Source of the DNA: Brevinematales bacterium | GTDB lineage: Bacteria; Spirochaetota; Brevinematia; Brevinematales; GWF1-51-8 | Direction of reading: 5' to 3' | Assembly (NCBI GenBank): GCA_013177895.1 | Contig: JABLXV010000007.1 | Location: 23,992-87,991 of the forward strand | DNA: 64,000 bases | Part shown: positions 1 to 64,000 of the stretch, piece after piece | How the letters are laid out: every line of letters starts with the position of its first letter | Numbering within the stretch: the first letter of the stretch is position 1 | The notes under the pieces: model-generated | The model's database searches: none | Told to the model about the DNA's origin: nothing | The model's input: only the letters and a program-made list of their open reading frames with translations | Position numbers and translations under genes: made by a program

Positions 1-1133
1 ACGACCGTGCTCCATACGGCGCTCGAGTCGATCTTATTGAACGCGCCGGCGTCCAGCGCGAGGTAAATCCCCTCGATGCCGGAAATCGTATCGGACGCGG
101 CTCCGTTAACGGACACCGAGGTATTGGTGATGACCGCGTTCGCGAGAGGCGCGACGACTGTCACGACCGGCTTGGTATTGTCGTATATCACTTTGCGGAT
201 TTCGCTGAAATTCGTCTTATACTGATAGGTGATGACCCGCGCTTGGATAGTGTTCGTCCCGCCCTGCAGCGGAACATCGATCGTCCATGTCGCCGAGCCG
301 TTGGTGGACTGGTAGACGCCGTTGACGCTTACCCCGACCGACAGCAGGCTGACGCCTGTCGCGCCGGCGGTACCGGAAACCGCGATATGGTTCTCGCCCG
401 TGGTGTAATAGGAGACCGGCGAGCCGATCAAAATATACGGAAGGCCGGACTGGTAGTTGACCACCACCGCCGTTACCCCGGAAATGTTCCCGGCATAATC
501 TTCGGCATAAACTTTATTGGTATGAATCCCCGTGGTCTGGAGCGATACGTTCGCCGACCAGCTGGTATTCTCAAAATCGGCCTGTAAGTATGACCCGTTA
601 TCGGTCTTCATATAGACGTGTTTCACGCCCGTGCCCGCGTCCGCCACCATACCCGAGATGGTATACATCGACGGCACGACCTGATTATTGGTCGGCGACA
701 CGATGGATATCACGGGAGGAACATTATCCGCCGTACCGAACTCGCCCACTTCTATCATGATGGATTGTGAGTCGGCGTTAGTCCCGGCGAGGTTCTTCGC
801 GGACGCCCACACCTGATACACCCCGTAATCCGGGAAGGTAATATTATAGAAGAAAGATGATAGAACTCCCGGGATAATCGGTATTTCCATCGATTTCTCG
901 ATACCGTCGTTGGTCAGGAAATAGTGGATTTCCATCGACGCGATACCGCCGAGGTCGTATGCGCTCGCGGATACGATAAAGTTCGAATTCACCTGCGACC
1001 CGTTCGTGGGTTTCGCGAGATTGACGTAGGGAATCCCAGCTTTGGACTGGGTGAATATATCTTTACCCAGTTCGCAGGACGCGAACGCCGCCCCCATCGC
1101 CAGAGCTAAAATAATCCTGAATATTTTTTTCAT
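1..1133 (-). CDS. Surface lipoprotein with tandem Ig-like domains (N-terminal part only; the 3' end runs off the window)
   Basis: This ORF is not in the ORF track because it runs off the edge. My own translation from the ATG at 1133-1131 gives MKKIFRIILALAMGAAFASC, a signal peptide plus lipobox. Repeats follow, such as VISIVSPTNNQVV..GTGVKHVYMK..SWSANVSL..GIHTNKVYAEDYAGN. These match the stalk repeats of the two upstream GH13 lipoproteins. I saw no stop codon down to position 1. The start lies 23 nt downstream of the preceding gene's stop. Confidence 0.65.
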   Translation of the reverse strand, partial: MKKIFRIILALAMGAAFASCELGKDIFTQSKAGIPYVNLAKPTNGSQVNSNFIVSASAYDLGGIASMEIHYFLTNDGIEKSMEIPIIPGVLSSFFYNITFPDYGVYQVWASAKNLAGTNADSQSIMIEVGEFGTADNVPPVISIVSPTNNQVVPSMYTISGMVADAGTGVKHVYMKTDNGSYLQADFENTSWSANVSLQTTGIHTNKVYAEDYAGNISGVTAVVVNYQSGLPYILIGSPVSYYTTGENHIAVSGTAGATGVSLLSVGVSVNGVYQSTNGSATWTIDVPLQGGTNTIQARVITYQYKTNFSEIRKVIYDNTKPVVTVVAPLANAVITNTSVSVNGAASDTISGIEGIYLALDAGAFNKIDSSAVWSTV

Positions 1134-1156
1134 TATCATACTCCTCACTCCGCCGA

Positions 1157-4100
1157 TTATCGAACTTTCATATAAATAACAGCCGAATTCGCCCCGACCG
1201 TAAGGTTCGCGCCTAAGGTGGTGACACTGATGTCCTGCCCGGCTATCCCGTTCGGGTTGACCTGCGTTTCGCTCGCTACTTTCTTCCATGTCCCGTTCTC
1301 GGGGAAGCCCACCCATACGGTCTTGCTGTTATAACGGTCGAAGTTCAGGAGGACGACGAATATATCGTCGGCCGGCGTCGGCGAGCCCAGACTATACCCG
1401 ACCACCATCGTGTCCTTACCCGCTTCCCACGGTTTATACTGGAATGCGAAATAGGCTTCGGTCGGCTGACGCAGCGCGGGATTAAACTTGCGCAGTTTCA
1501 GTATTCCCGCATAATATTGATAAATATCGTTGTAGGTAGTGTATCCGCTCCAGTCCAGCGGAAGTTCGTCGATATCCTGACCCTCGCGCGCGCGGAGGAA
1601 TTCCTGTCCCATCCATATCATCGGATTACCCAGCGAGGTCGCAAGCATGACGACCGCCAGACGCGTGCGCGCCTTCTTGGTGCCGTCGTCGTATCCGGCA
1701 AACCCGAACAGACGCCCGAGCGTGTCCTCGTCATGGCTTTCCACATAATTCAACGATTCCACGGGGCTTCCGGCCCATCCGTCATCCTTTCCGTAGAAGA
1801 TATACTTGGTCATCGTATTTGCGGTCGCCCCGTTCCATCCGCATAACGCGTTGACGCCGTTATCGTGGTATCCGTCCGACCACTGCGCGCCCCATGTCTT
1901 CAGATCGGACTGGTTCGGCAGGTTCTCATAGACGAAGTAGACGTTCGGATCGATTGCCATCGCGTAACTCTTCAGTTCGTAGATAAAACCGTGATCCATG
2001 AAGTCGGTGTGGGTGGCGTCGTAACGGAAGCCGTCCACATGGCACTCGTTCATAAAGTACTCTATGGTATCTTTACCTAATCTCTTCACGATATCGCTCG
2101 CGGTATAAAGTTTATTTCCCCACGGCGTCGTTCCGCTGAAGTAGCTCACGTTGTCGATAGTCCACAGCCAGTTATCGTTATTCGCGGTATGGTTGAACAC
2201 CATATCGATAATAACCGCGACCCCGTACTGGTGGCATGCGTTCACCATCTGCTTGAACTCGTTGAGTCCGTCCTGCCCCTGCGAGGGGTTCTGGGCGTAT
2301 CCGCTCTCTACCGACATATACAGCGAGGTGTTATATCCCCACGAGTACCCGGCGTCGGGGAATTCCGACGGGGGCATCAGCTCGACCGCGGTAATACCGA
2401 GGTTGGTCAGGTAGGTCAGTTTGTCGACTATACCGAGGTACTTTCCCTTATGCGCCGCGGGAACAGTCGAGTCGGCGGAGGTGAAGTCCTTCGGGTGCAG
2501 TTCGTACACTATGTAATATGACCACCCGGGGCGGCTCCATGAGCCGTCAGTCCACGCATAAGCCTGGTCGCAGACGACGCTGCTGCCCGATGAATAACGG
2601 TTGTATTTCGCGTACGGGTCGGCAACCGGCGTGCTGCCGCCGGTACGCTTGATACCGATAAATTTATATTCACTGCCCGCGCTCACTCCGGGAATGAACG
2701 CCCACCAGACATCGGTGTTCGCCCCGCTGGTGATACGCGTCAATGGGGTCTGCCCCCATCCGTTGAAGTCGCCGGTCACATAAACCGCGCTGACTACCGC
2801 ATCTTTCCACCAGATGGAGAATTCCACGCCGTCGTTAAAGAGATTCGCGCCGAGCTTACCGGTGTAGGATCCGGGCCAGTCCGAGCCGCTACCGGTCTTC
2901 CGGACGACATGCACAAACTTATGCGTGCTCTGCTGGGACGAGCCCTGCGCGTAAACTTCTATCGTATTCGTTCCCATATCGAGGGATACGTTCTTTAACC
3001 ATGACAGGGTGCCGGTCGCCAGAACAAATCCGCCGGCATTAACTTTAACATAGACTCCGGTCAGTCCGCCGCCCGCCGCGGTACCCATAATATTCAGGGT
3101 ATCGCTTGTTACCTCACGGTAATCCGTAGGCGAGGAGATATTCACGGTCGGTAGTGACACGTCCTCCGGGTTGGAGTCGTACCATTGGTTATTCGTCCAA
3201 TACCACCCGTCGCCGGTTCTTTGAAGGTCGGCGGTCTGGTAAAGCACATTCGTGCCGGACACGTTTTTGAACAGACAACTGGTCGAAGTCCGGTCGTTCA
3301 TATAGTAGGAATACCACCCGCTGCCGATACTCGTCATCGCGGGACAGCTCGCCCATACCGAACCGGTAGGCCAGTAATGAATATACGCGCCCGCCCAGAC
3401 AGCCGGTTTCTTGAAGTAGACCGTCATGCCCGTACCGGAATTATTCTTAATCACTTTTATGGAATTGGTCGTACTCTTATTGCCCGCCGCATCCTGGGAA
3501 TACGCTTTAATCGTATTGGTTCCCAAAACGAGCGCGACATTTTTACTCCATGAAGTCGTCCCGGTCGCGGCGGCGAAAGCCCCGGTATTAACCGCGACAT
3601 AAACCGAAGTAACAGCCTTATTATCACTCGCAGTACCGGAAACATCGATAGCCGCGTTGGTAGTAGAAATATTGTTCACGGGAGATGTAATACTGATCTC
3701 GGGGCGCGTGGTGTCGGGCGCGGCAACCGTGATGCTGATCTGGTTCGTAGCGCTGACAAGACCCACCTTATCCACCGAGTAAACATAGAGTGTGTATGCC
3801 CCGTCGGGAAGCGTCACCGACTTGCTCCATGAGGTCGTCCCGGTCACCGGGACGAACCCGGAATTGACCGCGAGATATACCTTGGAGATGCCGCTGCCGA
3901 GCGCCCCGTCGGACGCAGAGCCGGTAATCGTAAAGGATGCCGCCGCGACAGTCGCGCCGCCGGACGGATAGGTAAACGATGCCGTCGGTTTGGTCGTATC
4001 GCGGAGTATTTTCACTACCGGGGACGTGTTCGACTTGCCGCTCGACGCGATCGCGAGGGCGGTAAACGAGTTCGTGCCTTCCGTCAGCGGGACGCCGTTG

Positions 4101-4975
4101 GTATTCCATGCCGTATTGCCGACGCTTGTGAAACCGTTAGCATTCACTTTGAGTTTTACCGAAGTAATAGTATATCCCGATACCGCCGCGGTTCCGGCAA
4201 CGTTGATGGAAGTCAAATTCGTAGCGATCCCGCTGACAGGCGACGTGATGGTCACCGAGGGATTTCCCGCGATATAGTTAACGGTTACCATATTGGTAGT
4301 CGAGATATTGTTCGACATATCGATACCGTAGACGCGTATCGTATGCGCGCCGGTCGCTGAGAGCGCGATATTCGTCGACCATGCGCTGCCCGCTACCGAC
4401 ACGGGAGTGAATCCGCCGCCGTCGAGCTTGAGGTACACGGCCTTGATGCCGGACTTGTCATCGGTCGCGATACCTGACGCGGTAATCGCATTCCCGACTA
4501 TCTGGTTATTGGTCGGCGAGGTAATCGAGACTACCGGGGCGACCTTATCGTAATCGTTGGTATTCGTAATAAACATCTGGACGATATAAACGAATACTTT
4601 CGGGCTATAAGCGAATTCATTCTGTGTATTGATAGCCTCCGCCCAGAGGTAATAGTACCCGCCGTTGGATATCGCGATATCGCCCTCGAAGGTCGAGAGC
4701 GTACCGGAATAAACCGTCGTCGGGAACACGTTAGTCGGCCCGCCGTAGATGACCGAGGCTTTTATCAGCACCGCGCTGACTCCCGCCTCGTCGTAGCAGG
4801 TTCCCGACACATGCCCGTTGATATATACCAACTGGTTATTAGTCGGGTCGCTGATAGCGGCTACCCCCGCGGAAAGTTTATTCAGTACATCGCGGCCGAT
4901 TTCGCAGGACATCATTGTCCATCCCGCTGTAAAAATTACCAGTGCCGCGGATATTTTCTTCATCATTCCTTTCAT
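1157..4975 (-). CDS. Cell-surface GH13 alpha-glucan enzyme: lipoprotein signal, Ig-like stalk, CBM25/26-like starch-binding module, CBM48-like module and a GH13 catalytic domain of pullulanase/debranching type
   Basis: The ORF is 1272 aa, with an ATG preceded by AAGGAG. It has the lipobox TAGWTMMSC and repeated units of about 90 aa (SITSPTNNQIV.., TITSPVSG.., ISITSPVNN..). The segment MTVYFKKPAVWAGAYIHYWP resembles a starch-binding module. VEFSIWWKDA..VYVTGDFNGW..SEYKF resembles CBM48. GH13 conserved regions are GITAVELMP, AVIIDMVFNHT, DGFRYDATH, YVYENL and YVESHDE. Confidence 0.85.
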   Translation of the reverse strand: MKGMMKKISAALVIFTAGWTMMSCEIGRDVLNKLSAGVAAISDPTNNQLVYINGHVSGTCYDEAGVSAVLIKASVIYGGPTNVFPTTVYSGTLSTFEGDIAISNGGYYYLWAEAINTQNEFAYSPKVFVYIVQMFITNTNDYDKVAPVVSITSPTNNQIVGNAITASGIATDDKSGIKAVYLKLDGGGFTPVSVAGSAWSTNIALSATGAHTIRVYGIDMSNNISTTNMVTVNYIAGNPSVTITSPVSGIATNLTSINVAGTAAVSGYTITSVKLKVNANGFTSVGNTAWNTNGVPLTEGTNSFTALAIASSGKSNTSPVVKILRDTTKPTASFTYPSGGATVAAASFTITGSASDGALGSGISKVYLAVNSGFVPVTGTTSWSKSVTLPDGAYTLYVYSVDKVGLVSATNQISITVAAPDTTRPEISITSPVNNISTTNAAIDVSGTASDNKAVTSVYVAVNTGAFAAATGTTSWSKNVALVLGTNTIKAYSQDAAGNKSTTNSIKVIKNNSGTGMTVYFKKPAVWAGAYIHYWPTGSVWASCPAMTSIGSGWYSYYMNDRTSTSCLFKNVSGTNVLYQTADLQRTGDGWYWTNNQWYDSNPEDVSLPTVNISSPTDYREVTSDTLNIMGTAAGGGLTGVYVKVNAGGFVLATGTLSWLKNVSLDMGTNTIEVYAQGSSQQSTHKFVHVVRKTGSGSDWPGSYTGKLGANLFNDGVEFSIWWKDAVVSAVYVTGDFNGWGQTPLTRITSGANTDVWWAFIPGVSAGSEYKFIGIKRTGGSTPVADPYAKYNRYSSGSSVVCDQAYAWTDGSWSRPGWSYYIVYELHPKDFTSADSTVPAAHKGKYLGIVDKLTYLTNLGITAVELMPPSEFPDAGYSWGYNTSLYMSVESGYAQNPSQGQDGLNEFKQMVNACHQYGVAVIIDMVFNHTANNDNWLWTIDNVSYFSGTTPWGNKLYTASDIVKRLGKDTIEYFMNECHVDGFRYDATHTDFMDHGFIYELKSYAMAIDPNVYFVYENLPNQSDLKTWGAQWSDGYHDNGVNALCGWNGATANTMTKYIFYGKDDGWAGSPVESLNYVESHDEDTLGRLFGFAGYDDGTKKARTRLAVVMLATSLGNPMIWMGQEFLRAREGQDIDELPLDWSGYTTYNDIYQYYAGILKLRKFNPALRQPTEAYFAFQYKPWEAGKDTMVVGYSLGSPTPADDIFVVLLNFDRYNSKTVWVGFPENGTWKKVASETQVNPNGIAGQDISVTTLGANLTVGANSAVIYMKVR

Positions 4976-4992
4976 GTATGACTCCTTTCTAA

Positions 4993-7900
4993 TTATTGAA
5001 GGTAGGGGCTGGTCAACCCTACATCCGACAGCTTAAACGTACCGTTCAGGACATATACCCTGAGGTTACCCTGACCCGAACAGTTGACGGTGATGGAGCC
5101 GCCGTTAGCGATACTCTTCACATCGCCGGTCACTATATCTTTATAGGTTCCGCCGGGGAGGTTGTTAAAGGTCGCCCCGCCGGATATAGCTACGATACAG
5201 AAGCTGTCGACTCCGCCTACGGTGAAGCGTTTTTTAAACGCCAGGCCGCCGGAGACGTTCTCGGTGGAATACTGCCCTTTCTGGAGAGCCGGCACATGAT
5301 GGCGTATCCAGTTGAGACACTGTATATGTTTGGCGAGCGGGTAATTCAGCGTATTCGCCATCTCTCCGGTCGCGTTATTCCATACCGCGAAATCGGTAAC
5401 ATTAACGCTGCCCTCGATATGCGCGCCGAAGTACGCGCGGCCGGTGTTTTCGAGAGGCATATTCGGGCCGACGTCGATAGGACAGCCCTTCTTAAACTCG
5501 ATTTCCGACCCGTAGAAGATACACGGTATGCCGCGGAATGTGAACATCAGGGAAAGGTTCTCCGCCCATGTCGCCTGCGATCCCACGAAACGTTTCGTGC
5601 TGTCCGGCGAATCCGGCGCGTAATCGTGCGAGTCCACATAGGTCACGTTCCATGTCGCGTCGTTATAGGTATAATCCCACCCGTGTACGCCCCATGCCGT
5701 CCCGGCATCCTGGAAATTCCAATGCATGCAGAAGTCGATGACCTCTAATCCGGAGGACTTCGAGTAATCCGGGGTATGGTAGTTATTCCCGTAGAGTAAA
5801 TGGTTATCGCTGGACTGCTGCGAGCCCGGGTCGATATTGTCGTACCAGCATGCGTATGCCGCGTCGGTATCGCTCATCCCGTCGTAGTTATGGTTTTCCT
5901 TCCACGTATAGAACGGGGGCGAAACCGGCGGAAGGTTATTATTCCAAATCTGGCGGTAACGCGAGCAGACCTCGCCGAAGATGAAGAAGTTCGGCCCGCC
6001 GCGAAGTTTGAACGCCGGAATAAAGTACTTATTGAAGATGAAGCGGCTGATATGCTTGACCGTATCCACACGGAAAGCGTCCACTCCCATATCGATCATT
6101 TTATTATAAGCGTCGATCAGGTACTGGCGTGTCACGGGATTTTCCGTATTGAAGTCCTGGCAGTCGCCCGCTATAGACGTACTCTGCACGGTATAGCCTT
6201 CCCAGTCTCCGCACCAGCCCTTATGATAGAGCGGGCTGTTCTGTATCTGGGTGAAACGGCTGACATACTGTTCGTTCGGGGTAAGGGTATAATCGTTGGT
6301 CGGGGTAAACAGTCCGACCGCGCCCCAGTTCCCGGAATGGTTCAGCACGATGTCGACCACGAGCTTGATATCCCTCGCGTGACATTCGTTAATCAGTCTC
6401 TGGAGGTCGTATCCGGCCGATTCATAACGGGGATCGACGATAGTAAAGTCATACCCGTGATACCCGTGATAATCGTAACCGCTCATATTCTGTATGACAG
6501 GGGTGATCCAGACCGCGCTGAAACCGAGCGCTTTGATATAGTCGAGCTTCTCGATCAAGCCCTTAAAGTCGCCTCTCCATGACGGGTCGTTGGGATAGTT
6601 CCCGGCATGCTCGTCATCCCATCCGAACGCGTTGTTCGCGGGATCGCCGTCATAGAAGCGGGTTGTAATCAAGAAATAGATCGTCTCCTCGCGGAAGTCG
6701 CCGCGCGGGAGTATATTCGCGACAGTCACCTTAACCGTATCGCTATGAGTAGCCCCGGCGTCGTCGCGGACAGTCAGCGTCCAAGTGAACGGACTGCCGT
6801 TCGTATCGGTATAGGTATAAACCGGCGATACGCCGCTCAGGGTATGCCCCGCGCCGTCCGTCCATGTATAGGATACGATTGTCCCGTTGGGATCGTATGA
6901 CTGCGCGCCGTTAAACTGTAACGGCAGGCCGGACACCGCGAAGATATCGCTTCCGGCATTCGCTACAGGCGGCACGTTCGCGTTCACAGTGGAGACCGTC
7001 ACTACCGCCGATACCGTGGAGTTCATCACGTCGTACGCCTTCGCGGTCAACTGGTGCGAACCGTTGGCGACAAACGCGCTGTTCCATGTAATCGAATAAG
7101 GCGCGGTCGTATCGTTGGTAATCAGCTTATTATCGACATAGAACTCGACCTTAGTCACCCCGATATTGTCGGATGCATCGGCCGAAACGGTAACATTACC
7201 GGTAAGGCCGGTGGCGCCGTTCGCGGGAGCGGTCAGGCTCACGGTCGGGGGCACCGTATCGTCGGGGTTCTGGTCGTACCATACCCCTTCTTTATACCAA
7301 CCCTCTTTATCGCGGGTCAGGTCTACCGATTGGGGAGAACCGTTGTTATTGAAGACAATTTTAGCATAAGTCTGGTTGGTGAGCACATAGTAATACCAGT
7401 CGCCGCCTTCGCTCGCCATCAGCTTGCCCGGCCATGTGGTCGCGAGCGCGCCGGGAAGCGTAGCCCAGTAATGGATATATGCTTTCGTCCATGACGTAGG
7501 TTTCTTGAAATGCACCGCCAGTCCGGGAGCCTGCTGCTGAGGCTGAATAGTAATATTAACCGTCCTGATCGCGCTGGTGTTCCCGGCCTTATCCTTCGAA
7601 TAAACCTGTATGGTATAGGTGTTCGGCGGAAGCGACGTGGTGAACGACCAGTTCGCCGAGGAAGAAACTTTTACAAAATCTCCGCCGGTGGAGAGATAGA
7701 TTCCCTCCAAACCGGTGCCGGTGTCGGCGGCAGTCCCGGAGAAAGTGATATTCTGGTTCTGGGTGGCATACCCGTCGGAGGGAGACGAGATAGCCGCGGT
7801 GGGAGCCTGCGTATCGAGAATAACCTTGACGGACGGCGAAACCGCTGTCTTGGTATTCGCGGCGGTCGCGCGGGCGATCAGTACGTTCGTACCTTCGGAA

Positions 7901-8784
7901 AGAACTACGCTATTGGTCATCCAGTCGGTGTTGCCGACGTTTTTAAAGGAATTGGAATTTAATTTCAATTCTACCAATGTGATGGACGAACCCTCGACAG
8001 TAACCGAACCGCCCACGTTAATGGAAGCGAGCTTCACCATGGAGCCGTCGGCAGGCGAATCGATAACTATGGAAGGAGTACCGCTGTCATAGTTGACGTT
8101 GAGTGTATTGGTAGAGGTCGCGTTACCCGCGAGGTCGGCTGCGTAGACCTTCACCGTATGAAGGCCGGCCACAGTGACCGAGAGGTTGATCGACCAGATG
8201 CCGCCGTTCAGAGAGGCGGGCACGAAGGACTGGGAATCAAGTTTCACCCAGACATTTTTCACCCCGACCCCGTCGTCAGAGACGGAACCGTTGACCGTGA
8301 ACGTCGACCCGACGTTCTGGAAGTCGGAAGGCGCGAGGATTTCCAGTACCGGAGGCGTAATATCCTCTCCGCCCTGCATCACAGCCGCGGCGTTTACAAC
8401 AGGACTGTAAGCGGTCAGTCCCTCGGCATCCTGAACTTCGAGCCACATCTGGTATTTTCCGTATTCTATGAAATAATTGTCCCCCTGTATGATGGTCAGG
8501 GGATAACCGTCGAAATCAACGGTCAGCTTATTAGTCACGCCGCTGTTGGAAACAGTGTAGACCAGCTTGACGCGCTTTACTCCGCTCACATTATAAGTAC
8601 TCCCTAGGTAGGAGTAATTAAGAAGGAGCTGCTGATTATTGGTAGGACGGCTGAGAGTGACAACGAAAGGAAGTTGATCCGCGGGGATCAGCTTTTTCTG
8701 TAAAAGGTCTTCGACGGGGCCGCAGGACATCGCTAAAAAGGCAAAAACCGCGGCGAAGAAGATACGGGATACCTGATTTAACAT
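4993..8784 (-). CDS. Cell-surface GH13 alpha-amylase: lipoprotein signal, Ig-like stalk, starch-binding-like module, Big/PKD-like domains and a GH13 catalytic domain
   Basis: The ORF-track entry (4993..8814) begins at a TTG. I prefer the ATG at 8784, which has GGAGG 5 nt upstream and gives MLNQVSRIFFAAVFAFLAMSC (lipobox). It has stalk repeats paralogous to 1157..4975 and the module LAVHFKKPTSWTKAYIHYW. A PKD-like stretch reads VANAGSD..YDPNGTIVSYTW. GH13 regions are IYFLITTRFYDGDP, GDFKGLIEKLDYIKALGFSAVWITPV, YHGYHGYD, LVVDIVLNHSG, DAFRVDTVKHI, IFGEV and YVDSHD. Confidence 0.85.
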   Translation of the reverse strand: MLNQVSRIFFAAVFAFLAMSCGPVEDLLQKKLIPADQLPFVVTLSRPTNNQQLLLNYSYLGSTYNVSGVKRVKLVYTVSNSGVTNKLTVDFDGYPLTIIQGDNYFIEYGKYQMWLEVQDAEGLTAYSPVVNAAAVMQGGEDITPPVLEILAPSDFQNVGSTFTVNGSVSDDGVGVKNVWVKLDSQSFVPASLNGGIWSINLSVTVAGLHTVKVYAADLAGNATSTNTLNVNYDSGTPSIVIDSPADGSMVKLASINVGGSVTVEGSSITLVELKLNSNSFKNVGNTDWMTNSVVLSEGTNVLIARATAANTKTAVSPSVKVILDTQAPTAAISSPSDGYATQNQNITFSGTAADTGTGLEGIYLSTGGDFVKVSSSANWSFTTSLPPNTYTIQVYSKDKAGNTSAIRTVNITIQPQQQAPGLAVHFKKPTSWTKAYIHYWATLPGALATTWPGKLMASEGGDWYYYVLTNQTYAKIVFNNNGSPQSVDLTRDKEGWYKEGVWYDQNPDDTVPPTVSLTAPANGATGLTGNVTVSADASDNIGVTKVEFYVDNKLITNDTTAPYSITWNSAFVANGSHQLTAKAYDVMNSTVSAVVTVSTVNANVPPVANAGSDIFAVSGLPLQFNGAQSYDPNGTIVSYTWTDGAGHTLSGVSPVYTYTDTNGSPFTWTLTVRDDAGATHSDTVKVTVANILPRGDFREETIYFLITTRFYDGDPANNAFGWDDEHAGNYPNDPSWRGDFKGLIEKLDYIKALGFSAVWITPVIQNMSGYDYHGYHGYDFTIVDPRYESAGYDLQRLINECHARDIKLVVDIVLNHSGNWGAVGLFTPTNDYTLTPNEQYVSRFTQIQNSPLYHKGWCGDWEGYTVQSTSIAGDCQDFNTENPVTRQYLIDAYNKMIDMGVDAFRVDTVKHISRFIFNKYFIPAFKLRGGPNFFIFGEVCSRYRQIWNNNLPPVSPPFYTWKENHNYDGMSDTDAAYACWYDNIDPGSQQSSDNHLLYGNNYHTPDYSKSSGLEVIDFCMHWNFQDAGTAWGVHGWDYTYNDATWNVTYVDSHDYAPDSPDSTKRFVGSQATWAENLSLMFTFRGIPCIFYGSEIEFKKGCPIDVGPNMPLENTGRAYFGAHIEGSVNVTDFAVWNNATGEMANTLNYPLAKHIQCLNWIRHHVPALQKGQYSTENVSGGLAFKKRFTVGGVDSFCIVAISGGATFNNLPGGTYKDIVTGDVKSIANGGSITVNCSGQGNLRVYVLNGTFKLSDVGLTSPYLQ

Positions 8785-8814
8785 ACAAACCTCCGGAAAT
8801 GGCTGTAAGAACAA

Positions 8815-8866
8815 TGTAAACGCTTACATTTACCTATACTATAACACAAATTTACCTAGATTGCAA
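8815..8866 (-). promoter_or_regulatory. Candidate sigma70 promoter plus a LacI/CcpA-type (cre-like) palindromic operator upstream of the GH13 operon
   Basis: The minus strand reads TTGCAA (8866-8861), a 17-nt spacer, then TATAGT (8843-8838). The 14-mer TGTAAACGCTTACA (8815-8828) has one mismatched pair in its dyad and resembles the TGWAANCGNTNWCA class. It lies between the -10 box and the RBS of the amylase gene. Confidence 0.35.
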
Positions 8867-8913
8867 AAAATATTTAAATTATTTTTGTCCTTTCTATACA
8901 ATAGGCAACATGC

Positions 8914-10077
8914 TCAGTGCAATGTTGAGAGATATCCAGGTACTACGGTATTGGTATTCGTCAATGAATATATTTTCACCAAATCCCCTGTAACAATCAG
9001 AAGGTCGTTATAGGTGATCGCGTCATAGGTAACAAATCCCGTACTCATATTATAACGGGTAACCACCGCGGGATCGGATACGTTACATATCTCCACCCCG
9101 TTGTAGGAGTCGCAGATATAAGCATAATCCCCGCGTATCGAGAGCCCCTGCGGGTAAGACATCGGCGTCATACTGAGCACGGTCATATTGGTAAAATCGT
9201 TCAGATCGATAATTTCCAGCCTGTTCCACGGATACTCGCTGGCGTTCTGTAAAGTGACATAGGCGATATTCGACTGGACTACCACCGGATCCCACGCACG
9301 GACATGGATCATCTTCGATACATACTTCGGAGCCGCGGGATTCTGAAGGTCATAAATATAAACTCCGGTGCTCGCGCCGACGAACAGGAAATGGTCATAG
9401 GGGAAAAGGGTCTCCGCATCGGAATTCGGGATATACGCGGATGACGCTATCGGTACAGGATTGGTCGGATCAGCAAGGGAGAATCCCTTGATAACCTGCC
9501 CGTCCTTCAGCACATAAAGGTACTGGTTGTCATAGATCGCGAAACGGGAGGTCGAACCCCCTACCCCGAAACTCCCGGACGAATCCGCGGTCGCCGCGCC
9601 GACGTCGGGAATCCCGGAGCACATGCACCCGAATGCGGAATAATCGGAATAGTAGAGCGGGTATCCGTATTCGTCGAGATAAACTCCGTTAAAATAGTCG
9701 TAATTATAGGTAACAGCGTTGGAAATAACTTTCCTCAGCACGGGGTTCTGCACATCGGCGATATCGTAGACCATCAGGTTGCCGAAACTGTCGGCATAGA
9801 GTGCCGTACCGAGCACGGCGATATCGACATTATTGGATATCAGGATGAATTTCTCACGGACGGGCGCGGCGGGATTGGTGATCGAAAATACGTGCACCCC
9901 GACAAATTTATCGTTCACAAATAAGGTATCGCCCTGAATCCATATTTTCCCGGGCATCGTGATATTATTCGGGTCTATATAATAGGAAGGGCGCGGAGCG
10001 GACAGGCCGGTCAGAAGAAATACGCTGAATAAGAAAACAACCTTTGAAAGGGTTAATACCAGTTTCGAAATCTTCAT
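8914..10077 (-). CDS. LVIVD-repeat beta-propeller protein (secreted or membrane-anchored)
   Basis: The ORF is 387 aa with an ATG preceded by GAGGTG and an N-terminal hydrophobic signal. It has recurring blades: GVHVFSITNPAAPV, LMVYDIADVQNPV, GFSLADPTNPV, GVYIYDLQNPAAPK, LEIIDLNDFTNM and GVEICNVSDPAVV. These are typical of the LVIVD repeat family (COG5276-like). Confidence 0.6.
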   Translation of the reverse strand: MKISKLVLTLSKVVFLFSVFLLTGLSAPRPSYYIDPNNITMPGKIWIQGDTLFVNDKFVGVHVFSITNPAAPVREKFILISNNVDIAVLGTALYADSFGNLMVYDIADVQNPVLRKVISNAVTYNYDYFNGVYLDEYGYPLYYSDYSAFGCMCSGIPDVGAATADSSGSFGVGGSTSRFAIYDNQYLYVLKDGQVIKGFSLADPTNPVPIASSAYIPNSDAETLFPYDHFLFVGASTGVYIYDLQNPAAPKYVSKMIHVRAWDPVVVQSNIAYVTLQNASEYPWNRLEIIDLNDFTNMTVLSMTPMSYPQGLSIRGDYAYICDSYNGVEICNVSDPAVVTRYNMSTGFVTYDAITYNDLLIVTGDLVKIYSLTNTNTVVPGYLSTLH

Positions 10078-10186
10078 ATTTCACCTCGATTTTACGACAC
10101 TTTTCAGAAACTTAACATGAATAATGTAACCCCGAAGCCGGAAATTATCAACTTTCCTGTAAAATATTTTTAGATATAATATGAAG

Positions 10187-11425
10187 TTAACTGATATAAT
10201 GAGCGTTGATTTTTACATAATCATACGAGAGGTCGCATGTCCAGAGATAATACTCCTTATAACCGAGGCCGAGGTCGATCGTAAACGTGATCTCGTTCTG
10301 GATCATTTCCCCGTTAGCCTTGGAGATATTCGCGCGGTTCTGCTCGCCCTTTTCCAGTATCGGGAGACCGTTAATGGAAAACACGATCCTGTCGAGATCG
10401 AACTTGGCGTCGGAATACCCGATCGCCGCGAGCACCCGTCCCCAGTTCGGGCTGTTCCCGAATACGGCGGTCTTCACGAGGTACGAATCGGCGACCGCAC
10501 GCGCAATCTTCTTCGCGTCAGTCATCGTCAACGCGTGCCGGATATCGATCTTGACTATTTTATTCGCGCCCTCGCCGTCCTTCACTATCGCCTTCGCGGC
10601 TGATATGCACAGGTCGGTCAGCGCCTTCAGGAATATTTTATATTCGTCGTTCTCCGCGTCTATCGGTTTGTTTTCCGCGAGACCGTTCGCCATCAGCAGC
10701 ACGGTATCGTTCGTACTGGTATCGTTATCCACACTGATGCGGTTGAACGAGTACTCGATCGCTTCCTTGAGCGCGGAGTGCAGGAGGTCTTTGCTCATCA
10801 CGATGTCGGTGGTGATAAAGACCAGCATGGTCGCGTGGAACATATGCAGGTCGGGCTTGATCATCCCGGAGCCCTTACAGCTGATGCCGATTTTTACGGG
10901 GGTATCGCCGATCTTCATCTCGCAGCCGAAATTTTTCGGACGGGTATCGGTCGTCATAATAGCGTTGGTGAAATTCTGGATACTGTTTTCAGATTTAATA
11001 AGGCGCGCGATTTTTTCGATGCCGTATTCCACCCGGTCCATCGGTAACGGTTCCCCGATAACGCCCGTGGAGGCGACCAGCACGGCTCCCTCGCCGAGCT
11101 CGAGGTGGGTTTCGGTCAATTCCGTCATCCGTAACGCGTCCGCCTCGCCCTGTTTCCCGGTGACACAGTTCGCGTTGCCGGAGTTCACTATCACCGCGGA
11201 AATTTTATTCGTCATCCGCGACATCGAAAGCCTGACGGGCGCGGCTTTGACCTTATTGCCGGTGTACGCCCCGACCACGTCGCAGGGAACCTCGCTCCAT
11301 ATCAGGCCTAAGTCTTTATACCCGCCCTCTTTCAGCCCGCACGAAACCCCTGTCGCCCGGAATCCTTTAGGCGCTGTCACACCGCCGTCTACCGGTTCAA
11401 TATCGTCGAATAATTCGTCCGCCAC
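10187..11425 (-). CDS. argJ: Bifunctional ornithine acetyltransferase / N-acetylglutamate synthase
   Basis: The ORF is 412 aa with a GTG start preceded by AAGGAG. Motifs include TAPKGFRATGVSCGLK and the autoprocessing-site context FHATMLVFITTD. The C-terminus reads YVKINAHY. Confidence 0.95.
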   Translation of the reverse strand: MADELFDDIEPVDGGVTAPKGFRATGVSCGLKEGGYKDLGLIWSEVPCDVVGAYTGNKVKAAPVRLSMSRMTNKISAVIVNSGNANCVTGKQGEADALRMTELTETHLELGEGAVLVASTGVIGEPLPMDRVEYGIEKIARLIKSENSIQNFTNAIMTTDTRPKNFGCEMKIGDTPVKIGISCKGSGMIKPDLHMFHATMLVFITTDIVMSKDLLHSALKEAIEYSFNRISVDNDTSTNDTVLLMANGLAENKPIDAENDEYKIFLKALTDLCISAAKAIVKDGEGANKIVKIDIRHALTMTDAKKIARAVADSYLVKTAVFGNSPNWGRVLAAIGYSDAKFDLDRIVFSINGLPILEKGEQNRANISKANGEMIQNEITFTIDLGLGYKEYYLWTCDLSYDYVKINAHYIS

Positions 11426-11444
11426 ACCCTTCTCCTTCAGCTTG

Positions 11445-12467
11445 TTAAATCAGCCCCTCCGTCTCCGGAAAACCGGACGTGAGGTTCATATTATGGAGCG
11501 CCTGTCCGGCAGCTCCTTTGATCAGGTTATCGATCACGGATACGATCACGAGATAACCCGTTTCCTTATCGTACTGCGCCCCGATCAGGCAGTAGTTCGT
11601 GTACGCCGCCCATTTAAGCTGGGGAAGCACATCCCGGTATACCTTCACGAACGGCATATCCCGGTAAAAGCTCTCCAGTTTATCCAGTACTTTATCCCTG
11701 ATATCCTTATCGGACGCAACATAAATCGTACTGAGTATTCCCCGGTCTACCGGGAGCACGTGCGGGGTAAACGTGATCTTCACGGGCTTTCCCGCTGCCT
11801 TCGACAATTCCTGCGCGATTTCCGGCCTGTGCCGGTGCGTGCCGATATTGTAGGCGTAAAAGTTCTCGTTCATCTCGACAAACATCCGCTCGGAGACCGA
11901 TTTCCGCCCGGCGCCGGATAATCCCGACTTCGAGTCCGCGATAAAAGTATCGGTATTTATCGTCCCATCCTTCAATAACGGTATCAACGGGAGCAAAATT
12001 CCCGTCGGATAGCACCCCGGGTTCGCGATCAGCTTCGCCTTCTTAATCTGTTCCGTGTATATCTCGGAAAGCCCGTACACCGCGCCGTTTACCAATTCAG
12101 GCGACGGGTGCGTAAAGTTATATACATTCTCGAATAACGTTATATCCTCGATCCGGTATGCCGCGCTCAGGTCGATCACCTTCGCCCCCGCGTCGAGGAA
12201 CTTCGGCGCCGCTTTTGCGGACGCTTCATGCGGGAGGCAGAGGAATACGACGTCCGCCATCCCGTAAATCGACGGGTCTTCGGATGACAGGAACGTCCGG
12301 TCGAGATACCCCGTGAGGGACGGTTCGCCCGCGAGCACGGTCGTGCCCGCTTTGGTCTCCGACGTCAGGAATACGACTTCCGCGTACCGGTGCCGTTCGA
12401 TCAGCTTGAGAAGTTCCATCCCGGAATACCCGGTCGCACCGCAAATTCCTACTTTGACCTTATCCAT
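11445..12467 (-). CDS. argC: N-acetyl-gamma-glutamyl-phosphate reductase
   Basis: The ORF is 340 aa. It carries GATGYSGMELLKLI (NAD-binding) and the active-site region ANPGCYPT. Its C-terminus is DNLIKGAAGQALHNMN. Confidence 0.95.
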   Translation of the reverse strand: MDKVKVGICGATGYSGMELLKLIERHRYAEVVFLTSETKAGTTVLAGEPSLTGYLDRTFLSSEDPSIYGMADVVFLCLPHEASAKAAPKFLDAGAKVIDLSAAYRIEDITLFENVYNFTHPSPELVNGAVYGLSEIYTEQIKKAKLIANPGCYPTGILLPLIPLLKDGTINTDTFIADSKSGLSGAGRKSVSERMFVEMNENFYAYNIGTHRHRPEIAQELSKAAGKPVKITFTPHVLPVDRGILSTIYVASDKDIRDKVLDKLESFYRDMPFVKVYRDVLPQLKWAAYTNYCLIGAQYDKETGYLVIVSVIDNLIKGAAGQALHNMNLTSGFPETEGLI

Positions 12468-12469
12468 AT

Positions 12470-13558
12470 TTATTCATCGCTCCCAGAATCGCTATCCTCT
12501 CCTGCATCCGAGACCGCGCGAGTGATCTGTATCTCGCCCTTCTGCTCCTTCGCGAGAAGTTCGCGTATTTGCTTATCCAGTATCCCCAGGAACTCCGGGT
12601 TGCCGGTCAGCGCCTTGACCACGCTCTCGCGGCCTTGGCCGATCCGGTCGTCGCCGTGGAAGTACCATGTCCCCTTGCGCTGGATGATATTCAAATCCAT
12701 TGCGGCGTTCACCAGACAACTCGCCTTGGAGATGCCCTCGCCGAATATGATCTCGAACTCGGCTACTTTGAACGGCGCCGCGAGCTTGTTCTTTACTACC
12801 TTCGCGCGCACGAGATTCCCGTACACCTCGTCGCCGCGCTTCAGCACGTCCTTCTTCCGTATCTCGATACGCACGGTCGAGTAGAACTTCAGCGCCATAC
12901 CGCCGGTAGTGGTCTCGGGGTTACCGTACATCACGCCGATCTTCATGCGAATCTGGTTGATGAACACGAGCGCGCACTGGGATTTATTGATGATGGCGGT
13001 GAGTTTGCGGAGCGCCTGACTCATCAGCCGGGCCTGCATCCCCATCACCGCGTCGCCCATATTGCCTTCTATCTCGCTCTTCGGCACCAGCGCGGCGACC
13101 GAGTCCACCACGATCAGGTTGACCGCCCCGCTCCGCACCAGCGACTCGACTATCTCGAGCGCCTGTTCGCCGGTATCGGGCTGGGAGAGCAGGAGATTAT
13201 CGATATCCACTCCGATCGCCCGCGCATACTGCGCATCGAGCGCGTGCTCGGCGTCGATAAACGCCGCAGTCCCGCCCTGTTTCTGGCATTCGGCGATTAT
13301 GTTGAGGGTCAGGGTCGTCTTTCCCGACGCTTCGGGGCCGTATATCTCGGATACCCGTCCGTAAGGGATGCCGCCGATCCCGAGCGCGAGGTCGAGAGTG
13401 AGCGCACCTGTCGGTATCACCGGGTAATTATCGACCTTGGGCTTGTCGCCCAAGCGGATAATGGCGCCCTTCCCGAATTGTTTTTCGATCTGACTGATCG
13501 CAAGCTGTAACGCTTTTTCCTTTTCCTTGTCAGCAAGTTCTGCCATAGCTTTCCCCAT
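12470..13558 (-). CDS. recA: Recombinase A
   Basis: The ORF is 362 aa. It has the Walker A motif [12 protein letters not shown], plus [17 protein letters not shown] and [22 protein letters not shown]. An acidic C-terminal tail is present. Its stop is 2 nt from the argC start. Confidence 0.97.
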
Positions 13559-13691
13559 CCCGTAATGTCTTTTGCTTTATTATATTACGGGGATGGGAAT
13601 TACTCAAGTAAATGAAGGCATAAGCCGGCCGATATGCAGTAATGTAAATAATGAAAGCGGGGAAATCTTGATGCAATAATGGAATTTGATG

Positions 13692-16523
13692 CTATGGAAT
13701 ATTCGTAACCTTATTTCCCGAGGCGGTCGCCGCGTCCATGAAGGCCGGGACATTAATATTCGTCCACCCGTTGTTACATAAAATATACGCATTTCCCGTG
13801 TACTCTTTATAGATCGAGGAAAGAGTATTGGTGATAAACGTGTTGCCGACGAGGTAATGCCCCGCCGCATCGGAAATACCCTCCTGGATTGCCAGCTCGT
13901 TTCCGCTCCCGCCGATTAGGCAATTCGACAGCATAAAACCCGTAATTCCATTATTTACAAGATAAATCACATTTGAACCGGAATTATTGGTGATAATACA
14001 GGATAAAACTTTTATACCAGAATTTGCAACATAAATCGCCGCCGCAAAATTGGTTGCTATATTTCCTGAAATATTTATATTCGACATTGTAGTATCTATC
14101 GAATCCACAATAGCTACCCCTCCACCTATTGTGGATTTATTATACATTATAGAACCCTTTAACGTGTTCCTTGAGGAAGAATTTAAACTGAACCCACCAC
14201 CACCACTCTTCGCAGAATTATTTAATACCGAACAATTAAATACATTATCTGATGAAAAAGCAACAACAGCTAGTCCTCCTCCACCTGTTAGTGAAAAATT
14301 ATTACTAATTATACCGTTTATCGTATTGTATGACGAACTCTGAAAATAATACCCGCCGCCAGCCAATGCAGCATTATTATTAAATACACTGCAATTAAAG
14401 AGATTTTGACCTCCATAAACCCATACACCACCGCCATTTCCATGATCCGAATAATTACCCTGAATTAAACCATTAATGGTAGTGTAAGCAGTAGATATAT
14501 TTAACCCACCCCCGTTACCATATGTACCATTATTCATAATTAAACAGTTTAAAATATTACCCCACCCAGAACATATTCTGATGCCACCGCCAGAATCAAA
14601 GCTATAATTCAATTCAACAAGTGAGTTTATAGTGTTATTATCACCACTTAAAAATATTCCTCCACCTTCAGAGTTAAAACTTATATTCCCCCTAATGTCG
14701 CCCAAAATCTGATTACCATTTCCTATAATATACATTCCTCCGCCAGACCCATAGCTTAAGTTACCTGATATTGTGCCTTCAATAATATTATAATTTCCGT
14801 TTATATACAATCCTCCACCCTCACCATATAATTTATAACATACATTATTCATAACATAACCTTTTATCAAATTATAACTTCCGCCTATAAAAATACCTCC
14901 GCCGTTTCCATCCAAAGTTGTACTATTTCCACAGACAATACTATATATAGTATTGTAATCCGATGCCATAATGTATATTCCGCCACCATCAGAATCCGAA
15001 TTATTATTAATCACCGAACCGTGAATAATATTCCGATACGAAGAACTCAAAATAATTCCACCACCATTGTTTATCGCATAATTATTACTGATAACACAAT
15101 TCGTAAATATATTATCTGTTGAACAAAAAATATATATTCCACCTCCATCTTTGTTTATTGAATCATTAATATTTGCGCTTCCCCCAGAAATAATAAACCC
15201 GTCGATTAGAATATTGCTCACATTATTCAGAAATATAACATGCTTATTGTTATCCCCAATATTATACCCATCCAGTAAGGAATAGCCGTTCCTGTTCACA
15301 AAGTTCGCGTCCCATCCCCCGATTAGCTTGAGGCCGCTATCAGTAATATTTATCCCGGCATAGTTATTGAATGCGCTGGTCGACATTAACCCGAATCCCG
15401 GCATATATTTCCCCTGCTCGACCCATACCGTATCGAATCCGTTGCTGACGGCCAAATTTATCGCTTTTTGAATCGTAAGCACCGCGTTATCTTTCGATAA
15501 TCCGTTATTGATATCATTTCCCGTAGGGGATACGAAAATCAAATCTTTACACTCGATGATACGCTGATTGGTAGCAGAAACATTTCCCACCTTATCGATA
15601 CTATAAATCCATATGTTATGAATCCCATATCCGAAAGTATACGAATGCTGCCATTCGGCGGAATACTGGGTGCATACCAGATTACTGACGGGAACGAAAC
15701 TTGTACCGTTGGTGGAGATATAGACAGCCGAAACGGGCGAAAGCGTGCCTTCCGCCTGACCGCCGAAAGCCGCAATAACATTGGCTTTATATGTGGTATA
15801 ATCCGTCGAAGGGATTGTTATCAGGGCAGTAGGTGCTATGGTATCGCGGATAAGTGTAAGTTTCTTCTGAGGTGACAACTCCCCGGTTCTTACTTTTCTA
15901 CAACTAAGTATTACATTATTCGTTCCCGGTGTTAGACCATTAATACTAATACTCCATGGTGACTCTCCCGGATAATCACTGAGTTTCATATTTGTAGATG
16001 TACTGAGAATCATTGAAATGGTATATGCGTCCCGGGTACTGCTTTGAACAATTCCCCCAATGGTAACTGTTCCCGTACCGACCCACCAAACCGCGCCGTC
16101 GTTTGTAGGGGACGTGATATTCAGTATAAAATCGACTGCGGTAATTTGGATCTTTTCGGATGTTCCTGTTTTACCATTTCCAGAAACAGCTTCAACCCAA
16201 ACCGTGAAGACACCGGTATGTTTTACAGATAATTCGCATGAAATATTTCCAAAGGCATCTAAGGATGTTTTAAAAACTTCGGTGGTATTACTGTCGCTGA
16301 TATATACGGAAACCTCTGAAATATTATCCCCTGGTTTCACCGTTCCGGTAATCGTAAAATTAGTAAACACAGAATCATTATCGCTCGGTATAGAAATTTC
16401 CACAGCGGGTGAACCGATAATACTGAAGATATCTTTCGGTTCGAGCATTTCATTAAAAAGCGAACACGCTACAATAAAAATACCCAAAAAGGAAAAAGAA
16501 AATAAAAATTTAACCGCTTTCAT
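13692..16523 (-). CDS. Surface protein: Ig-like stalk plus a right-handed parallel beta-helix with about 14 Pmp-like GGG[IVLM] repeats
   Basis: The ORF is 943 aa with an ATG preceded by GGAGGTG and an N-terminal signal ending IVAC. The stalk units (ITSPTNDG.., ..IWIYSIDKVGNVSATNQ) are paralogous to those of the GH13 lipoproteins. Repeats of about 23 aa follow: KDGGGIYIF, NNGGGIILS, SDGGGIYIM, GNGGGIFIG, GEGGGLYIN, GSGGGMYII and others. The central part is visibly AT-rich. Confidence 0.75.
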   Translation of the reverse strand: MKAVKFLFSFSFLGIFIVACSLFNEMLEPKDIFSIIGSPAVEISIPSDNDSVFTNFTITGTVKPGDNISEVSVYISDSNTTEVFKTSLDAFGNISCELSVKHTGVFTVWVEAVSGNGKTGTSEKIQITAVDFILNITSPTNDGAVWWVGTGTVTIGGIVQSSTRDAYTISMILSTSTNMKLSDYPGESPWSISINGLTPGTNNVILSCRKVRTGELSPQKKLTLIRDTIAPTALITIPSTDYTTYKANVIAAFGGQAEGTLSPVSAVYISTNGTSFVPVSNLVCTQYSAEWQHSYTFGYGIHNIWIYSIDKVGNVSATNQRIIECKDLIFVSPTGNDINNGLSKDNAVLTIQKAINLAVSNGFDTVWVEQGKYMPGFGLMSTSAFNNYAGINITDSGLKLIGGWDANFVNRNGYSLLDGYNIGDNNKHVIFLNNVSNILIDGFIISGGSANINDSINKDGGGIYIFCSTDNIFTNCVISNNYAINNGGGIILSSSYRNIIHGSVINNNSDSDGGGIYIMASDYNTIYSIVCGNSTTLDGNGGGIFIGGSYNLIKGYVMNNVCYKLYGEGGGLYINGNYNIIEGTISGNLSYGSGGGMYIIGNGNQILGDIRGNISFNSEGGGIFLSGDNNTINSLVELNYSFDSGGGIRICSGWGNILNCLIMNNGTYGNGGGLNISTAYTTINGLIQGNYSDHGNGGGVWVYGGQNLFNCSVFNNNAALAGGGYYFQSSSYNTINGIISNNFSLTGGGGLAVVAFSSDNVFNCSVLNNSAKSGGGGFSLNSSSRNTLKGSIMYNKSTIGGGVAIVDSIDTTMSNINISGNIATNFAAAIYVANSGIKVLSCIITNNSGSNVIYLVNNGITGFMLSNCLIGGSGNELAIQEGISDAAGHYLVGNTFITNTLSSIYKEYTGNAYILCNNGWTNINVPAFMDAATASGNKVTNIP

Positions 16524-16800
16524 ATCACACCTCCAAAATATCTACCTGTATTAAATATTTTTACCAGGATAATTTCCGCGATATATTAATCTATTACTTA
16601 TATTTTCAATATATTTTAGGCGTATTTAGTAATTGAGTCAAAATATGTACGTGCTTTCTTTATATTCCTGAAAATATCTTATATTCGTTCTACCGGGTAT
16701 ATTCATAGGCCAAAATAAAAACACCTCGGTACCAAATAAACATTACGTATCGGATCCGAAATATCTCCATCCTTTATATCGACCCATAAGAAATATTTCA

Positions 16801-16829
16801 TTGACTGCGTTAAATATATGTGATAAAAT
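16801..16829 (+). promoter_or_regulatory. Candidate sigma70 promoter for the GH13 gene at 16902
   Basis: The sequence reads TTGACT (16801-16806), a 17-nt spacer, then TAAAAT (16824-16829). This lies about 70 nt upstream of the ATG. Confidence 0.4.
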
Positions 16830-16901
16830 TTCCCCGTCCGATTTTTATATATTAAACAGTGCAATTCTTCATCAATAATTACCTCGAAACAGGAGATCCC
16901 C

Positions 16902-18638
16902 ATGAGAAAACCCGTGATAGCCTCAACAATATTCGTCTGTCTGCTAGCGCTTTTATCCTGCAAGGCCGCCGACGGTTCGGTCAAAAATACCGACGCCCCG
17001 TCGAAGGGCAAGGTCGTCAAGCCCGCGAAATTCGATAAGTATAAGGTCTATCCCGCGCCCGACCCCAAGCATCAATGCGCCGATTATACGGAGGTTATCC
17101 CGTATAAAGACCCCGGCTCGAAGCTGAAAAAGGACTGGTGGAAGACCGCCGTCTTTATCGAAATATTCGTCCGTTCGTACAAAGATTCCGACGGGGACGG
17201 CAAGGGCGACTTCAAGGGGCTGATCTCCAAGCTCGACTACCTGAAACAGCTCGGCATCGGCGGGATATGGCTTCTCCCGATTATGGAAAGCTCCGATAAC
17301 GACCACGGATATCACACGATGGACTACCGCGCGGTGGAGAGCGACTACGGCACGATGGACGACTTCAGGACCCTGCTCGCGGAAGCCCACAAACGCGGCA
17401 TCGGCATCATCATCGACTTCGTTATCAACCACGGCTCCGCGAAACTCCCCATGTTCATCGAGGCGTCCACCAACGTCAACGGGATGTACCGCGACTATTT
17501 CGTCTATACCAATATCAACCCCGGTAAATGGGTGCTGATGGGTAAAACCGACCTATGGTTCCAGTTCCCGTCGGGATACTTCTACGCAGGCTTCACCCCT
17601 GAAATACCCGACTGGAATTTCAGGAATCCCAACGTGCATAAATATATGGCGGATAACATCCGTTTCTGGCTGAACCTCGGAGTGGACGGTTACCGTCTGG
17701 ACGCTGTAGCGCACCTGATCGAAAACGGCCCCAACGCTACCTATGCACAGCCTGAAAGCATCGAATATTTCACCGAGTTCCGCGAGATCGTAAACCATTA
17801 CGCGAACCGTTTCACCATCTGCGAGGATGCCAATCCCGGTTATATGACCCCCGATAAGATGAACTCCGGATTTTCGTTCGGCCTGAACTACGAGATCATG
17901 AACTCGGTAGCAAACAGCAATCCCTATAACCTGCCGAACGCGGTATCCTTTTACTTAAATAGTCTCCCGCAGGGGGCGTTTTATGCCCACTTCCTGTCGA
18001 ACCACGATTCGTTCGCCGGCCCCCGCGCGTTCACATGGCTGAACGGTATCCAGGCGAAATGCAAGCTCGCCGCGTCGGTCTATATGACTATCCCGGGTAT
18101 CCCGTTCGTGTACTACGGCGAGGAGATCGGGATGGGGCATTTCACCAAGATGTGGGCGGAGTACGCGCTCCGCACGCCGATGCAGTGGGACTCATCCCCC
18201 AACTCCGGGTTCACCTCCGCCGTGAAACCGTACCGCCCGGTCAATACCAACTTCGCCGCGTTCAATGTCGAGACTGAGCTGCAAGACCCGAACTCCATCC
18301 TGTCGCATTATATCAAACTCATCAATATCCGTAACGCCAACCCGCTGATCGCGACCGGGGAGTACCAGTATGTCAAAACTTCCGACGGTAACCAGTATAT
18401 GGCGCACGCGATTACCGGGAACAAGGAGGCCATTATCGTGGTACTGAACTTCTCCGGGGACGACGCCGATATCGCGCTCAATTTCAGCTATAACCCGTTC
18501 ACCGAGGCCGGGATGAAGAACGGGGTGGATTTGTTTAACGGGAACGCGAAGATGCCCGATGTAACGAAGGAGAACCGTACGAGCTATCCGGTGAATGTCC
18601 CGGCGTATGGCCTCGCTCTATTAAAATTCAATTGGTAG
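16902..18638 (+). CDS. GH13 alpha-amylase-family lipoprotein (oligo-1,6-glucosidase / alpha-glucosidase-like)
   Basis: The ORF is 578 aa with AGGAG upstream and the lipobox CLLALLSC. Motifs are [65 protein letters not shown] and FLSNHDS. Confidence 0.85.
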
Positions 18639-18733
18639 CTCGGCCACAAGTGGCCTCGCCATATTAAAGTTCGATAAATAGATACTACCCTTGATTCCAC
18701 GCTTTTCTCATAACGATACTTGGGTTCGCAGTA

Positions 18734-18976
18734 CCTTGACATCCGTGTCACCGCGGGACTTCTCCTTCCTTGTCGCCCCGCTCCTTGACATCCGTGTTAC
18801 TGCGGGACTTCTCCTTCCTTGTCGCCCCGCTCCTTGACTTCCGTGTCATCGCGGGACTTCTCCATCCTTGTCGCCCCGCTCCTTGACTTCCGTGTCATCG
18901 CGGGACTTCTCCATCCTTGTCGCCCCGCTCCTTGACTTCCGTGTCATCGCGGGACTTCTCCATCCTTGGAGTCGCC
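18734..18976. repeat. Non-coding tandem repeat, 49 nt x about 5 copies
   Basis: Units start at 18734, 18783, 18832, 18881 and 18930. Copies 1-2 read ccttgacatccgtgt[c/t]ac[c/t]gcgggacttctccttccttgtcgccccgct. Copies 3-5 are identical to one another: ccttgacttccgtgtcatcgcgggacttctccatccttgtcgccccgct, with the last copy ending in a GAG insertion. The period is not a multiple of 3, and no ORF of 60 aa or more covers the array on either strand. Confidence 0.9.
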
Positions 18977-19031
18977 AAAACCTGAGAAATAGTGTATACT
19001 TATAGTATCAAAATACGGAGAGGCATAAATT

Positions 19032-19904
19032 ATGACAATCATAGCGCGCGTCAACGGCGAGGACATCGACTCGAAGATGCTCGACGGCGCGGTATCGCGT
19101 TATATCGTCCAGCTTGAGGAGGACGAATCCTCGAATTTCGAACCGACCCCGCAGGGGATGAAGTTTATCCGCGCCGAGGCGCTCAAGTACCTGATCGAAC
19201 GGGTCGCCCTGCTTCAGGTCGCGACTTCCGACGGATTTTCCGTCACCCATGACGAGGCGCACGCGCGGATGCGTCAGATTCGCGCCAAGTTCGACACCGA
19301 CGCCGATTTCGCGAATAATCTCCTGATACTCGGGGTGGACACGGATAACGCTATCGACGAGATCGCGCGCGATATGCTCCTCGAGAAATACCTCGACGCG
19401 ATCTATAGCCGGACTATCGAGCTTTCCGACGAGGCTCTCAGACGGTACTTCGAGGAGAACCAGTCGCGGATGAAACAACCCGACCTGTACACGTTTTACG
19501 AGGTCATGGTTTCCAGTCCCGCGCAGGTCAACACCGCCGCGCTCATTTTCTCGAACTCAAGGGACGTCGGCGAGATCGAGGAGAAGATCAAGGCGATCGA
19601 CGGGGAATTCCGGCATGAGGCGGACTTTCCGTCGTTCCAGCTTCCCGAGGAGGTTTACAACGTCCTTTCCGACCTCGAAGAAGGCAAGGTCGGCACGATG
19701 GTGATCGACGATCATTCGATTATGATATATAAACTGATCCGCCGCATGAACGGGAAAAGCTTCGCGTTCGACGAGATCAAGGATTCGCTGCGGAGTTTTA
19801 TGAACGAGAGCGGGCGAAAGACGATTTATGCCGATCTCGTCAGTAAGCTGATGGAAACCGCTAAGGTCGAATATATCGCCACGGAATATTTGGAAGGAAA
19901 ATGA
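19032..19904 (+). CDS. SurA-N / parvulin-like chaperone family protein (degenerate; no signal peptide seen)
   Basis: The ORF is 290 aa with an ATG preceded by GGAGAGG. The opening IARVNGEDI resembles a SurA N-terminal domain. The C-terminal stretch VLSDLEEGKVGTMVIDDHSIMIYKLIRR resembles a parvulin remnant. An in-frame TAA lies 2 codons upstream of the ATG. Confidence 0.45.
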   Translation: MTIIARVNGEDIDSKMLDGAVSRYIVQLEEDESSNFEPTPQGMKFIRAEALKYLIERVALLQVATSDGFSVTHDEAHARMRQIRAKFDTDADFANNLLILGVDTDNAIDEIARDMLLEKYLDAIYSRTIELSDEALRRYFEENQSRMKQPDLYTFYEVMVSSPAQVNTAALIFSNSRDVGEIEEKIKAIDGEFRHEADFPSFQLPEEVYNVLSDLEEGKVGTMVIDDHSIMIYKLIRRMNGKSFAFDEIKDSLRSFMNESGRKTIYADLVSKLMETAKVEYIATEYLEGK

Positions 19905-20254
19905 AAGCCCTCGACTGGATATCCCTCGCCCTGATCATACTGGCCGGCGCCGCGGGAATTGTCTACAGTCTCGGCGGGCCGAAGGGCTCGAGCGTGACAG
20001 TCTCCACGCCGAAAGGGACTTATACCTACTCCCTTTCCGTGAACCGCGCGGTGGAACTCCCCGGCGAGATCGGGAATTTCGTGATGGAGATCGCCGACGG
20101 TAAGGTTCGGATCGGGAAATCGCCGTGCCCCCATCAGGTCTGCGTGCGGAAGGGATGGTGCTCGATTACGGGCGACAGCATCATCTGTATCCCGAACAAG
20201 GTGATTATCAAGATCGACGGGGGCGGGAATGGCGTCGACGCAATTAGCGAATGA
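19901..20254 (+). CDS. NusG domain II-containing membrane-anchored protein (DUF1312-like)
   Basis: The ORF is 117 aa. It has one N-terminal TM helix followed by a beta-rich domain with SPCPHQVCVRKGW..GDSIICIPNKVII. Its start overlaps the upstream stop (ATGA). Confidence 0.65.
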   Translation: MKALDWISLALIILAGAAGIVYSLGGPKGSSVTVSTPKGTYTYSLSVNRAVELPGEIGNFVMEIADGKVRIGKSPCPHQVCVRKGWCSITGDSIICIPNKVIIKIDGGGNGVDAISE

Positions 20255-20774
20255 TATCCGCGGCTACGGCGGACTTTCCCCCGAACGCAAACTTTACCTG
20301 ATCGCGTTCCTGACCGCGCTGTCGGGAATCCTCGCGGTCGCGGACAGTTTCCTGCCCAAGCCTATCCCGTTCGCGAAACTCGGCCTCGCCAATCTCGTCA
20401 CAGTCTACCTGATCGCGGAGAAGCGTTACAGTCTCGCGTTCCAGACCGCGTTATACCGGACGATCGCGGCGGGTTTCGTGCTGGGGACATTCCTCTCGTA
20501 CACCTATCTCCTGAGCCTGTCAAGCTCGCTCGCGTCGGTAGGGATGATGGCGCTTTTATCGAAGGCCGGGGGGAAACGGATGTCCGAGGCGGGGCTTTCG
20601 GTCTGGGGCTCGTTCGCGAGCGCCATCGCGCAGGGCGCGGTGGTGGGGATATTCTACGGGTTCGACCGGGGACTCCTGATGATGGTGTCGATCTTCGTGC
20701 TGATCGGGGCGGCCACGGGCTTCCTGATCGGCGTAGGGGTACGGCATTACCGCCGCGCCGAAACAGTCCAATGA
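20229..20774 (+). CDS. Gx transporter family membrane protein (heptaprenyl diphosphate synthase component I-like)
   Basis: The ORF is 181 aa and polytopic. It contains LGLANLVTVYLIAEKR and overlaps the NusG_II gene, which is the usual partner of this family. Confidence 0.55.
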   Translation: MASTQLANDIRGYGGLSPERKLYLIAFLTALSGILAVADSFLPKPIPFAKLGLANLVTVYLIAEKRYSLAFQTALYRTIAAGFVLGTFLSYTYLLSLSSSLASVGMMALLSKAGGKRMSEAGLSVWGSFASAIAQGAVVGIFYGFDRGLLMMVSIFVLIGAATGFLIGVGVRHYRRAETVQ

Positions 20775-20808
20775 TACACGGTGAATTCCGAAATAAGGTG
20801 TGCAGATA

Positions 20809-21327
20809 ATGAAATTTCTCGAAGACCTCATCGCATCGTTCTACTTCTGGCTGATTACCGCGCTCGTAGTGGCGGCGGTTCCGACTATCGCGATCATGGT
20901 CGCGCGCCGCGGGAAGACCCCGAAATTCCCGCCGGTAAAGCCGTCCCGAAAGCGGAAACAGTCCAAAGCTAAGGGATTCCATTTCGCGGACCTTTTCCCG
21001 AAGCCCGGCGGAGGCAAGAAAAAGGGCGGGAGTTTTTCCGAGAAGATCGGCCAGCAGGTGGTCGACTGGATGATCGACGTCAGCCGTTCGGTCAGCCGCG
21101 AGAAACTCCGCGAGCTCCTGTCGAAGATCACCAAGGAATGCAACCGCCTCAGCGCCCTGCCGCTGCCCGACGAGAACAAGCGCATTATCTCGACCGTCCT
21201 CATCTGGTCGAACAATTTCGATATCGAGAAGCATGTTAACGAGATGACGCTGTTCCATAACTCCACGCAGATCGTGTACGACTCCCAGAAGCGCGACTTC
21301 AAGCTGATGATCGTGAGAGATGCCTAA
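20809..21327 (+). CDS. Hypothetical membrane-anchored protein
   Basis: The ORF-track entry starts at the GTG at 20800. The ATG at 20809 is better spaced from AAGGTG. The protein has an N-terminal TM helix, a Lys-rich linker and a soluble C-terminal domain. I recognised no family. Confidence 0.5.
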   Translation: MKFLEDLIASFYFWLITALVVAAVPTIAIMVARRGKTPKFPPVKPSRKRKQSKAKGFHFADLFPKPGGGKKKGGSFSEKIGQQVVDWMIDVSRSVSREKLRELLSKITKECNRLSALPLPDENKRIISTVLIWSNNFDIEKHVNEMTLFHNSTQIVYDSQKRDFKLMIVRDA

Positions 21328-21772
21328 CACCCTGAGGGTGGGCAATCCCATTACCACCGAATAATCACCTTTCCGCCACGCGCCTGCGACCGAACGTCAT
21401 CCCGAGCTTGTCGAGGGACTGCGCGACGACCAGCAGAACAATTTACATATTTTTTGTGGCTCTTTTTCTTGGCTTTTTGATCTGCGATTTGAGAAGTCAT
21501 CATATTGAAAAAATAAACAAAGGCTACGCCGAATAACAAGAATAGAATTACATCATGCGATATTATAATCCATCTAGTTGTATCACATTTTGCAACTATA
21601 CTATTTCTATACAAATACTTTGTCAATTCTACAACACAATATGAATTTCGTACATATTCGCGGTTCCGCCCGGTGTTCCCTTTCTACTTTTTACTTTCCA
21701 TTTGTCACTTCACTTGATATTTCCCGGATTATGCCGATAATCCCCGTAGGACTCGCATTTTCAGGTCGTTTG

Positions 21773-21781
21773 TGGTATAAT
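21773..21781 (+). promoter_or_regulatory. Candidate extended -10 promoter element for murC
   Basis: The sequence tggTATAAT has TGn at 21773-21775 and TATAAT at 21776-21781. It lies about 48 nt upstream of the murC ATG. I found no good -35 element. Confidence 0.35.
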
Positions 21782-21828
21782 ATATACTGGCACAGTTATC
21801 ACAACTGACTCTATGGAGGTCTTTGTCA

Positions 21829-23217
21829 ATGGAAGCAGGGAAGAAAATATTTTTTATCGGTATAGGCGGGGTCGGGATGTCCGCGCTCGCGGTGATTCTC
21901 CGTGAACGGGGTTTCGACATATCCGGCTCGGACCGTTACGAATCCGATATGACCGTGCGTCTCCGCGATAAGGGGATAGATGTGCGGATCGGGCATGACG
22001 CGTCGAATATCACCGACGATATAGATACAGTCGTATATACCAACGCGGTATCGCAGGACAACCCGGAATTACAGCGCGCGATGGAGCTGGGCAAGAAGGT
22101 GATGGAACGCGCGGCGATGCTCCAGTTCGTCGGGTCGACCAAGTACTCGATCGGCATCTCCGGCACCCACGGGAAAACTACCACCACTTCGATGGTATCC
22201 CGGATATTCCTGCATGCCGGGCTCGAACCGTCCCTCGCTGTCGGCGGCGTGCTCCCCGAGATACAGGGGTCGGGCTACGAGGGGAACGGCAAGTACTGCA
22301 TCTACGAGGCCTGCGAGGCGTTCGCGTCCATGATGCACCTGCACCCGGATGTCGCGGTCATCACCAATATCGACGGCGACCATCTCGATTATTATGGAAG
22401 CATGGAAAATATCCGCAAGATGTTCGTGCGTTATCTGCAGGAGAATATCCCGCCGCACGGCATAGTTATCTATAACCTCGACGACCGCAACCTGCGGAAT
22501 GTCGTGAAGATCGCCGAGCCCCGGAACACGATTTCCATCGGCATCCGGCATAAAGAAGCGGATTTTACCGCTGAAAATATCGAGCTCGACAGTTACTCGT
22601 CGACATTCACCGTGAAACTCCACGGCAAGGTGCTCGGCGAATACTATGTCAACGTACCGGGCATGCATAACGTTTATAACTCGATGCTCGCGATCGTGAC
22701 GGCGCATATTAACGGGCTTCCCGGCGAGAAGGTGCGGGAGAGTCTAGCGACCTTCCGTAACGCCAACCGCCGTTTCCAGGTCAAGCATACCGACGAGCAT
22801 CTGACGGTGATCGACGATTACGCGCATCACCCGTCGGAAATACGCGCGACCCTGTCGGCGGCGAGGAAATTGTCCGATAAGCAGAACGCCCAACTGATCG
22901 CGGTGTTCCAGCCGCACCTGTACTCGCGCACCGAGCATTTCTATAAGGACTTCGCGAAGTCGCTGGCGGAAGCCGACCGTGTCGTGCTGACCGAGATATA
23001 CGCCGCGCGCGAGGAAAATGTCCATAATATTTCGACGAAAATCATTTACGATGAAATCATAAAGATCATGGGCGCGGATAACGTGCTGTACCTGAAGGAT
23101 TTGGATGACGCCGCGGGCGCTCTGCGTCCGTATCTTGACGCCGATTCCATCGTGATAACATTAGGAGCGGGAGATGTCTGGAAAGTTTCTGAAATGTTCG
23201 GTCATAGCTGCGCTTAG
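21829..23217 (+). CDS. murC: UDP-N-acetylmuramate--L-alanine ligase
   Basis: The ORF-track entry starts at the TTG at 21823. The ATG at 21829 has GGAGG upstream. Motifs include FIGIGGVGMSALA, GISGTHGKTTTTSM, DDYAHHP and FQPHLYSRT. Confidence 0.95.
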   Translation: MEAGKKIFFIGIGGVGMSALAVILRERGFDISGSDRYESDMTVRLRDKGIDVRIGHDASNITDDIDTVVYTNAVSQDNPELQRAMELGKKVMERAAMLQFVGSTKYSIGISGTHGKTTTTSMVSRIFLHAGLEPSLAVGGVLPEIQGSGYEGNGKYCIYEACEAFASMMHLHPDVAVITNIDGDHLDYYGSMENIRKMFVRYLQENIPPHGIVIYNLDDRNLRNVVKIAEPRNTISIGIRHKEADFTAENIELDSYSSTFTVKLHGKVLGEYYVNVPGMHNVYNSMLAIVTAHINGLPGEKVRESLATFRNANRRFQVKHTDEHLTVIDDYAHHPSEIRATLSAARKLSDKQNAQLIAVFQPHLYSRTEHFYKDFAKSLAEADRVVLTEIYAAREENVHNISTKIIYDEIIKIMGADNVLYLKDLDDAAGALRPYLDADSIVITLGAGDVWKVSEMFGHSCA

Positions 23218-23752
23218 TATCTGTATTACCGCGGGAGTGTTCGCGGCGAGCGGGGTCAATCTGCCCCCTAAGCCGGAGTTTCAGGTGAACGGGTTCCGTC
23301 TGCTGACCGCCGACAAGAATCAGATCATCGGCCTGCGTTTTAAGGGCATGGGCGACTGGCTCATGCATAAAAAAGCCTACTCTACCGCGATCAAGTATTA
23401 CGAGAACGCCACCCAGTACCTTCCCAACGAGGCGGATATCTTCTTTAATCTGGGCGAAATCTACTTCCGCGAGGGCGTTTATAACCTTTCGGAAAAGTAT
23501 TACAAAATCGCCGCCGATAAATATATGCTGCCTGAGAACGCCGGTAAGACGAAGGAGCGTTACTATATGTCGCTCATCATGCGGGCGATCTCGCTCAAGC
23601 TCAAGGGCGATGTGATGCAGGCGGAGCAGATGACGATGGATATCGACAAGCTGGAAGCGGAGATACAGTCCAAATATCCCGCGGCTTATACGAAATTGAA
23701 GCTATTATATAACGAGGTTTGGGGAAAATACGGTAAAGAAGCGAAGTTTTAG
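23174..23752 (+). CDS. TPR-like secreted protein
   Basis: The ORF is 192 aa with the signal peptide CSVIAALSICITAGVFAAS. TPR-like helices include AIKYYENATQYLPNEADIFFNLGEIYFREG. It overlaps the murC 3' end by 44 nt. Confidence 0.55.
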   Translation: MSGKFLKCSVIAALSICITAGVFAASGVNLPPKPEFQVNGFRLLTADKNQIIGLRFKGMGDWLMHKKAYSTAIKYYENATQYLPNEADIFFNLGEIYFREGVYNLSEKYYKIAADKYMLPENAGKTKERYYMSLIMRAISLKLKGDVMQAEQMTMDIDKLEAEIQSKYPAAYTKLKLLYNEVWGKYGKEAKF

Positions 23753-23764
23753 CCGGAGGTTGTT

Positions 23765-24772
23765 TTGTCTCCATTGACCCTGATCATCATCATTGTTTGG
23801 GTGCTGACAGTATCCGTCCTGATCGCGATTTTCGTGCATAATATGCAGAAAAAGAAACAGGGCAAGACCTTCTCGAAGGAGTTCAACCATCTCGCGTTGT
23901 CGGTCGGCCTGTCCAAGAACGACATCAAGGATATCAAGGACATCCTCGTGAAGTCCGGCATATCCAAACCGTACCTGATCTTCTCCGACGCCAATCTCCT
24001 CGAAAAAGTCATCCTCGAAAATATCGCGGCTATCGAGAAGCTGAACCTTCCCCCAGAGGATAAGGAAAAACGCATCCTCGCGCTCTTCGAGATCAAACGT
24101 AAAATATTTAACCATTACCATAGTATGCGCGAGGGCCTCCGCAGTACGATGGAGATCGAGGCGAACCAGCTCCTTTCCATGAAAGTCGGCAGTCTCGGTA
24201 AATTCTACACCATCCTCATTATGAACGACCGGAAGAACCTGATCTGTTCGATGCCCGAGATCAAGGAACCGTTCGCCCTCGAGTGGAAGGACAAGCCGGT
24301 CGAGATCTACTTCTGGCGTTACAACGACGCAGGATATATCTTCAAGAGCACTATCGAGAATGTCGTCAATAATAAACGTTTGCAGTCGCTCCTGATCGCG
24401 CACACGACCGATATCAAACGTATCCAGCGCCGGGAATACCCCCGCCGGAAGGCGCGTTTCAACTGTAAATTCTTCAAATTCAGCATCACCACGTCCGAAC
24501 AGGGAAAACCCGTGGCGCTCCTCGGCAAGACCCACTTCGGGGTCGTGATCGACCTCAGCCCCGGCGGCGCATCGATCATGTCCGACGAGGTACCGAAGAA
24601 GAACAGCAATATCAAGCTCGACTTCTCTATCGGCGAGGAAAGCTATATCGCCTACGGGACTGTGATGAACGTCGTCCGCAAGAAAAACATGTACATCGTC
24701 CACATCCAGTTCCACCGCATGAGCGACCGCGTGAAAAACACCATCTATAGGTACGTGTATAACTACATCTAA
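23765..24772 (+). CDS. PilZ domain c-di-GMP receptor (YcgR-like architecture with an N-terminal TM helix)
   Basis: The ORF is 335 aa with a TTG start 6 nt after GGAGG. The PilZ signature is RREYPRR (RxxxR) followed by VVIDLSPGGASI (D/NxSxxG). Confidence 0.75.
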   Translation: MSPLTLIIIIVWVLTVSVLIAIFVHNMQKKKQGKTFSKEFNHLALSVGLSKNDIKDIKDILVKSGISKPYLIFSDANLLEKVILENIAAIEKLNLPPEDKEKRILALFEIKRKIFNHYHSMREGLRSTMEIEANQLLSMKVGSLGKFYTILIMNDRKNLICSMPEIKEPFALEWKDKPVEIYFWRYNDAGYIFKSTIENVVNNKRLQSLLIAHTTDIKRIQRREYPRRKARFNCKFFKFSITTSEQGKPVALLGKTHFGVVIDLSPGGASIMSDEVPKKNSNIKLDFSIGEESYIAYGTVMNVVRKKNMYIVHIQFHRMSDRVKNTIYRYVYNYI

Positions 24773-25319
24773 GTACTGCGTACCCCATTCCCGATACCAA
24801 ACAGATGTATCCTATCAGGATATAGCCCGTGATGAAATGGTGATTGCGCCCTTCAATCTTAGTACTGCGCGACCCCCACGGAGGGGTGAAGTGCCGAGCG
24901 GAGACAGTTTGCATTCACGCGAAGCGTGGATGGGATGTCACAGCCGGCGGGCTAATCCCGATACCGCGCTCATGCATCCTATCAGCATATAGCCCGTGGT
25001 GAAAGTCATTGCGAACCGTGAGCGCAGTCGAACGGTGAAGCAATCTTCCCTATCAATTAACAACCCTTGTCACCCTGAGCGCAGTCGAAGGGCGCGGCTT
25101 ACCTCTTTCCCTCGACAGTGGTTCGGCTACGCTCACCATCCGTACGGGATGACGTCTCTGTCTCCCATCACTGGGTACTGCGTACCCTAACCCCGACACC
25201 AAACTGATGCATTCTATCAGAATATAGCCCGCGACGGCGGCTTCTGCTGAAACCTTCATCACGGGCTATCTTAATATATCGGTAGTTAGCTTCATATCGG
25301 GACTAGTGTACGCAGTACC
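24772..25319. repeat. Intergenic nest of at least three repeat families between convergent genes
   Basis: There are four copies of a roughly 65-nt unit (gtactgcgtacc..cccgatacc..ctatcag.atatagcccgtg). They lie at about 24772-24837, 24861-24877 plus 24953-25005 (a split copy), 25174-25237 and, inverted, 25256-25319. A gtcattgcga..gaagcaatct element starts near 25006, and gtcaccctgagcgcagtcgaagggcg lies near 25069-25094. Confidence 0.8.
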
Positions 25320-25846
25320 TACTCCAGTTTGAAGTTCAGCGTCAGGCGTACCTCGACGGGCTGATTCATCCCGTTAATCTTCGCCGGGACGAACTTCGCG
25401 CAGAATACCGCGTTCGACGCGGACTGCGATAGCGACGCATGCGGGGACGACTCGATCTTCACCATGCGCACTATCCCGTTCTCGTCGATATCCGCGAGCA
25501 GTACGACCTTTCCCTCGATCCCGAGCTTCCGCGCTTCGGGCGGGTACGGCGGGTCGATATCCCCGATCGCGGACGGCATGGAGTCGACCATATAGAACGG
25601 GTAGAAGTTGGTCGGGCCGGACGGATAGACGTTCTGGGTCTTCGTGACATTAGTCTCGATTACCTTCTGCTTCACTTCCTGGATATCCCCCGCGGATTCG
25701 GCGATCACCGACTGCGGCTGGAAATCCTGTATCCTGATAATATTGATCGCCACAGGCTGCGAACCCTTACTGCCCATCCGTATCTGGAACACGAAAATGA
25801 GCACGAGATGGAATACCGCCGAACCGATCAGCCATTTAATGCCCAT
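25319..25846 (-). CDS. TonB family energy transducer
   Basis: The ORF is 175 aa with an N-terminal TM helix. The C-terminal TonB domain reads PPYPPEARKLGIEGKVVLLADIDENGIV. It overlaps the upstream exbD stop. Confidence 0.8.
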   Translation of the reverse strand: MGIKWLIGSAVFHLVLIFVFQIRMGSKGSQPVAINIIRIQDFQPQSVIAESAGDIQEVKQKVIETNVTKTQNVYPSGPTNFYPFYMVDSMPSAIGDIDPPYPPEARKLGIEGKVVLLADIDENGIVRMVKIESSPHASLSQSASNAVFCAKFVPAKINGMNQPVEVRLTLNFKLE

Positions 25847-26261
25847 CGGGGGCCTCCTTCTCCGCCTTCGTCTTGGCGATAAACGCCGCGTCGATAGGCC
25901 CGTTTTTGCGCAGAGTGTTCAGGAGCTGGTCGATCGCGTCATACTCGGTATCGACATCGCCGACCACCTGGAGGATAGCCTCCGGGAAGAGGCTCGCGTG
26001 CTTGTCGTACAGGAACGAAATCTCGCTCAGGTTCTTTTCCTCGCCCTTGTAGTAGTAGAACCCGTCCCTGTCCACGAACACGGTAAACACCTGATCCTGC
26101 GATATCGACGAGGTATACACGACCGAGGGAACGTTCAGTTTCAGCTTCTGGCTCTGGTCGAGCGCGGACACCACCATCAGGAATATCAGCAGGAGGAACG
26201 CGATATCCGACATCGCGGCCACGGGGATATTGATATGGGAAAATGTTTTTCTCAGTTTCAT
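25836..26261 (-). CDS. ExbD/TolR family biopolymer transport protein
   Basis: The ORF is 141 aa. It contains INIPVAAMSDIAFLLLIFLMV, the TM helix typical of ExbD. Confidence 0.85.
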   Translation of the reverse strand: MKLRKTFSHINIPVAAMSDIAFLLLIFLMVVSALDQSQKLKLNVPSVVYTSSISQDQVFTVFVDRDGFYYYKGEEKNLSEISFLYDKHASLFPEAILQVVGDVDTEYDAIDQLLNTLRKNGPIDAAFIAKTKAEKEAPDGH

Positions 26262-26647
26262 TTTTCCATCCTTACCGAGATATTCGCCCCGCTCGCGGGG
26301 ATCAGCCCGATGAAATCAAGGACGTGCTGGTACTTCACGCCCTTCCGTACCTCGATCAGGAGATTCGGCCTGTTCAGCGCGAGTATCGCGTCGGCCAACC
26401 CCTGTAATTCGGTCTTTTTCCCGTTAATCAGGTAGGCGTCCTGCGTAATCAGCACCTTGTCGATCTGCTCCATGCTGACTGTTTTTACGGTATCGGTCTT
26501 TTTCGGCATATCGAGTTTCAGTCCGGTCTTGAGCGCGAACGACGTCGTAATCACGAAAAAGATAATTAAAAGGAACGCGATATCGGACTGGCTGGAAGTG
26601 GGTATTTCCGTACTGACCCGCTTCCCGCCTATTTTTAGCCGTTTCAT
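26258..26647 (-). CDS. ExbD/TolR family biopolymer transport protein (second copy)
   Basis: The ORF is 129 aa. It contains TSSQSDIAFLLIIFFVIT. Confidence 0.85.
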   Translation of the reverse strand: MKRLKIGGKRVSTEIPTSSQSDIAFLLIIFFVITTSFALKTGLKLDMPKKTDTVKTVSMEQIDKVLITQDAYLINGKKTELQGLADAILALNRPNLLIEVRKGVKYQHVLDFIGLIPASGANISVRMEK

Positions 26648-26648
26648 A

Positions 26649-27398
26649 TTAAATCACCAGTTTTTCTATCAGATTCTCGCCCGCGTCGATGGTTTTACAG
26701 GTAAAATTCTCCACCTTGTTCACGAACATACTATAGAAGAAGTTCAGGACGATGGCGATCACAAGACCCACTTCGGTGGTAATGAGCGCCTCATAGATAC
26801 CCTTCGCCACCAGGCTAACCGAGACCTGCTCGGCGAACGAAATAGTGCGGAACGCGAAAATCATACCCGACACGGTTCCGAGGAATCCCACAAGCGGGGC
26901 GAGATTGATCAGGGTATTGATGATGACGAAGCCCTTCTGGAGATTCAGGATATGGATATTGAGCGAGGCTTCGAGAACTTCGTCGAGCTCCGTGATGGAT
27001 TTCCTGGTATCGGAAAGACGCAATACCTCGCGGAGCACGTCTCCGAGCCGCGACGGGTTTTGCTCGATATATTTTTTAATATCGTCGACACTCCCGCCGT
27101 TCTTGCACATCGCGAAAAGTTTATCGTCGCTGACTTTCCTGCGGAGATAGAAGAACGCGCGTTCCATCAGGTACGCCATGCCGAGCACCGAGAAAATAAG
27201 GAGCGGCCACATGAAAATACCGCCCATATCCATGAACTCCTTGATATTGAAGCTGGACTTTTCGGGCTGCATAGCGGCGGCGGGGTTTTCTCCCGCTTCG
27301 CTATTGCTGACAACACTCGCGGCCGGGGCGTTGGTCGCCCCGAGCGCTAACGGCGCCGCTATAAACAATCCGAGCATGATAATCGCTTTCTTTTTCAT
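26649..27398 (-). CDS. MotA/TolQ/ExbB proton channel protein
   Basis: The ORF is 249 aa with a signal or TM segment. The conserved C-terminal region reads LAPLVGFLGTVSGMIFAF..GIYEALITTEVGL. Confidence 0.9.
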   Translation of the reverse strand: MKKKAIIMLGLFIAAPLALGATNAPAASVVSNSEAGENPAAAMQPEKSSFNIKEFMDMGGIFMWPLLIFSVLGMAYLMERAFFYLRRKVSDDKLFAMCKNGGSVDDIKKYIEQNPSRLGDVLREVLRLSDTRKSITELDEVLEASLNIHILNLQKGFVIINTLINLAPLVGFLGTVSGMIFAFRTISFAEQVSVSLVAKGIYEALITTEVGLVIAIVLNFFYSMFVNKVENFTCKTIDAGENLIEKLVI

Positions 27399-27421
27399 CG
27401 TTATTTACCTCTTAGTATTAT

Positions 27422-29767
27422 TTAGAACTTTATCTGCATTCCGCCGAGGAACGTGAACGGCAGGTCTTTTATCGCCGTTTTCTGGAGCGCGTTATCCTTG
27501 ACGATATAGGTATAATCCACTATGTTATCCCAGTTCAGCAGGTTGCCGAACGAGAAGTAGCTGGATGTCTCGAAGTCGTGTATCCCGAACGCATGCAGTA
27601 TCGAGAACAACGAGTACGGCATGGATATTTTCAGGCTGATATTCAACTGCGCGGGAGTCCATTCGCTGTCATACGCGCCATAGAACATCAGGTACTTATT
27701 ATACACATCGACGCCGTTAGTGACTGCCAGGGTCGAGAAGTTGGTGACCGGTGTGTAGGGCTTGCCGCTCATCACGCGGATATCGACGCTGAGTTTCCAA
27801 TCCTTCAGGAAGTTGAGGCCGGGAGTGACATCGTTCGTGCGATAGGTAAACTCGGCGATAGCGGAAACCGTGTGATTCCTGACATAGTCCGGTACGAACC
27901 ATTCGTCCTGCGGGGTCATATAATGCTGGGATATGTTCTCGGGAGAACGGTTGGTTATTTTCTCCATCGCGTTGATATAGGTATAGGATACCCACCCGTT
28001 GAACCAGTCGTTCTTCGCCGCTTTCTTCTGGAGATAAACATCGAACCCGTATGCGTCCCGGATACCGGCGTTATTCAGCTTGGTTACCACATCCTGTTCT
28101 ACAATGTTATAATAATGCTTGAAGAACCCTTCCGCGCGGAACGAGTAGTCCGCGTTCTCGAAGTCGATGCCCGCGATAGTCTGGTAATTTTTTACATCCT
28201 TGATTGCATTGTTCATCATCACATTGTTCAACTGGGTCGGGAACTGGTTCGCGAGGGAGCCCCTGACAAATATATCCCAATACTTTGTCATCTCGAACTT
28301 CAATCCTACAAGCGGGTTGATATTATAAAGCACGTCGGTAGCATTGCCGTCTTTGATGGACGCCTTAAAGATCTCTCCTCTCACGCCGGCCTGAACGATA
28401 AAACTATCGAACAGTTCGATATCGTCCATCACGTACGCCGAACCGTACCAGAGGTAGATATTCGAGTACGTCTCGTGACCGCTGTAGATATTCGTCCAGT
28501 TCATCGCATAGTCCAGGATATACTGGTCGATATTCATATCCAGATCGCCGGTGAAGCCCATAATTAATCCGCCCAGTTTGATCCGGTGATGTTCCGCTGA
28601 ATTAATATACCCGTTAACGCCGACCTGCCCGGAGTACTCGTTATCGATTTCCTTCACCTGGATCGATATATCCTGAGAATAATTCACGTCCTGCCGCAGA
28701 TAGGTAAAACCGCCGAAAAGATCGATCTGGTCGCCCGCGTCCGACTTGGACGAATAATTGACGGACGCTATCAGATTATAGGTTAGGTAATGGAAGCTCC
28801 CCCCGTCCTGATTAGGCCCGGCGTTATCGGAAGTTAGCTGCATATCCATCCCCTCGATAGAGCCGAAAAGGTCGAAATAGAGCTTTTCGTTCTTATTGAA
28901 CGTGTGGGTGTACTTTAAAAGTCCGTCCCAGAAATAGGGATACTGGACGCCTGCCTGTCCCCCGTTCGCGATAAAATCGTAGAACGTCCTGCGGATGTCG
29001 AACAGGAACGAGTCCTTATCGCTTAACGGTCCTTCCAGCATGATTTCCATAGTCGCCGCGGAAAAATCGAACATTCCGCCGAACGCGTTGGTTTTACCGT
29101 CCTTACTTTTTACTTCGATCACGCCGGACAGACCCTGCCCGTATACGGACGGGAAAGCCGCGGTGTATAATTCGATATGCTCCACCCAGAGCGGGTTAAA
29201 TATGGATATTCTACCGCCCCAGCGATAGGGAGAAATGACGAACATATTATCGAACGACGAGATGGTTTCCCAGAACGTTCCGCCCTGGATATACATCCGG
29301 CTGTCGAAACTGCTTCCGCTGGTCGCGACACCCGGCATCGCCTGAAGCGTCTTTACCACATCGTTGACAAACCCCTGAGTGGTCTCCTTGATCTGTTCGC
29401 CGGTAATTTTCGTCTTACTGATGGCCTCGCCTTTATTGGCCTTGCCGTACACGGTGATCTCGCCGAGGTTATAAGTCCCGCTGGAGATGACCAGATCGAC
29501 CGACATATCGCCGTTCACGGCGACCGCCTGTTTCTTCTTATGATAGCCCTCGGCGGCGGCGATCATCGTATAAATCCCGTTCGTCACTTCGACCGTGATT
29601 TCAGGGCCGGCCGACGTATTGAAAAGCAGGTTCAGTTCCATAATGGAAACCGCCGCGTTCGGCACAGGCCTGTTCTGACTGTCGACCACATGGATTTTCA
29701 GCGCCGCTGAAAACAGGCTGATCTTCGCCAGCCCTAAAAGAAGCATCACACACGCAAACTTTTTCAC
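27422..29767 (-). CDS. TonB-dependent outer-membrane receptor with an N-terminal carboxypeptidase-regulatory-like domain
   Basis: The ORF-track entry extends to 29860, into a repeat element. I prefer the GTG at 29767, which has GGAGG 5 nt upstream and gives VKKFACVMLLLGLAKISLFSAA. The sequence KIHVVDSQNRPVPNAAVSI resembles a CarbopepD_reg domain. A plug region (ITVYGKANKGE..) is present, and the beta-barrel ends in GGMQIKF with a terminal Phe. Confidence 0.8.
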   Translation of the reverse strand: MKKFACVMLLLGLAKISLFSAALKIHVVDSQNRPVPNAAVSIMELNLLFNTSAGPEITVEVTNGIYTMIAAAEGYHKKKQAVAVNGDMSVDLVISSGTYNLGEITVYGKANKGEAISKTKITGEQIKETTQGFVNDVVKTLQAMPGVATSGSSFDSRMYIQGGTFWETISSFDNMFVISPYRWGGRISIFNPLWVEHIELYTAAFPSVYGQGLSGVIEVKSKDGKTNAFGGMFDFSAATMEIMLEGPLSDKDSFLFDIRRTFYDFIANGGQAGVQYPYFWDGLLKYTHTFNKNEKLYFDLFGSIEGMDMQLTSDNAGPNQDGGSFHYLTYNLIASVNYSSKSDAGDQIDLFGGFTYLRQDVNYSQDISIQVKEIDNEYSGQVGVNGYINSAEHHRIKLGGLIMGFTGDLDMNIDQYILDYAMNWTNIYSGHETYSNIYLWYGSAYVMDDIELFDSFIVQAGVRGEIFKASIKDGNATDVLYNINPLVGLKFEMTKYWDIFVRGSLANQFPTQLNNVMMNNAIKDVKNYQTIAGIDFENADYSFRAEGFFKHYYNIVEQDVVTKLNNAGIRDAYGFDVYLQKKAAKNDWFNGWVSYTYINAMEKITNRSPENISQHYMTPQDEWFVPDYVRNHTVSAIAEFTYRTNDVTPGLNFLKDWKLSVDIRVMSGKPYTPVTNFSTLAVTNGVDVYNKYLMFYGAYDSEWTPAQLNISLKISMPYSLFSILHAFGIHDFETSSYFSFGNLLNWDNIVDYTYIVKDNALQKTAIKDLPFTFLGGMQIKF

Positions 29768-29854
29768 TCTATCCTCCAAAATTTTGATATGCTTATTAAA
29801 CAACCCCGTCGGTTTGGGTCTTATGATAAATATAGAAGCACAATAGCAATTCCG

Positions 29855-30010
29855 TGTCACTGCGATACCGCGCCAGAATTATTTTTAAAGCGCGGGAGAA
29901 GCAGTCTATTCAATCATTTACTGATATTAAAACAGATTGCTTCGGCTATGGTTCGTCAAGCTCACTATGACGCCTCGCCTGTCTACCTTCATAGAAGGCA
30001 GGCAATGACA
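29855..30010 (-). repeat. REP/MITE-like element of about 155 nt (inverted copy of 33151..33305)
   Basis: The reverse complement shares long blocks with 33151..33305: gtcattgc, gaggcgtcat.gtgagc, cgaaccatagccgaagcaatct.ttttaata, atagactgcttc.cccgcg and ggtatcgcagtgaca. Confidence 0.75.
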
Positions 30011-30194
30011 ATATTTGCCAATTCCACAGTTGGGTACTGCTTATTAAACAAAAAGTTTATCGTAATATGTTACTTTCAATCGAAGAATTCAGAATCTTTC
30101 CCGTTCCCCGCACTCTATCCGGCGAGATAAATACTTGATAATCATGCCGAGGCGCATTACAATATGGGCGAAACTAAAAAATCGGGAGATGTCT

Positions 30195-30533
30195 ATGAAA
30201 CCTGCCGTTATCGCGAAAATAAGCGTGATCCTTCTACTGGTCATCGTTGTGGTGATTCTAATCCTGCAAAACCTGACTCCCGCGCCGCTGAATTTCCTGT
30301 TCTTCCAGGCACAGTCCGTGCCTGTGATCGTCATCATCCTCGTCACCCTCGTAATCGGTTATGCAATAGGCCTATTAAGCTACCGTCTGCTGTTCGGCGC
30401 ATCGCTCAAACAGGAAAAAGAGGAAGCCCAAGCAAAACCGTCCCCTAAGAAGAAGGTGTCCGAGGAAACTAAGGAAAACTTCGATCCCGATGCTACCGAG
30501 CCCGCGCCGGCGGATAAGAAGAAACGGAAATAA
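30195..30533 (+). CDS. LapA-domain (DUF1049-like) small inner-membrane protein with a Lys/Glu-rich tail
   Basis: It has two TM helices (ISVILLLVIVVVILILQNL and VIVIILVTLVIGYAIGLL). I chose the ATG at 30195, 6 nt after GGGAG. The ORF-track start at 30135 looks like an upstream extension. Confidence 0.5.
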   Translation: MKPAVIAKISVILLLVIVVVILILQNLTPAPLNFLFFQAQSVPVIVIILVTLVIGYAIGLLSYRLLFGASLKQEKEEAQAKPSPKKKVSEETKENFDPDATEPAPADKKKRK

Positions 30534-30541
30534 TCCGTAAT

Positions 30542-31888
30542 ATGCCTAAATCGAAAAGTTTATTTGTCTGCGGGGAATGCGGGTATAAAACCTCGAAATG
30601 GCTGGGGAAATGCCCGCAATGCGGAGAGTGGAATACCTTCATCGAGGAAATCGAATCGTCCGAACCCGCGCATCATCCGGCCGCCGTATCCGTTATTCAT
30701 CCTATCCCCATCGGCGAGGTCGAATACTCGGAAAGTTCCCGTATATTCACGAAAATAGACGAGCTTGACCGCGCGCTCGGGGGAATTGTCCCCGGGCAGG
30801 CCGTCCTCGTATCGGGCGAGCCGGGTATCGGGAAATCCACCCTGCTCCTCCAGACTGCCGGGGCTCTCGCGGTCAACCATACCGTATTCTACGTCAACGG
30901 CGAGGAGTCGAACCCGCAGGTAAAATCCCGAGCGTCGCGTCTCGGCCTGCAATCCAAGACCATGTACCTTTTCAACGAGAACAATCTCGACAGTATTATC
31001 GCGCGGGTTTCCGCCGATAAGCCGGACTTCCTGTTCGTCGATTCGCTCCAGACCCTCTACTCGCCGCGTTACGCGTCCCTGCCGGGCAGCGTCCTTCAGG
31101 TGCGGGAGTGCGCCCATGAGCTGATCTCGCTCTCGAAGGGGCTGGGCATCCCGGTGTTCCTCGTGAGCCATATCACTAAGGGCGGGGATATCGCCGGCCC
31201 GAAAATAGTCGAGCATCTGGTCGACACCGTACTCTATATAGAAACCGACACGCGCGGGTATTACCGTATCCTGCGCCCGCTGAAGAATAGATTTTTTACC
31301 ACCGAGGAGGTGGGGTTTTTCACCATGGGGGAGAACGGACTTGCGGGGATCGAGGATATTTCCACCGCGTTCACATCCATCCATAGCGGCGCGGTGAACG
31401 GGGTGTCCGTATTCCCGATGATCGAGGGGAACCGCGTGTTCCCGGTGGAGATTCAGGGTTTATGCGTCGCGTCGCAGTTCAGCTATCCCCGCCGCGCGGC
31501 CGACGGGATCGACCTGAACCGGCTCTATATGCTCGCGGCGATTATGGAGAAACGTCTGGGCGCAAACCTTGCCGCGTCGGATTTATATGTGAATATCACA
31601 GGCGGGTTGACTATCGACGATCCCGCGCTCGACCTCGCGGTCATTTTCGCGGTCTATTCGTCGCTCAAGGATAAGCCCGTATCGCTGGATACGATCGTAT
31701 TCGGGGAGGCCGGGTTGACCGGCGAGGTGCGCCCGGTGTTCAGGATGGAGAAACGGCTGGCTGAGGCGAAACGCCTCGGGTTCAAGCGCGCGGTGGCGCC
31801 GTATCAGCAGAAGGGGATCAAGCCGCCCGACGGGATAACCGTACTGCCGGTAAAGAGTATCGACGAGGGTATCGCGCTAATCGGATGA
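30542..31888 (+). CDS. radA: DNA repair protein RadA
   Basis: The ORF is 448 aa. It has the zinc ribbon CGECGYKTSKWLGKCPQCGEW, the Walker A motif GEPGIGKSTLLLQ and the RadA motif LKNRFF. A Lon-protease-like C-terminal domain is present. Confidence 0.95.
   Translation: MPKSKSLFVCGECGYKTSKWLGKCPQCGEWNTFIEEIESSEPAHHPAAVSVIHPIPIGEVEYSESSRIFTKIDELDRALGGIVPGQAVLVSGEPGIGKSTLLLQTAGALAVNHTVFYVNGEESNPQVKSRASRLGLQSKTMYLFNENNLDSIIARVSADKPDFLFVDSLQTLYSPRYASLPGSVLQVRECAHELISLSKGLGIPVFLVSHITKGGDIAGPKIVEHLVDTVLYIETDTRGYYRILRPLKNRFFTTEEVGFFTMGENGLAGIEDISTAFTSIHSGAVNGVSVFPMIEGNRVFPVEIQGLCVASQFSYPRRAADGIDLNRLYMLAAIMEKRLGANLAASDLYVNITGGLTIDDPALDLAVIFAVYSSLKDKPVSLDTIVFGEAGLTGEVRPVFRMEKRLAEAKRLGFKRAVAPYQQKGIKPPDGITVLPVKSIDEGIALIG
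31861..31888 (+). repeat. Left copy of a 28-nt direct repeat (the radA 3' terminus including its stop)
   Basis: The sequence cgacgagggtatcgcgctaatcggatga recurs at 32784..32811 with a single T/C difference that is synonymous for Gly. Confidence 0.9.
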
Positions 31889-31900
31889 ATCAAATCTAAA

Positions 31901-32041
31901 TCATAGATGCTTTTTTACTTTTACTACGATTATTATTACTACTACAACAATAGCAATAATAATCACAGCAGTTACAACTGAACTTACCGTATCTTGAATA
32001 GATTGCATAGCATTTGTAACATTATCAAGAAATTTATTCAT
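31901..32041 (-). CDS. Small single-pass membrane peptide (46 aa), AT-rich
   Basis: This ORF is below the ORF-track size cut-off. My translation gives MNKFLDNVTNAMQSIQDTVSSVVTAVIIIAIVVVVIIIVVKVKKHL. The RBS context is AAAAAAGGAGAAATT-ATG. A possible promoter reads TTGATA-17-TATAAC upstream on the minus strand. Confidence 0.5.
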   Translation of the reverse strand: MNKFLDNVTNAMQSIQDTVSSVVTAVIIIAIVVVVIIIVVKVKKHL

Positions 32042-32239
32042 AATTTCTCCTTTTTTATTATTTACGGTTATAACATCTTTATACTACTATATCAAGGTTA
32101 TATAATTATTATATAGAAATATTTATCTTCTATTCTTTTCCGCGTAAATCCGTCCAATCCGTGAAACCAGTGTGAAATTTTATGGGTCGATAAGAATAGA
32201 GTATGGTTTTAAAAACTCATTGCAACTCCTAAAAAAGAC

Positions 32240-32725
32240 AATCTTCATTTCTTTCTGAACGGCCAGAAAGAAATGAAGCAAAGAACCCCGCACAAGAATG
32301 CGGGACAAGCGAGCCGCCGCGCAAATAAAGCTTATAAGAAGTTCCGGGAAATCCGAGTCGGGCGTAACTCGCAAGCATGTTCCGTGCGAAGCGAAAGCAG
32401 GCCTACGTCGGACATACGCCCTTGTTCGGATTTCCCGGTAGTAAGAAGCGCTTTAAAGTGCGCGGACAGAACAACCGAAAGGCATAATTCTTTAGTAATT
32501 TTATATTTGGCTGTTCACCCCCGCCGCTGTGAGGCGACTTTTGCTAAGCGAAACGGAAAGAAACGCCGTTTGTTCGAGCCTTGATCTATCTCGCATCAGT
32601 GATTTCTCCCGCGGCGAGTTACGGCGTTTCCCGTTTCGCGCCCCTCTGCTTGAGAGCGTCATCCCGGCGGGAAACCTCTTTCTTTCGTTCTTTCTTTCTG
32701 GGTTCGCAGAAAGAAAGAACAATGG
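32240..32725. other. ORF-free, GC-rich, highly self-complementary element of about 0.5 kb with hairpin termini (candidate large structured ncRNA or MITE/PATE-like element)
   Basis: A perfect 15-bp hairpin lies at 32243-32278 (cttcatttctttctg/aacggc/cagaaagaaatgaag). A perfect 14-bp hairpin lies at 32687-32720 (gttctttctttctg/ggttcg/cagaaagaaagaac). The flanks interior to the two hairpins are inverted repeats of each other. A central 95-nt hairpin at 32344-32438 has 13-bp and 7-bp perfect stems. The only ORFs are low-complexity and basic. Confidence 0.5.
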
Positions 32726-32783
32726 CTTTTTATGTTCAAAAGGAGTTTTTGGAATCCCCTAGAGTATCATTGCTAAAATGGTT

Positions 32784-32811
32784 CGACGAGGGCATCGCGC
32801 TAATCGGATGA
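32784..32811 (+). repeat. Right copy of the 28-nt direct repeat (a duplicate of the radA 3' terminus)
   Basis: The sequence cgacgagggcatcgcgctaatcggatga matches 27 of 28 positions of 31861..31888. Weaker similarity extends about 10 nt further 5'. Confidence 0.9.
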
Positions 32812-32922
32812 TTTCTTTCCGCGGCGGACTATCGCGACAATGACGATTATTACAATGATCGCCGCAAATATGACCCCGACGCCCATGAGAAGTTCCGGCA
32901 ATCCTTCGAATATCCCAAACAT
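32800..32922 (-). CDS. Small single-pass membrane peptide (40 aa)
   Basis: My translation gives MFGIFEGLPELLMGVGVIFAAIIVIIVIVAIVRRGKKSSD, in frame over 123 nt, with GAGGGG upstream. The last four codons and the stop lie inside the right 28-nt repeat. Confidence 0.45.
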   Translation of the reverse strand: MFGIFEGLPELLMGVGVIFAAIIVIIVIVAIVRRGKKSSD

Positions 32923-32959
32923 AACTACCCCTCGGTAAGAAATAGAATTCTATATGCGA

Positions 32960-33094
32960 TCAGTCTTTTTTGCGCTTTGCCCTGACGACAATAACAACCG
33001 CAGCCGTTATGACGATCACCCCGGCAATAATTGAGATAACCAGAATCCGATTGGCATTGAAAAATTCGATAAACATGGCAGTAAAACTTGTCAT
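32960..33094 (-). CDS. Small single-pass membrane peptide (44 aa)
   Basis: My translation gives MTSFTAMFIEFFNANRILVISIIAGVIVITAAVVIVVRAKRKKD, in frame over 135 nt, with GAGGTG upstream. Confidence 0.45.
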   Translation of the reverse strand: MTSFTAMFIEFFNANRILVISIIAGVIVITAAVVIVVRAKRKKD

Positions 33095-33150
33095 ATACAC
33101 CTCGTATAAATAAAAGCCCCCCGGAAGGGCTTGTCGATAAACTGTTTTAT

Positions 33151-33305
33151 GTCATTGCGAGGCGTCATGGTGAGCACTTGTCCCGCGTTCAGCGGGATGT
33201 CGAACCATAGCCGAAGCAATCTATTTTAATACCATCTAAGGAATAAAATAGACTGCTTCACCCCGCGTAGCAAAAAATACTGCACCGCGGGGTATCGCAG
33301 TGACA
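33151..33305 (+). repeat. REP/MITE-like element of about 155 nt (same family as 29855..30010, 55290..55378 and 58552..58637)
   Basis: It contains gtcattgcgaggcgtcatggtgagc, ccatagccgaagcaatctatttt, atagactgcttcaccccgcg and ggtatcgcagtgaca. Internal hairpins include tcccgc/gttca/gcggga. Confidence 0.75.
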
Positions 33306-33372
33306 GAAAAAGATTGAATTTCTTTGTTCATCAACAAACCCGGAAACGGGAGGCTTTAAATAATAGTTATGC

Positions 33373-33828
33373 TTAGATGTTATTGAGCTTGCTCATTTCT
33401 GCGTTCGCTTTATCCTTGGTTTCCTTGCCCGCGGTCGGGTCGCTCACCACGTCCTTAAATTTTTTCATCGCCGCGCCCTTATAGGTCTCGATATCCTCGG
33501 GGGTAAAACCGTACTTCGGCTCCTTGATGTTCTCCTTGAGGAACTTCGCCACCAGCGCAAGAGCCTTGCCGGAATCGAGTTTGGTCAACGCCGTCGGGTT
33601 GGATTTTTCAGCGCTAAGCGCCGCCTTGAGCACCGCGATCACATTCTTATAGGCCGTATCGTCGAATTTATCCTTGACCGTGTTCTGCGGCTGAACCACC
33701 GCGTTCGTTTTACCAACCGTGGTATTGGTCTGTCCGCCGTCACCCGGTTTAACCGCGGTACCGCCGCAGGAGACAAGCGCCACCCCCACAGCCGCCATGA
33801 ATAGTATAGACATCGTAAATTTTTTCAT
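33373..33828 (-). CDS. Hypothetical lipoprotein
   Basis: The ORF is 151 aa with AGGAGG upstream and the lipobox GVALVSCGG. It is Lys-rich and helical. Confidence 0.6.
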   Translation of the reverse strand: MKKFTMSILFMAAVGVALVSCGGTAVKPGDGGQTNTTVGKTNAVVQPQNTVKDKFDDTAYKNVIAVLKAALSAEKSNPTALTKLDSGKALALVAKFLKENIKEPKYGFTPEDIETYKGAAMKKFKDVVSDPTAGKETKDKANAEMSKLNNI

Positions 33829-33837
33829 TGTTTCCTC

Positions 33838-34278
33838 CTATTTATCTTTCCACTTGATCGCCTTAATCGCGTTCCACGCGGCGGTTATAGTCGCCTGGGC
33901 GTGATTACGTTTCACCACAATATTCAGGAGCGCCGAAAACGAACTGGGCTGACCGGAAATCTTGAGAATATTCACCAGTTCCAACGCGATCATATCGCTC
34001 TGGTACGACTTGTTATCTTCTTCTTTGTATTTGCTCTGGTCGTAGGCGAATAAGAGAAGATCGTTGATCGCATCGATAACCGTAGCGTCGTTTTCCTTGA
34101 CATAAGCGTCCTTCAGATAGGCTACCGCCTTCTTTTGCTCGGAGATCGGATTGTTCAGATCGAGCAAGGTACGGTACGCCTGATTGACCGCATCGGTTAA
34201 TTTGACATTGAGTTTATCACCCGCGAAGCCTGAGACGGATAGCAGCGCCAGAAAAACCGCGGTAAATGCCCGGACCAT
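33838..34278 (-). CDS. Secreted HEAT-like repeat protein (short paralog of 34291..34950)
   Basis: The ORF is 146 aa with a signal peptide. Its C-terminus ALLNIVVKRNHAQATITAAWNAIKAIKW parallels ALLQVVTLQNHRFQTIQAAWAAMEKIQW in the upstream gene. Confidence 0.6.
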   Translation of the reverse strand: MVRAFTAVFLALLSVSGFAGDKLNVKLTDAVNQAYRTLLDLNNPISEQKKAVAYLKDAYVKENDATVIDAINDLLLFAYDQSKYKEEDNKSYQSDMIALELVNILKISGQPSSFSALLNIVVKRNHAQATITAAWNAIKAIKWKDK

Positions 34279-34290
34279 CGATTTACCCCT

Positions 34291-34950
34291 TTACCACTGA
34301 ATCTTTTCCATCGCGGCCCACGCGGCCTGAATCGTCTGGAAGCGGTGATTCTGCAGGGTGACTACCTGTAGGAGGGCCGGGAACGCGCGGGGATCGCCGA
34401 TATCTCCTAACGCGGTGATAATCGCTTCCACGACCATATCGTCGGCAACCATCTTCTGATTATCCTCGCGGAAGTTCGCGTAGTTCAGCTCATTTTTAAC
34501 CATATTTACCAGTTTGGGAACCATGTTCGGACTTCCGATCATCGCCAACCCTTTAGCGGCGGTCATGCGGACTTTCGTGTTATCGAACTTGTTCAGGATG
34601 TTGAAGTAGGTCGTCTCGAATTTTGGGTCTTTCGTTAGAATTATCGCGTCCAATGCCGTCTGAACCGCGTCGGGATGACAGAAATTCCCGAGCTTATCGG
34701 TTCGGATATCAAACTCGGTGATTTCCGCAAGCACCTTGTACTTCTCGTCGCTCGTGTGCTTGGCAATCATTTTAACAATGATTACCTGCTGGTCGCGGTC
34801 GGTCGTTTTAAAGAATTGGGCTTTCAGTGTTTCGAGGGACTGATTTCCCCCGCCGATTTTCAGATCCTCAGGGACATAATCGCTCGCGAATCCGTTCGCC
34901 GAAAACAACAATGCCGCAACAAAACCCATTACGAGATACTTTGCTCTCAT
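34291..34950 (-). CDS. Secreted HEAT-repeat protein
   Basis: The ORF is 219 aa with a signal peptide. HEAT/PBS-lyase-like repeats include RMTAAKGLAMIGSPNMVPKL and VVEAIITALGDIGDPRAFPALL. Confidence 0.65.
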   Translation of the reverse strand: MRAKYLVMGFVAALLFSANGFASDYVPEDLKIGGGNQSLETLKAQFFKTTDRDQQVIIVKMIAKHTSDEKYKVLAEITEFDIRTDKLGNFCHPDAVQTALDAIILTKDPKFETTYFNILNKFDNTKVRMTAAKGLAMIGSPNMVPKLVNMVKNELNYANFREDNQKMVADDMVVEAIITALGDIGDPRAFPALLQVVTLQNHRFQTIQAAWAAMEKIQW

Positions 34951-35049
34951 AATAATCTCTCCTTAAACATATTTCCCCGAAACCTGTCTTCTAGCAGATA
35001 TTATCTTATCGAAAACTATAGAAAAATCAAGAAAACGATTAAAAATTTG

Positions 35050-35706
35050 TTAAATATTTATACTTTTCATTATTTCAGACAATACTTCGCCTATCGTTTT
35101 CCCGTCAGTGTCGATTTTTACCGCGTCTACCGGAACAGTCAGCGGCGAATTTTCCCTTGTGATATCCTTTGTATCACGACTCTCGATCTCACTCTTTATT
35201 TTATTCAGCGAATCGTCGTCGATTTTATCGATAATGCCTTTATCGTATAACTGGTTCGCCCTGCGGCGGGCGCGTTCCGTGGGGCTCGCGTCGAGGTAAA
35301 ACTTCCTGAAGGCTGCGGGGAACACCACCGTCCCCATATCCCGCCCCTCGCAGACATATTCGCCCTTCTCGGCAATCGCGCGCTGTAGCTCCACCAGCTT
35401 ATCGCGCACCGGGCGCAGTTCCGATACGGAGGAGACGTTCCGATCGATATCCGGGCGGCGGATCATACCGGTGACATCCTCGCCGTTAATCATCACCCTC
35501 TTTTTATCGAAGGTAATACTTACATTCTTTAGTAGATTTCGCAATTCGTCATTTTCCCGGATGGGGAGATTGTTTTTCTGAATGAGATAGGTAACCGCGC
35601 GGTACATCGCGCCGGTATCGAGATAAGAAAAGCCGAGCTGCTCCGCCAAACGCCGGGAAAGGGTGCTTTTTCCGCTTCCCGCGGGTCCGTCGATCGTGAT
35701 AATCAC
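35050..35706 (-). CDS. cmk: Cytidylate kinase
   Basis: The ORF is 218 aa with a GTG start overlapping the upstream stop. It has the P-loop ITIDGPAGSGKST, plus YLDTGAMYRA and GRDMGTVVFP. Confidence 0.93.
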   Translation of the reverse strand: MIITIDGPAGSGKSTLSRRLAEQLGFSYLDTGAMYRAVTYLIQKNNLPIRENDELRNLLKNVSITFDKKRVMINGEDVTGMIRRPDIDRNVSSVSELRPVRDKLVELQRAIAEKGEYVCEGRDMGTVVFPAAFRKFYLDASPTERARRRANQLYDKGIIDKIDDDSLNKIKSEIESRDTKDITRENSPLTVPVDAVKIDTDGKTIGEVLSEIMKSINI

Positions 35707-36551
35707 AGACTCTCCCGGAATTCCTTAGCCTGGCGAAGGTATTCGATCAATTCCTCGCGCTTGTTTTTTCGGATCATTTCGATAACGCTCTGGATCTCGC
35801 GCGAAAAATCGATCAGCGAACGCTCGACATTATCGGCGTTCACGAGAATAATATCCGTCCACATCTCGGGATTCCCCTGCGCGATACGGGTGGTGTCGAG
35901 GATACCCTTTCCGTACAGGCCGAAGAAGCGAACTTCCGACCACCCGTCCTTTTCCAATAGGCGCGAGAGCGCCGAAGAGATCAGGTGCGGGGAATGGCTG
36001 GTAGACGCGACTATCTCGTCATGGAAGTCCGCGGAGACCAGTACGATCTGCGCGCCCATCGCTTTCCAGAAATCGCGGACGGATGCGAGGATATCCTCAC
36101 GGCCTTCCCCGATCACGGCGACTATCTTCTTCTCGAACAAGTCCGCGCGCGCGAACTCCATCCCGGATTTCTCGCTTCCCGCCATCGGGTGAGTGCCTAC
36201 GAAATTTAAACCGCGATGATTGATTTTATTGACTTCTTTAATGACTATCCGTTTGACGCTGGCCACATCCATGATGATCACTTCGTCCGACAGGAAATTG
36301 TGGTACTCCGCGAATACGTCCGCGACATTCTGCGCGGGAGTGGCGATAATAAAATAGTCCAGACTCGCGAGCATCTCCGGGGAATTATCCGCTACTTCGT
36401 CGATAATGCCCAGCCGTTTGGCCGACATCAGCTTTTCCTTTCCGCGCCCGAACCCGATAACTTTACTGTCGGGCAGATAGGTTTTAATCGCAAGCGCGAT
36501 CGACCCGCCCATAATACCCAGACCGTGTATCCCATAAACCTTCTTAGGCAT
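35703..36551 (-). CDS. tyrA: Prephenate dehydrogenase
   Basis: The ORF is 282 aa. It has the Rossmann motif IHGLGIMGGSIALAI, plus DVASVK, GTHPMAGSEKSG and HDEIVASTSHSPH. Confidence 0.85.
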   Translation of the reverse strand: MPKKVYGIHGLGIMGGSIALAIKTYLPDSKVIGFGRGKEKLMSAKRLGIIDEVADNSPEMLASLDYFIIATPAQNVADVFAEYHNFLSDEVIIMDVASVKRIVIKEVNKINHRGLNFVGTHPMAGSEKSGMEFARADLFEKKIVAVIGEGREDILASVRDFWKAMGAQIVLVSADFHDEIVASTSHSPHLISSALSRLLEKDGWSEVRFFGLYGKGILDTTRIAQGNPEMWTDIILVNADNVERSLIDFSREIQSVIEMIRKNKREELIEYLRQAKEFRESL

Positions 36552-36582
36552 ACCTTCTCCTCGAAAAATGAACTGAAAATCG

Positions 36583-37602
36583 CTAAAGATTCTTCCCTTT
36601 TCCTACGACCGGAGCGATTTTTCTGAGCTCGCTCATCAGCAGATTGAACTTCTTCGGCTTCAACGACTGCGCCCCGTCGGACATCGCCTTCTCAGGCTCG
36701 TGGTGCGCTTCGACCATCACCCCGTCCGCGCCGGAAACTATCCCCGCGAGCGCCATCGGGATCACATACTGCCATACGCCAGACGCATGACTCGGGTCGA
36801 CTATGATAGGCAGATGAGTCCGTTCCTTCAATACCGGGATAGCCAGTACGTCGAGAGTGTTCCGGTAAGCGTTCTCGAACGTCCGTATACCGCGTTCGCA
36901 GAGTACCACGTCGAGATTGCCCTCGGACATCACATACTCGGCGGACATCAGCCATTCTTCTATAGTCTGCGCCATACCGCGTTTCAGCACCACCGGACGC
37001 TTGGTTTTCCCCACCTGCTTGAGCAGGGCGAAGTTTTGCGCGTTCCGTGTGCCGATTTGTATAACATCGGCATATTTCGCGACCAGTTCGACGTCCGCGG
37101 TATCCATTACTTCGGTCACCGTCGGCATTCCGAACTCTTTACCTATTTTCTGGAGTATTTTCAGCCCTTCTTCGCCCATACCCTGGAAGCTGTAAGGGGA
37201 CGTGCGGGGCTTGTAGGCGCCGCCGCGAAGGAGATTCGCCCCGGCCTCTTTCACAAATTTCGCGACAGTCCGCATCTGGTCTTCGCTTTCTATACTGCAC
37301 GGCCCGGCGATCACCCAGAGGTTGCCGCCGCCGATTTTCGCGCCATTGACGTCGATCACCGTATCGTCCGGGTGGAAATCCCGGCTCGCGAGTTTGTACG
37401 GTTTCGACACATGCACGACCGATTCGACGCATGATATGGATGCGATCGGATAATTCGCGAGCTTGGTTTTATCGCCGATTACCCCGATGATGGTCTGGAG
37501 CTCTCCCGTAGAAATATGAGTCCTGAGCCCCACCTTTTCGATCATGTCGACTATATGCTGAATTTGTTCGGGTTCCGTGGATGGTTTGAGAACGATAATC
37601 AT
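36583..37602 (-). CDS. aroF: 3-deoxy-7-phosphoheptulonate (DAHP) synthase, type I-beta, with an N-terminal regulatory domain
   Basis: The ORF is 339 aa. Motifs are VIAGPCSIESEDQ, GAYKPRTSPYSFQGMG and IIVDPSHASG. A ferredoxin/ACT-like N-terminal extension of about 70 aa precedes the catalytic domain. Confidence 0.9.
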   Translation of the reverse strand: MIIVLKPSTEPEQIQHIVDMIEKVGLRTHISTGELQTIIGVIGDKTKLANYPIASISCVESVVHVSKPYKLASRDFHPDDTVIDVNGAKIGGGNLWVIAGPCSIESEDQMRTVAKFVKEAGANLLRGGAYKPRTSPYSFQGMGEEGLKILQKIGKEFGMPTVTEVMDTADVELVAKYADVIQIGTRNAQNFALLKQVGKTKRPVVLKRGMAQTIEEWLMSAEYVMSEGNLDVVLCERGIRTFENAYRNTLDVLAIPVLKERTHLPIIVDPSHASGVWQYVIPMALAGIVSGADGVMVEAHHEPEKAMSDGAQSLKPKKFNLLMSELRKIAPVVGKGKNL

Positions 37603-37934
37603 TCGCCGTGCCTCCTGGATAAGGTTGTTTTAGATTTCCATAATTATACAGCGGTGGGGTAAAAAATACAAGTTACTGTAGCTGTTAATCTGCCCGTCGG
37701 CGCGTCGATTCTAACCGGCTGCATCTGGAGCGGAAAAATATGTATCAAGATGCCGCATTTTCAGGATATTACGGGATAAAGTGGGTTATTTATGAATATG
37801 TGGTGTGTCTTTACATATTTATGCTGTGTCCATATGATACAGTTCACATTTACTTTTTACCGGCTATTGAAACGGTTCAATTTGTAATTCTATGTATAAC
37901 AAATAGATACGTTTTCAGATGCGGGTGTTTCAGC

Positions 37935-37949
37935 TGGCACGGCTTTTGA
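37935..37949 (+). promoter_or_regulatory. Candidate sigma54 (-24/-12) promoter upstream of the hsp20 operon
   Basis: The sequence TGGCACG-gctt-TTGA matches the consensus TGGCACG-N4-TTGC at all positions but the last. It lies about 35 nt upstream of the ATG at 37984. An upstream palindrome ATTGAAACGGTTCAAT sits at 37866-37881. Confidence 0.3.
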
Positions 37950-37983
37950 TATAGATAGGTTAGATTATAAGAGGAGGATCACC

Positions 37984-38442
37984 ATGAAGATCGTGAAAAA
38001 TGAGGTCAAAGACCTCGCGAAAAAACCGGATTCCGCATTCGGAGGAAGGGTTTCCGATTGGTTCGACAGCTTTCCGGGTGAATCTTTCTTCCCGAAAGAA
38101 TTGTTCCAGACCGATTGGAACCCGAAGATCGATGTCGTTGACAAGGGCGGCCTGATCGCAGTCACAGCCGACCTGCCCGGGGTGGATGAAAAAGATATCC
38201 ACGTCACCCTCGAGGACCGCGTGCTGACTATCGAAGGGAAACGCGAGAACGAGCACGAGGAGAAGAAGGACGGTTATCACCGGATCGAACGCGGTTTCGG
38301 TTCGTTCAGCCGCGCCGTCCGCCTGCCGGAGGGTATCGACGCGGATAAGATCAACGCCGGCTACAGCAAGGGCGTGCTGAAAATCGAGATCGCGAAATCT
38401 CCCGAAAAGGCGCCTAAAAAACTCGAAGTAAAAGTATCATAA
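37984..38442 (+). CDS. Hsp20/alpha-crystallin family small heat-shock protein
   Basis: The ORF is 152 aa with AGGAGG upstream. The alpha-crystallin domain reads DVVDKGGLIAVTADLPGVDEKDIHVTLEDRVLTIEG..GFGSFSRAVRLP..GVLKIEI. Confidence 0.9.
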   Translation: MKIVKNEVKDLAKKPDSAFGGRVSDWFDSFPGESFFPKELFQTDWNPKIDVVDKGGLIAVTADLPGVDEKDIHVTLEDRVLTIEGKRENEHEEKKDGYHRIERGFGSFSRAVRLPEGIDADKINAGYSKGVLKIEIAKSPEKAPKKLEVKVS

Positions 38443-38452
38443 GGAGGATAAT

Positions 38453-38875
38453 ATGATTTACAATCCGGTATACGGAATGGAAGCATTGAGGAAGATCGCC
38501 GACCGTCTTTTTACCGGTTTGGACACTCATCAGGAAACCGACTACGATACTGCCCCGGTCAATATATATGAGGGCGCGGACGGTTACCTGATCCAGATCG
38601 CGGCGCCGGGAGTGAAGGCCGACGATGTCAGCGTAAACTTCTCCGACGATATTCTCACTGTCGCCGTGAAACGCACGGTCGAGACGGAATCGTCCGACGA
38701 TAAAAAACTCCTGCGGAGCGAACGCGGTAACTACGCTTTTACCCGTTCCTTCTCGCTGACGAACGATGTCGACCCGGAGAAGATCGACGCGAAGGTGCTG
38801 AACGGGTTCCTGCTCCTGCATCTGACGAAAACACCCCAGAGCAAACCCAAGAAAATCGAAGTAAAAGTAAAATAG
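38453..38875 (+). CDS. Hsp20/alpha-crystallin family small heat-shock protein
   Basis: The ORF is 140 aa with AGGAGG upstream. It reads NIYEGADGYLIQIAAPGVKADDVSVNFSDDILTVAV..YAFTRSFSL..GFLLLHL. Confidence 0.9.
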   Translation: MIYNPVYGMEALRKIADRLFTGLDTHQETDYDTAPVNIYEGADGYLIQIAAPGVKADDVSVNFSDDILTVAVKRTVETESSDDKKLLRSERGNYAFTRSFSLTNDVDPEKIDAKVLNGFLLLHLTKTPQSKPKKIEVKVK

Positions 38876-38884
38876 GAGGCAATT

Positions 38885-39220
38885 ATGGAAAAGACAACAC
38901 TCATCCCGCCCGTGGATGTATTCGAAACGGGTGATAAATATATCCTGGTGCTCGATATGCCGGGTACCACGAAGGAAGGTATCGAGGTGACCGCAGAGAA
39001 CGATACCCTGACCATCAAGGGCTCCGTGCAGGAGCTCAGCGAGGAATGGACTCCCCTTTCGACGGAATTCCGTCTCGGCGACTATAAGCGCGACTTCACG
39101 ATCGGCAGTAAGATCGACCATGAGAAGATCGACGCGAAGTACGATAACGGGGTATTGACTATCGAGCTCACGAAGTCCGAGCACGCCAAGCCCCGCAGGA
39201 TCGACGTGAAATTGAACTAG
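38885..39220 (+). CDS. Hsp20/alpha-crystallin family small heat-shock protein (minimal, core domain only)
   Basis: The ORF is 111 aa with AGGAGG upstream. It reads DVFETGDKYILVLDMPGTTKEGIEVTAENDTLTIKG..GVLTIEL. Confidence 0.9.
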   Translation: MEKTTLIPPVDVFETGDKYILVLDMPGTTKEGIEVTAENDTLTIKGSVQELSEEWTPLSTEFRLGDYKRDFTIGSKIDHEKIDAKYDNGVLTIELTKSEHAKPRRIDVKLN

Positions 39221-39325
39221 TCACTGCGACACCCATGAATGGGTGGAGTGCAGAAGCGTAGGCAGGATGCAGAAGCCTGCCGGAATAGCCCCGATATCGA
39301 CGTTAATCTAAGTATCTAAATTCAG

Positions 39326-39369
39326 CCCGTGTTGGAAGTGAAAATATCGTCCGGCACGGGTATTTTTTT
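39326..39369 (+). terminator. Possible intrinsic terminator after the hsp20 operon
   Basis: The stem pairs cccgtg (39326-39331) with cacggg (39355-39360) and is followed by tattttttt. The loop is long, so this call is weak. Confidence 0.35.
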
Positions 39370-39370
39370 A

Positions 39371-39525
39371 TCCCTCGGCAGGCTCGGGATGACAACTTCC
39401 CGTGCAGTAGAGGAATGAGAAAGTAAACAATCTCCGCCGCCGCAGGCTATCTATTTTTATAGTACACCTGTTCGTAATGGGATTAGGCCGCGCAGCGGTC
39501 ACCCTGAGCGCAGTCGAAGGGCGAC
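39371..39525 (+). repeat. Left flanking repeat of the ArsR cassette (a 24-nt motif plus a 114-nt core)
   Basis: The motif tccctcggcaggctcgggatgaca lies at 39371-39394. The core at 39412-39525 (ggaatgagaaagtaaacaatctccgccgccgcaggctatctatttttatag...gtcaccctgagcgcagtcgaagggcgac) is about 90 percent identical by eye to 40975-41087. Confidence 0.85.
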
Positions 39526-39598
39526 CCATCTCCCGATGGCTCGGGAAGACATTTTCCATCCCGTTAGAAGAGAGGTATTTTTATCATTTCTCCCGGAT

Positions 39599-39647
39599 TT
39601 GACAAATAGCAAAGAGTAATATATTATATTTGCGAATATTCGCAAAT
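39599..39647 (+). promoter_or_regulatory. Sigma70-type promoter followed by a perfect 20-nt palindrome (probable ArsR operator)
   Basis: The sequence reads TTGACA (39599-39604), a 17-nt spacer, then TATTAT (39622-39627). It is immediately followed by ATTTGCGAATATTCGCAAAT (39628-39647), which is perfectly self-complementary. The palindrome ends 11 nt before the arsR-family ATG. Confidence 0.55.
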
Positions 39648-39658
39648 AAGGATTCTAT

Positions 39659-39988
39659 ATGGATATTTCTAACGGAAAAAAAATCTATGGTATGCACGCT
39701 GATTTCTGTAAGTTTATGGGAAATCCGAAACGAATAGAAATTCTGTTTTTATTGGGGGAAGGCGAAAAATGCGTTGAAGAACTCGCGTCTTTAATGGATA
39801 TCCGTCTTCCGAATGTCTCCCAGCATCTCGCTATTATGAAAAATAAAGGAATTGTCGAATCAAATCGCGCGGGTACTAAAATATTTTATCGATTGTCAAA
39901 TCCGAAAGTTTTAGAGGCTTGCCTCATCATGCGCGACCTGATGATCGAACAACTGAACAAAAAACTCGATACCTTGATGGGAGCGTAG
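39659..39988 (+). CDS. ArsR/SmtB family transcriptional regulator
   Basis: The ORF is 109 aa. The winged-HTH region reads CVEELASLMDIRLPNVSQHLAIMKNKGIV. Confidence 0.85.
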   Translation: MDISNGKKIYGMHADFCKFMGNPKRIEILFLLGEGEKCVEELASLMDIRLPNVSQHLAIMKNKGIVESNRAGTKIFYRLSNPKVLEACLIMRDLMIEQLNKKLDTLMGA

Positions 39989-39989
39989 A

Positions 39990-40577
39990 ATGAAATTTCG
40001 TGATTCCGGGATGCCCGACGAAACCATGTGGAAAACTTTTTTTCGTCCGGATATAATATTGGAACAGTTAGAGATCGATTTAACAGTGGGTACGTTCGTA
40101 GACGTAGGCTGCGGATACGGCACATTCCTGTTCCCTGCTTCCCGGATAGTAAAAAACGCCGTAGGTATCGATATCGACGAAAACATGATTGCTTATTGCG
40201 AAGCGGAAGTAAAAAATAAAAAATACGGTAACATCCGTCTTGTTACAGGCGATATATCCGATCCTCTGATACCGGAACAGTTGGCACCCTATCTCGGCGC
40301 GGCTGATTATATCACCCTTTTTAATCTGCTCCATTGCGAAGAACCGGTGCGCCTTCTGGATTCGGCTTATCGATTCCTGAGGCCGGGGGGAAAACTAGGC
40401 GTGATTCATTGGAAATATATGAAAACCCCGCGGGGGCCTGCCCTTGAAATCAGGCCGAAGCCCGGGCAGATCGTCGAATGGGCTGCCGAGGCGGGCTTCG
40501 CATCCATCAAACAAATCGACCTGCCGCCCTATCATTACGGGATTGTTTTTATCAAACCAAAGGGAGAAAATATATGA
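39990..40577 (+). CDS. Class I SAM-dependent methyltransferase
   Basis: The ORF is 195 aa. Motif I is FVDVGCGYGTF and the post-I motif is AVGIDIDENM. Its start lies 1 nt after the arsR-family stop. Confidence 0.8.
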   Translation: MKFRDSGMPDETMWKTFFRPDIILEQLEIDLTVGTFVDVGCGYGTFLFPASRIVKNAVGIDIDENMIAYCEAEVKNKKYGNIRLVTGDISDPLIPEQLAPYLGAADYITLFNLLHCEEPVRLLDSAYRFLRPGGKLGVIHWKYMKTPRGPALEIRPKPGQIVEWAAEAGFASIKQIDLPPYHYGIVFIKPKGENI

Positions 40578-40894
40578 AACTCGGTATTATTCTGGAAACG
40601 AAAGAATATGAAAAGGCATGGAACGCGTTCAGATTCGCGGTCACGGCGAAAAAAAACAAACATGAGGTAAAAGTCTTTCTTATGGGTGAGGCCGTGGAAT
40701 GCGAAGGATTGACACACGAGAAATATAATGTTGACGAGCAGCTTAAAAAATTCACCGAGGAAGGCGGTGAAATCCTCGCATGCGGAACCTGCCTCAAGTC
40801 GAGACAGCTTGACGGAAGCGAAGCGTGCCCGATTTCAACAATGATCGATTGCGTCAATATGGTCGAATGGGCGGACAAGACCGTGACATTTTAG
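40574..40894 (+). CDS. DsrE/DsrF-like family protein
   Basis: I chose the ATG at 40574, which follows AGGGAG and overlaps the upstream stop. The ORF-track start at 40478 looks like an extension. The protein reads MKLGIILETKEYEKAWNAFRFA..KVFLMGEAV..ILACGTCLKSR. Confidence 0.7.
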   Translation: MKLGIILETKEYEKAWNAFRFAVTAKKNKHEVKVFLMGEAVECEGLTHEKYNVDEQLKKFTEEGGEILACGTCLKSRQLDGSEACPISTMIDCVNMVEWADKTVTF

Positions 40895-40901
40895 AAATTC
40901 G

Positions 40902-41125
40902 ACAATCTCCGCCGCCGCAGGCTATCTGCTGTTAATACTAAACTACTCGTAATGGAATTAGCCCGCGAAGCAGGGGAATGAGAAAGTAAACAATCTCCGC
41001 CGACGCAGGCTATCTATTTTTATAGCACACCTATTCGTAATGGGAATAGTCTGCGCACCAGTCACCCTGAGCCGGTCGAAGGGCGACTTATCGTATTACC
41101 ATCCCTCGGCAGGCTCGGGATGACA
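40902..41125 (+). repeat. Right flanking repeats of the ArsR cassette (partial copy, full 113-nt core and the 24-nt motif)
   Basis: The partial copy lies at 40902-40972 (acaatctccgccgccgcaggctatct..). The full core at 40975-41087 matches 39412-39525. The motif tccctcggcaggctcgggatgaca lies at 41102-41125. Confidence 0.85.
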
Positions 41126-41201
41126 TTTTCCCGTCATTGCGAACGAAGCGGTACAATCTTTTCCGGCCGGTATTACCTTTTCACTATAAGGGCGCACCAG
41201 C

Positions 41202-41229
41202 TTGACACTTTTTGTATTCACGATATAAT
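41202..41229 (+). promoter_or_regulatory. Near-consensus sigma70 promoter for the HAMP/UPF0182/CHAT operon
   Basis: The sequence reads TTGACA (41202-41207), a 16-nt spacer, then TATAAT (41224-41229). It ends 28 nt upstream of the ATG at 41258, and AAGGAG is present. Confidence 0.6.
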
Positions 41230-41257
41230 AAATAGCCTTTCGGCATAAGGAGTCTTT

Positions 41258-42085
41258 ATGTCGCTTCAATCCCAGATACGGCTCTATATTATACTTTCCA
41301 TCGTCATCTACATCGCCTACGCGGTGGCGATATTCTTTATGAATATTTATTACAATTCCCCGGTAAACACCCTCGCGCAGTCGTCGCAGTTTATGGACAG
41401 GCTGTATATCTTCTCGATCATCATTTCCCTTCTGGCGCTGGCATTCGGGATATATATCCTGCTCTTCACCTACACCCGCGGGCTGAACAAGTACCGCGAT
41501 ATCGCGAGACGTCTCCAGATTATGTCGGTCAAATCCTCGTTCGACCTGTCCATCCTCGACTTCCCTACCGAGGACGAGTTCGGGAGTCTCGGTAACGACC
41601 TGAACCGGATAGTCACCCGTCTGAAGATATACGACAACCTGAAAATCCAGAAGATACGCACCGAGCATGAGAAATTCCGCCTGCTCGCCGACAGGAGCGA
41701 TTACCCGGTGCTCGTGATCGGTGTCGAGGACGGCGAGAAGGTCGTGAAGTTCTATAATGAGGAATTCAGCAGGGTGTTTGTCGAAAAGCCCGAAACAAGC
41801 CTCGTCAATATCGTGCTGTCGAAAATATGGATATACGGCTCGAACCAGACGAAACCCCCCTCGGAAGAGGAGACCGCCGATATGAACAAGTTTGTCGACG
41901 ACGATTTCGAGCATGCCATCGACCTCGTGATAACCACGAAAGCGCCCGCTGATATAAAGAAGGATATGGTTACCCTGTCAGGGGATAAGACCTACCGCGC
42001 CTACCCGATCGAGATTCTCCCGATTTCCGAGGACGAGCACCATGTCACCGAGGTCCTGCTGATATTTAAGAAAGCGATGAAATAA
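41258..42085 (+). CDS. Two-TM HAMP-domain protein with no recognisable output domain
   Basis: The ORF is 275 aa with two TM helices. A HAMP-like segment follows: LNKYRDIARRLQIMS..LDFPTEDEFGSLGNDLNRIVTRLK. I preferred it over the antisense ORF 41096..41914 because it has a promoter and RBS, and because that ORF's 3' end (41096-41125) reads into the flanking repeat. Confidence 0.65.
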   Translation: MSLQSQIRLYIILSIVIYIAYAVAIFFMNIYYNSPVNTLAQSSQFMDRLYIFSIIISLLALAFGIYILLFTYTRGLNKYRDIARRLQIMSVKSSFDLSILDFPTEDEFGSLGNDLNRIVTRLKIYDNLKIQKIRTEHEKFRLLADRSDYPVLVIGVEDGEKVVKFYNEEFSRVFVEKPETSLVNIVLSKIWIYGSNQTKPPSEEETADMNKFVDDDFEHAIDLVITTKAPADIKKDMVTLSGDKTYRAYPIEILPISEDEHHVTEVLLIFKKAMK

Positions 42086-42087
42086 AA

Positions 42088-44721
42088 ATGGCATCTAAAA
42101 AGAAAGAAATTCCGCAGAAAAAGGGAAATCCGCCGAAACGGAAATTCCCCGTCTTTCGCGTATTATTGTTTATCATACTCGGAGTGTCGGCGGTTATCGT
42201 CATATTCCCCTATTTCGCCTATCTCGCCTCGGAACTCATGTGGTGGAAAAGCGTCGGATATCTCAGCGTCCTCTTTAAATTCGCGCTGATCGGCGTCTTC
42301 GCGTTCGTCATGCCGTTCGTGTTCTCGTTCGCGGTGATGAATCTCTGGCTTCACGGGTTCCGCCGGCATAAGCCCGGCATGTTTATTACAATTATCATTT
42401 GGATCACATCAGTCGGCGCGGGGGTATGGGGTTTCCTCAATAAGGAGCTCTTCATCTGGAATTTCAATATCTCCACAACGATGGGCTTCGTCGACCCGGT
42501 ATTCGGCCTCGACGCGTTTTTCTATATGTACCGTCTCCCGTTCATCCGTATGATACTCTGGATGTTCACCGTATTCCTTCTCATCATTTTTATCCTCGAC
42601 CTCGTTATACAGACCAAGAAAGAGAAACCGCTATTCAATAAAGAGAACAAGCTCCAGTTCGGGCCGTCCCTCATCATCGGGTTCGTCGTCAATATCGTGA
42701 ACTTCCTCGCCCTGCGCTTCATCCACCTGATGGAGACCCTCGTGCGTCAGCCCGAGGCTAAGATCGGGGTGGGGTACAAGACTGTAATGGGCTATTTCTT
42801 CGGGAACTATGTTTTCATGGGGGCGCTCGTCCTATTCTCAGTGCTCCTCATCATCCGCGCGGTCAAGGGCATCAGCCTCGTCCGCATCATGGTCTACGGC
42901 ATCGTCGTCACGGGAGTTTACTTCCTCGGTACGATGGCATACCCGGAGATTATCGAGAACTATATGGTCAAGCCGAACCAACTGATGATGCAGAAGGAGT
43001 ATATCCTCAACCGTATCCATTCCACCCGCGCGGCGTTCGGGATAGTGTTCGAACCGTACCCGGCGGGCTCCACCAATATCGCGGTCGTATCCGGCACTGT
43101 CGCGAAGATGCGCGTATGGGACGCCGAGCCGTACAAGAAGGTCATCAAGCAGCTCCAGGAAGTGAAGTCCTACTTCGACTTTTACGATGTGGATGTGGAT
43201 AAATATGTGATCAGCAACCAGATTTACCAGGTGGTACTCGCCGCGCGCGAACTGAACCCGAATAATCTCCCGATCGACGCGGGCACATGGGATAATATCC
43301 ACCTGCGCTATACCCACGGGTACGGGCTGACACTGTCGCCCGCGAATATCGTAAACCCCGAGGGCAAGCCCGTATTCTGGATCAGGGACCTCGAAAATAT
43401 CGCGATGTTCTCGAACCTCGCGGTCGTCCGCCCGCAGATCTATTTCGGCGAACTCACCAGTAATTATATCATCGTCCGCACGCTCGCCGACGAATTCGAG
43501 TACTCTGCGGACACCAACCGGATCACTACCGTGTACTCCGAGGACAGGGGCGTCCCGATCGGGAACTATTTCGCCAAACTGGTCTACAGCAGCGTCTTTA
43601 ACGAGAAAATGCTGTTCTGGACAAAGTATATCACCCCCGACTCACTCCTCCTCTATCACCGGGAGATCAACGAGCGCGTGCGGATCATCTTCCCGTACCT
43701 GAAATATGACGACGACCCGTATATCACCGTCGTCAACGGCAGGCTGTACTGGATTATGGACGCATACACCGTATCCGACCGTTTTCCCGTGGCGGAACGT
43801 TTCGATACGCCGCTCGGGAAAATTAACTATATCCGCAACTCGGTAAAAGTGGTCATCGACGCGTACACCGGGGATGTCTCCTACTATATAGTCGATCCGT
43901 CCGACCCGATCGCGCAGACCTACCTGTACCTTTTCCCGGAACTGTTCCGCACCGAAGCGCCGCCGGAGTTCGCCGCGCACTTCCGTTACCCGTCCACCCT
44001 GTTCGCTATCCAGTCGCAGGTGCTGTGCACCTACCATGTCGAACAGAACGAGAGTTTCTATAACGGCGAGGACGTGTGGAAGATCCCGGAGCAGATATAC
44101 GGCGCGACCAATACGCTGTTCAAACCGTACTTCATCCTGAACCTTCTCGACGATCAGTACCGTTTCTCGCTCATCCAGCCGTTCACTCCCGTCGGGAAAG
44201 AGAACCTGTCGAGCTGGCTGATCGCGTACTACCAGAACGGGCCGAAGCTCGCGCTGAAGTATATCGAAAAAGCGTCCAGTTCGCTCGGGCCGTTGCAGGT
44301 CGAATCGCTTATCAACCAGAACGACGAGGTATCGCGGCTATTGACCCTGTGGGGGCAGAAGGGCTCGAAGGTATTCCGCGGCAATATCCAGTTCCTCCCG
44401 TTCGGTAAAAAAATCCTCTATCTCAAGCCGTTATTCCTCGAATCGGAGAGCACGAGTATCCCGCAGCTCGCGAAACTGATCGCCATCCTCGACGGGAAGG
44501 TTTATCTCGCGAACACGTTCGAGGACCTCATCGGGCAATTATTCCTGAGCGCCGGCGCGGATTTGAGCCAGATTCAGACGCTCCAGAAGTCCATTTCCGA
44601 CGCATACCGTCTGTATCTTCAAATAGAAGAATATAGACTCGACGGAAACCTAAAAGCTTATCAGGAAACTGTCGATAAATTAGGAGAGGAGTTAAAAAAA
44701 TCCGTCAATTCTTTCGAGTAG
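42088..44721 (+). CDS. UPF0182 family (COG1615-like) large integral membrane protein
   Basis: The ORF is 877 aa. About 7 N-terminal TM helices are followed by a large soluble region. I recognised the architecture and length, so the family assignment rests on recollection. Its start is 2 nt after the upstream stop. Confidence 0.7.
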   Translation: MASKKKEIPQKKGNPPKRKFPVFRVLLFIILGVSAVIVIFPYFAYLASELMWWKSVGYLSVLFKFALIGVFAFVMPFVFSFAVMNLWLHGFRRHKPGMFITIIIWITSVGAGVWGFLNKELFIWNFNISTTMGFVDPVFGLDAFFYMYRLPFIRMILWMFTVFLLIIFILDLVIQTKKEKPLFNKENKLQFGPSLIIGFVVNIVNFLALRFIHLMETLVRQPEAKIGVGYKTVMGYFFGNYVFMGALVLFSVLLIIRAVKGISLVRIMVYGIVVTGVYFLGTMAYPEIIENYMVKPNQLMMQKEYILNRIHSTRAAFGIVFEPYPAGSTNIAVVSGTVAKMRVWDAEPYKKVIKQLQEVKSYFDFYDVDVDKYVISNQIYQVVLAARELNPNNLPIDAGTWDNIHLRYTHGYGLTLSPANIVNPEGKPVFWIRDLENIAMFSNLAVVRPQIYFGELTSNYIIVRTLADEFEYSADTNRITTVYSEDRGVPIGNYFAKLVYSSVFNEKMLFWTKYITPDSLLLYHREINERVRIIFPYLKYDDDPYITVVNGRLYWIMDAYTVSDRFPVAERFDTPLGKINYIRNSVKVVIDAYTGDVSYYIVDPSDPIAQTYLYLFPELFRTEAPPEFAAHFRYPSTLFAIQSQVLCTYHVEQNESFYNGEDVWKIPEQIYGATNTLFKPYFILNLLDDQYRFSLIQPFTPVGKENLSSWLIAYYQNGPKLALKYIEKASSSLGPLQVESLINQNDEVSRLLTLWGQKGSKVFRGNIQFLPFGKKILYLKPLFLESESTSIPQLAKLIAILDGKVYLANTFEDLIGQLFLSAGADLSQIQTLQKSISDAYRLYLQIEEYRLDGNLKAYQETVDKLGEELKKSVNSFE

Positions 44722-44727
44722 GAACTT

Positions 44728-45144
44728 ATGACAGAAGAAGACCGTATCGGACTGATACGACAGGGAAACGAACTGTTCAATCGGGGCGATTTTAAGAACT
44801 CGCTGAAAATTTTCCTCGCCACCGATTACAAGGACGGCATCATTCGCGTCGCCGACCACCTGTACTATGAAGAGAAGCAGCAGATTTCCGCGATCAAGCT
44901 TTATAAAAAAGCGGGGTCTCAGCGGAAAGTGGAGGAATTCGCCGAAAAAGCGGCGGTAACTATCCACATGCTTTTGGAAAGCGACAAGAAACTCGAACAG
45001 GTCCCCGAAAAGGAAATCACGGAGGCAGGGAAAGCCCCCTCGGATTTCAAAGAGTGGAAGCCGGTCACCCTATCGATGGACGAGATTATCGACTCCTCAA
45101 AATCCAAACCGCAGGGGACTGATAAGAAAAATGAAAAAAAGTAA
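44728..45144 (+). CDS. Hypothetical cytoplasmic protein (TPR-like N-terminus, Lys/Glu-rich tail)
   Basis: The ORF is 138 aa. It contains IRQGNELFNRGDFKNSLKIF and starts 6 nt after the UPF0182 stop. Confidence 0.5.
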   Translation: MTEEDRIGLIRQGNELFNRGDFKNSLKIFLATDYKDGIIRVADHLYYEEKQQISAIKLYKKAGSQRKVEEFAEKAAVTIHMLLESDKKLEQVPEKEITEAGKAPSDFKEWKPVTLSMDEIIDSSKSKPQGTDKKNEKK

Positions 45145-46045
45145 CGTCATCCGCACGAGCCGTTTTTTAATCCCGTCGATAGCGATCTTCCTGTCGTGGA
45201 ATCTGGTCGGCGCGTCCGCATCCGTGAGCTTCGACCCGAACTTCTTCTGGACTAAGAACGAAACCACCTCCCACGAACTCGTGGAAAAAATCGACACCTA
45301 TAACAGTATGATCAACTGGACGACCGGAAAGGTCCGCACCGAGATCGCACTCACCATCAAGCTGGGGAATCCCAATATCGGGCAGTTATTCAGCGCGTAC
45401 TCCGAGGAAATCCGCGAACAGCTCCGCCAGAACCTCATTAAGGCGCTGGGCTATCTCCGTATATCCGCGATATTCAGCCTCAAGGATTATTACTCCCAGA
45501 AGAACGACATCCGTTTCGAGATTATCGACCGGGTGGACAGCGCGTTCTATTACCCGCCGGTGCAGAAGAACAACCAGTTCCACGGTATCGCCGAACTGAA
45601 CCTCTACGGGAAGGACGGCCTCGCGACCCTGTTCTACCGCGACATCGAGGGAGTCGCCCTCCCGACCAATTACCCTTCCTCCGCGTCCTCGGAGTATTAC
45701 GACAGCATCATCATCGATACCCTCATATTCAAGGAATTCAATCCCAGTATCGAGATGCGGATATACGATCAGGACGGCAGACTCCTTTACGGCCCGGAGA
45801 TCGTTGATAAAAAAGCTCTGAACGATAAGGGTATCTGCGAATTCACGACGAGCCTCACCTACGCGTTCAAATCCCAGCGTTCGGGCACTAAGATACTCTA
45901 TATCATGCCCATCGAAGTAAAGGGAAAGTCCGGCTCCGACCTGATTATCCATAACGACGATGCGGCGAAAATAATGGCCAACCCGCAGACCGTGAAAGCG
46001 CTCAAGCAGGCGCAGATTGTCGTCGTGAAGCCGGAGTACAAATAG
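45131..46045 (+). CDS. Hypothetical secreted protein
   Basis: The ORF is 304 aa with a signal-like N-terminus (FLIPSIAIFLSWNLVGASA). It overlaps the upstream gene by 14 nt. I could not confidently assign a family. Confidence 0.55.
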   Translation: MKKSNVIRTSRFLIPSIAIFLSWNLVGASASVSFDPNFFWTKNETTSHELVEKIDTYNSMINWTTGKVRTEIALTIKLGNPNIGQLFSAYSEEIREQLRQNLIKALGYLRISAIFSLKDYYSQKNDIRFEIIDRVDSAFYYPPVQKNNQFHGIAELNLYGKDGLATLFYRDIEGVALPTNYPSSASSEYYDSIIIDTLIFKEFNPSIEMRIYDQDGRLLYGPEIVDKKALNDKGICEFTTSLTYAFKSQRSGTKILYIMPIEVKGKSGSDLIIHNDDAAKIMANPQTVKALKQAQIVVVKPEYK

Positions 46046-46048
46046 GCG

Positions 46049-47263
46049 ATGCTATTCCTGAAGGCCGGAGCCGCGGTGTTATCGGGGAACCGTCTGGAAA
46101 TCCCCGCCGCTTCCGCCGCCCCCCTGATGGAGAAGCTCGGCAAAAACTCCCGCCTCGCCTATTTCGATTCGTCCCGTAAGGCCGCCGCGCTCCTCGAGAT
46201 CACCGATACGGATATCAGCCCCCGCCATGCCTATCTAACCGTTTCCCCGGTAAAGACTTATATTATATCCCCCCAGATCACCGACACCCTTTTTTCACGG
46301 CATACCGCGTTCACGTTCGATAAATCCTTCCTGAATAAACTCGTGCGCCTGAGCGATTCGTTGGAACTCCCGCCGGTATCGTTTTACTTCGCGCACGATA
46401 AGGACTCCCTGAGCGTCACCGTGTCCGACCCGATGAATACCCTGTACTCGCGGATCGTGCTTTCCCAGCGCGACCTTCGCGCATTCTCGGACGATATGAT
46501 CGGCATCCTCAACCGTATCAACCAGGAGCTCCGGGGAAATCCCGACCCGGACACCACGCGGCTCTTTTCGCCCCTGCAGAACGCGTTCGGGCGGCTCCCG
46601 CTCCCGTTCACTACCGATATCGCGTTCCGGCGTATAGACGCGTTCTACGAGGCCGACGCGGGCGGATTCTACCCGTTCCTGCCGCTCGAGACCGCGTTCC
46701 CGAACTGCTTCGTCCGTAACCTGCTTCCCGGCGAACGCGCGGCCTTCCAGAAAAAGAACCGCCGTTTCACCCTCGTGTACTCGCAGGACCTGAAGTTCGC
46801 TATGAAGGAGACCGGCGAGCTGATCGAGTACCTTCGCGGGTCGTATAAGCTGGAGAGTTACCCGGAGAACGCGTTCCGCGAATACCAGACTGAGCTGGAA
46901 TCGGCGAACTATTTTCACTTCAACGGGCACGGCGAAGTCCGCAACGGGCGGGGATGCCTGCTGTCCGGCGGGCATTGGACGGAACGTCTCGCCGATGTGA
47001 AAAACATGCGCCTCGCGGCGCTGAACTGCTGCCAGACCGGCTACCAGGCCGCCGGGATTGTCGAAAATCTCGTGCGTTCCGGCGCGCATTACGTGATCGC
47101 CTCCCCGTTCGATATCCCCGACGATACGGCGTACAATTTTTTGAAATTCTACCGCTGCTTCAATCCCGAAAACCCCGAACTCTCATACATCATTTCCTCG
47201 CTCATCGACCCGAAACTCCCGTTATTTTTCCGTTTATTTACATCATACACCAGTAAAATTTGA
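46049..47263 (+). CDS. CHAT-domain (caspase-fold) protease-like protein
   Basis: The ORF is 404 aa. The C-terminal region YFHFNGHGEV..(about 30 aa)..MRLAALNCCQTGYQ..GAHYVIASPFDIPDD matches the CHAT His/Cys dyad context (H.GHG ... L.aC.tg). Its start is 3 nt after the upstream stop. Confidence 0.6.
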   Translation: MLFLKAGAAVLSGNRLEIPAASAAPLMEKLGKNSRLAYFDSSRKAAALLEITDTDISPRHAYLTVSPVKTYIISPQITDTLFSRHTAFTFDKSFLNKLVRLSDSLELPPVSFYFAHDKDSLSVTVSDPMNTLYSRIVLSQRDLRAFSDDMIGILNRINQELRGNPDPDTTRLFSPLQNAFGRLPLPFTTDIAFRRIDAFYEADAGGFYPFLPLETAFPNCFVRNLLPGERAAFQKKNRRFTLVYSQDLKFAMKETGELIEYLRGSYKLESYPENAFREYQTELESANYFHFNGHGEVRNGRGCLLSGGHWTERLADVKNMRLAALNCCQTGYQAAGIVENLVRSGAHYVIASPFDIPDDTAYNFLKFYRCFNPENPELSYIISSLIDPKLPLFFRLFTSYTSKI

Positions 47264-47288
47264 CACGAAAAACGTTTCACGCTATACT
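47259..47288 (+). promoter_or_regulatory. Candidate sigma70 promoter for rpsB-tsf
   Basis: The sequence reads TTGACA (47259-47264), an 18-nt spacer, then TATACT (47283-47288). Confidence 0.5.
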
Positions 47289-47325
47289 AATAGGCTACAA
47301 ATACAGTTGGAGGTTTCATTTAATT

Positions 47326-48237
47326 ATGGCAAGCCTAATTTATGATGATAACAAGTTGATGAAGGCTTTATTGGAAGCCGGTGTCCATTTCGGTCATCAG
47401 ACGAAGATTTGGAACCCTAAGATGCGCCCCTATATCTATCAGAAACGCCATCACATCTATATAATAGATTTGCGTTATACGATGGAGAAGCTGAAAGAAT
47501 GCTACAACGCCATGAAGGAACTTGTCCTGAAGGGCGGCACCGTTCTTTTTGTCGGCACCAAGAAGCAGGCGCAGGGCGCTATCAAAGAAGAAGCGCTGCG
47601 CAGCGGAAGCGCGTATGTCAGCAAGCGCTGGCTCGGCGGTACGCTCACCAACTACGCGACCATCAAGCGCAGTGTGGACAAGCTGAAAAAGCTCGAGAAA
47701 AAGGTCGAAATGGACCGCGATAATATGATTAAAAAAGAACTCGTGCTGATCGAGAAGAATATCGAACGTACCCGCTCGTTCTACGACGGTATCCGCGATA
47801 TGAAGAAACTTCCCGATGCGTTATGGGTGGTCGACGCGAAACGCGAGATCAACGCGATACTCGAAGCCCGTAAGCTCGGTATTACCATCTTCGGTATCGC
47901 CGACACCAACTGCGATCCCGATATCATGGATCATATCGTGCCCGGTAACGACGACGCGATCCGCGCGGTCAAACTTCTGACCGAGATCATGGCCGACGCC
48001 GTCATCGAAGGTTCGACTGTCGCCGCGAAGCAGGATATGGATGTCGCTCCCGCTGAAGCCGCCGATGAAGCTAAAGAAACCGTAGCCCCCGCGGCCGTAG
48101 TCGCCGCTCCCGCTGTAGCGCCCGCCGGCGAGGCGATCTCCAGCGAGATGCCCGATTTCGTGGATGACGACGAGGCTGAAGAAGTCGCGGCGCTTACCGA
48201 CGATACCGAAGAAAATATTGACGAAGAAACCATATAG
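47326..48237 (+). CDS. rpsB: 30S ribosomal protein S2 with a C-terminal Ala/acidic extension of about 70 aa
   Basis: I chose the ATG at 47326, which follows GGAGG. The ORF-track start at 47260 looks like an extension. Motifs are LLEAGVHFGHQTKIWNPKM and VDAKREINAILEARKLGITIFGIADTNCDPD. Confidence 0.95.
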   Translation: MASLIYDDNKLMKALLEAGVHFGHQTKIWNPKMRPYIYQKRHHIYIIDLRYTMEKLKECYNAMKELVLKGGTVLFVGTKKQAQGAIKEEALRSGSAYVSKRWLGGTLTNYATIKRSVDKLKKLEKKVEMDRDNMIKKELVLIEKNIERTRSFYDGIRDMKKLPDALWVVDAKREINAILEARKLGITIFGIADTNCDPDIMDHIVPGNDDAIRAVKLLTEIMADAVIEGSTVAAKQDMDVAPAEAADEAKETVAPAAVVAAPAVAPAGEAISSEMPDFVDDDEAEEVAALTDDTEENIDEETI

Positions 48238-48272
48238 CAGTCTTTTGAACACAAGAAAAGGAGCTTAGTTAA

Positions 48273-49106
48273 ATGGATATTACGATGGATATGATAAAGG
48301 AACTGAAGGAACGTTCCGGCGCGGGTATAGTCGATTGTAAAAACGTACTGAAAGAAACTAACGGCAATATTGACGAAGCGGCGGATATACTCCGCAAGAA
48401 AGGTTTGAGTAAAGCGGATAAAAAAGCCGACCGTGTCGCCAAAGAAGGGCTGGTCGTGCATAAAATGTCCGCCGATAATAAAAGGGGCTTGGTAATCAAG
48501 CTGAACTGCGAGACCGATTTCGTAGCAAAGACGGAAAAATTCCAGAGTTTCTGCAGCGAAGCCGCGGATCTCGTTTTCAGCAAAAACTACCCGTTCTCCG
48601 CCGAACTTCCCGCCGATCTCGACGAGCTTCGCAGGAACACGGTCGCTAAGGTCGGGGAAAATATCCTCGTCTCGGAATGGGCTTATATCGACGCGAAAGG
48701 CGTGCTTTTCCCCTATATCCACCTCGCGAAAGTGGGCGTTATCGCCGATTTCATATTCGGTAAGGATATTTCCAAGGATGAAGATACCCAGCAGTTTATG
48801 AAGAATATTGCGATGCAGATTACCGCGATGAAACCTCTCGGCGTTACCGCTGAGGATATTCCCGCGGAACTGGTCGCTAAAGAGAAAGAGATATATATGG
48901 AAGAAGCCCGCGCGACGGGGAAACCCGAGCCGGTAATAGAAAAGATCGCCGAAGGGAAATTGAAGAAGTTTTTCGAGGAAGCAGTGCTTCTCGAACAGTT
49001 CTATATTCTCGACGAAGAGAAGAGAATTAAGGACCTCGTGGCCGAGTTCTCCAAATCCAAGGGCGTCGATGTTAAAGTCGCTTCTTTCATCAGAATAAAC
49101 CTTTAA
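48273..49106 (+). CDS. tsf: Elongation factor Ts
   Basis: The ORF is 277 aa. It reads IKELKERSGAGIVDCKNVLKETNGNIDEAADILRKKG, and its C-terminus is FIRINL. Confidence 0.95.
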   Translation: MDITMDMIKELKERSGAGIVDCKNVLKETNGNIDEAADILRKKGLSKADKKADRVAKEGLVVHKMSADNKRGLVIKLNCETDFVAKTEKFQSFCSEAADLVFSKNYPFSAELPADLDELRRNTVAKVGENILVSEWAYIDAKGVLFPYIHLAKVGVIADFIFGKDISKDEDTQQFMKNIAMQITAMKPLGVTAEDIPAELVAKEKEIYMEEARATGKPEPVIEKIAEGKLKKFFEEAVLLEQFYILDEEKRIKDLVAEFSKSKGVDVKVASFIRINL

Positions 49107-49113
49107 GCAATAG

Positions 49114-49139
49114 TCCCCTCTTTGGAGGGGATTTTTTTT
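49114..49139 (+). terminator. Rho-independent terminator after tsf
   Basis: The stem tcccctc / gagggga encloses the loop tttg and is followed by an 8-nt T-run. Confidence 0.8.
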
Positions 49140-49180
49140 GCTCTTGCCAGTTCGAATAATAATAAAGGTGGGAGCCATCC

Positions 49181-49882
49181 ATGTATAATCGCGTATTGGT
49201 AAAAGTCAGCGGCGAAGTATTCGGGGGAGGCCGTCATGGTCTCGATTACGACGCCGTCACAAAAGTCGCTTATCAAATCTCGCAAGCTAAGGAACTCGGC
49301 GTCGAAATCGGCGTAGTGGTCGGGGGCGGAAATATTATCCGCGGTATCGACGCGCAGACTCACGGGGTCGAACGCGCCACGGCGGACTATATGGGAATGC
49401 TCGCGACCGTGATCAACGCGCTCGCGCTCCAGTCGATGCTCGAGCAGAAATTCGGCTACGATGTACGTACCCAGACCGCCGTACCCGTGCACGCGGTCGC
49501 GGAGGATTTTATCCAACGGGTCGCTATCGGCCATCTCGAGAAGAAACGTATCGTTATCTTCGCGGGCGGTACCGGCAACCCGTTCTTTTCCACCGACACC
49601 GCCGCCGTGCTCCGCGCTATCGAGATCAACGCCGATATTATGATCAAGGCTACCAAGGTGGACGGCGTGTACGACAAAGACCCCAAGAAGCATTCCGACG
49701 CGGTCAAGTACGACGAGCTTTCTTATATGTCGGTACTCAAACAGCAGTTGAAGGTGCTGGACGCGACCGCAATCAGCCTGTGTATGGACAATAACCTGCC
49801 GGTTCAGGTGCTCGATATATTCGAGGAAGGTAATATCCGCCATGCTATCGAGGGCAAGCCTGTCGGCACGATGATCAGGTAA
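49181..49882 (+). CDS. pyrH: UMP kinase
   Basis: The ORF is 233 aa. Motifs are VLVKVSGE, VVGGGNIIRG, GMLATVINALAL, FAGGTGNPFFSTDTAA and KATKVDGVYDKDP. Confidence 0.95.
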   Translation: MYNRVLVKVSGEVFGGGRHGLDYDAVTKVAYQISQAKELGVEIGVVVGGGNIIRGIDAQTHGVERATADYMGMLATVINALALQSMLEQKFGYDVRTQTAVPVHAVAEDFIQRVAIGHLEKKRIVIFAGGTGNPFFSTDTAAVLRAIEINADIMIKATKVDGVYDKDPKKHSDAVKYDELSYMSVLKQQLKVLDATAISLCMDNNLPVQVLDIFEEGNIRHAIEGKPVGTMIR

Positions 49883-49883
49883 T

Positions 49884-50441
49884 ATGAAGATCACATCCGG
49901 CGAATTCAAGGGGAGGAATCTCCTGGTACCCGAGCGCGGGGTCAAACCCACGTCGGAGAAAGTCCGCCAGGCGGTCATCAGTATCCTCCGCCCGCATCTT
50001 TCCGGCGCGTCCATGCTCGACCTCTACTGCGGCACGGGCGCGGTGGGTATCGAGGCTCTTTCCAACGGAGCGGCGGCGTGCTGTTTCATCGACCACACCT
50101 ATAAAATGATGTCCGTCCTGAAGAAAAATCTCGAAACCATTGTCGGCGACCGTTCGCGCTACCGTGTCATCAAGCATAACGCGTCGATGATCGCCGAAGC
50201 GTTCGCGGGCGACACGGAACCGCCCCGTTTCGATATCGTGTTCGCCGACCCGTTCTACGACGATACCCGTTACGTTTTCGAACGCATCTACGAGGGCGTA
50301 TTTCCTCTCCTCAATCCCGGCGGTATTTTCATTATCGAGCACGGCGAGCGGCTCGACCTGAACGATTATCCCGATTTCTCGGAGACCCGGCATTACGGCG
50401 ACACCTATCTTTCATTATTTATTAAAGACGGCGGTAACTGA
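49884..50441 (+). CDS. rsmD: 16S rRNA (guanine966-N2)-methyltransferase
   Basis: The ORF is 185 aa. Motifs are KITSGEFKGRNL, PTSEKVRQAV, DLYCGTGAVGIEALSNGA and FADPFY. Confidence 0.85.
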   Translation: MKITSGEFKGRNLLVPERGVKPTSEKVRQAVISILRPHLSGASMLDLYCGTGAVGIEALSNGAAACCFIDHTYKMMSVLKKNLETIVGDRSRYRVIKHNASMIAEAFAGDTEPPRFDIVFADPFYDDTRYVFERIYEGVFPLLNPGGIFIIEHGERLDLNDYPDFSETRHYGDTYLSLFIKDGGN

Positions 50442-51154
50442 TGAATATATTGGGATTCGATACATCGGCCGCGGCATATTCGACTGTCGGGGTGTTGAAC
50501 GGACGGGGCGAGTTTTTCGGGATGCCCCCGCAAAGCGGGGGAAGTTCCGAGGAACGCCTGATGGACACCGTGCGCGCGGTAATCGAACTCGCGGGGATGA
50601 CATTCGACGATATCGGGCTGATCGGGGCGGGCATAGGCCCCGGCTCGTTCACCGGGATACGGATAGGCATATCCGCCGCGCGCAGCCTCGCATGGGCGTC
50701 GGGGAAGCCCCTGATCGGCGTCAGCTCCCTCGAACTGCTCGCGCGTTCGGTACGGACGCCGCGCGCCGGAGCGGTATGCGCGGTCACAGACGCGCGGATG
50801 AAGCGGGTGTTCGCGGCGGTATTCCGCGGCGGGGTACGCATTATGGAGGACTCCGATATCGAGCCGGAACGTCTCGCGGAGACGCTTCGCGCGCTTCCCG
50901 ATAGGGAGATCCTGCTCGCGGGAGACGGCCTGACCCGTTATGGGGACATATTCGCGGCAATCGGCGGAAAGGAAGTCACGCTCGCCCCGGACGCGCGTAT
51001 CGGCGCGGAGGCTATCTGCCGGACTGCTATGGAACGGTTTGACGCGGGGGATAACGGGGATTTTCATAAGGCCGAGCCGGTGTACCTTCGGAAGAGCGAA
51101 GCGGAGAATTTGTGGGCTGCCGCGCAGACTAATCCCGATAATAAGGTGAAATAA
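50441..51154 (+). CDS. tsaB: tRNA threonylcarbamoyladenosine biosynthesis protein TsaB
   Basis: The ORF is 237 aa. Motifs are ILGFDTS and IGPGSFTGIRIGISAARSLA. Its start overlaps the rsmD stop. Confidence 0.85.
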   Translation: MNILGFDTSAAAYSTVGVLNGRGEFFGMPPQSGGSSEERLMDTVRAVIELAGMTFDDIGLIGAGIGPGSFTGIRIGISAARSLAWASGKPLIGVSSLELLARSVRTPRAGAVCAVTDARMKRVFAAVFRGGVRIMEDSDIEPERLAETLRALPDREILLAGDGLTRYGDIFAAIGGKEVTLAPDARIGAEAICRTAMERFDAGDNGDFHKAEPVYLRKSEAENLWAAAQTNPDNKVK

Positions 51155-51219
51155 CAATACAGGCGTCTGCCCGCGGTTAAGCAGTGATAAAAGATAACGC
51201 GAGGTACAACAATAAATCA

Positions 51220-51241
51220 GAGCCGCCTTTAACGGCGGCTC
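51220..51241. terminator. Possible bidirectional terminator hairpin between convergent genes
   Basis: The 8-bp stem gagccgcc / ggcggctc encloses the loop tttaac. Both flanks are A/T-rich. Confidence 0.5.
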
Positions 51242-51274
51242 CATCTATTTTAAACGGCTCTGTTCGATTTGGCG

Positions 51275-52228
51275 CTAGTTCGTTCCGTTCATACCGTTAT
51301 AAGGAATCATTTCCTTCTTTTCCAGTTCCATTCTATACTTTTCCTGCTCGTAGAGGATAATATCTTCCGTCAGCATCTTGTTCTCAGCAGCCTGCGCCTT
51401 CTGGCCCTTCAGGGTGATAATGCCCCATACGGATTCGTCGTTGATATCCTGCGAGACCTCGTCGTCCACAATATAGGGGGTATAGCTCATCTCGACGTTA
51501 TGGATATAAGTCACGAAATCCCCGCCTACCTCGCTGCCGAGACGGTAAATGACAATCGAGTTAAATACGTAGAACGGGATATCCTTCGGGTACAACGGTA
51601 TCTTTTTCAGCGACTTGGCGTACATTTTATCCGTGAAATTGGGGTTTACCCATGTCAGCTTACGCCACCCGTTGAAGAATAGGGAACCGAAGTAGATTTC
51701 CGTCATATTCTTATCGCGGTCGGTAAGACGCAGGGAGAGCATGTTATTGTAGTTACGGCCGTTTACCCAGATGGATATCGCCTTGATTTCCCACGCGTTG
51801 GGCATCACCCCATTCTCGGCGTTGGCAAACGACCCCTGATCGTTATACACCTTTACCGGGAACGGCGGCTTGATGACGGCGTAGCAGTTGTTATTCCATG
51901 TGGGGAAGTGAACGCGAACGCCCATTATCAGCCCGAATTTTTTACTATCGACAGGCTTTATATAACTGAGTACACGATTCTCGAGAAAAGCCGCCGATTC
52001 ATTCAGTTCAACCACCCAGTTCGAGAGTAAAAAGTCCTCATATCCCAATACCGCTTTCGGAACGCCGTCGATATTGGTAATATAAGTCTTCTTAGGATCC
52101 GGGAACTGCTCCATGATTTTCTTGTCGTACTGCCCGAATTCTATGAAGGTTCTCGTAATAACACCGAACATGCCATCCGCGAAGATCGTGAATATCAGCG
52201 CGAAAATAATTCCATAGACCCATCTCAT
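51275..52228 (-). CDS. FlaA-like protein (flagellar filament outer layer protein family, spirochaete-type)
   Basis: I chose the ATG at 52228, which follows AAGGAG. The ORF-track GTG at 52252 lies upstream. A signal or anchor is present (MRWVYGIIFALIFTIF). The segments GVRVHFP.., IKAISIWVNGRNYNNMLSLRLTDRD..GSLFFNGWRKLTWVNPNF..IPLYP..GGDFVTYIHNVEMSY match my recollection of PF04620-type FlaA proteins. Confidence 0.5.
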   Translation of the reverse strand: MRWVYGIIFALIFTIFADGMFGVITRTFIEFGQYDKKIMEQFPDPKKTYITNIDGVPKAVLGYEDFLLSNWVVELNESAAFLENRVLSYIKPVDSKKFGLIMGVRVHFPTWNNNCYAVIKPPFPVKVYNDQGSFANAENGVMPNAWEIKAISIWVNGRNYNNMLSLRLTDRDKNMTEIYFGSLFFNGWRKLTWVNPNFTDKMYAKSLKKIPLYPKDIPFYVFNSIVIYRLGSEVGGDFVTYIHNVEMSYTPYIVDDEVSQDINDESVWGIITLKGQKAQAAENKMLTEDIILYEQEKYRMELEKKEMIPYNGMNGTN

Positions 52229-52380
52229 ATTCCTCTCCTTCTGCACCATCACTTTTACAATTTATAGAATCGGAATAATATGAAAACACATTAGGATTTA
52301 TGCTAAAATTTATCGCGCGTGTCATTCAGTTCAGTAAAGATTCTACTATAGTACACTAAGAGAATTGTTTCTAACGATTT

Positions 52381-53124
52381 TTAGACAGGTTCTTCCGCGG
52401 GGTTTTTACCGCCGTTTGAAGATGGACAAAGCTTTTTCAGGACGCATAACTCACAGCGGGGCTTGTTTTTACAGACATCCTTCCCCTGCTCGACTATCAG
52501 CGCGTGAAACTCCCGGTACAGCAGGATATCGTTATCGGTATACTTTTCAAAATACGCGCGTATCGTATCGTACTCCGCGTCCTTATCGACCGCCCCCATC
52601 CGTGAGAATATCCGCCGCGTGTACGCGTCCACCACGAATACCGGCATCCCCAGCCCGTAGAGCAGGATGGAGTCGGCGGTCTCCTTACCCACACCCCACA
52701 CGGACAGCAGGGATTCCCGCGCCTGCTCGAGCGGAAGCTCCGCGAGGCGGGACAGTTTCCCCTTTAGCTCCGTATCGATATAGAGGTTCAGCGCCTTCAG
52801 TTTCTTCGCCTTCTGGTTGAAGTATCCCGACGGTTTGACCATCTCCGCGAGCGCGTCCGGCGGGGTAACGGCTATCCCCCTCCGGCTCAACACCTTCGCG
52901 CGCTTGAGGTTATCGATCGCGAGCACGACATTCCCCCACGCGGTATTCTGGGTGAGGATCGCCCCGACCGCGATCTCGAATATCTCAGCGGGAGTCCGTT
53001 GGCGGACAAGGTATTCCGGCAGATAGTGCGGGCGGGCGTTCTTCACGATCGGCCACCAGTTCCGTGGGCCGAAATGTTTCAATAGGAGGGCGTATGTTCT
53101 ATCGAGGAGCGCGCGGGGCTTCAT
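52381..53124 (-). CDS. Endonuclease III-related HhH-GPD protein with a C-terminal Fe-S Cys cluster
   Basis: I prefer the ATG at 53124 (MKPRALLDRTY..). The ORF-track start is 53193. Motifs are AILTQNTAWGNV, SVWGVGKETADSILLYG and CKNKPRCELCVLKKLC. Confidence 0.8.
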   Translation of the reverse strand: MKPRALLDRTYALLLKHFGPRNWWPIVKNARPHYLPEYLVRQRTPAEIFEIAVGAILTQNTAWGNVVLAIDNLKRAKVLSRRGIAVTPPDALAEMVKPSGYFNQKAKKLKALNLYIDTELKGKLSRLAELPLEQARESLLSVWGVGKETADSILLYGLGMPVFVVDAYTRRIFSRMGAVDKDAEYDTIRAYFEKYTDNDILLYREFHALIVEQGKDVCKNKPRCELCVLKKLCPSSNGGKNPAEEPV

Positions 53125-53219
53125 GGGATTTCTCTCGGGTTTTCTAATATAATAGCGAAATAAGCGCGGAAAGGCAAGAAAAAGGGCTGCCACCGCGTGG
53201 GGATACGATCACACATAAT

Positions 53220-53265
53220 AAAAAACCCGTGCTCGAGCGTCGATAAAAACCGCTCCCTGCACGGG
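53220..53265 (-). terminator. Intrinsic terminator after the EEP gene (minus strand)
   Basis: The minus strand reads cccgtgcagggagcg...cgctcgagcacggg, with nested stems, followed by TTTTTT. Confidence 0.55.
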
Positions 53266-53289
53266 CTGTATTATTTGAATTGATATCCG

Positions 53290-54561
53290 CTAATTCATCC
53301 GTATCCGGGTCACTACCCCGTAATGGTCGGAAACCACTCCCAGTACCGACGGGGTGAATATAATCTGAGATGTCACCACCTGGTAGGCGGAATTGGTTTT
53401 CATAAAGATGTAGTCGATTCTGCCGGGGAAGTCGCCAAGGATAGTGTAATGCTGTGAGAGGGCGGGTTTATTATTCGCAGTAGGATTGACGTTAAAATAG
53501 GTATCCACATACTCGCCGGAATTTACCATTGCGAAATATCCCTCGCTCCACGGCGCGTCCGACGTCGGATTGACATTATAGTCCCCGCAAACTAATGTCA
53601 GAACCGGAGCCCCAACGTTAGTCTCTTTGGTGTTTACCAATGTTTTTAAATTAGCTATAGAAGGTAACTGGGATAAGGTCGCTTCTCTCCAGTATAAATG
53701 GGTCGAGAAGAAATTAATTTTTCCGAAAACGGGATAATTCAGCTCCGAGTAAATCACCTTCCGTGACTTTATACTAGAGGTCGATGTATCGGAAGTAATA
53801 TATATATTAACAGACGATAACGGCGGTGTTTTAGACAGACATGCGATACCCTCTTCCCAAACACTCCATCCGTAATGCGCCCAGTCCCAGACATAATAAT
53901 AATCCAGCCCATAGTATTCTTTTAGCCTTTTTATAATTATATATGCCATATTATCGACACGGATATTATTCGTCAGAATAGCGCTGGTGTTTTTCTGCGC
54001 GCATTCCTGCAACGCGACCAGATCGACGTCCAATTTAGCTATTAAATCGACAATCATATCAAACTTCGCATCCTGACCGGTTTCCTGATAGGTATGCATA
54101 TTTAATGTGAGAATTACCAATTCATTGGTCGGTTTACTATTCAGATCGGGATTATAGGAATACTTCAATGTATCCTGAGTAGTGATATTGACCACTCCTG
54201 CGTCCGCAGCGGGAAGCATGGGCTTAGTATAACCGATATAGTAATCTCCTACGATGTCACCAGTATCTTCATAACAAACCACCCGATAAAAGTTTGTTAC
54301 ACCTGCGGTCAATTCGGAATGAAAATAGGAGCGATTTGTGGAATTCGTAATAAGAAAAGCACTGCTCATATTATTCGTCGAACAATACAATCCATAACTA
54401 ACAGCGCCGCTTACTTGATCCCATTCGATAAATACACTATTTGTCATTATTCCGCTTTTAATCTGCAGGATAGCTTTTTCGGGTATATCCTGCACAACGG
54501 GAGGTTCCGCGCACCCGGACAAAATTAAAACCGAAAACATAAACAGAATGTATCCTTTCAT
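53290..54561 (-). CDS. Endonuclease/exonuclease/phosphatase (EEP) family lipoprotein with an N-terminal Fn3-like domain
   Basis: I chose the ATG at 54561, which follows GGAGG. The ORF-track GTG at 54573 lies upstream. It has the lipobox VLILSGC and an Fn3-like stretch (VFIEWDQVSGAVSYGLY). EEP motifs are VILTLNMHTYQE, DLVALQECAQ and VVSDHYGV. Confidence 0.75.
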   Translation of the reverse strand: MKGYILFMFSVLILSGCAEPPVVQDIPEKAILQIKSGIMTNSVFIEWDQVSGAVSYGLYCSTNNMSSAFLITNSTNRSYFHSELTAGVTNFYRVVCYEDTGDIVGDYYIGYTKPMLPAADAGVVNITTQDTLKYSYNPDLNSKPTNELVILTLNMHTYQETGQDAKFDMIVDLIAKLDVDLVALQECAQKNTSAILTNNIRVDNMAYIIIKRLKEYYGLDYYYVWDWAHYGWSVWEEGIACLSKTPPLSSVNIYITSDTSTSSIKSRKVIYSELNYPVFGKINFFSTHLYWREATLSQLPSIANLKTLVNTKETNVGAPVLTLVCGDYNVNPTSDAPWSEGYFAMVNSGEYVDTYFNVNPTANNKPALSQHYTILGDFPGRIDYIFMKTNSAYQVVTSQIIFTPSVLGVVSDHYGVVTRIRMN

Positions 54562-54676
54562 CTGAACCTCCACCCCTTTGGGAATTATTTTGATTATTCC
54601 TCTTATTCTAACTCAAAAATTGAAAAAGAACAAAAAAGATACTTTATATAAAACTAATTTACAAGTACAATAAAAA

Positions 54677-55141
54677 TTACTTACTTTCCGGTAATTGAAA
54701 GTTATCGAATTTCGGATCGCTGAAATTTGTTTCGTTGATATTAAACTCACCATAGAGCAGGAATATTTTCTGCGCGTTCTTCTGATACTCGTCTAACGAT
54801 TTTACCGCTGCCAATGCCGCCATCGGGTCAAATTTATTTTTCGCGGCCGTCATCTGCTCCCTATTCTTCTGGTTAAATATTTCGCTTTTCTTATAGAGCG
54901 TATCGTCCACCGCTATCTTCTGTTTCAGGTAATCCTGAAAATTAGCGGAGGATTTTTTTATCGCTATTAGATTCGAAAGCGCCTCGCGGAATATATCCGT
55001 CTGGTATACAATAAGGGTTTTTATATTTTCCGTATACTCCTTCAAATCAACCGGTTCTTTCATTTTTTCAATCTTTTGCGCGGTGGTCTCCGCCGCACAG
55101 GACATTAATAATAACATAAATACAGGAAAAATCTTTCTCAT
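54677..55141 (-). CDS. Hypothetical lipoprotein
   Basis: The ORF is 154 aa with AGGAG upstream and the lipobox MLLLMSC. It is helical and Lys-rich, and the gene is AT-rich. Confidence 0.55.
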   Translation of the reverse strand: MRKIFPVFMLLLMSCAAETTAQKIEKMKEPVDLKEYTENIKTLIVYQTDIFREALSNLIAIKKSSANFQDYLKQKIAVDDTLYKKSEIFNQKNREQMTAAKNKFDPMAALAAVKSLDEYQKNAQKIFLLYGEFNINETNFSDPKFDNFQLPESK

Positions 55142-55289
55142 AAAAATCTCCTTACGATATCAGTAGGATTATTATACAGGCTGAATTTAAAATGTCAATT
55201 GTTTAAGGGAAAGACGCCGGAGAAAACATCATGGGCAGTTCTAATAGCTCAATAAAAATGCCAAAATTACTAAATATTTAGATACCCCT

Positions 55290-55378
55290 GTCATTGCGAG
55301 CGTATGCGAAGCAATCTATTCTATTGTCATTTAATAAATTACATAGACTGCTTCGTCACTGTGTTCCTCGCAGTGACA
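55290..55378 (+). repeat. REP/MITE-like element (short member of the gtcattgcga..gaagcaatct..atagactgcttc..cagtgaca family)
   Basis: The sequence is gtcattgcgagcgtatgcgaagcaatctattctattgtcatttaataaattacatagactgcttcgtcactgtgttcctcgcagtgaca. Internal inverted repeats are gaagcaatctat/atagactgcttc and gtcactg/cagtgac. Confidence 0.75.
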
Positions 55379-55450
55379 TAGTAATATCTTTTTTATTCGA
55401 TAATTATGCGTATTCATTTCATTTCCATGAAGTTTTTAGAACCACCCTCA

Positions 55451-56695
55451 TTACTTGACACGGAACACCATCGCCGCCCCGGTGATATTCCGTTTATCGT
55501 CGAGAATAGGCGCGCACCTCGGCTCGATCGGCACGCTTTTACCGTCCTTGGATATGATAGACACTTCTTTCCCGCATGACGGATTACGGGCGGAATGCGT
55601 AAATGTATTCGCCATTTCCTGAAGGCAGCGGATACATTGATATTCGGGATATTCCTTCTTGAGCGAAATAATCTCGCTGGAGTGGCCTCCGATCGCTTCT
55701 TTACGGGTATGCCCGGAATATTTTTCCGCGACTGAATTGATATGCACAATGTACCCTTCCCGGTCCATTGTGATAATCCCTTCGTCCACACTCTCGAGCA
55801 TTATCTCGAGGGTCTTCCGTTCTCGGGCGATAGTCTCCTCGATCCGCCGCTGTTCGGTGACATTCCGCAGGGCGAGGATAATCCCCGCGAGCTGGTTCTC
55901 GCTGTTCCAGAACGGTTGTGCGCGAAGCCGGTAGATCGATATTCCGCCGTCCTCGCACGACTTTTCTATCTCGGTCTCGGAATGCTCCGCCCCGTGGGTA
56001 ATCTCGTTGATCGCGCGGGTGACTGTCGAAAAAAGCGGCTCTTTCAGGATATCGCGGTAATGCTTGCCGATTGCCTTATCGGACTTTATCCCCCATGTCT
56101 CCGAAAACACCTTATTCATCCGCATAATATTCAGATTGGGGTCGAACGCAACCAGCGCATCCCCGGATACATTGAATATCTCCTGCATTTCGCGGAAGGC
56201 CACATTAAGATTATCCTCCATCTCTTTACGGTCGGATATATCGATGATTGCGACCAGGCATTGCGTATAGTTGTCGTTGTGGTCTTTGATTGCGATTGTT
56301 TCGAGCTGAGCGAATATTTTACAGCCGTTCATTTTCTTGAACAGGACTTCGCAGGATTCCTTCTTCTTCGTGTCGAACGCTTTCTCACGGTGGAAATAGA
56401 GAACGTCCCAATAGGATTTATCGAGATAGAGCGCGAGCGGCCGCGATATCAGCCGGAAACGGTCGATACCGAGAATCTGGGCTATCGTCAGGTTCGCCTC
56501 GAGTATCACTCCCTCCTTATCGAGGGTGACATACCCCACAGGCGAAAAATCGTACAGCGCATAATATTTATCGCGCGAGCGTTCGAATGCGTCCTGAATT
56601 CCTTGGGCGTCCCCGGAATGGTTAAGCGTGTCGGCATTTTTCAACTGGGCGTCATGAAGAAACTTTTTAACGGAATCATCCGTCATTTTCTCCAT
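55451..56695 (-). CDS. Multi-PAS domain protein with no recognisable output domain
   Basis: I prefer the ATG at 56695, which follows AGGAAGGA. The ORF-track start is 56776. There are about three PAS-like units, for example SPVGYVTLDKEGVILEANL, SGDALVAFDPNLNIMRMNKVF and VDEGIITMDREGYIVHINSVAEKYSGH. Confidence 0.75.
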   Translation of the reverse strand: MEKMTDDSVKKFLHDAQLKNADTLNHSGDAQGIQDAFERSRDKYYALYDFSPVGYVTLDKEGVILEANLTIAQILGIDRFRLISRPLALYLDKSYWDVLYFHREKAFDTKKKESCEVLFKKMNGCKIFAQLETIAIKDHNDNYTQCLVAIIDISDRKEMEDNLNVAFREMQEIFNVSGDALVAFDPNLNIMRMNKVFSETWGIKSDKAIGKHYRDILKEPLFSTVTRAINEITHGAEHSETEIEKSCEDGGISIYRLRAQPFWNSENQLAGIILALRNVTEQRRIEETIARERKTLEIMLESVDEGIITMDREGYIVHINSVAEKYSGHTRKEAIGGHSSEIISLKKEYPEYQCIRCLQEMANTFTHSARNPSCGKEVSIISKDGKSVPIEPRCAPILDDKRNITGAAMVFRVK

Positions 56696-56900
56696 CGTAT
56701 CCTTCCTTACCCCCGCATCCTCTCCAGTCGCATGCCTGTGCTTGATATGCGTCAATCCCCACTTCTTGTGATGCAATCACCGCCCCTTTCGCGTGATACT
56801 TTAGCGCTACCCTTCCCTCACCCGCCGGAACATTTTTCAAAGCTCTTACTATTATTTACAAATCTGACCGCGAATATCCTTAAATATTCACCCTTTCGCG

Positions 56901-57818
56901 CTAAACCTTTTTTATCTCCGAATAATAACGATCCAACTGCGCGGGTGTGATAAATTCGGACGTGCTCGCCTCAATCGTACAGGTGTAACGCGCCGTGATC
57001 TGCGCGCGAAGTACCGCCTCGTCCAACGGGTACTGATCGAGGAAATACGCCGACAGGAACCCCACCGCGAGCGAATCCCCCGCCCCGTTGGTGTCGGTCA
57101 CCGGCCGGTCCATCTCCACCGGAGGATAAAAACGCACCATATCCCGGAAACCGACCGCGCATCCCTCCGCGCCGCGCCCGCATATTACGATCCGTTCGGG
57201 CTTGCCCTCGAGGAATCGTTTGATGAGCGGGGTGGGGTCGGGGAAATTCGCGGAGGAAAAGAACAGCACGTCCGCCCATTCGATAAAATCCTTACGGTAC
57301 TCGTCGTTCATTTCGACTATATCCTGGATATCGCAGGATATTATATTTCCCGCCTCGCGCGATAACGGGAGGAGGTAACGCGCCCAGTTGACGATGCTGA
57401 AATGGGCGATATTCGACCGCCGGAGGATTCCCGCGCTCAGTTCCAGATCGGGACGGATATTCATCGCGCCCTTGCCGTCATAGAAATTCTTGCGGCGCCC
57501 GTCCTTGTACATGACGTTTACCGAACGGATAGTTCCCTCGGGGTCGGTGAACAGCCCGGTCAGGTCGATCTTGTCGCGGGCGAATTCCTCGCGGATATAC
57601 CGCCCCTGGAAATCCCCGCCGATCGTCCCGATGAACGCGGTGTTCTTCCCCTGGGAGCGGAAGAGTCGCGAGCAGTATCCGCCCGCGCACCCGATATAGT
57701 CACGGTTCCGGCTGAAATTCGCCTCGACCGAAAAATCCACCTCGTTCGCATAGAGATAAATATTGGTATCGATACCGGCTGCGCCTATCACGGCCGCATG
57801 AAAATCCCTCGTGCTCAA
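56901..57818 (-). CDS. PfkB family carbohydrate kinase
   Basis: The ORF is 305 aa with a TTG start 6 nt after AAGGAG. Motifs are VIGAAGIDT, GGYCSRL and the signature DTNGAGDSLAVGF. Confidence 0.85.
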   Translation of the reverse strand: MSTRDFHAAVIGAAGIDTNIYLYANEVDFSVEANFSRNRDYIGCAGGYCSRLFRSQGKNTAFIGTIGGDFQGRYIREEFARDKIDLTGLFTDPEGTIRSVNVMYKDGRRKNFYDGKGAMNIRPDLELSAGILRRSNIAHFSIVNWARYLLPLSREAGNIISCDIQDIVEMNDEYRKDFIEWADVLFFSSANFPDPTPLIKRFLEGKPERIVICGRGAEGCAVGFRDMVRFYPPVEMDRPVTDTNGAGDSLAVGFLSAYFLDQYPLDEAVLRAQITARYTCTIEASTSEFITPAQLDRYYSEIKKV

Positions 57819-57828
57819 ATTTTTCTCC

Positions 57829-58515
57829 TTAGCGGGCGATTACTCTATTTCCGCCCATTTTTTTCGCTTCGTCGTGAAGCTGTGTTACCCGGAATACGAT
57901 CGTATCAGGGTTGTCGCTCGGGATATTCTGGCTGACCCCGAATGTCGCCGATACCGGGATATCCACCGGATATTCGCCCTTCTCGATATCGAGACGCATC
58001 CTGTCGGCAAGCTCGATCGCGCCGGTCAGGTCGGTTTCCGTCAGGAGTATCATAAATTCCTGCCCGCCCCATCGTCCCATATAGTCGGTTTTCCGGGTAT
58101 GGCGGCGCACCTGTTTCAGCACCGCGAGCAACACCTCGTCCGCCGCGCCCGCCCCGAAACTCTCGTTGATCGAGCGGAAGTGGTCGATATCTACCATGAT
58201 TAGAGAGAATAAACGCTTATATCGTCTCGCCCTCTGCAATTCTAAATCCAATAATTCGTTAAATTTCACGCGGTTATAGGTTTTGGTCATCGGATCGGTG
58301 ACCGAGAGGTAATTTACCTCGTCCATTTTTTTCATATAATCCCGGTAGACCTCGACATAGCTCTGGATCAGCGAAAGGAACAGCTTATCCTTGACTATCT
58401 CGTCCGTCCCTTTATTACGGAACTCGTTAAGCAGGCTCACCAGTTCGGGAAAACTGTCCCTGATTTTTTCATATTCCAGAAGTTCGTTCAGGGCCTTTTC
58501 AATCCCGGTATCCAT
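57829..58515 (-). CDS. GGDEF-domain protein with a degenerate GGQEF active site and an intact RxxD I-site
   Basis: I prefer the ATG at 58515, which follows GGGAGGG. The ORF-track start at 58599 lies inside a repeat element. The segment DPMTKTYNR..FSLIMVDIDHFRSINE..RKTDYMGRWGGQEFMILL was verified codon by codon: CAG encodes Gln within 58054-58068, and RKTD maps to 58084-58095. Confidence 0.85.
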   Translation of the reverse strand: MDTGIEKALNELLEYEKIRDSFPELVSLLNEFRNKGTDEIVKDKLFLSLIQSYVEVYRDYMKKMDEVNYLSVTDPMTKTYNRVKFNELLDLELQRARRYKRLFSLIMVDIDHFRSINESFGAGAADEVLLAVLKQVRRHTRKTDYMGRWGGQEFMILLTETDLTGAIELADRMRLDIEKGEYPVDIPVSATFGVSQNIPSDNPDTIVFRVTQLHDEAKKMGGNRVIAR

Positions 58516-58551
58516 AATCCCTCCCAATAGGGTTTGTCGATAAGCATTCAT

Positions 58552-58637
58552 GTCATTGCGATGCCGCGCTACAAACTTATTAAAGCGCGCTAGAAGCAAT
58601 CTATTTTATAATAGACTGCTTCACCCCTTGCAGCGAC
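58552..58637 (+). repeat. REP/MITE-like element (same family as 55290..55378)
   Basis: The sequence is gtcattgcgatgccgcgct..agcgcgctagaagcaatctattttataatagactgcttcaccccttgcagcgac. Confidence 0.7.
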
Positions 58638-58687
58638 AAAAAATCACTATATCTCAGTATCCGTCATCAAACCCTAATTATCTTTTT

Positions 58688-60130
58688 TCATTTGTAAAAG
58701 CTATAATTTTTAATTTTATCCGGTTCCGGCGTCCATACCTGTCCCTCCCGCGCGCCGATCGCGATATCGATATACCCCATCGACGTGCCGTTTTCCTTAC
58801 CGGACAGGAGTTCCCGCAACGGGAGCGCGTCGTAGAGGAAGCTGTACGGGACATGTACCCGGAAACGCTTCGGTTCGTCCGACGGGTTGACGCATATCAT
58901 CGAAAAATCCCCCGGCGTGTCGGCGAATTTCCCGCAGATGTTCCGCCCGTGACGGATATACACCGCGACCCCGTTATCGAGGCCGCCGCTCAAATCGGCG
59001 AAACGCCCCTCACGCCATTCCGCGCGTGACTTCCGCAGTTCGATCAAGGTGCGGTAAATATCGTATATCCCGCCGTCCCGCCGCGCTTCGTCCCACACCA
59101 TCGGCGCGCGGTTCATGGGGTCGTATCCCCCGGTCATCCCCGCCTCCTCGCCGTAGTAGATCATCGGCGTGCCGGGAAGCGTAAACTGCATCAGCGCCGC
59201 GAGCGCAACCTTCCGCTTATCTCCGCCGTAACGGGTCATCGCGCGCGGGATATCATGCGACGCGGTCATCAGGAACGAATTCCCCTGCCCCTCCGCGGCC
59301 TGCGCGGCGGCTACCCCGAACCCCCGCGATCCGGTCTCCCCGTTCAGGAAAGAATCGATCGCGCCGGTCAGGTAATAGCTCTGTACCCCGTCGAACACCT
59401 CCGCGAAGCGCGCGGCGTAGGGAAACACCTCGCCGTAAACCTTTATACCTTTATCGTAATTCTTTACTTCATCGTAAATAACCCGGCAATTACCCAATCC
59501 GAGGTCGTTCGCGCAGTCCAGGCGGACGCCGTCGATACCCCGTTCCAGCCAGAACCTGAGCGCGCTGTTAACTCCCTCGAACAGTTCGCGGCGGACATCC
59601 GGGTTCGCAAGGTTCCATTCCGGCACGGACTTGTGCCCGCGCCAGCAGTCGTACTCCCCGCCGTGAAACCGGAACCAGTCCCGCCGCGCGGGGTCTCTGA
59701 ACGCCGGGTGCTCCACCGAACCGTGATTGAACACCATGTCCGCGATAATCTTCATCCCCATCCCGTGCGCGGTCTCGACCAGCGTATCGAAGTCCGCGAG
59801 AGTCCCGAGGCCCGGCGCGATATTCCGGTAATCGCGGATATTATAACGGTGATTGGAGGGAGAGTCGAGCACGGAAGTCAGCAGGATCGTATCCGCGCCG
59901 AGCGCGGCGATATATCCGAGCTTTTCCGAGATACCCCGGAGGTCTCCGCCCCAGAACTCGTTCATCCGCGCGTCCGCCGACGGGAGCTCGTCCCACCGCT
60001 TCAGTACGGCGTCCGGCGGGTAAACATCCCGTTTATCGGCGATTGTCCTGCCGCCGCCTATCGCGAACGTCTCCGGGAAAATCTGGTAGACAATCTCCCC
60101 TCCGTTCCACTCCGGCCTTTTATGCTTCAT
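58688..60130 (-). CDS. Cytoplasmic GH13 alpha-amylase family enzyme (neopullulanase/cyclomaltodextrinase-like)
   Basis: The ORF is 480 aa with no signal peptide. Motifs are IYQIFPETFA, GGDLRGISEKLGYIAALGADTILLTSV, IIADMVFNHGS, DGVRLDCANDL, VYGEV and MTASHD. Confidence 0.85.
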   Translation of the reverse strand: MKHKRPEWNGGEIVYQIFPETFAIGGGRTIADKRDVYPPDAVLKRWDELPSADARMNEFWGGDLRGISEKLGYIAALGADTILLTSVLDSPSNHRYNIRDYRNIAPGLGTLADFDTLVETAHGMGMKIIADMVFNHGSVEHPAFRDPARRDWFRFHGGEYDCWRGHKSVPEWNLANPDVRRELFEGVNSALRFWLERGIDGVRLDCANDLGLGNCRVIYDEVKNYDKGIKVYGEVFPYAARFAEVFDGVQSYYLTGAIDSFLNGETGSRGFGVAAAQAAEGQGNSFLMTASHDIPRAMTRYGGDKRKVALAALMQFTLPGTPMIYYGEEAGMTGGYDPMNRAPMVWDEARRDGGIYDIYRTLIELRKSRAEWREGRFADLSGGLDNGVAVYIRHGRNICGKFADTPGDFSMICVNPSDEPKRFRVHVPYSFLYDALPLRELLSGKENGTSMGYIDIAIGAREGQVWTPEPDKIKNYSFYK

Positions 60131-60840
60131 CCGTTCAGCCGCCCGATCATTCTCTCATAGCGCTTCAATAGCTTGCCGCGCCAAAGCCCCTCGTCGTCCC
60201 CTGCGAAAATATTGTTGAGTTTCAGGGTATCGTACTCCCGCGCGATCAGGTCGACCAGCGTTTCCAGCTCCCAACGGATACCGGGGTCGATGATCCCCCG
60301 GTCCTCGCCTCGTTTCCATTTATACTCGGTCTCCATTTTCAGGTAGATATATTTGTCCATCGAGTAACATTTACGGATGAACTTCCCGCGCATCCGTTCG
60401 CTGTGCGCTTCCAACGGGCTGTAAAACGCGACCCGCCGTTCGATATCGGTACGTTTCTCGGTATCGCGCCCCGCGCCGCTTTCGGCGAGCCTCGGGTAGA
60501 TATGCCGGATACCGTCGAGAATCTTCTCATATCCCGCAAGCGCGGCGTCATACGTCCCCTCGCGTTCCATCCCGAGACAGTACGGCATCAATGTCGCGTG
60601 ACGGTAGCTGTCCGCCGAATCGAATCCGGCGTGTAAATACCATTCCGGTATCCATTTATCGACGCTGATAACCGAATATCCCCATAATTCCAGCGCATAC
60701 AACTGCGCGTTCAGTTCCTTCAGGGATTCCCCGTTATCAAAGGATACCTCGTTGAGAAGGCCGTAGCTTTTATCTCCGAGGATTCCCTTGAGCCGGGTTA
60801 TATCTTCATCATTCAGTAAATCCGTCTTTATACCCAGCAT
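60127..60840 (-). CDS. Hypothetical protein, translationally coupled to the GH13 gene
   Basis: The ORF is 237 aa. Its stop overlaps the GH13 start (ATGA). I recognised no family. Confidence 0.55.
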   Translation of the reverse strand: MLGIKTDLLNDEDITRLKGILGDKSYGLLNEVSFDNGESLKELNAQLYALELWGYSVISVDKWIPEWYLHAGFDSADSYRHATLMPYCLGMEREGTYDAALAGYEKILDGIRHIYPRLAESGAGRDTEKRTDIERRVAFYSPLEAHSERMRGKFIRKCYSMDKYIYLKMETEYKWKRGEDRGIIDPGIRWELETLVDLIAREYDTLKLNNIFAGDDEGLWRGKLLKRYERMIGRLNG

Positions 60841-60846
60841 CCGCGA

Positions 60847-61968
60847 TCACTCCATTGATATCAGTTCGTAGGCGCGCGTCCCGAGGCCGATTTCCTCGGC
60901 GTACTCGAGCTGGGTGCGCCAGTCGGTCTGGGGATGCGCGTGATGGAATTTATCCTCGCCCTCGCCGTGCCCGGCAATCCCGGGATTTTTATCGGTGACC
61001 GCGGTCCCGCGTAACGCCGGCGCGGCAAGCGCCATGTCAGCGGACGCCTGATCGAGCGCCACGGGGTCGGACGACGCGAGGAAACCTATATTCGCGATCA
61101 GCGGGGCGTCGTTGGAACCCCAGCAGTCGCAGTCGGGAGAAACATCGGTGATAAAGTTGATATGGAACGACGGTTTACCGTTGACTACGGCGAACGCGTA
61201 CTCCGCCATCTTCCGGCTGACATCGTCCCCCGCCGCGTCCCAGTTGACCACAGCGGAGTTGTACCGGCAGACCGCGATACATTGCCCGCACCCGACGCAG
61301 ATCTCGTAATCGATGACCGCCTTTTTCTGCCCGTCGAGCGTCACCGCGTTCTGCGCGCAGTTGACGACGCATTTTTTACACCCGATGCAGTTTTCGCGGA
61401 CGATCTTCGGCTTGGAGTTGGAGTGCATCTCCAGCTTCCCGCCGACCGACCCGGAGCCCATGCCGAGATTTTTCAGCGCGCCGCCGAACCCGGTCATCTC
61501 GTGCCCCTTGAAGTGGTTCATCGAGAGTATCACATCGGCGTTCGCGATCGCCGCGCCGATCTTCGCTGTCTTGCAGTATTTAAGGCCTAACTCGATCTCG
61601 CGGTAGTCGGTGCCCTTCAAGCCGTCGGCGATCACCACCGGGCATCCGGTCGCCATCGGGTTGAACCCGTTCTCGAACGCGGCTTCCAGATGGTCGACGG
61701 CGTTGGAACGGCGCCCCTTATAGAGGGTGTTGCAGTCCGTGAGGAACGGAAGCCCGCCTGCGGCGCGAATCATCCGCGATACGACGCGGGTGTAATTCGG
61801 CCGGATATACGCGAGATTCCCCGGCTCGCCGAAATGTATCTTGATCGCGGTGAGTTTTTTCTCGTAATCAATGTCCATCATCCCGGCCGCGCGGCAAAGA
61901 TTTTCAAATTTATCAAGCAGGCTGCGCCCAGAGGAACGCAGATTGGTAAACCATACTTTCGACGCCAC
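60847..61968 (-). CDS. DUF362-domain protein with a 2x[4Fe-4S] ferredoxin insert
   Basis: The ORF is 373 aa with a GTG start after AAGGAGG. Motifs are IKIHFGEPGN, TDCNTLY, and CIGCKKCVVNC with CVGCGQCIAVC. Confidence 0.8.
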   Translation of the reverse strand: MASKVWFTNLRSSGRSLLDKFENLCRAAGMMDIDYEKKLTAIKIHFGEPGNLAYIRPNYTRVVSRMIRAAGGLPFLTDCNTLYKGRRSNAVDHLEAAFENGFNPMATGCPVVIADGLKGTDYREIELGLKYCKTAKIGAAIANADVILSMNHFKGHEMTGFGGALKNLGMGSGSVGGKLEMHSNSKPKIVRENCIGCKKCVVNCAQNAVTLDGQKKAVIDYEICVGCGQCIAVCRYNSAVVNWDAAGDDVSRKMAEYAFAVVNGKPSFHINFITDVSPDCDCWGSNDAPLIANIGFLASSDPVALDQASADMALAAPALRGTAVTDKNPGIAGHGEGEDKFHHAHPQTDWRTQLEYAEEIGLGTRAYELISME

Positions 61969-61977
61969 TTTTCCTCC

Positions 61978-62526
61978 TTAATCCGTACGCGCGCCCGTTT
62001 TGAGCAGGAGCTTGACCGTTTTATTACCGGAATCTCCCGCTAAGGGAATCGTAAAAACAAACACCTCGCCGTCCTTCTCGAACGACGACCCTCCGTACCA
62101 GAGATATCCGTCTTCCAGTTCGGTCAGGTTTTCCAGCAGTTTATTATTGATGAAGTCGTTTATCTTATATTTTTTTATCAGCTTGCCGTCCGTCCCGTAG
62201 ATCACGATCATGTTATCGGTAGTCCCGGGATTCTCCCAGTCGTCGAACGTGACGACGTATTTCCCGTTATCGGTGACCAGCGCTTTCACCGGGGATACGG
62301 GATTGACGAGCTTCGCGCTCCAGACGGTGAGAAGCCCCGCCTTATACCCGGTCTGGTACAACGTGCCCTTGCAGGGCGTATCTCCGTCCGAGGGCTGAAC
62401 TAACAGGCAATAATTCGAATTCGCGGAATAGAACTTTTCCGCTTTGGGCTTATCCCATTTTTTAGCGTACATCGACGATACGGAGATAAACACGCAAAAA
62501 GAGATGAACACGATCAGTTTTTTCAT
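61978..62526 (-). CDS. Hypothetical secreted protein
   Basis: The ORF is 182 aa with the signal peptide LIVFISFCVFISVSSMYA. I recognised no family. Confidence 0.55.
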   Translation of the reverse strand: MKKLIVFISFCVFISVSSMYAKKWDKPKAEKFYSANSNYCLLVQPSDGDTPCKGTLYQTGYKAGLLTVWSAKLVNPVSPVKALVTDNGKYVVTFDDWENPGTTDNMIVIYGTDGKLIKKYKINDFINNKLLENLTELEDGYLWYGGSSFEKDGEVFVFTIPLAGDSGNKTVKLLLKTGARTD

Positions 62527-62601
62527 ATTGGTTACCTCTTGGAAATAGTTTAACAGAGGGGAAGGATTTAGACAAGGAATATCGCCGATCCTGACTGTTG
62601 T

Positions 62602-63375
62602 TTATCCCCCGGCAAACCAGACCATTTCGCCCATACTCCCATCGAACGGCTTCGATGTAAAATCCCCGTACACGTCAAACTTACCGAACCCCGCGAGCAT
62701 GAGCAGCAGCCGGAATTCCTGCTCGTATATCCAACGGAGAGACATATCGGTGAAAACCTGCCTGCCGCTCTTCAGGTAATCGAACCGCCACTTGATATAC
62801 TGCACCTGCGGGATAATATCGTACCAATGGTTGAACGATACCTCGACATCCTCATCCATGCTCCCGATAAAGTATTTCCCCATCACCTGATAACGGTCGT
62901 TGGGGGATGAAGCATTATTCAGCATATCGAGGGAGGGACGGAAAAAGTTCAGGATAAGTTGACCGCCGGGGTTCAGGTGCGCCCGGATATTTCTCAGCGC
63001 GCGGATCTGTTCATCCTGAGTCGCGAGATGCAGGAAGGAGCGTCCGGGGATAAGTATCAGGTCGAATTGAAAGGGATACTGAAAATCGACCATACTTTGC
63101 CGTGAAAACCTCCCGTTGATATCGAGCCCGCGCCCGGCCGCGTTTTGTTCGAGGTATTTCAGCATCTCGGCGGAAATATCCAGACCGTATACGTCAGCCC
63201 CTTCCGCGAGGAGGTCGAGGGTCAGCCAACCCGTTCCGCACGCGATTTCCAGCGCCTTCGCGCCGGGAACTCCCCCGACGAGTTCGCGATAGTACTGGTG
63301 CTCCTCGGCACGTTTTCCCCGGTAGACCAGGTCGTATATCATCGCCCATTCTTCGTTCTGGAAATCATCCTTCAT
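62602..63375 (-). CDS. Class I SAM-dependent methyltransferase
   Basis: The ORF is 257 aa with AAGGAG upstream. Motif I is ALEIACGTGWLTLDL and the post-I motif is VYGLDISAEML. Confidence 0.85.
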   Translation of the reverse strand: MKDDFQNEEWAMIYDLVYRGKRAEEHQYYRELVGGVPGAKALEIACGTGWLTLDLLAEGADVYGLDISAEMLKYLEQNAAGRGLDINGRFSRQSMVDFQYPFQFDLILIPGRSFLHLATQDEQIRALRNIRAHLNPGGQLILNFFRPSLDMLNNASSPNDRYQVMGKYFIGSMDEDVEVSFNHWYDIIPQVQYIKWRFDYLKSGRQVFTDMSLRWIYEQEFRLLLMLAGFGKFDVYGDFTSKPFDGSMGEMVWFAGG

Positions 63376-63637
63376 CGGCGGCTCCTTATGAACGATATTG
63401 TAAAGCCGGTAAGGTATTTTTACAAGGTTTCACCCATTTATAGCCGCTTCGAATTACCTCCTTTTCAAGGCGGCCTGTCAACCTTCTACCGAAGGTTGAA
63501 GACAGGCAAGGAAGTGACCATTGGGCGTGTTATAAAGAACTATGAAAACTATTGATATAAAAGTAAATAGTTTTGCGTCAGTCCCCGTCAGGGGGGAACC
63601 GCCCTTGTGAAAACAGGATTCAATCCTCTTGATTTAA

Positions 63638-63666
63638 TTGACAACACCTGCGCTTCTTGTTAAAAT
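63638..63666 (+). promoter_or_regulatory. Candidate sigma70 promoter for the aminotransferase gene
   Basis: The sequence reads TTGACA (63638-63643), a 17-nt spacer, then TAAAAT (63661-63666). It ends 33 nt upstream of the ATG. Confidence 0.5.
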
Positions 63667-63699
63667 ATTAAGAATCTGAAAAAGTAAAGAGGAAAACAT

Positions 63700-64000
63700 A
63701 TGCCCGAATTAGCCCACCGTGTCAAATCGGTTTCCGCCTCAGAAACACTCGCTATCGCCGCAAGAGCGAAAGCATTGAAAAAACAGGGCGTGGACGTTAT
63801 TTCTTTGGCTGCCGGCGAGCCCGACTGGGATATGCCCTACGAGGCGAAAGAAGCCGCGTTGACTGCGGTCCGCGAAGGGAATACCCGTTATACCGCCGCG
63901 TCCGGTCTCCCGGAATTAAAGGAAGCGGTCGCTGAAAAACTTACCGCCGAGAATAAGATAGAAACTGTCGCGTCGAACGTGATCATCACTACCGGCGCGA
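63700..64000 (+). CDS. Pyridoxal-phosphate-dependent (class I, AspC-like) aminotransferase, N-terminal part (runs off the window)
   Basis: My own translation gives MPELAHRVKSVSASETLAIAARAKALKKQGVDVISLAAGEPDWDMPYEAKEAALTAVREGNTRYTAASGLPELKEAVAEKL.. This is a typical aspartate aminotransferase N-terminus. AAAGAGG lies upstream. Confidence 0.85.
   Translation, partial: MPELAHRVKSVSASETLAIAARAKALKKQGVDVISLAAGEPDWDMPYEAKEAALTAVREGNTRYTAASGLPELKEAVAEKLTAENKIETVASNVIITTGA

Follow-up and report, generated by a model that had tools for sequence, protein, structure and literature searches.

A 0.9-kb insertion bounded by direct repeats at the 3' end of radA in a Brevinematales bacterium, and the structured repeat nested within it

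In the 64-kb stretch of Brevinematales DNA that was analysed (the window), the end of radA is repeated downstream, at the end of a small membrane-peptide gene that runs towards it on the opposite strand. The RadA protein is 92% and 79% identical to those of Brevinematales relatives. The direct repeat is 29 nt long, and not 28 nt as given in the first-pass annotation, which had correctly described a single synonymous difference between the copies: position 31870 is T and position 32793 is C, at the wobble position of a radA Gly codon. With up to three mismatches allowed, these are the only two copies in the window, where none is expected (100 shuffles), and a scan of metagenome_contigs gave no match to the 29-mer. 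The left copy closes with the radA stop codon, TGA, as its last triplet, as previously annotated, and the last 12 nt of the right copy (32800-32811) supply the terminus S-S-D-stop of the peptide gene, that is, three sense codons and a stop rather than the four codons and a stop first proposed. The genes within ~6-7 kb encode TonB/ExbBD, a Plug-domain receptor, a LapA-like protein, RadA, small peptides, lipoprotein-like proteins, a HEAT protein, cytidylate kinase, prephenate dehydrogenase and DAHP synthase. No integrase, transposase or recombinase was found within ~6-7 kb on either side of the sequence between the repeats, in agreement with the earlier statement that none lies in or beside it, and no tRNA or tmRNA is present as an insertion target. 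The features of the locus are as follows.

30542-31888, plus strand: radA, an ORF of 448 aa (Pfam Zn_ribbon_LapB, AAA_25, ChlI)
31860-31888, no strand: direct repeat, left copy, the end of radA
31889-32120, minus strand: AT-rich module, 23.3% GC, carrying the orphan membrane-peptide gene and absent at the orthologous locus of the relative GWF1_49_6
31901-32041, minus strand: orphan 46-codon membrane-peptide gene (ORF)
32121-32204, no strand: segment common to the window and the radA-downstream region of GWF1_49_6 (BLAST-aligned at 92% identity over 32139-32199)
32197-32204 (left) and 32760-32767 (right), no strand: TAGAGTAT, possible 8-bp target-site duplication of the nested repeat, abutting both ends of the repeat copy
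32205-32759, no strand: structured repeat copy of 555 nt, judged non-coding, MITE-like, with terminal inverted repeats, from a family of ~0.5 kb with terminal consensus GGGCAGTTCTAAAAACT...
32760-32782, no strand: filler of 23 nt separating the nested repeat from the right 29-nt repeat, its first 8 nt being the right TAGAGTAT
32783-32811, no strand: direct repeat, right copy
32800-32922, minus strand: 40-codon membrane-peptide gene, ortholog of a 42-codon gene that overlaps radA in the relative DeMMO6_14
32960-33100, minus strand: second small membrane-peptide gene (ORF) of 46 codons and similar build, the downstream neighbour

The interior of this region is composite. GC content lies at 23-36% across 31889-32204, against a window average of 51.5%, and at 48.5% in the nested repeat, against 23.3% in the AT-rich module. 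The first-pass annotation was right in placing in the AT-rich part a 46-codon membrane-peptide gene, to which it assigned its own ribosome-binding site and promoter: by eye, the ORF has AGGAG 7 nt upstream and a promoter-like TTGATA-17-TATAAC, which a consensus scan did not list because its -10 hexamer ends in C. No protein homolog of this gene was found in two large searches, and no DNA match for the peptide cassette in viral or metagenome contigs. The segment 32121-32204, between the module and the nested repeat, is the right arm of an imperfect palindrome (29-nt arms) that is intact only in GWF1_49_6.

Protein databases contain only three relatives of the radA locus; a Logan contig of 88% identity also covers part of it but stops short of the junction, and the Logan contigs of SRR6186653 are broken at the hairpins. 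It had been supposed that radA ancestrally converged on, and overlapped, the peptide gene, and that related genomes might hold an empty site. Both the layout and the site are found in Brevinematales DeMMO6_14 (loci L003/L004), where radA (6758-8101) is overlapped by a 42-aa minus-strand gene (8090-8218), and the window with 31889-32811 removed is colinear with L003 across the junction at 78% identity over 697 columns. Given this predicted empty site, 31889-32811 is a genuine insertion, placed between convergent genes that formerly overlapped by 12 nt. In the closest relative, GWF1_49_6, the radA locus (L083) is ~90% identical to the window and the site is occupied: the radA stop is followed by 117 nt, then by 61-89 shared nt and by the same repeat copy (85% identity), without the peptide cassette, in an occupied-site comparison that concerns the left side, the GWF1_49_6 contig ending inside the repeat copy. 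The 117 nt are unrelated to the AT-rich module of the window. As the module is missing at this occupied site, it was probably not part of the original insert, and the 46-codon gene would be a later, lineage-specific addition, a direction of change that we infer from the difference between the window and GWF1_49_6.

Copies of the nested repeat that are 70-86% identical are found in GWF1_51_8 (at least 13 loci), GWF1_49_6 (at least 5) and DeMMO6_14 (at least 1). Many of them are truncated, and imperfect terminal inverted repeats of ~20-40 nt are common to the copies in alignment. The first-pass annotation had suggested a search of the same genome for more copies of 31889-32783; the part 32205-32759 is multi-copy in relatives, and no second copy was detected within the window. 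The same part had been described as a GC-rich, ORF-free, self-complementary block. Its self-complementarity is clear, folding of 32130-32790 being better than that of shuffles on both strands (z = -8.3 and -6.4), and the consensus fold of the family has 17 compensated pairs; the block is GC-rich, however, only in comparison with the AT-rich part, and it contains ORFs of up to 103 aa. Stops and frameshifts break these ORFs in other copies, and no ORF of the insert has a Pfam match. With ORFs neither conserved nor matched in Pfam, the repeat is considered non-coding. Rfam 15 gave no match at the gathering score in the whole window, chance-level matches only at E values up to 10 across 31700-33400, and nothing relevant on 18 repeat-carrying loci from other phyla; a search of plasmids for the repeat gave no match.

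Each end of the repeat carries a hairpin unit.

32243-32322, minus strand: hairpin unit 1 (60.1 bits), with stem 32243-32278, a purine/pyrimidine tract, a small inserted hairpin and then loop-complementary GGCGGC
32669-32721, plus strand: hairpin unit 2 (45.8 bits), with AACC, TCTTTCTTTC, stem 32687-32720 (loop GGTTCG) and a T-rich tail

The AACC of unit 2 is complementary to the GGTT of its loop. The hairpin, TTTCTTTCTG-N6-CAGAAAGAAA, is found again in repeats from several phyla; genomes of Brevinematales, Oscillospiraceae, Megasphaera, Burkholderiales and others each contain many copies of the ~45-nt unit. Between its loop and a flanking segment there is covariation of a pseudoknot-like kind, with compensatory loop-flank changes across families. 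The motif is near chance in 2.9 million viral contigs (6 matches), and a literature search for the hairpin sequence gave unrelated primer matches only. A 9-10-nt pyrimidine tract, TCTTTCTTT, matches the purine arm AGAAAGAAA perfectly in a parallel Hoogsteen register, and one may speculate that the unit forms a triple helix; the covariation measured is of the pseudoknot type only. Against a triple helix, (TTTC)n is by its very composition a mirror repeat as well as a direct one, a paired stem extension or linker leaves the fold-back strand no spacer, and the tracts of two-unit elements can pair with each other instead. In telomerase RNA and the SAM-II riboswitch, a pyrimidine strand occupies the major groove of an H-type pseudoknot, and triple helices also occur in the MALAT1/ENE type. 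The loop of the hairpin unit similarly pairs across its 9-10-nt pyrimidine tract, but unlike these RNAs the unit is known here from DNA sequence alone.

The repeat resembles prokaryotic MITEs, such as Correia/NEMIS and ERIC, in its size of ~0.5 kb, its apparent lack of coding capacity, its terminal inverted repeats, its many diverged or truncated copies per genome, its intergenic position, its strong secondary structure and its possible 8-bp target duplication. It differs from them in that no autonomous partner was found, no insertion sequence with the same terminal inverted repeats being present in ~0.9 Mb of fetched loci, in that target duplications are inconsistent across copies, and in that each end of the family carries a cross-phyla hairpin unit with loop-flank covariation; to our knowledge no such unit has been described for any MITE. 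Among the same ~0.9 Mb, no transposase, reverse transcriptase or protein family recurs beside the 108 hairpin sites. An IS1182-like transposase (locus L115), the only transposase seen between two hairpins, was rejected as a mobilising partner, as its element, which has ends of its own (CAGACTGTGTGAAAACTCAGCA), is distinct and lies nested within a copy of the repeat. An IS200/IS605-type element, an idea raised by the two similar hairpins, was also rejected. IS200/IS605-derived palindrome-associated elements have same-strand subterminal hairpins, no terminal inverted repeats or target duplication, and a TnpA/TnpB partner, whereas here the units are inverted within terminal inverted repeats, no TnpA/TnpB is nearby, and there is no IS605-type Rfam match.

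Three other copies of the repeat, all in GWF1_51_8, also sit in unrelated filler between direct repeats, of 16 nt (L037), 18 nt (L028) and 70 nt (L088), and these flanking duplications are unrelated in sequence. The repeat at L088 ends exactly at the stop codon of a gene, beside a convergent gene, and the junction there lies at an 11-nt microhomology. With the window copy, direct repeats of 16-70 nt bracket 4 of the ~10 well-bounded Brevinematales copies, far more than in mismatched-flank controls, where repeats reached at most 14 nt in 56 pairs and 16 nt or more in 5 of 324. In every case filler of 3-316 nt, unrelated between loci, lies between the long repeats and the terminal inverted repeats; the fetched loci contained no sequence from which the filler could be derived. 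A 22-nt flank repeat at L073 was set aside, as the coding sequence around it is itself repetitive (RHS/YD type). In Pseudoflavonifractor the copies end sharply and are not flanked by long repeats.

The best explanation for 31889-32811, to which we would give about an even chance of being correct, is a layered insertion, made up of a long target duplication, a nested multi-copy repeat and a later peptide cassette, in which the 29-nt repeats would be target DNA and not att sites. An ancestor shared with GWF1_49_6 would have gained a non-coding segment of ~0.2 kb right after the radA stop, in the same event that duplicated the 29 bp spanning the overlap of radA and the peptide gene. Both genes would have been left intact because this event duplicated their overlap, as would be so for no other kind of event. 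Widely staggered breaks or template switching are candidate routes, as is one-sided homologous combined with illegitimate recombination, using DNA from a relative with a different radA-downstream region. The repeat 32205-32759, a copy of a family also found elsewhere, would then have transposed into the ~0.2-kb segment and may have left the 8-bp TAGAGTAT. Finally, in the lineage of the window, the AT-rich cassette by which the window differs from GWF1_49_6 would have replaced ~117 nt beside radA, its entry truncating the palindrome that is still intact in GWF1_49_6.

Insertion with long target duplication was described by Nobusato et al. (2000), here as related by Furuta, Abe and Kobayashi (2010; PMC2853133). 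[quoted passage not shown] In the Haemophilus influenzae example, a 46-bp repeat overlaps 15 bp of a gene end (PMC2853133). The known cases carry restriction-modification genes, in contrast to the non-coding filler, nested repeat and 46-codon orphan gene found here. The 29 bp exceed both the usual target duplications of <10 bp and the 19-26 bp of IS1630 (PMC2853133), but fall just below the working threshold of >30 bp by which cases were selected in that study. It also weighs against the layered insertion that the assembled GWF1_49_6 locus stops short of the right junction, and that the 8-bp flank repeat is perfect in the window copy only, GWF1_49_6 differing there by a 5-nt cluster (CGGGC, against AGTAT in the window) and other copies having flank repeats of 4-7 nt or none.

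The recurrent link between the repeat family and long flank repeats could moreover mean that insertion of the repeat itself makes them. The family, together with some flanking DNA, would then generate variable long target duplications, and the 29-bp repeat would be its arrival footprint at radA, by a mechanism that could be like that of IS1634, IS1549 or IS1630 or could involve an RNA or single-stranded intermediate. We regard this as unlikely. Transposases that make long, variable duplications do exist, with lengths of 8-514 bp (PMC2266710) and of 19-26 bp for IS1630 (PMC2853133), and the bracketing of 4 of the ~10 well-bounded copies, the many truncated copies and the microhomology at the L088 junction are consistent with such a process. 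The duplications of IS1634, IS1549 and IS1630 are similarly long and variable, but they abut the element ends and need an encoded transposase, whereas unrelated filler lies between the long repeats and the terminal inverted repeats in every case here, and no transposase or reverse transcriptase recurs beside the hairpin sites, the sole transposase between two hairpins being that of the nested IS1182-like element with its different ends. In addition, an 8-bp flank repeat directly adjoins the window copy, and the sharp-ended Pseudoflavonifractor copies argue in the same direction.

Site-specific integrative elements, such as prophages and genomic islands, insert at tRNA or tmRNA genes or at the 3' ends of protein genes and are bounded by attL and attR. 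The first-pass annotation had read the locus in these terms, as a miniature or decayed element integrated at the radA 3' end and carrying a replacement terminus, with the 29-mers as attL/attR and the recombinase lost or acting in trans. Integration of this kind would account for direct repeats that bound an insert and restore a gene terminus and for the attB-like empty site of a relative, and the AT-rich module, at 23% GC against 51.5%, looks foreign. What stands of this reading is the genuine insertion with its empty site; that it was one element integrated at att sites we find quite unlikely. There is no recombinase nearby, though one could act in trans, and the interior is composite and partly shared with the closest relative: more than half of it is a chromosomal multi-copy repeat, and the AT-rich module is absent at the orthologous occupied site in GWF1_49_6. 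Apart from its two copies at radA, the proposed core occurs nowhere in the window or the metagenome scan. The unrelated 16-, 18- and 70-nt duplications around other copies argue against a common att core, and the near-chance frequency of the hairpin motif in viral contigs and the lack of plasmid matches for the repeat also speak against such an element. The remaining explanation, that the radA terminus and peptide gene were long ago duplicated locally in tandem, with the left peptide-gene copy turning into the 46-codon gene and the space being filled by later insertions, was already disfavoured and is in our judgement very improbable. The 46-codon gene does lie at the expected place and in the same orientation, with the same build of short N-terminus, one hydrophobic helix and basic tail, and a stretch of 17 nt shows weak similarity, nearly in register. 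However, the peptide identity is only 20-30%, compositional and with no invariant columns; the GC content is 23% against ~47%, yet the flanking 29-mers are identical at 28 of 29 positions; the 46-codon gene is absent at the same locus in GWF1_49_6; and the sequence beyond the two repeats is otherwise unrelated.

A broader proposal, which we put forward tentatively and think unlikely to hold, is that TTTCTTTCTG-N6-CAGAAAGAAA, the (TTTC)n tract and the loop-covarying segment together define a class of structured elements, non-autonomous and so far undescribed, that occurs in several phyla. The elements would function in folded form, as RNA or as a single strand, and might for instance serve as a 3'-end or terminator module containing a pseudoknot and perhaps a triple helix. 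Such elements would spread leaving long variable target duplications, and the insertion at radA would be an instance of this spread rather than a passive accumulation of unrelated events.

A textbook-looking attL/attR signature can arise without site-specific recombination at overlapping convergent genes, because an insertion between such genes survives only if their overlap is duplicated. The value of the layered reading is mainly corrective, and it would add a small case without restriction-modification genes, from a poorly sampled spirochaete order, to a little-understood class of insertions; L037, L028 and L088 are three further examples in a relative that could help to work out the mechanism. 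The orphan 46-codon gene, which has expression signals of its own, may encode a small toxin or a membrane modulator. The nested repeat with its hairpin unit is a more interesting lead than the insertion itself: if the unit, which has no Rfam entry, functions as an RNA or as single-stranded DNA, mobile repeats would be carrying a structured motif that is both new and widespread.

The radA gene ends in a 29-nt sequence, TCGACGAGGG[T/C]ATCGCGCTAATCGGATGA, that recurs downstream as a direct repeat (31860-31888 and 32783-32811), and a search of the window allowing up to 3 mismatches found these two sites and no others, with none in 100 shuffles. The first-pass annotation had described this repeat as 28 nt with one synonymous difference; the repeat is real and its sole mismatch is synonymous in the radA frame, but its length is 29 nt. 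The right copy had also been thought to supply four codons and the stop of the neighbouring opposite-strand peptide gene. It does supply the stop, but its final 12 nt encode S-S-D-stop rather than four codons and a stop. The genes at this locus are as follows, the three peptide genes forming a tandem set whose products, candidate small membrane proteins or type I toxin-like peptides, are 40-46 aa, with a single helix and basic C-termini.

30542-31888, plus strand: radA, ending in the left 29-nt copy
31901-32041, minus strand: 46-codon peptide gene, with AGGAG and a TTGATA-17-TATAAC site upstream
32800-32922, minus strand: 40-codon peptide gene, ending in the right 29-nt copy
32960-33100, minus strand: third small-peptide gene

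The RadA protein shares 92% identity with its counterpart in Brevinematales bacterium DeMMO6_14 (GCA_020059465.1) and 79% with the one in the more distant Spirochaetes bacterium GWF1_51_8, in which a different gene, DUF4300, lies 3' of radA. In DeMMO6_14 (L003, and its JGI twin L004), a 42-codon minus-strand gene (8090-8218) overlaps radA (6758-8101) at the junction sequence ...ATCGCGCTAATCGGATGA|TTTTTTCCTGCGG..., and once 31889-32811 is taken out, the window and this locus align colinearly through the junction (78% identity, 697 columns). The convergent overlap proposed as the ancestral layout is therefore real, the empty site suggested as a check exists in a relative, and the 923 bp in the window are an insertion. 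An SRR6186653 Logan contig is identical to the window and ends within the first hairpin of the insert. Short-read Logan contigs from this organism end within perfect hairpins (L001 at window ~32271, L128 at ~33230). These junctions, the right junction in GWF1_49_6 among them, are therefore systematically missing from public assemblies of the clade. Logan contigs also break at a second, ~105-nt repeat with the hairpin GAAGCAATCTATTTTA...TAAAATAGACTGCTTC, found in the window as inverted, 79% identical intergenic copies (33198-33305 and ~29855-29958) that flank the block bounded by a LapA-like gene and the peptide genes, with radA between them; L003, L120, L112 and L020 have similar sequence.

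The insert is composite. Its GC content is 23.3% in the AT-rich cassette (31889-32120), 35.7% at 32121-32204 and 48.5% at 32205-32759, so the last block, first labelled GC-rich, is merely average for a window of 51.5%. Its self-complementarity was borne out, as it folds far better than shuffled sequence on both strands (z = -8.3 and -6.4). The block was also called ORF-free; the window copy has a 103-aa ORF, its longest, with no Pfam match, though stops or frameshifts interrupt it in other copies. Scanning one genome per species for the hairpin pattern TTTCTTTCTG-N5-7-CAGAAAGAAA matched at least 120 loci, and BLAST of the insert against these showed 32205-32759 to be a single member of a repeat family with numerous diverged or truncated members, at 70-86% identity, found at no fewer than 13 loci in GWF1_51_8, 5 or more in GWF1_49_6 and at least 1 in DeMMO6_14. 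No further copy lies in the 64-kb window, and two tested copies (the window's and one from Pseudoflavonifractor) gave no plasmid match. Aligned copies share imperfect terminal inverted repeats (GGGCAGTTCTAAAAACT... / ...AGTTTTTAGAACTCCC), beyond which similarity drops sharply, and folding seven copies to a consensus gives 118 pairs, of which 17 show compensatory changes. In the window the sequence TAGAGTAT directly adjoins both ends (32197-32204 and 32760-32767). In Spirochaetota MFD01476 a hairpin-repeat copy (L115) itself contains a nested IS1182-like insertion sequence (~1299-2990), with a 495-aa transposase (DUF772 and DDE_Tnp_1_6) and terminal inverted repeats CAGACTGTGTGAAAACTCAGCA.

The orthologous locus of GWF1_49_6 (L083), ~90% identical to the window in the radA region, shares part of this insertion. 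The first 117 nt after its radA stop have no window counterpart; then come 61-89 nt matching window 32139-32227 at 89-92% identity, and the same nested-repeat copy at 85% identity, within which the contig ends. The radA-to-repeat interval there holds an imperfect palindrome (528-705, minus strand) with 29-nt arms GATCAAACGGATAACACGGATTAACGCGG ... CCGCATAAATCCGTCCAATCCGTGGAATC, of which the window retains the right arm only (32139-32170); the fetched loci contain no further copy. The 46-codon gene is absent from the L083 radA locus, and we infer that the AT-rich cassette came in later, as a replacement, in the lineage of the window. The upstream signals of this gene, read at first pass as its own RBS and promoter, are present as putative elements. 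Its product has no detectable homolog in 5.8 billion clustered proteins or 1.84 billion representatives, the cassette DNA matches no viral or metagenome contig, and resemblance to the two neighbouring peptides, whose genes are conserved in DeMMO6_14, is in build alone (one hydrophobic helix, basic tail).

The 29-nt repeats had been read as attL/attR-like ends of a miniature, satellite or decayed integrative element. As had been noted, no integrase or transposase accompanies the insert, and no recombinase or transposase lies within ~6-7 kb. Three further copies of the nested repeat, in GWF1_51_8, also lie between long direct repeats, whose sequences are mutually unrelated.

L037, 4194-4209 / 4890-4905: 16-nt repeat in the cysD-cysN interval, with fillers of 75 and 69 nt
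L028, ~7322-7339 / 7936-7953: 18-nt repeat
L088, 2183-2252 / 2695-2764: 70-nt repeat duplicating a gene 3' end

These long repeats are host sequence; mismatched-flank controls never exceeded 14 nt in 56 pairs, and just 5 of 324 had 16 nt or more. That the repeats differ from one site to the next speaks against a conserved att core and for duplicated target DNA, and together with the composite interior it leaves the att-site and satellite-element reading unsupported. Long duplications of variable length are created by IS1634, IS1549 and IS1630 (PMC2853133, PMC2266710), and insertion of the nested repeat itself might act similarly. However, the long repeats never adjoin the element ends, with unrelated filler lying between them and the terminal inverted repeats in each GWF1_51_8 case, and we therefore rank this explanation second.

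The filler, together with the 8-bp flank repeat, speaks for a history built up in layers. Most likely, a short insert would have arrived with a 29-bp target duplication that preserved both overlapping genes, the chromosomal structured repeat would then have nested within it, and the orphan peptide cassette would have come last. The radA insert fits the insertion with long target duplication described for restriction-modification genes, in which the long repeats are unique and may overlap a gene 3' end, and the inserts are low in GC and without mobility genes (PMC2853133). In L088 the 70-nt repeat stops exactly at the stop codon, with a convergent gene 6 nt away, and the truncated nested-repeat copy has an 11-nt microhomology at its junction. 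Duplications ending exactly at a stop codon, in the window as in L088, would be natural if a relative's DNA had entered by homologous recombination inside the gene and illegitimate recombination on the other side.

The hairpin unit extends well beyond this clade. Its parts are TTTCTTTCTG-N6-CAGAAAGAAA, a (TTTC)n tract and a segment of 4-5 nt that complements the loop. It spans several phyla (window 32243-32322, minus, and 32669-32721, plus; loci L007-L126); Oscillospiraceae, Pseudoflavonifractor, Megasphaera, Burkholderiales and other groups carry it many times per genome, within non-coding repeats of 0.3-1 kb. Repeat ends are lineage-specific, those of Pseudoflavonifractor being TAAATTTTAGTTTA terminal inverted repeats without long flank repeats. 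In the pyrimidine orientation a segment X, the reverse complement of the loop's first 4-5 bases, is followed by (TCTTTCTTTG), stem, loop and stem, and X and loop change together between families (for example GCCG/CGGC, GGTT/AACC, ATCA/TGAT, GACAC/GTGTC, TGCA/TGCA, CACG/CGTG). The complement lies at the expected place in 33 of 52 families, against 8.2 ± 2.4 (maximum 19) for permuted loops. When 22 units are aligned in a fixed register, the pseudoknot helix shows 72.7% pairing and 3 of its 5 pairs have double changes, while the stem extension covaries in all 5 of its pairs; the covariation score is 0.304, compared with 0.090 for shuffles (0/500 reaching 0.304) and at most 0.092 for slid partners. 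The window copy carries a unit at each end with X inward; in the outward direction each unit presents a hairpin and then a T-rich tail. Pyrimidine tract and purine arm match perfectly in parallel Hoogsteen register, but a triple helix is only a speculation, as any (TTTC)n run is trivially its own mirror image and in elements with two units one tract can pair with the other. No Rfam family matches the unit or the repeats, no protein family recurs near hairpin sites, and the motif occurs in viral contigs at chance level. Viewed as a gene-end insertion, the radA insert varies modestly on known events; what merits follow-up is the conserved pseudoknot-like hairpin unit within its nested repeat.

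What the first reader, a model, noticed from the sequence alone, without database searches (positions are those of the whole stretch)
32240..32725. ORF-free, GC-rich block of about 485 nt with perfect terminal hairpins and a 95-nt central hairpin: large ncRNA or hairpin-ended MITE?
Several structural features are visible directly. The left terminus folds as a perfect 15-bp hairpin (32243-32278) and the right terminus as a perfect 14-bp hairpin (32687-32720). Both stems have almost the same sequence (ttctttctg / cagaaagaa). The sequences just interior to the hairpins (gaagcaaagaa versus its near-complement ttctttcgttc) are inverted repeats. The two ends can therefore also pair with each other in a roughly 20-bp closing helix that competes with the local hairpins. 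The centre folds as a 95-nt hairpin (32344-32438) with perfect 13-bp and 7-bp stems, ccgggaaatccga/tcggatttcccgg and gggcgta/tacgccc. More GC-rich stem-loops are present, such as cccgca/caagaa/tgcggg. All ORFs here are short, basic and low-complexity. Subterminal hairpins at both ends recall IS200/IS605-derived non-autonomous elements. The dense nested helices recall large structured RNAs or a retron-like msr/msd, but no reverse transcriptase, TnpA or TnpB is nearby.
Basis: partly seen in the sequence, partly recalled or inferred. Interest (0 to 1): 0.7.

Follow-up and report, generated by a model that had tools for sequence, protein, structure and literature searches.

The report
IS5-type MITE with triplex-capped core
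The hairpin-rich block is the body of a roughly 558-bp non-coding miniature transposon of the IS5 kind that occurs in several copies in related Brevinematales genomes, and its two ends carry a motif, shared with repeats in other bacterial phyla, that is predicted to fold into a triple helix capped by a pseudoknot.

Summary
Both perfect terminal hairpins and the central hairpin are present, and the fold z-score is about -8 on either strand. No frame has a called protein homologue and no Rfam family matches.

The block is not a single-copy gene. It is the interior of a 558-bp element (32201/2-32759) with about 40-55-nt imperfect terminal inverted repeats (consensus GGGCGGTTCTAAAAACTC) and a 4-5-bp target duplication, TAGA(G). 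A sister lineage has the exact empty site. Copies of 70-78% identity sit at unrelated intergenic sites in two related genomes. The same inverted repeats bound a second small element in this window, hundreds-of-bp MITEs in related genomes, and a 1,284-bp IS encoding an IS5-family transposase.

The interior keeps a branched fold through compensatory changes, with no strand asymmetry.

Each end carries a pyrimidine/purine hairpin, an adjacent tract that is its mirror image, and 4-6 nt that pair with the hairpin loop. This is an intrastrand-triplex (PIT-like) motif capped by a pseudoknot. Convergent pairs of such modules flank 230-1,030-nt non-coding cores in Burkholderiales, Megasphaera, Bacteroides and Prevotella. 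None occur in 881 kb of control DNA.

Verdict: a MITE carrying a structured, triplex-capped passenger. Whether RNA or DNA is the active form is unresolved.

The parts
32197..32201 (.). Left copy of the target-site duplication, TAGA(G). It is 4 or 5 bp because the G at 32201 may be the first base of the element.
   Evidence: The empty site in L086 reads ...GATAAGAATAGAGCATCATT.... The junctions were read, and the end alignment is A7.
32202..32242 (+). Left outer terminal inverted repeat, (G)TATGGTTTTAAAAACTCATTGCAACTCCTAAAAAAGACAAT. The terminal GGGC is mutated to GTAT in this copy.
   Evidence: Alignments A3, A5 and A7. The family consensus is GGGCGGTTCTAAAAACTC, shared with the IS5-family IS in L217.
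32243..32278 (+). Left pyrimidine/purine hairpin: Y1 32243-32257, loop AACGGC 32258-32263, R1 32264-32278.
   Evidence: I10. Compensatory changes occur at two stem positions across copies (helix 2).
32279..32285 (+). Remnant of the mirror purine tract R2 (CAAAGAA). It is cut short in this copy by the optional hairpin. It is intact in L090 and other copies (CAAAGAAAGAG).
32286..32309 (+). Optional 24-nt insert containing the cccgca/tgcggg hairpin. It is present here and in L125, absent from L090, L143 and L195, and sits at another position in L128.
   Evidence: Alignments A1 and A4.
32313..32316 (+). X' (GCCG), complementary to loop bases CGGC at 32260-32263. This is the predicted pseudoknot stem of the left module.
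   Evidence: Loop/X' covariation within the family: CGGC/GCCG, CGGG/CCCG, GTGTC/GACAC, TGTG/CACA.
32314..32469 (+). Domain A. Helix CCGCCGCGC.../...GUGCGCGG encloses the 95-nt central hairpin (32344-32438), which has conserved unpaired TAACTC and CGTCGGACA.
   Evidence: helices 5-8, with 8 pairs changed on both sides.
32469..32516 (+). Hairpin B. The stem (G)AACAaCC/GGcUGUU(C) is conserved and the loop varies in length and sequence.
   Evidence: helix 9.
32518..32672 (+). Domain C. CCCCGCC/GGCGGGG closes a long hairpin with the GCGAAACGG/CCGUUUCGC and AAACGCCG/CGGCGUUU stems.
   Evidence: helices 10-15, with 7 pairs changed on both sides.
32673..32720 (+). Right triplex/pseudoknot module (class IV orientation on the + strand). 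X'' AACC 32673-32676 pairs with loop GGUU 32701-32704. Pyrimidine third-strand tract Y2 is 32677-32686. The hairpin is Y3 32687-32700, loop 32701-32706, R3 32707-32720.
   Evidence: The generic detector finds this as the only such module in the 64-kb window, with 12-bp arms and a 10-nt mirror. (I15) and one search also support it.
32721..32759 (+). Right outer terminal inverted repeat. Its reverse complement reads GGGGATTCCAAAAACTCCTTTTGAACATAAAAAGCCATT.
   Evidence: Alignments A3 and A7.
32760..32764 (.). Right copy of the target-site duplication, TAGA(G).
31851..31888 (+). Outer layer, not part of the MITE: the 3' end of radA, duplicated at 32774-32811 (87% identity). The two copies bracket the 923-bp insertion in which the MITE sits.
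   Evidence: D1. L001 is the uninterrupted site.
32774..32811 (+). Second copy of the radA 3' end (outer layer).
   Evidence: (D1).

Best explanation
The block is the interior of a roughly 558-bp non-autonomous transposon (a MITE, or 'mobile insertion cassette') at window 32201/2-32759.

Shown:
- It has imperfect terminal inverted repeats of the GGGCGGTTCTAAAAACTC type and a 4-5-bp target duplication.
- It has an exact empty site in a sister lineage.
- It has dispersed copies in related genomes.
- An IS5-family insertion sequence with the same ends exists in a related genome.

Inferred: a DDE transposase of that IS5 lineage, encoded elsewhere in the genome, binds the outer repeats and moves the element in trans.

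Between the repeats the element carries a passenger with two features.
(a) A branched fold is shown to be maintained across copies by compensatory substitutions.
(b) Each end has a 'cap' made of a pyrimidine/purine hairpin, an adjacent tract that is the mirror image of the purine arm, and 4-6 nt that pair with the hairpin loop.

I infer that each cap folds as an intrastrand triple helix crowned by a pseudoknot. On the strand read outwards this is an H-type pseudoknot whose U/C tract lies in the major groove (U.A-U and C+.G-C triples). On the strand read inwards it is the purine-motif version, which only DNA can form.

The most likely role, which is inferred and untested, is to lock the single-stranded form of the element into a compact, nuclease-resistant fold. 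That form could be a transcript that runs through the element in either direction, or the DNA strand exposed during replication or transposition. Such a fold would also explain the clean loss of the element between its short direct repeats in one lineage.
For: Ends and mobility.
- L086/L087/L088 read ...AAGAATAGAGCATCATT... exactly where the window has TAGAG + 558 bp + TAGAG.
- The terminal repeats align over about 55 nt (A3).
- Full-length copies of 67-73% identity occur in GWF1_51_8 (L128, L143, L125, L195), with partial copies in L145 and L114. GWF1_49_6 has L111 and L113 besides the orthologous L002/L090.
- All copies are intergenic.
- L143 has a perfect TTTAT duplication.

Same ends on other elements.
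- A 215-bp element at window 55233-55447 has the same ends and a TCAT duplication.
- 125-205-bp elements with these ends occur in dozens of copies in Spirochaetota MFD03726.bin.1.50 and relatives, with TTAA, ATAA or TTAT duplications.
- A 1,284-bp IS (L217 1119-2402, TATA duplication) has the same ends. Its 351-aa ORF scores 270 bits on NF033581, IS5 family transposase (cutoff 140), and also matches PF01609 and DUF772.

No coding capacity.

Conserved fold.
- 92.5% of cells are paired, against 88.4% when shuffled.
- 20 pairs change on both sides, against 13.2 +/- 1.8 (0 of 500 shuffles reach this).
- The covariation score is 0.104, against 0.055 shuffled and 0.023-0.051 for slid partners.

Caps.
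- Mirror arms are 9-12 nt, and every tract variant is mirrored: AGAAAGAAA(G/A/AA/AAA), GAAAAAGAA, AAAAGAAAAA, AAAGAGAAAG.
- The mean loop/X' complementary run is 3.85 against 2.83 +/- 0.08 in 89 instances. It is 4.06 against 2.69 +/- 0.21 in 18 modules that were not selected by the search pattern. No permutation out of 2,000 reached the observed value in either test.
- There are 19 convergent module pairs spaced 230-1,030 nt apart in five lineages.
- There are 0 modules in 881 kb of control loci and 1 in the window.

Published precedent. Y-R-R intrastrand triplex motifs (BoxC/PIT/TMECO) are known to be abundant in bacteria. Purine-motif triplexes do not form in RNA, whereas pyrimidine-motif ones do (PMC4666352).
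Against: - No transposase with these ends was found in the window or in the same genome. The IS5 partner comes from a genome whose RadA is only about 55% identical.
- At 558 bp the element is large for a MITE.
- The left terminus in this copy (GTATGG) is degenerate, and its left cap lacks most of the mirror tract. This copy may therefore be immobile and only half 'capped'.
- The lineage without the block (L086) is nested between lineages that have it. The polymorphism therefore reflects a precise loss or a second gain, not a simple single insertion.
- Triplex and pseudoknot formation rests on sequence symmetry and covariation only. No structure probing exists.
- Copies fall into about two subfamilies, so the number of independent compensatory events is smaller than the cell counts suggest.
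- Stems tolerate G.U no better than A.C (12 against 16). This gives no support to a single-strand RNA reading.
- Concerted evolution of inverted repeats could mimic part of the covariation.
Confidence: 0.75

Rival explanations
1. The passenger is a genuine structured non-coding RNA gene of about 480 nt, carried and spread by the MITE. It is transcribed from one strand and acts in trans or in cis, for example as a stable regulatory or scaffold RNA. The 3' cap would act as an exonuclease block, as the MALAT1/ENE triple helices do.
For: - The branched, non-rod fold shows compensatory changes and conserved unpaired motifs (TAACTC, CGUCGGACA). It has variable-length hairpin loops and optional hairpin inserts.
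- cUUCGg loops appear on the + strand in several copies.
- The A-rich tracts favour U.A-U triples, which RNA can form (established triplex chemistry; PMC4666352).
- The outward-facing cap is followed by a T-rich run on both strands.
Against: - No Rfam family matches.
- No conserved promoter was found (and inspection of A4).
- There is no G.U over A.C excess on either strand.
- The caps are symmetric, so neither strand is favoured.
- The orthologous site in a sister lineage lacks the block without any visible compensation.
- No expression data exist.
Confidence: 0.3
2. The structure matters only as DNA. The caps are H-DNA or intrastrand-triplex plus cruciform motifs, and the interior hairpins extrude from single-stranded or supercoiled DNA. 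They would promote synapsis or excision of the element, stall replication or create instability. The 'covariation' would then reflect selection on, or concerted evolution of, DNA palindromes.
For: - Stems are strand-symmetric: G.T and A.C mismatches are equally rare.
- The module occurs in the same orientation relative to both ends, as parts of inverted repeats do.
- In other phyla the cores are near-perfect foldbacks typical of inverted-repeat-derived MITEs.
- Bacterial Y-R-R triplex motifs form in DNA and are linked to genomic instability (PMC4666352).
- The precise loss in L086 fits slippage across a folded element.
Against: - A-rich purine-motif triplexes are weak compared with the G-rich BoxC type (established triplex chemistry).
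- The same outer repeats mobilise elements without any caps: window 55233-55447 and the 204-bp MITEs. The caps are therefore not needed by the transposase.
- The Brevinematales core is branched rather than a simple foldback.
Confidence: 0.3
3. The block is an IS200/IS605-type non-autonomous element (PATE) or a retron-like msr/msd.
For: Only the presence of subterminal hairpins and dense nested helices.
Against: - Terminal inverted repeats and a target duplication are present. IS200/IS605 elements have neither.
- No TnpA, TnpB or reverse transcriptase lies within about 5 kb.
- The ends match an IS5-family IS.
- Rfam has no retron or omega-RNA match.
Confidence: 0.02
4. The block is a leftover of an integrase-borne island that integrated into the 3' end of radA.
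For: - A 38-nt duplication of the radA 3' end brackets the whole 923-bp insert.
- L001 has the uninterrupted site.
- L084 has a different 1.08-kb insert (a DUF4300 gene) bracketed in the same way.
Against: L086 carries the radA-end duplication and the about 190-nt insert without the block, so the block is a separate, later layer. The block also occurs at unrelated loci elsewhere.
Confidence: 0.05

Closest known systems
MITEs and mobile insertion cassettes derived from IS5-family insertion sequences
   Same: Non-coding. Terminal inverted repeats match those of an IS5-family IS. 4-bp (here 4-5-bp) target duplication, intergenic, multi-copy, with presence/absence polymorphism.
   Different: It is 558 bp, with a passenger that is not a simple deletion derivative of the IS. 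The passenger has a branched fold kept by compensatory changes, and triplex-type caps that the related IS and the small MITEs with the same ends lack.
Potential intrastrand triplex (PIT) elements: BoxC / TMECO of E. coli and relatives (Hoyne and Maher 2000; Holder et al. 2015, PMC4666352)
   Same: The architecture is a pyrimidine arm, a loop, a complementary purine arm, a short spacer and a second purine tract that mirrors the first (class II). The complement gives class III/IV on the other strand. Both are abundant dispersed repeats.
   Different: - The tracts are A-rich (GAAA-type) rather than G-rich CCCTCNCCC/GGGNGAGGG.
- The modules occur as convergent pairs capping a 230-1,030-nt folded core.
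- They carry an extra, covarying pairing between the hairpin loop and the bases after the third strand.
- They sit inside transposon-like inverted repeats.
3'-end triple helices of MALAT1, MEN-beta and PAN ENE, and the double ENEs of plant and fungal transposon RNAs (Tycowski et al. 2016; reviewed in PMC13541005)
   Same: About 9-12 consecutive U.A-U/C+.G-C major-groove triples are predicted around a purine-rich 3' strand. There is an association with transposable elements and a proposed protection of RNA ends.
   Different: The topology differs: here it is an H-type pseudoknot with the third strand immediately 5' of the hairpin, not a U-rich internal loop clamping a tail. The setting is bacterial. 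The element is a DNA transposon, not a retroelement. No experimental evidence exists.
H-type pseudoknots with major-groove triples (telomerase RNA, SAM-II, SAM-V and preQ1-II riboswitches)
   Same: The order is S1(5')-L1-S2(5')-S1(3')-S2(3'), with a pyrimidine L1 lying in the major groove of S2.
   Different: S2 and the triplex are two to three times longer. There is no ligand pocket or template. The module is repeated and mobile.
REP/BIME, ERIC and Correia (NEMIS) elements
   Same: Dispersed intergenic palindromic repeats that fold in transcripts and can stabilise or process flanking mRNAs.
   Different: Different sequence, size and ends. None is described with paired triplex caps.

Membership tests
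MITE / non-autonomous DDE transposon (IS5 family-related) | Terminal inverted repeats at both ends | tested here: met
   About 55-nt imperfect repeats (A3). The consensus GGGCGGTTCTAAAAACTC is shared by 10 ends (A7).
MITE / non-autonomous DDE transposon (IS5 family-related) | Short target-site duplication of family-typical length (4 bp for the IS5 group; from knowledge of ISfinder conventions) | tested here: met
   TAGA(G) at the window element, TCAT at the second window MITE, TTAA/ATAA/TTAT at the 204-bp MITEs, TATA at the IS. L143 fits 5 bp (TTTAT) better.
MITE / non-autonomous DDE transposon (IS5 family-related) | No transposase coding capacity | tested here: met
   Only short ORFs are present. 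There are no called homologues in any frame.
MITE / non-autonomous DDE transposon (IS5 family-related) | Several dispersed copies in one genome | tested here: met
   At least 6 loci in GWF1_51_8 and 3 in GWF1_49_6. For the window's own genome only 64 kb could be read: one copy, plus one other MITE with the same ends.
MITE / non-autonomous DDE transposon (IS5 family-related) | Empty site in a related genome, bounded exactly by the repeats | tested here: met
   L086/L087/L088. The radA tree shows this lineage is nested, so the empty site is a loss or the insertion is a second gain.
MITE / non-autonomous DDE transposon (IS5 family-related) | Autonomous partner with matching ends in the same genome | tested here: inconclusive
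   An IS5-family IS with matching ends was found in L217, from Spirochaetota MFD03726.bin.1.50. None was found in the window, and the source genome could not be searched.
IS200/IS605-derived PATE | Subterminal hairpins without terminal inverted repeats and without target duplication, with a TnpA/TnpB partner | tested here: not met
   Inverted repeats and a duplication are present. No such gene lies nearby.
Retron msr/msd | Adjacent reverse transcriptase gene | tested here: not met
   The neighbours are radA, a LapA-domain protein, a TonB-dependent receptor, a HEAT-repeat protein, cmk and others. Copies elsewhere are flanked by unrelated genes.
Any Rfam 15 RNA family | Covariance-model match at or near the gathering score | tested here: not met
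   There were no matches at gathering score in the window or in 12 loci from several phyla. Only chance-level hits appeared at E up to 10.
Intrastrand triplex (PIT) motif, class II/IV | Pyrimidine arm, loop, complementary purine arm, short spacer, third tract that is the mirror of the purine arm | tested here: met
   The right module 32675-32719 has 12-bp arms and a 10-nt mirror. The left module is truncated in this copy and intact in L090 and others. Mirror, not direct, symmetry holds for asymmetric tracts.
Intrastrand triplex (PIT) motif, class II/IV | Actual triplex formation | not testable with these tools
   This needs CD/NMR, footprinting or structure probing.
BoxC / TMECO | Consensus CCCTCNCCC-N3-6-GGGNGAGGG-N3-GGGNGAGGG | tested here: not met
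   The tracts here are (GAAA)n-type, read from the sequence. The consensus is quoted from PMC4666352.
H-type pseudoknot with major-groove triplex | Second stem formed by the hairpin loop and a flanking segment, with the pyrimidine tract as L1 | tested here: met
   Loop/X' complementarity covaries. The test is in silico only.

The most novel reading that the evidence does not exclude
A cross-phylum class of mobile, non-coding 'triplex-capped' elements exists. Each end would fold, in transcripts leaving the element on either strand, into an H-type pseudoknot with 9-12 consecutive U.A-U/C+.G-C major-groove triples. This would be a bacterial counterpart of the MALAT1/ENE 3'-end triple helices, and among the longest natural RNA triple helices. 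It would make exonuclease-resistant structured RNAs, or stabilise the 3' ends of neighbouring mRNAs, and would be spread by MITEs.
Probability: 0.2. Interest if true: 0.8.

Novelty: new variant of a known kind. Interest (0 to 1): 0.55.

Why it matters
MITEs and intrastrand triplex motifs are each known on their own. What appears to be undescribed in the literature I could search has three parts:
- Triplex motifs occur as convergent pairs capping folded non-coding cores.
- They carry a covarying loop pseudoknot.
- The same design recurs in Brevinematales, Burkholderiales, Negativicutes and Bacteroidota with different tract sequences, each obeying mirror symmetry.

If the caps fold as predicted, two consequences follow. 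They would be the first long major-groove triple helices tied to bacterial mobile DNA. They would also give a directly testable handle on why some MITE interiors are under structural selection, whether through RNA stability, termination or insulation, or DNA-level control of excision.

In practice, these palindromes break short-read assemblies: a Logan contig ends inside the left hairpin.

Tried and rejected
- Rfam. Searches at gathering score and at E up to 10 on the region, and at gathering score on 12 related loci, gave nothing credible.
- tRNA/tmRNA scan: none found.
- Distant BLAST against the phage and plasmid collections: no match.
- 20-mer scans of the core. The genome collection returned only the orthologous contig. 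The metagenome scan returned one chance hit inside a his operon. The viral scan returned nothing.
- Translated searches with the 103-aa ORF and with a six-frame concatenate: no called protein.
- Exact look-up of RadA: only a Logan contig that stops in the left hairpin.
- Promoter/terminator scan. Promoter-like sites are at chance level. Both terminal hairpins score as weak outward terminators, but the T run starts 4-8 nt after the stem.
- Strand assignment by G.U against A.C: no asymmetry.
- Ideas considered from memory and dropped:
  - RNase P, group I or II intron, OLE/GOLLD/ROOL: no model match, and the element is dispensable.
  - Integron attC: no R/L boxes.
  - Xer/dif-like 11-6-11 recombinase sites: arm sequences differ between modules while mirror symmetry and loop pairing persist.
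  - Tn3-family ends: only GGGG and a 5-bp duplication resembled them, and the IS5 match is direct.
- Looking for a transposase between module pairs in other phyla found only a 110-aa ORF with no Pfam family in Bacteroides L131.
Full report
**1. The observation**

The sequence at 32240-32725 is as described. It contains:
- a perfect 15-bp hairpin (32243-32278);
- a perfect 14-bp hairpin (32687-32720) with nearly the same stem;
- a 95-nt central hairpin closed by a perfect 13-bp stem.

The shared pattern TTTCTTTCTG-N6-CAGAAAGAAA occurs only at these two places in 64 kb, with none expected by chance. Either strand folds about 8 standard deviations better than dinucleotide shuffles. ORFs are short. 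Neither the longest ORF nor a six-frame concatenate has a called relative among 5.8 billion proteins. No Rfam family matches, even at E = 10.

**2. Setting**

The upstream gene (30542-31888) is radA. Its closest relatives are Brevinematales MAGs at 92-94% amino-acid identity, so this is a bacterial chromosome.

The last 38 nt of radA are repeated at 32774-32811 and bracket a 923-bp insertion. L001 has the uninterrupted arrangement, with the radA stop followed directly by small membrane-protein ORFs. A more distant relative (L084) has a different 1.08-kb insert, a DUF4300 gene, bracketed by the same kind of duplication. The radA 3' end is therefore a recurrent insertion site. This outer layer is separate from the finding.

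**3. The block is a discrete mobile unit**

Contigs encoding a RadA from the same 90% cluster were fetched.

L090, which is the L002 type but complete, carries the block at the same place at about 90% identity.

L086/L087/L088 carry the radA-end duplication and about 190 nt of insert, but not the block. They read ...GATAAGAATAGAGCATCATT... where the window has ...AATAGAG + 558 bp + TAGAGTATCATT....

The inserted segment is bounded by imperfect inverted repeats of about 55 nt, of which the terminal hairpins are only the inner part (A3).

Aligned with other ends, the consensus terminus is GGGCGGTTCTAAAAACTC, preceded by a 4-bp (possibly 5-bp) duplication, here TAGA(G) (A7).

On radA nucleotide identity, L086 (96.6%) is sister to L090/L089 and the window (92.5%) is the outgroup. 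The element-free allele therefore reflects a precise loss between the short direct repeats, or less likely a second gain. Precise loss is known to be favoured by long inverted repeats (established knowledge of transposon precise excision).

**4. It is a repeat family**

Scans with 20-mers of the core found only the orthologous contig. A scan with the hairpin pattern found at least 120 loci. BLAST of the element against them found:
- full-length copies at 67-73% identity in Spirochaetes bacterium GWF1_51_8 (L128, L143, L125, L195);
- partial copies in L145 and L114;
- L111 and L113 in GWF1_49_6.

All copies are intergenic and next to unrelated genes. L143 has a perfect TTTAT duplication flanking GGGTAC...GTACTCCC.

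**5. The ends belong to an IS5-family lineage**

The same termini bound a second, 215-bp element in this window. It lies at 55233-55447, has a TCAT duplication and a different interior.

A scan with GGGCAGTTCTAAWARCTC found dozens of copies in long-read Spirochaetota MAGs (MFD03726.bin.1.50 and others) and in GWF1_49_6. Most are 125-205-bp MITEs with TTAA, ATAA or TTAT duplications.

One locus, L217 1119-2402, is a 1,284-bp IS with ends GGGCGGTTTTAAAAACC and GGGCGGTTTGAAAAACC and a TATA duplication. Its 351-aa ORF scores 270 bits on NCBIfam NF033581, IS5 family transposase (cutoff 140), and also matches PF01609 and DUF772. The left end of L090, GGGCGGTTTTAAAACTC, is nearly identical.

This makes the finding a MITE, or mobile insertion cassette, of an IS5-type lineage. 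The partner IS was found in a related genome, not in the same one.

**6. The interior is under structural constraint**

Ten copies align (A4). The consensus fold has these parts:
- the two terminal hairpins;
- a short closing helix;
- domain A, which encloses the central hairpin;
- a hairpin with a conserved stem and a variable loop;
- a long domain C.

On that structure:
- 92.5% of cells pair, against 88.4% when shuffled;
- 20 pairs change on both sides, against 13.2 +/- 1.8 (0 of 500 shuffles reach this);
- the covariation score is 0.104, against 0.055 shuffled and 0.023-0.051 for slid partners.

Examples of compensatory change are CCGGGAAAUCC/GGAUUUCCCGG to CCGGAAAAUCC/GGAUUUUCCGG, GGGCGUA/UACGCCC to AGGCAU/AUGCCU, and GCGAAACGG/CCGUUUCGC to GCGGAACGG/CCGUUCCGC.

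Two cautions apply. The copies form about two subfamilies, so independent events are fewer than the cell counts suggest. In stems predicted on both strands, G.U (12) is no commoner than A.C (16), so the data do not single out an RNA strand.

**7. The ends carry a triplex-type cap that is shared across phyla**

Outside Brevinematales the hairpin scan hit multi-copy repeats in Burkholderiales and other betaproteobacteria, Megasphaera, Oscillospiraceae, Bacteroides, Prevotella and a Helicobacteraceae MAG. These share only the following module with the window element: a pyrimidine arm, a loop X, a complementary purine arm R1, a 3-8-nt spacer, a second purine tract R2, and then 4-6 nt X'. Three regularities hold.

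(i) R2 is the mirror image of R1, not a direct repeat. Wherever the tract is asymmetric the mirror is kept: AGAAAGAAAAAA/AAAAAAGAAAGA, GAAAAAGAA/AAGAAAAAG, AAAAGAAAAA/AAAAAGAAAA. Arms are 9-12 nt.

(ii) X' is complementary to the loop and covaries with it. Examples are GTGTC/GACAC, TGCGAC/GTCGC, AGCGAT/ATCGC, GCCGCC/GGCGGC and GGCAA/TTGCC. The mean complementary run is 3.85 against 2.83 +/- 0.08 over 89 instances. It is 4.06 against 2.69 +/- 0.21 over 18 modules that my search pattern did not select. No permutation out of 2,000 reached the observed value in either test.

(iii) Modules come in convergent pairs, 230-1,030 nt apart, around strongly folded non-coding cores. There are 19 such pairs.

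A generic detector finds no module in 881 kb of unrelated loci and exactly one in the 64-kb window, at 32675-32719. The window's left cap is degenerate because the optional 24-nt hairpin interrupts R2. It is intact in L090.

**8. Reading of the cap**

Mirror-repeat purine/pyrimidine tracts next to a hairpin define intrastrand triplex (PIT) motifs. These are known in bacteria as BoxC/TMECO. In the published nomenclature, class II is pyrimidine arm, purine arm, then reverse-Hoogsteen purine strand. The complementary strand gives class III/IV. Purine-motif triplexes are excluded from RNA, while pyrimidine-motif ones form in RNA (PMC4666352).

Read outwards (5'-X''-Y2-Y3-loop-R3-3'), the cap has the topology of an H-type pseudoknot. 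S1 is X'' paired with the loop, L1 is the pyrimidine tract lying parallel to R3 in the major groove of S2, and S2 is Y3:R3. In the window this would be AACC(32673-76):GGUU(32701-04), with UCUUUCUUUC (32677-86) over AGAAAGAAAG (32708-17). That gives up to 10 triples (7 U.A-U and 3 C+.G-C) if the three basal pairs open to make the turn. This is inference from sequence.

The A-rich composition favours the pyrimidine motif over the purine motif (established triplex chemistry). That keeps an RNA reading open, but the symmetry of the element and of its mismatches fits a DNA reading equally well.

Elements with the same IS5-type ends but without caps exist. The caps are therefore a property of the passenger and not a requirement of the transposase.

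**9. What it most likely is and does**

Shown: a non-autonomous IS5-type element with a structurally constrained passenger and PIT-like caps.

Inferred: mobilisation in trans by an IS5-family transposase, and caps that fold as triplex plus pseudoknot.

Speculative: the caps lock the single-stranded form into a compact, nuclease-resistant fold. As RNA, they would stabilise the 3' ends of any transcript crossing the element in either direction, much as REP elements or ENE triple helices do. As DNA, they would influence excision, replication or stability, as reported for BoxC-type motifs.

Rivals and their tests are listed in the structured fields.

**10. Comparison and novelty**

MITEs of IS5-family elements and intrastrand triplex repeats are both known. 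I found no description of paired triplex caps with a loop pseudoknot on bacterial mobile elements. A 2026 review lists prokaryotic RNA triple helices only in riboswitches and group II introns, and transposon-linked ones only in plants and fungi. The literature library I could search is incomplete, so this is absence of evidence.

I classify the finding as a new variant of a known kind. Interest is moderate: the identity as a MITE is ordinary, while the cap architecture and its cross-phylum covariation are unexpected and directly testable.

Noticed in passing
window 31851-31888 and 32774-32811; L084 6300-6347 and 7425-7466: The last approximately 38-42 nt of radA are duplicated around insertions with different content. 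Here the insert is 923 bp. In L086 it is about 190 nt. In L084 it is 1.08 kb with a DUF4300 gene. L001 is uninterrupted. This looks like a recurrent site-specific (att-like) integration hotspot with no integrase nearby.
   Followed up: partly
window 31901-32041 (-), 32800-32922 (-), 32960-33100 (-): Three small ORFs (46, 40 and 46 aa) share one design: a short polar N-terminus, one very hydrophobic helix and a basic C-terminus. The first lies in a 25% GC segment present only in this genome's version of the radA insert. They have no Pfam family and are reminiscent of type I toxins or small membrane proteins.
   Followed up: partly
window 32140-32165; L090 4377-4400 and 4455-4485: (A/T)ATCCG(T/C) motifs recur at 10-nt spacing just left of the MITE. 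In L090 and L086 three inverted CGGAT motifs at 9-10-nt spacing lie about 45 nt upstream. This looks like a protein-binding array (operator or recombinase arm sites) in the radA-adjacent insert.
   Followed up: no
window 55233-55447: A second MITE of 215 bp has the same IS5-type ends (GGGCAGTTCTAATAGCTC / reverse complement GGGTGGTTCTAAAAACTTC) and a TCAT duplication. It has a different interior and no triplex caps.
   Followed up: partly
window 33148-33305 and 55271-55385; L001 7690-7800: Another small palindromic repeat family: TGTCATTGC ... CGAAGCAATCTATT ... ATAGACTGCTTC ... CGCAGTGACA. One copy lies just right of the finding. Another forms the interior of the second MITE. A third is at the orthologous place in L001.
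   Followed up: partly
L217 1119-2402; L212-L286 (Spirochaetota MFD03726.bin.1.50 and relatives): A 1,284-bp IS5-family IS and a burst of 204-bp and 164-bp MITEs share the same ends. In the 204-bp form each end is itself followed by its own inverted copy, giving a 36-nt hairpin.
   Followed up: partly
L131 6356-7483 (Bacteroides sp. SIG134): A pair of triplex caps flanks about 1.03 kb of long inverted repeats with a 110-aa ORF (6792-7124, - strand) that has no Pfam family. This is the only case seen with a possible coding passenger.
   Followed up: partly
L126, L131, L110, L101 cores: Cores of capped elements in Bacteroides, Prevotella and Megasphaera share the inverted pair GAACTCGCTTCGCTCAAACAGC / GCTGTTTGAGCG(A/C)AGCGAGTTC. 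The Brevinematales core has only AACTCGC in a similar position.
   Followed up: no
L083 5690-5730 (Logan SRR6186653 contig) and L002 end: Short-read contigs end inside or just after the terminal hairpins, so these palindromes break assemblies. This probably hides copies in MAGs.
   Followed up: no
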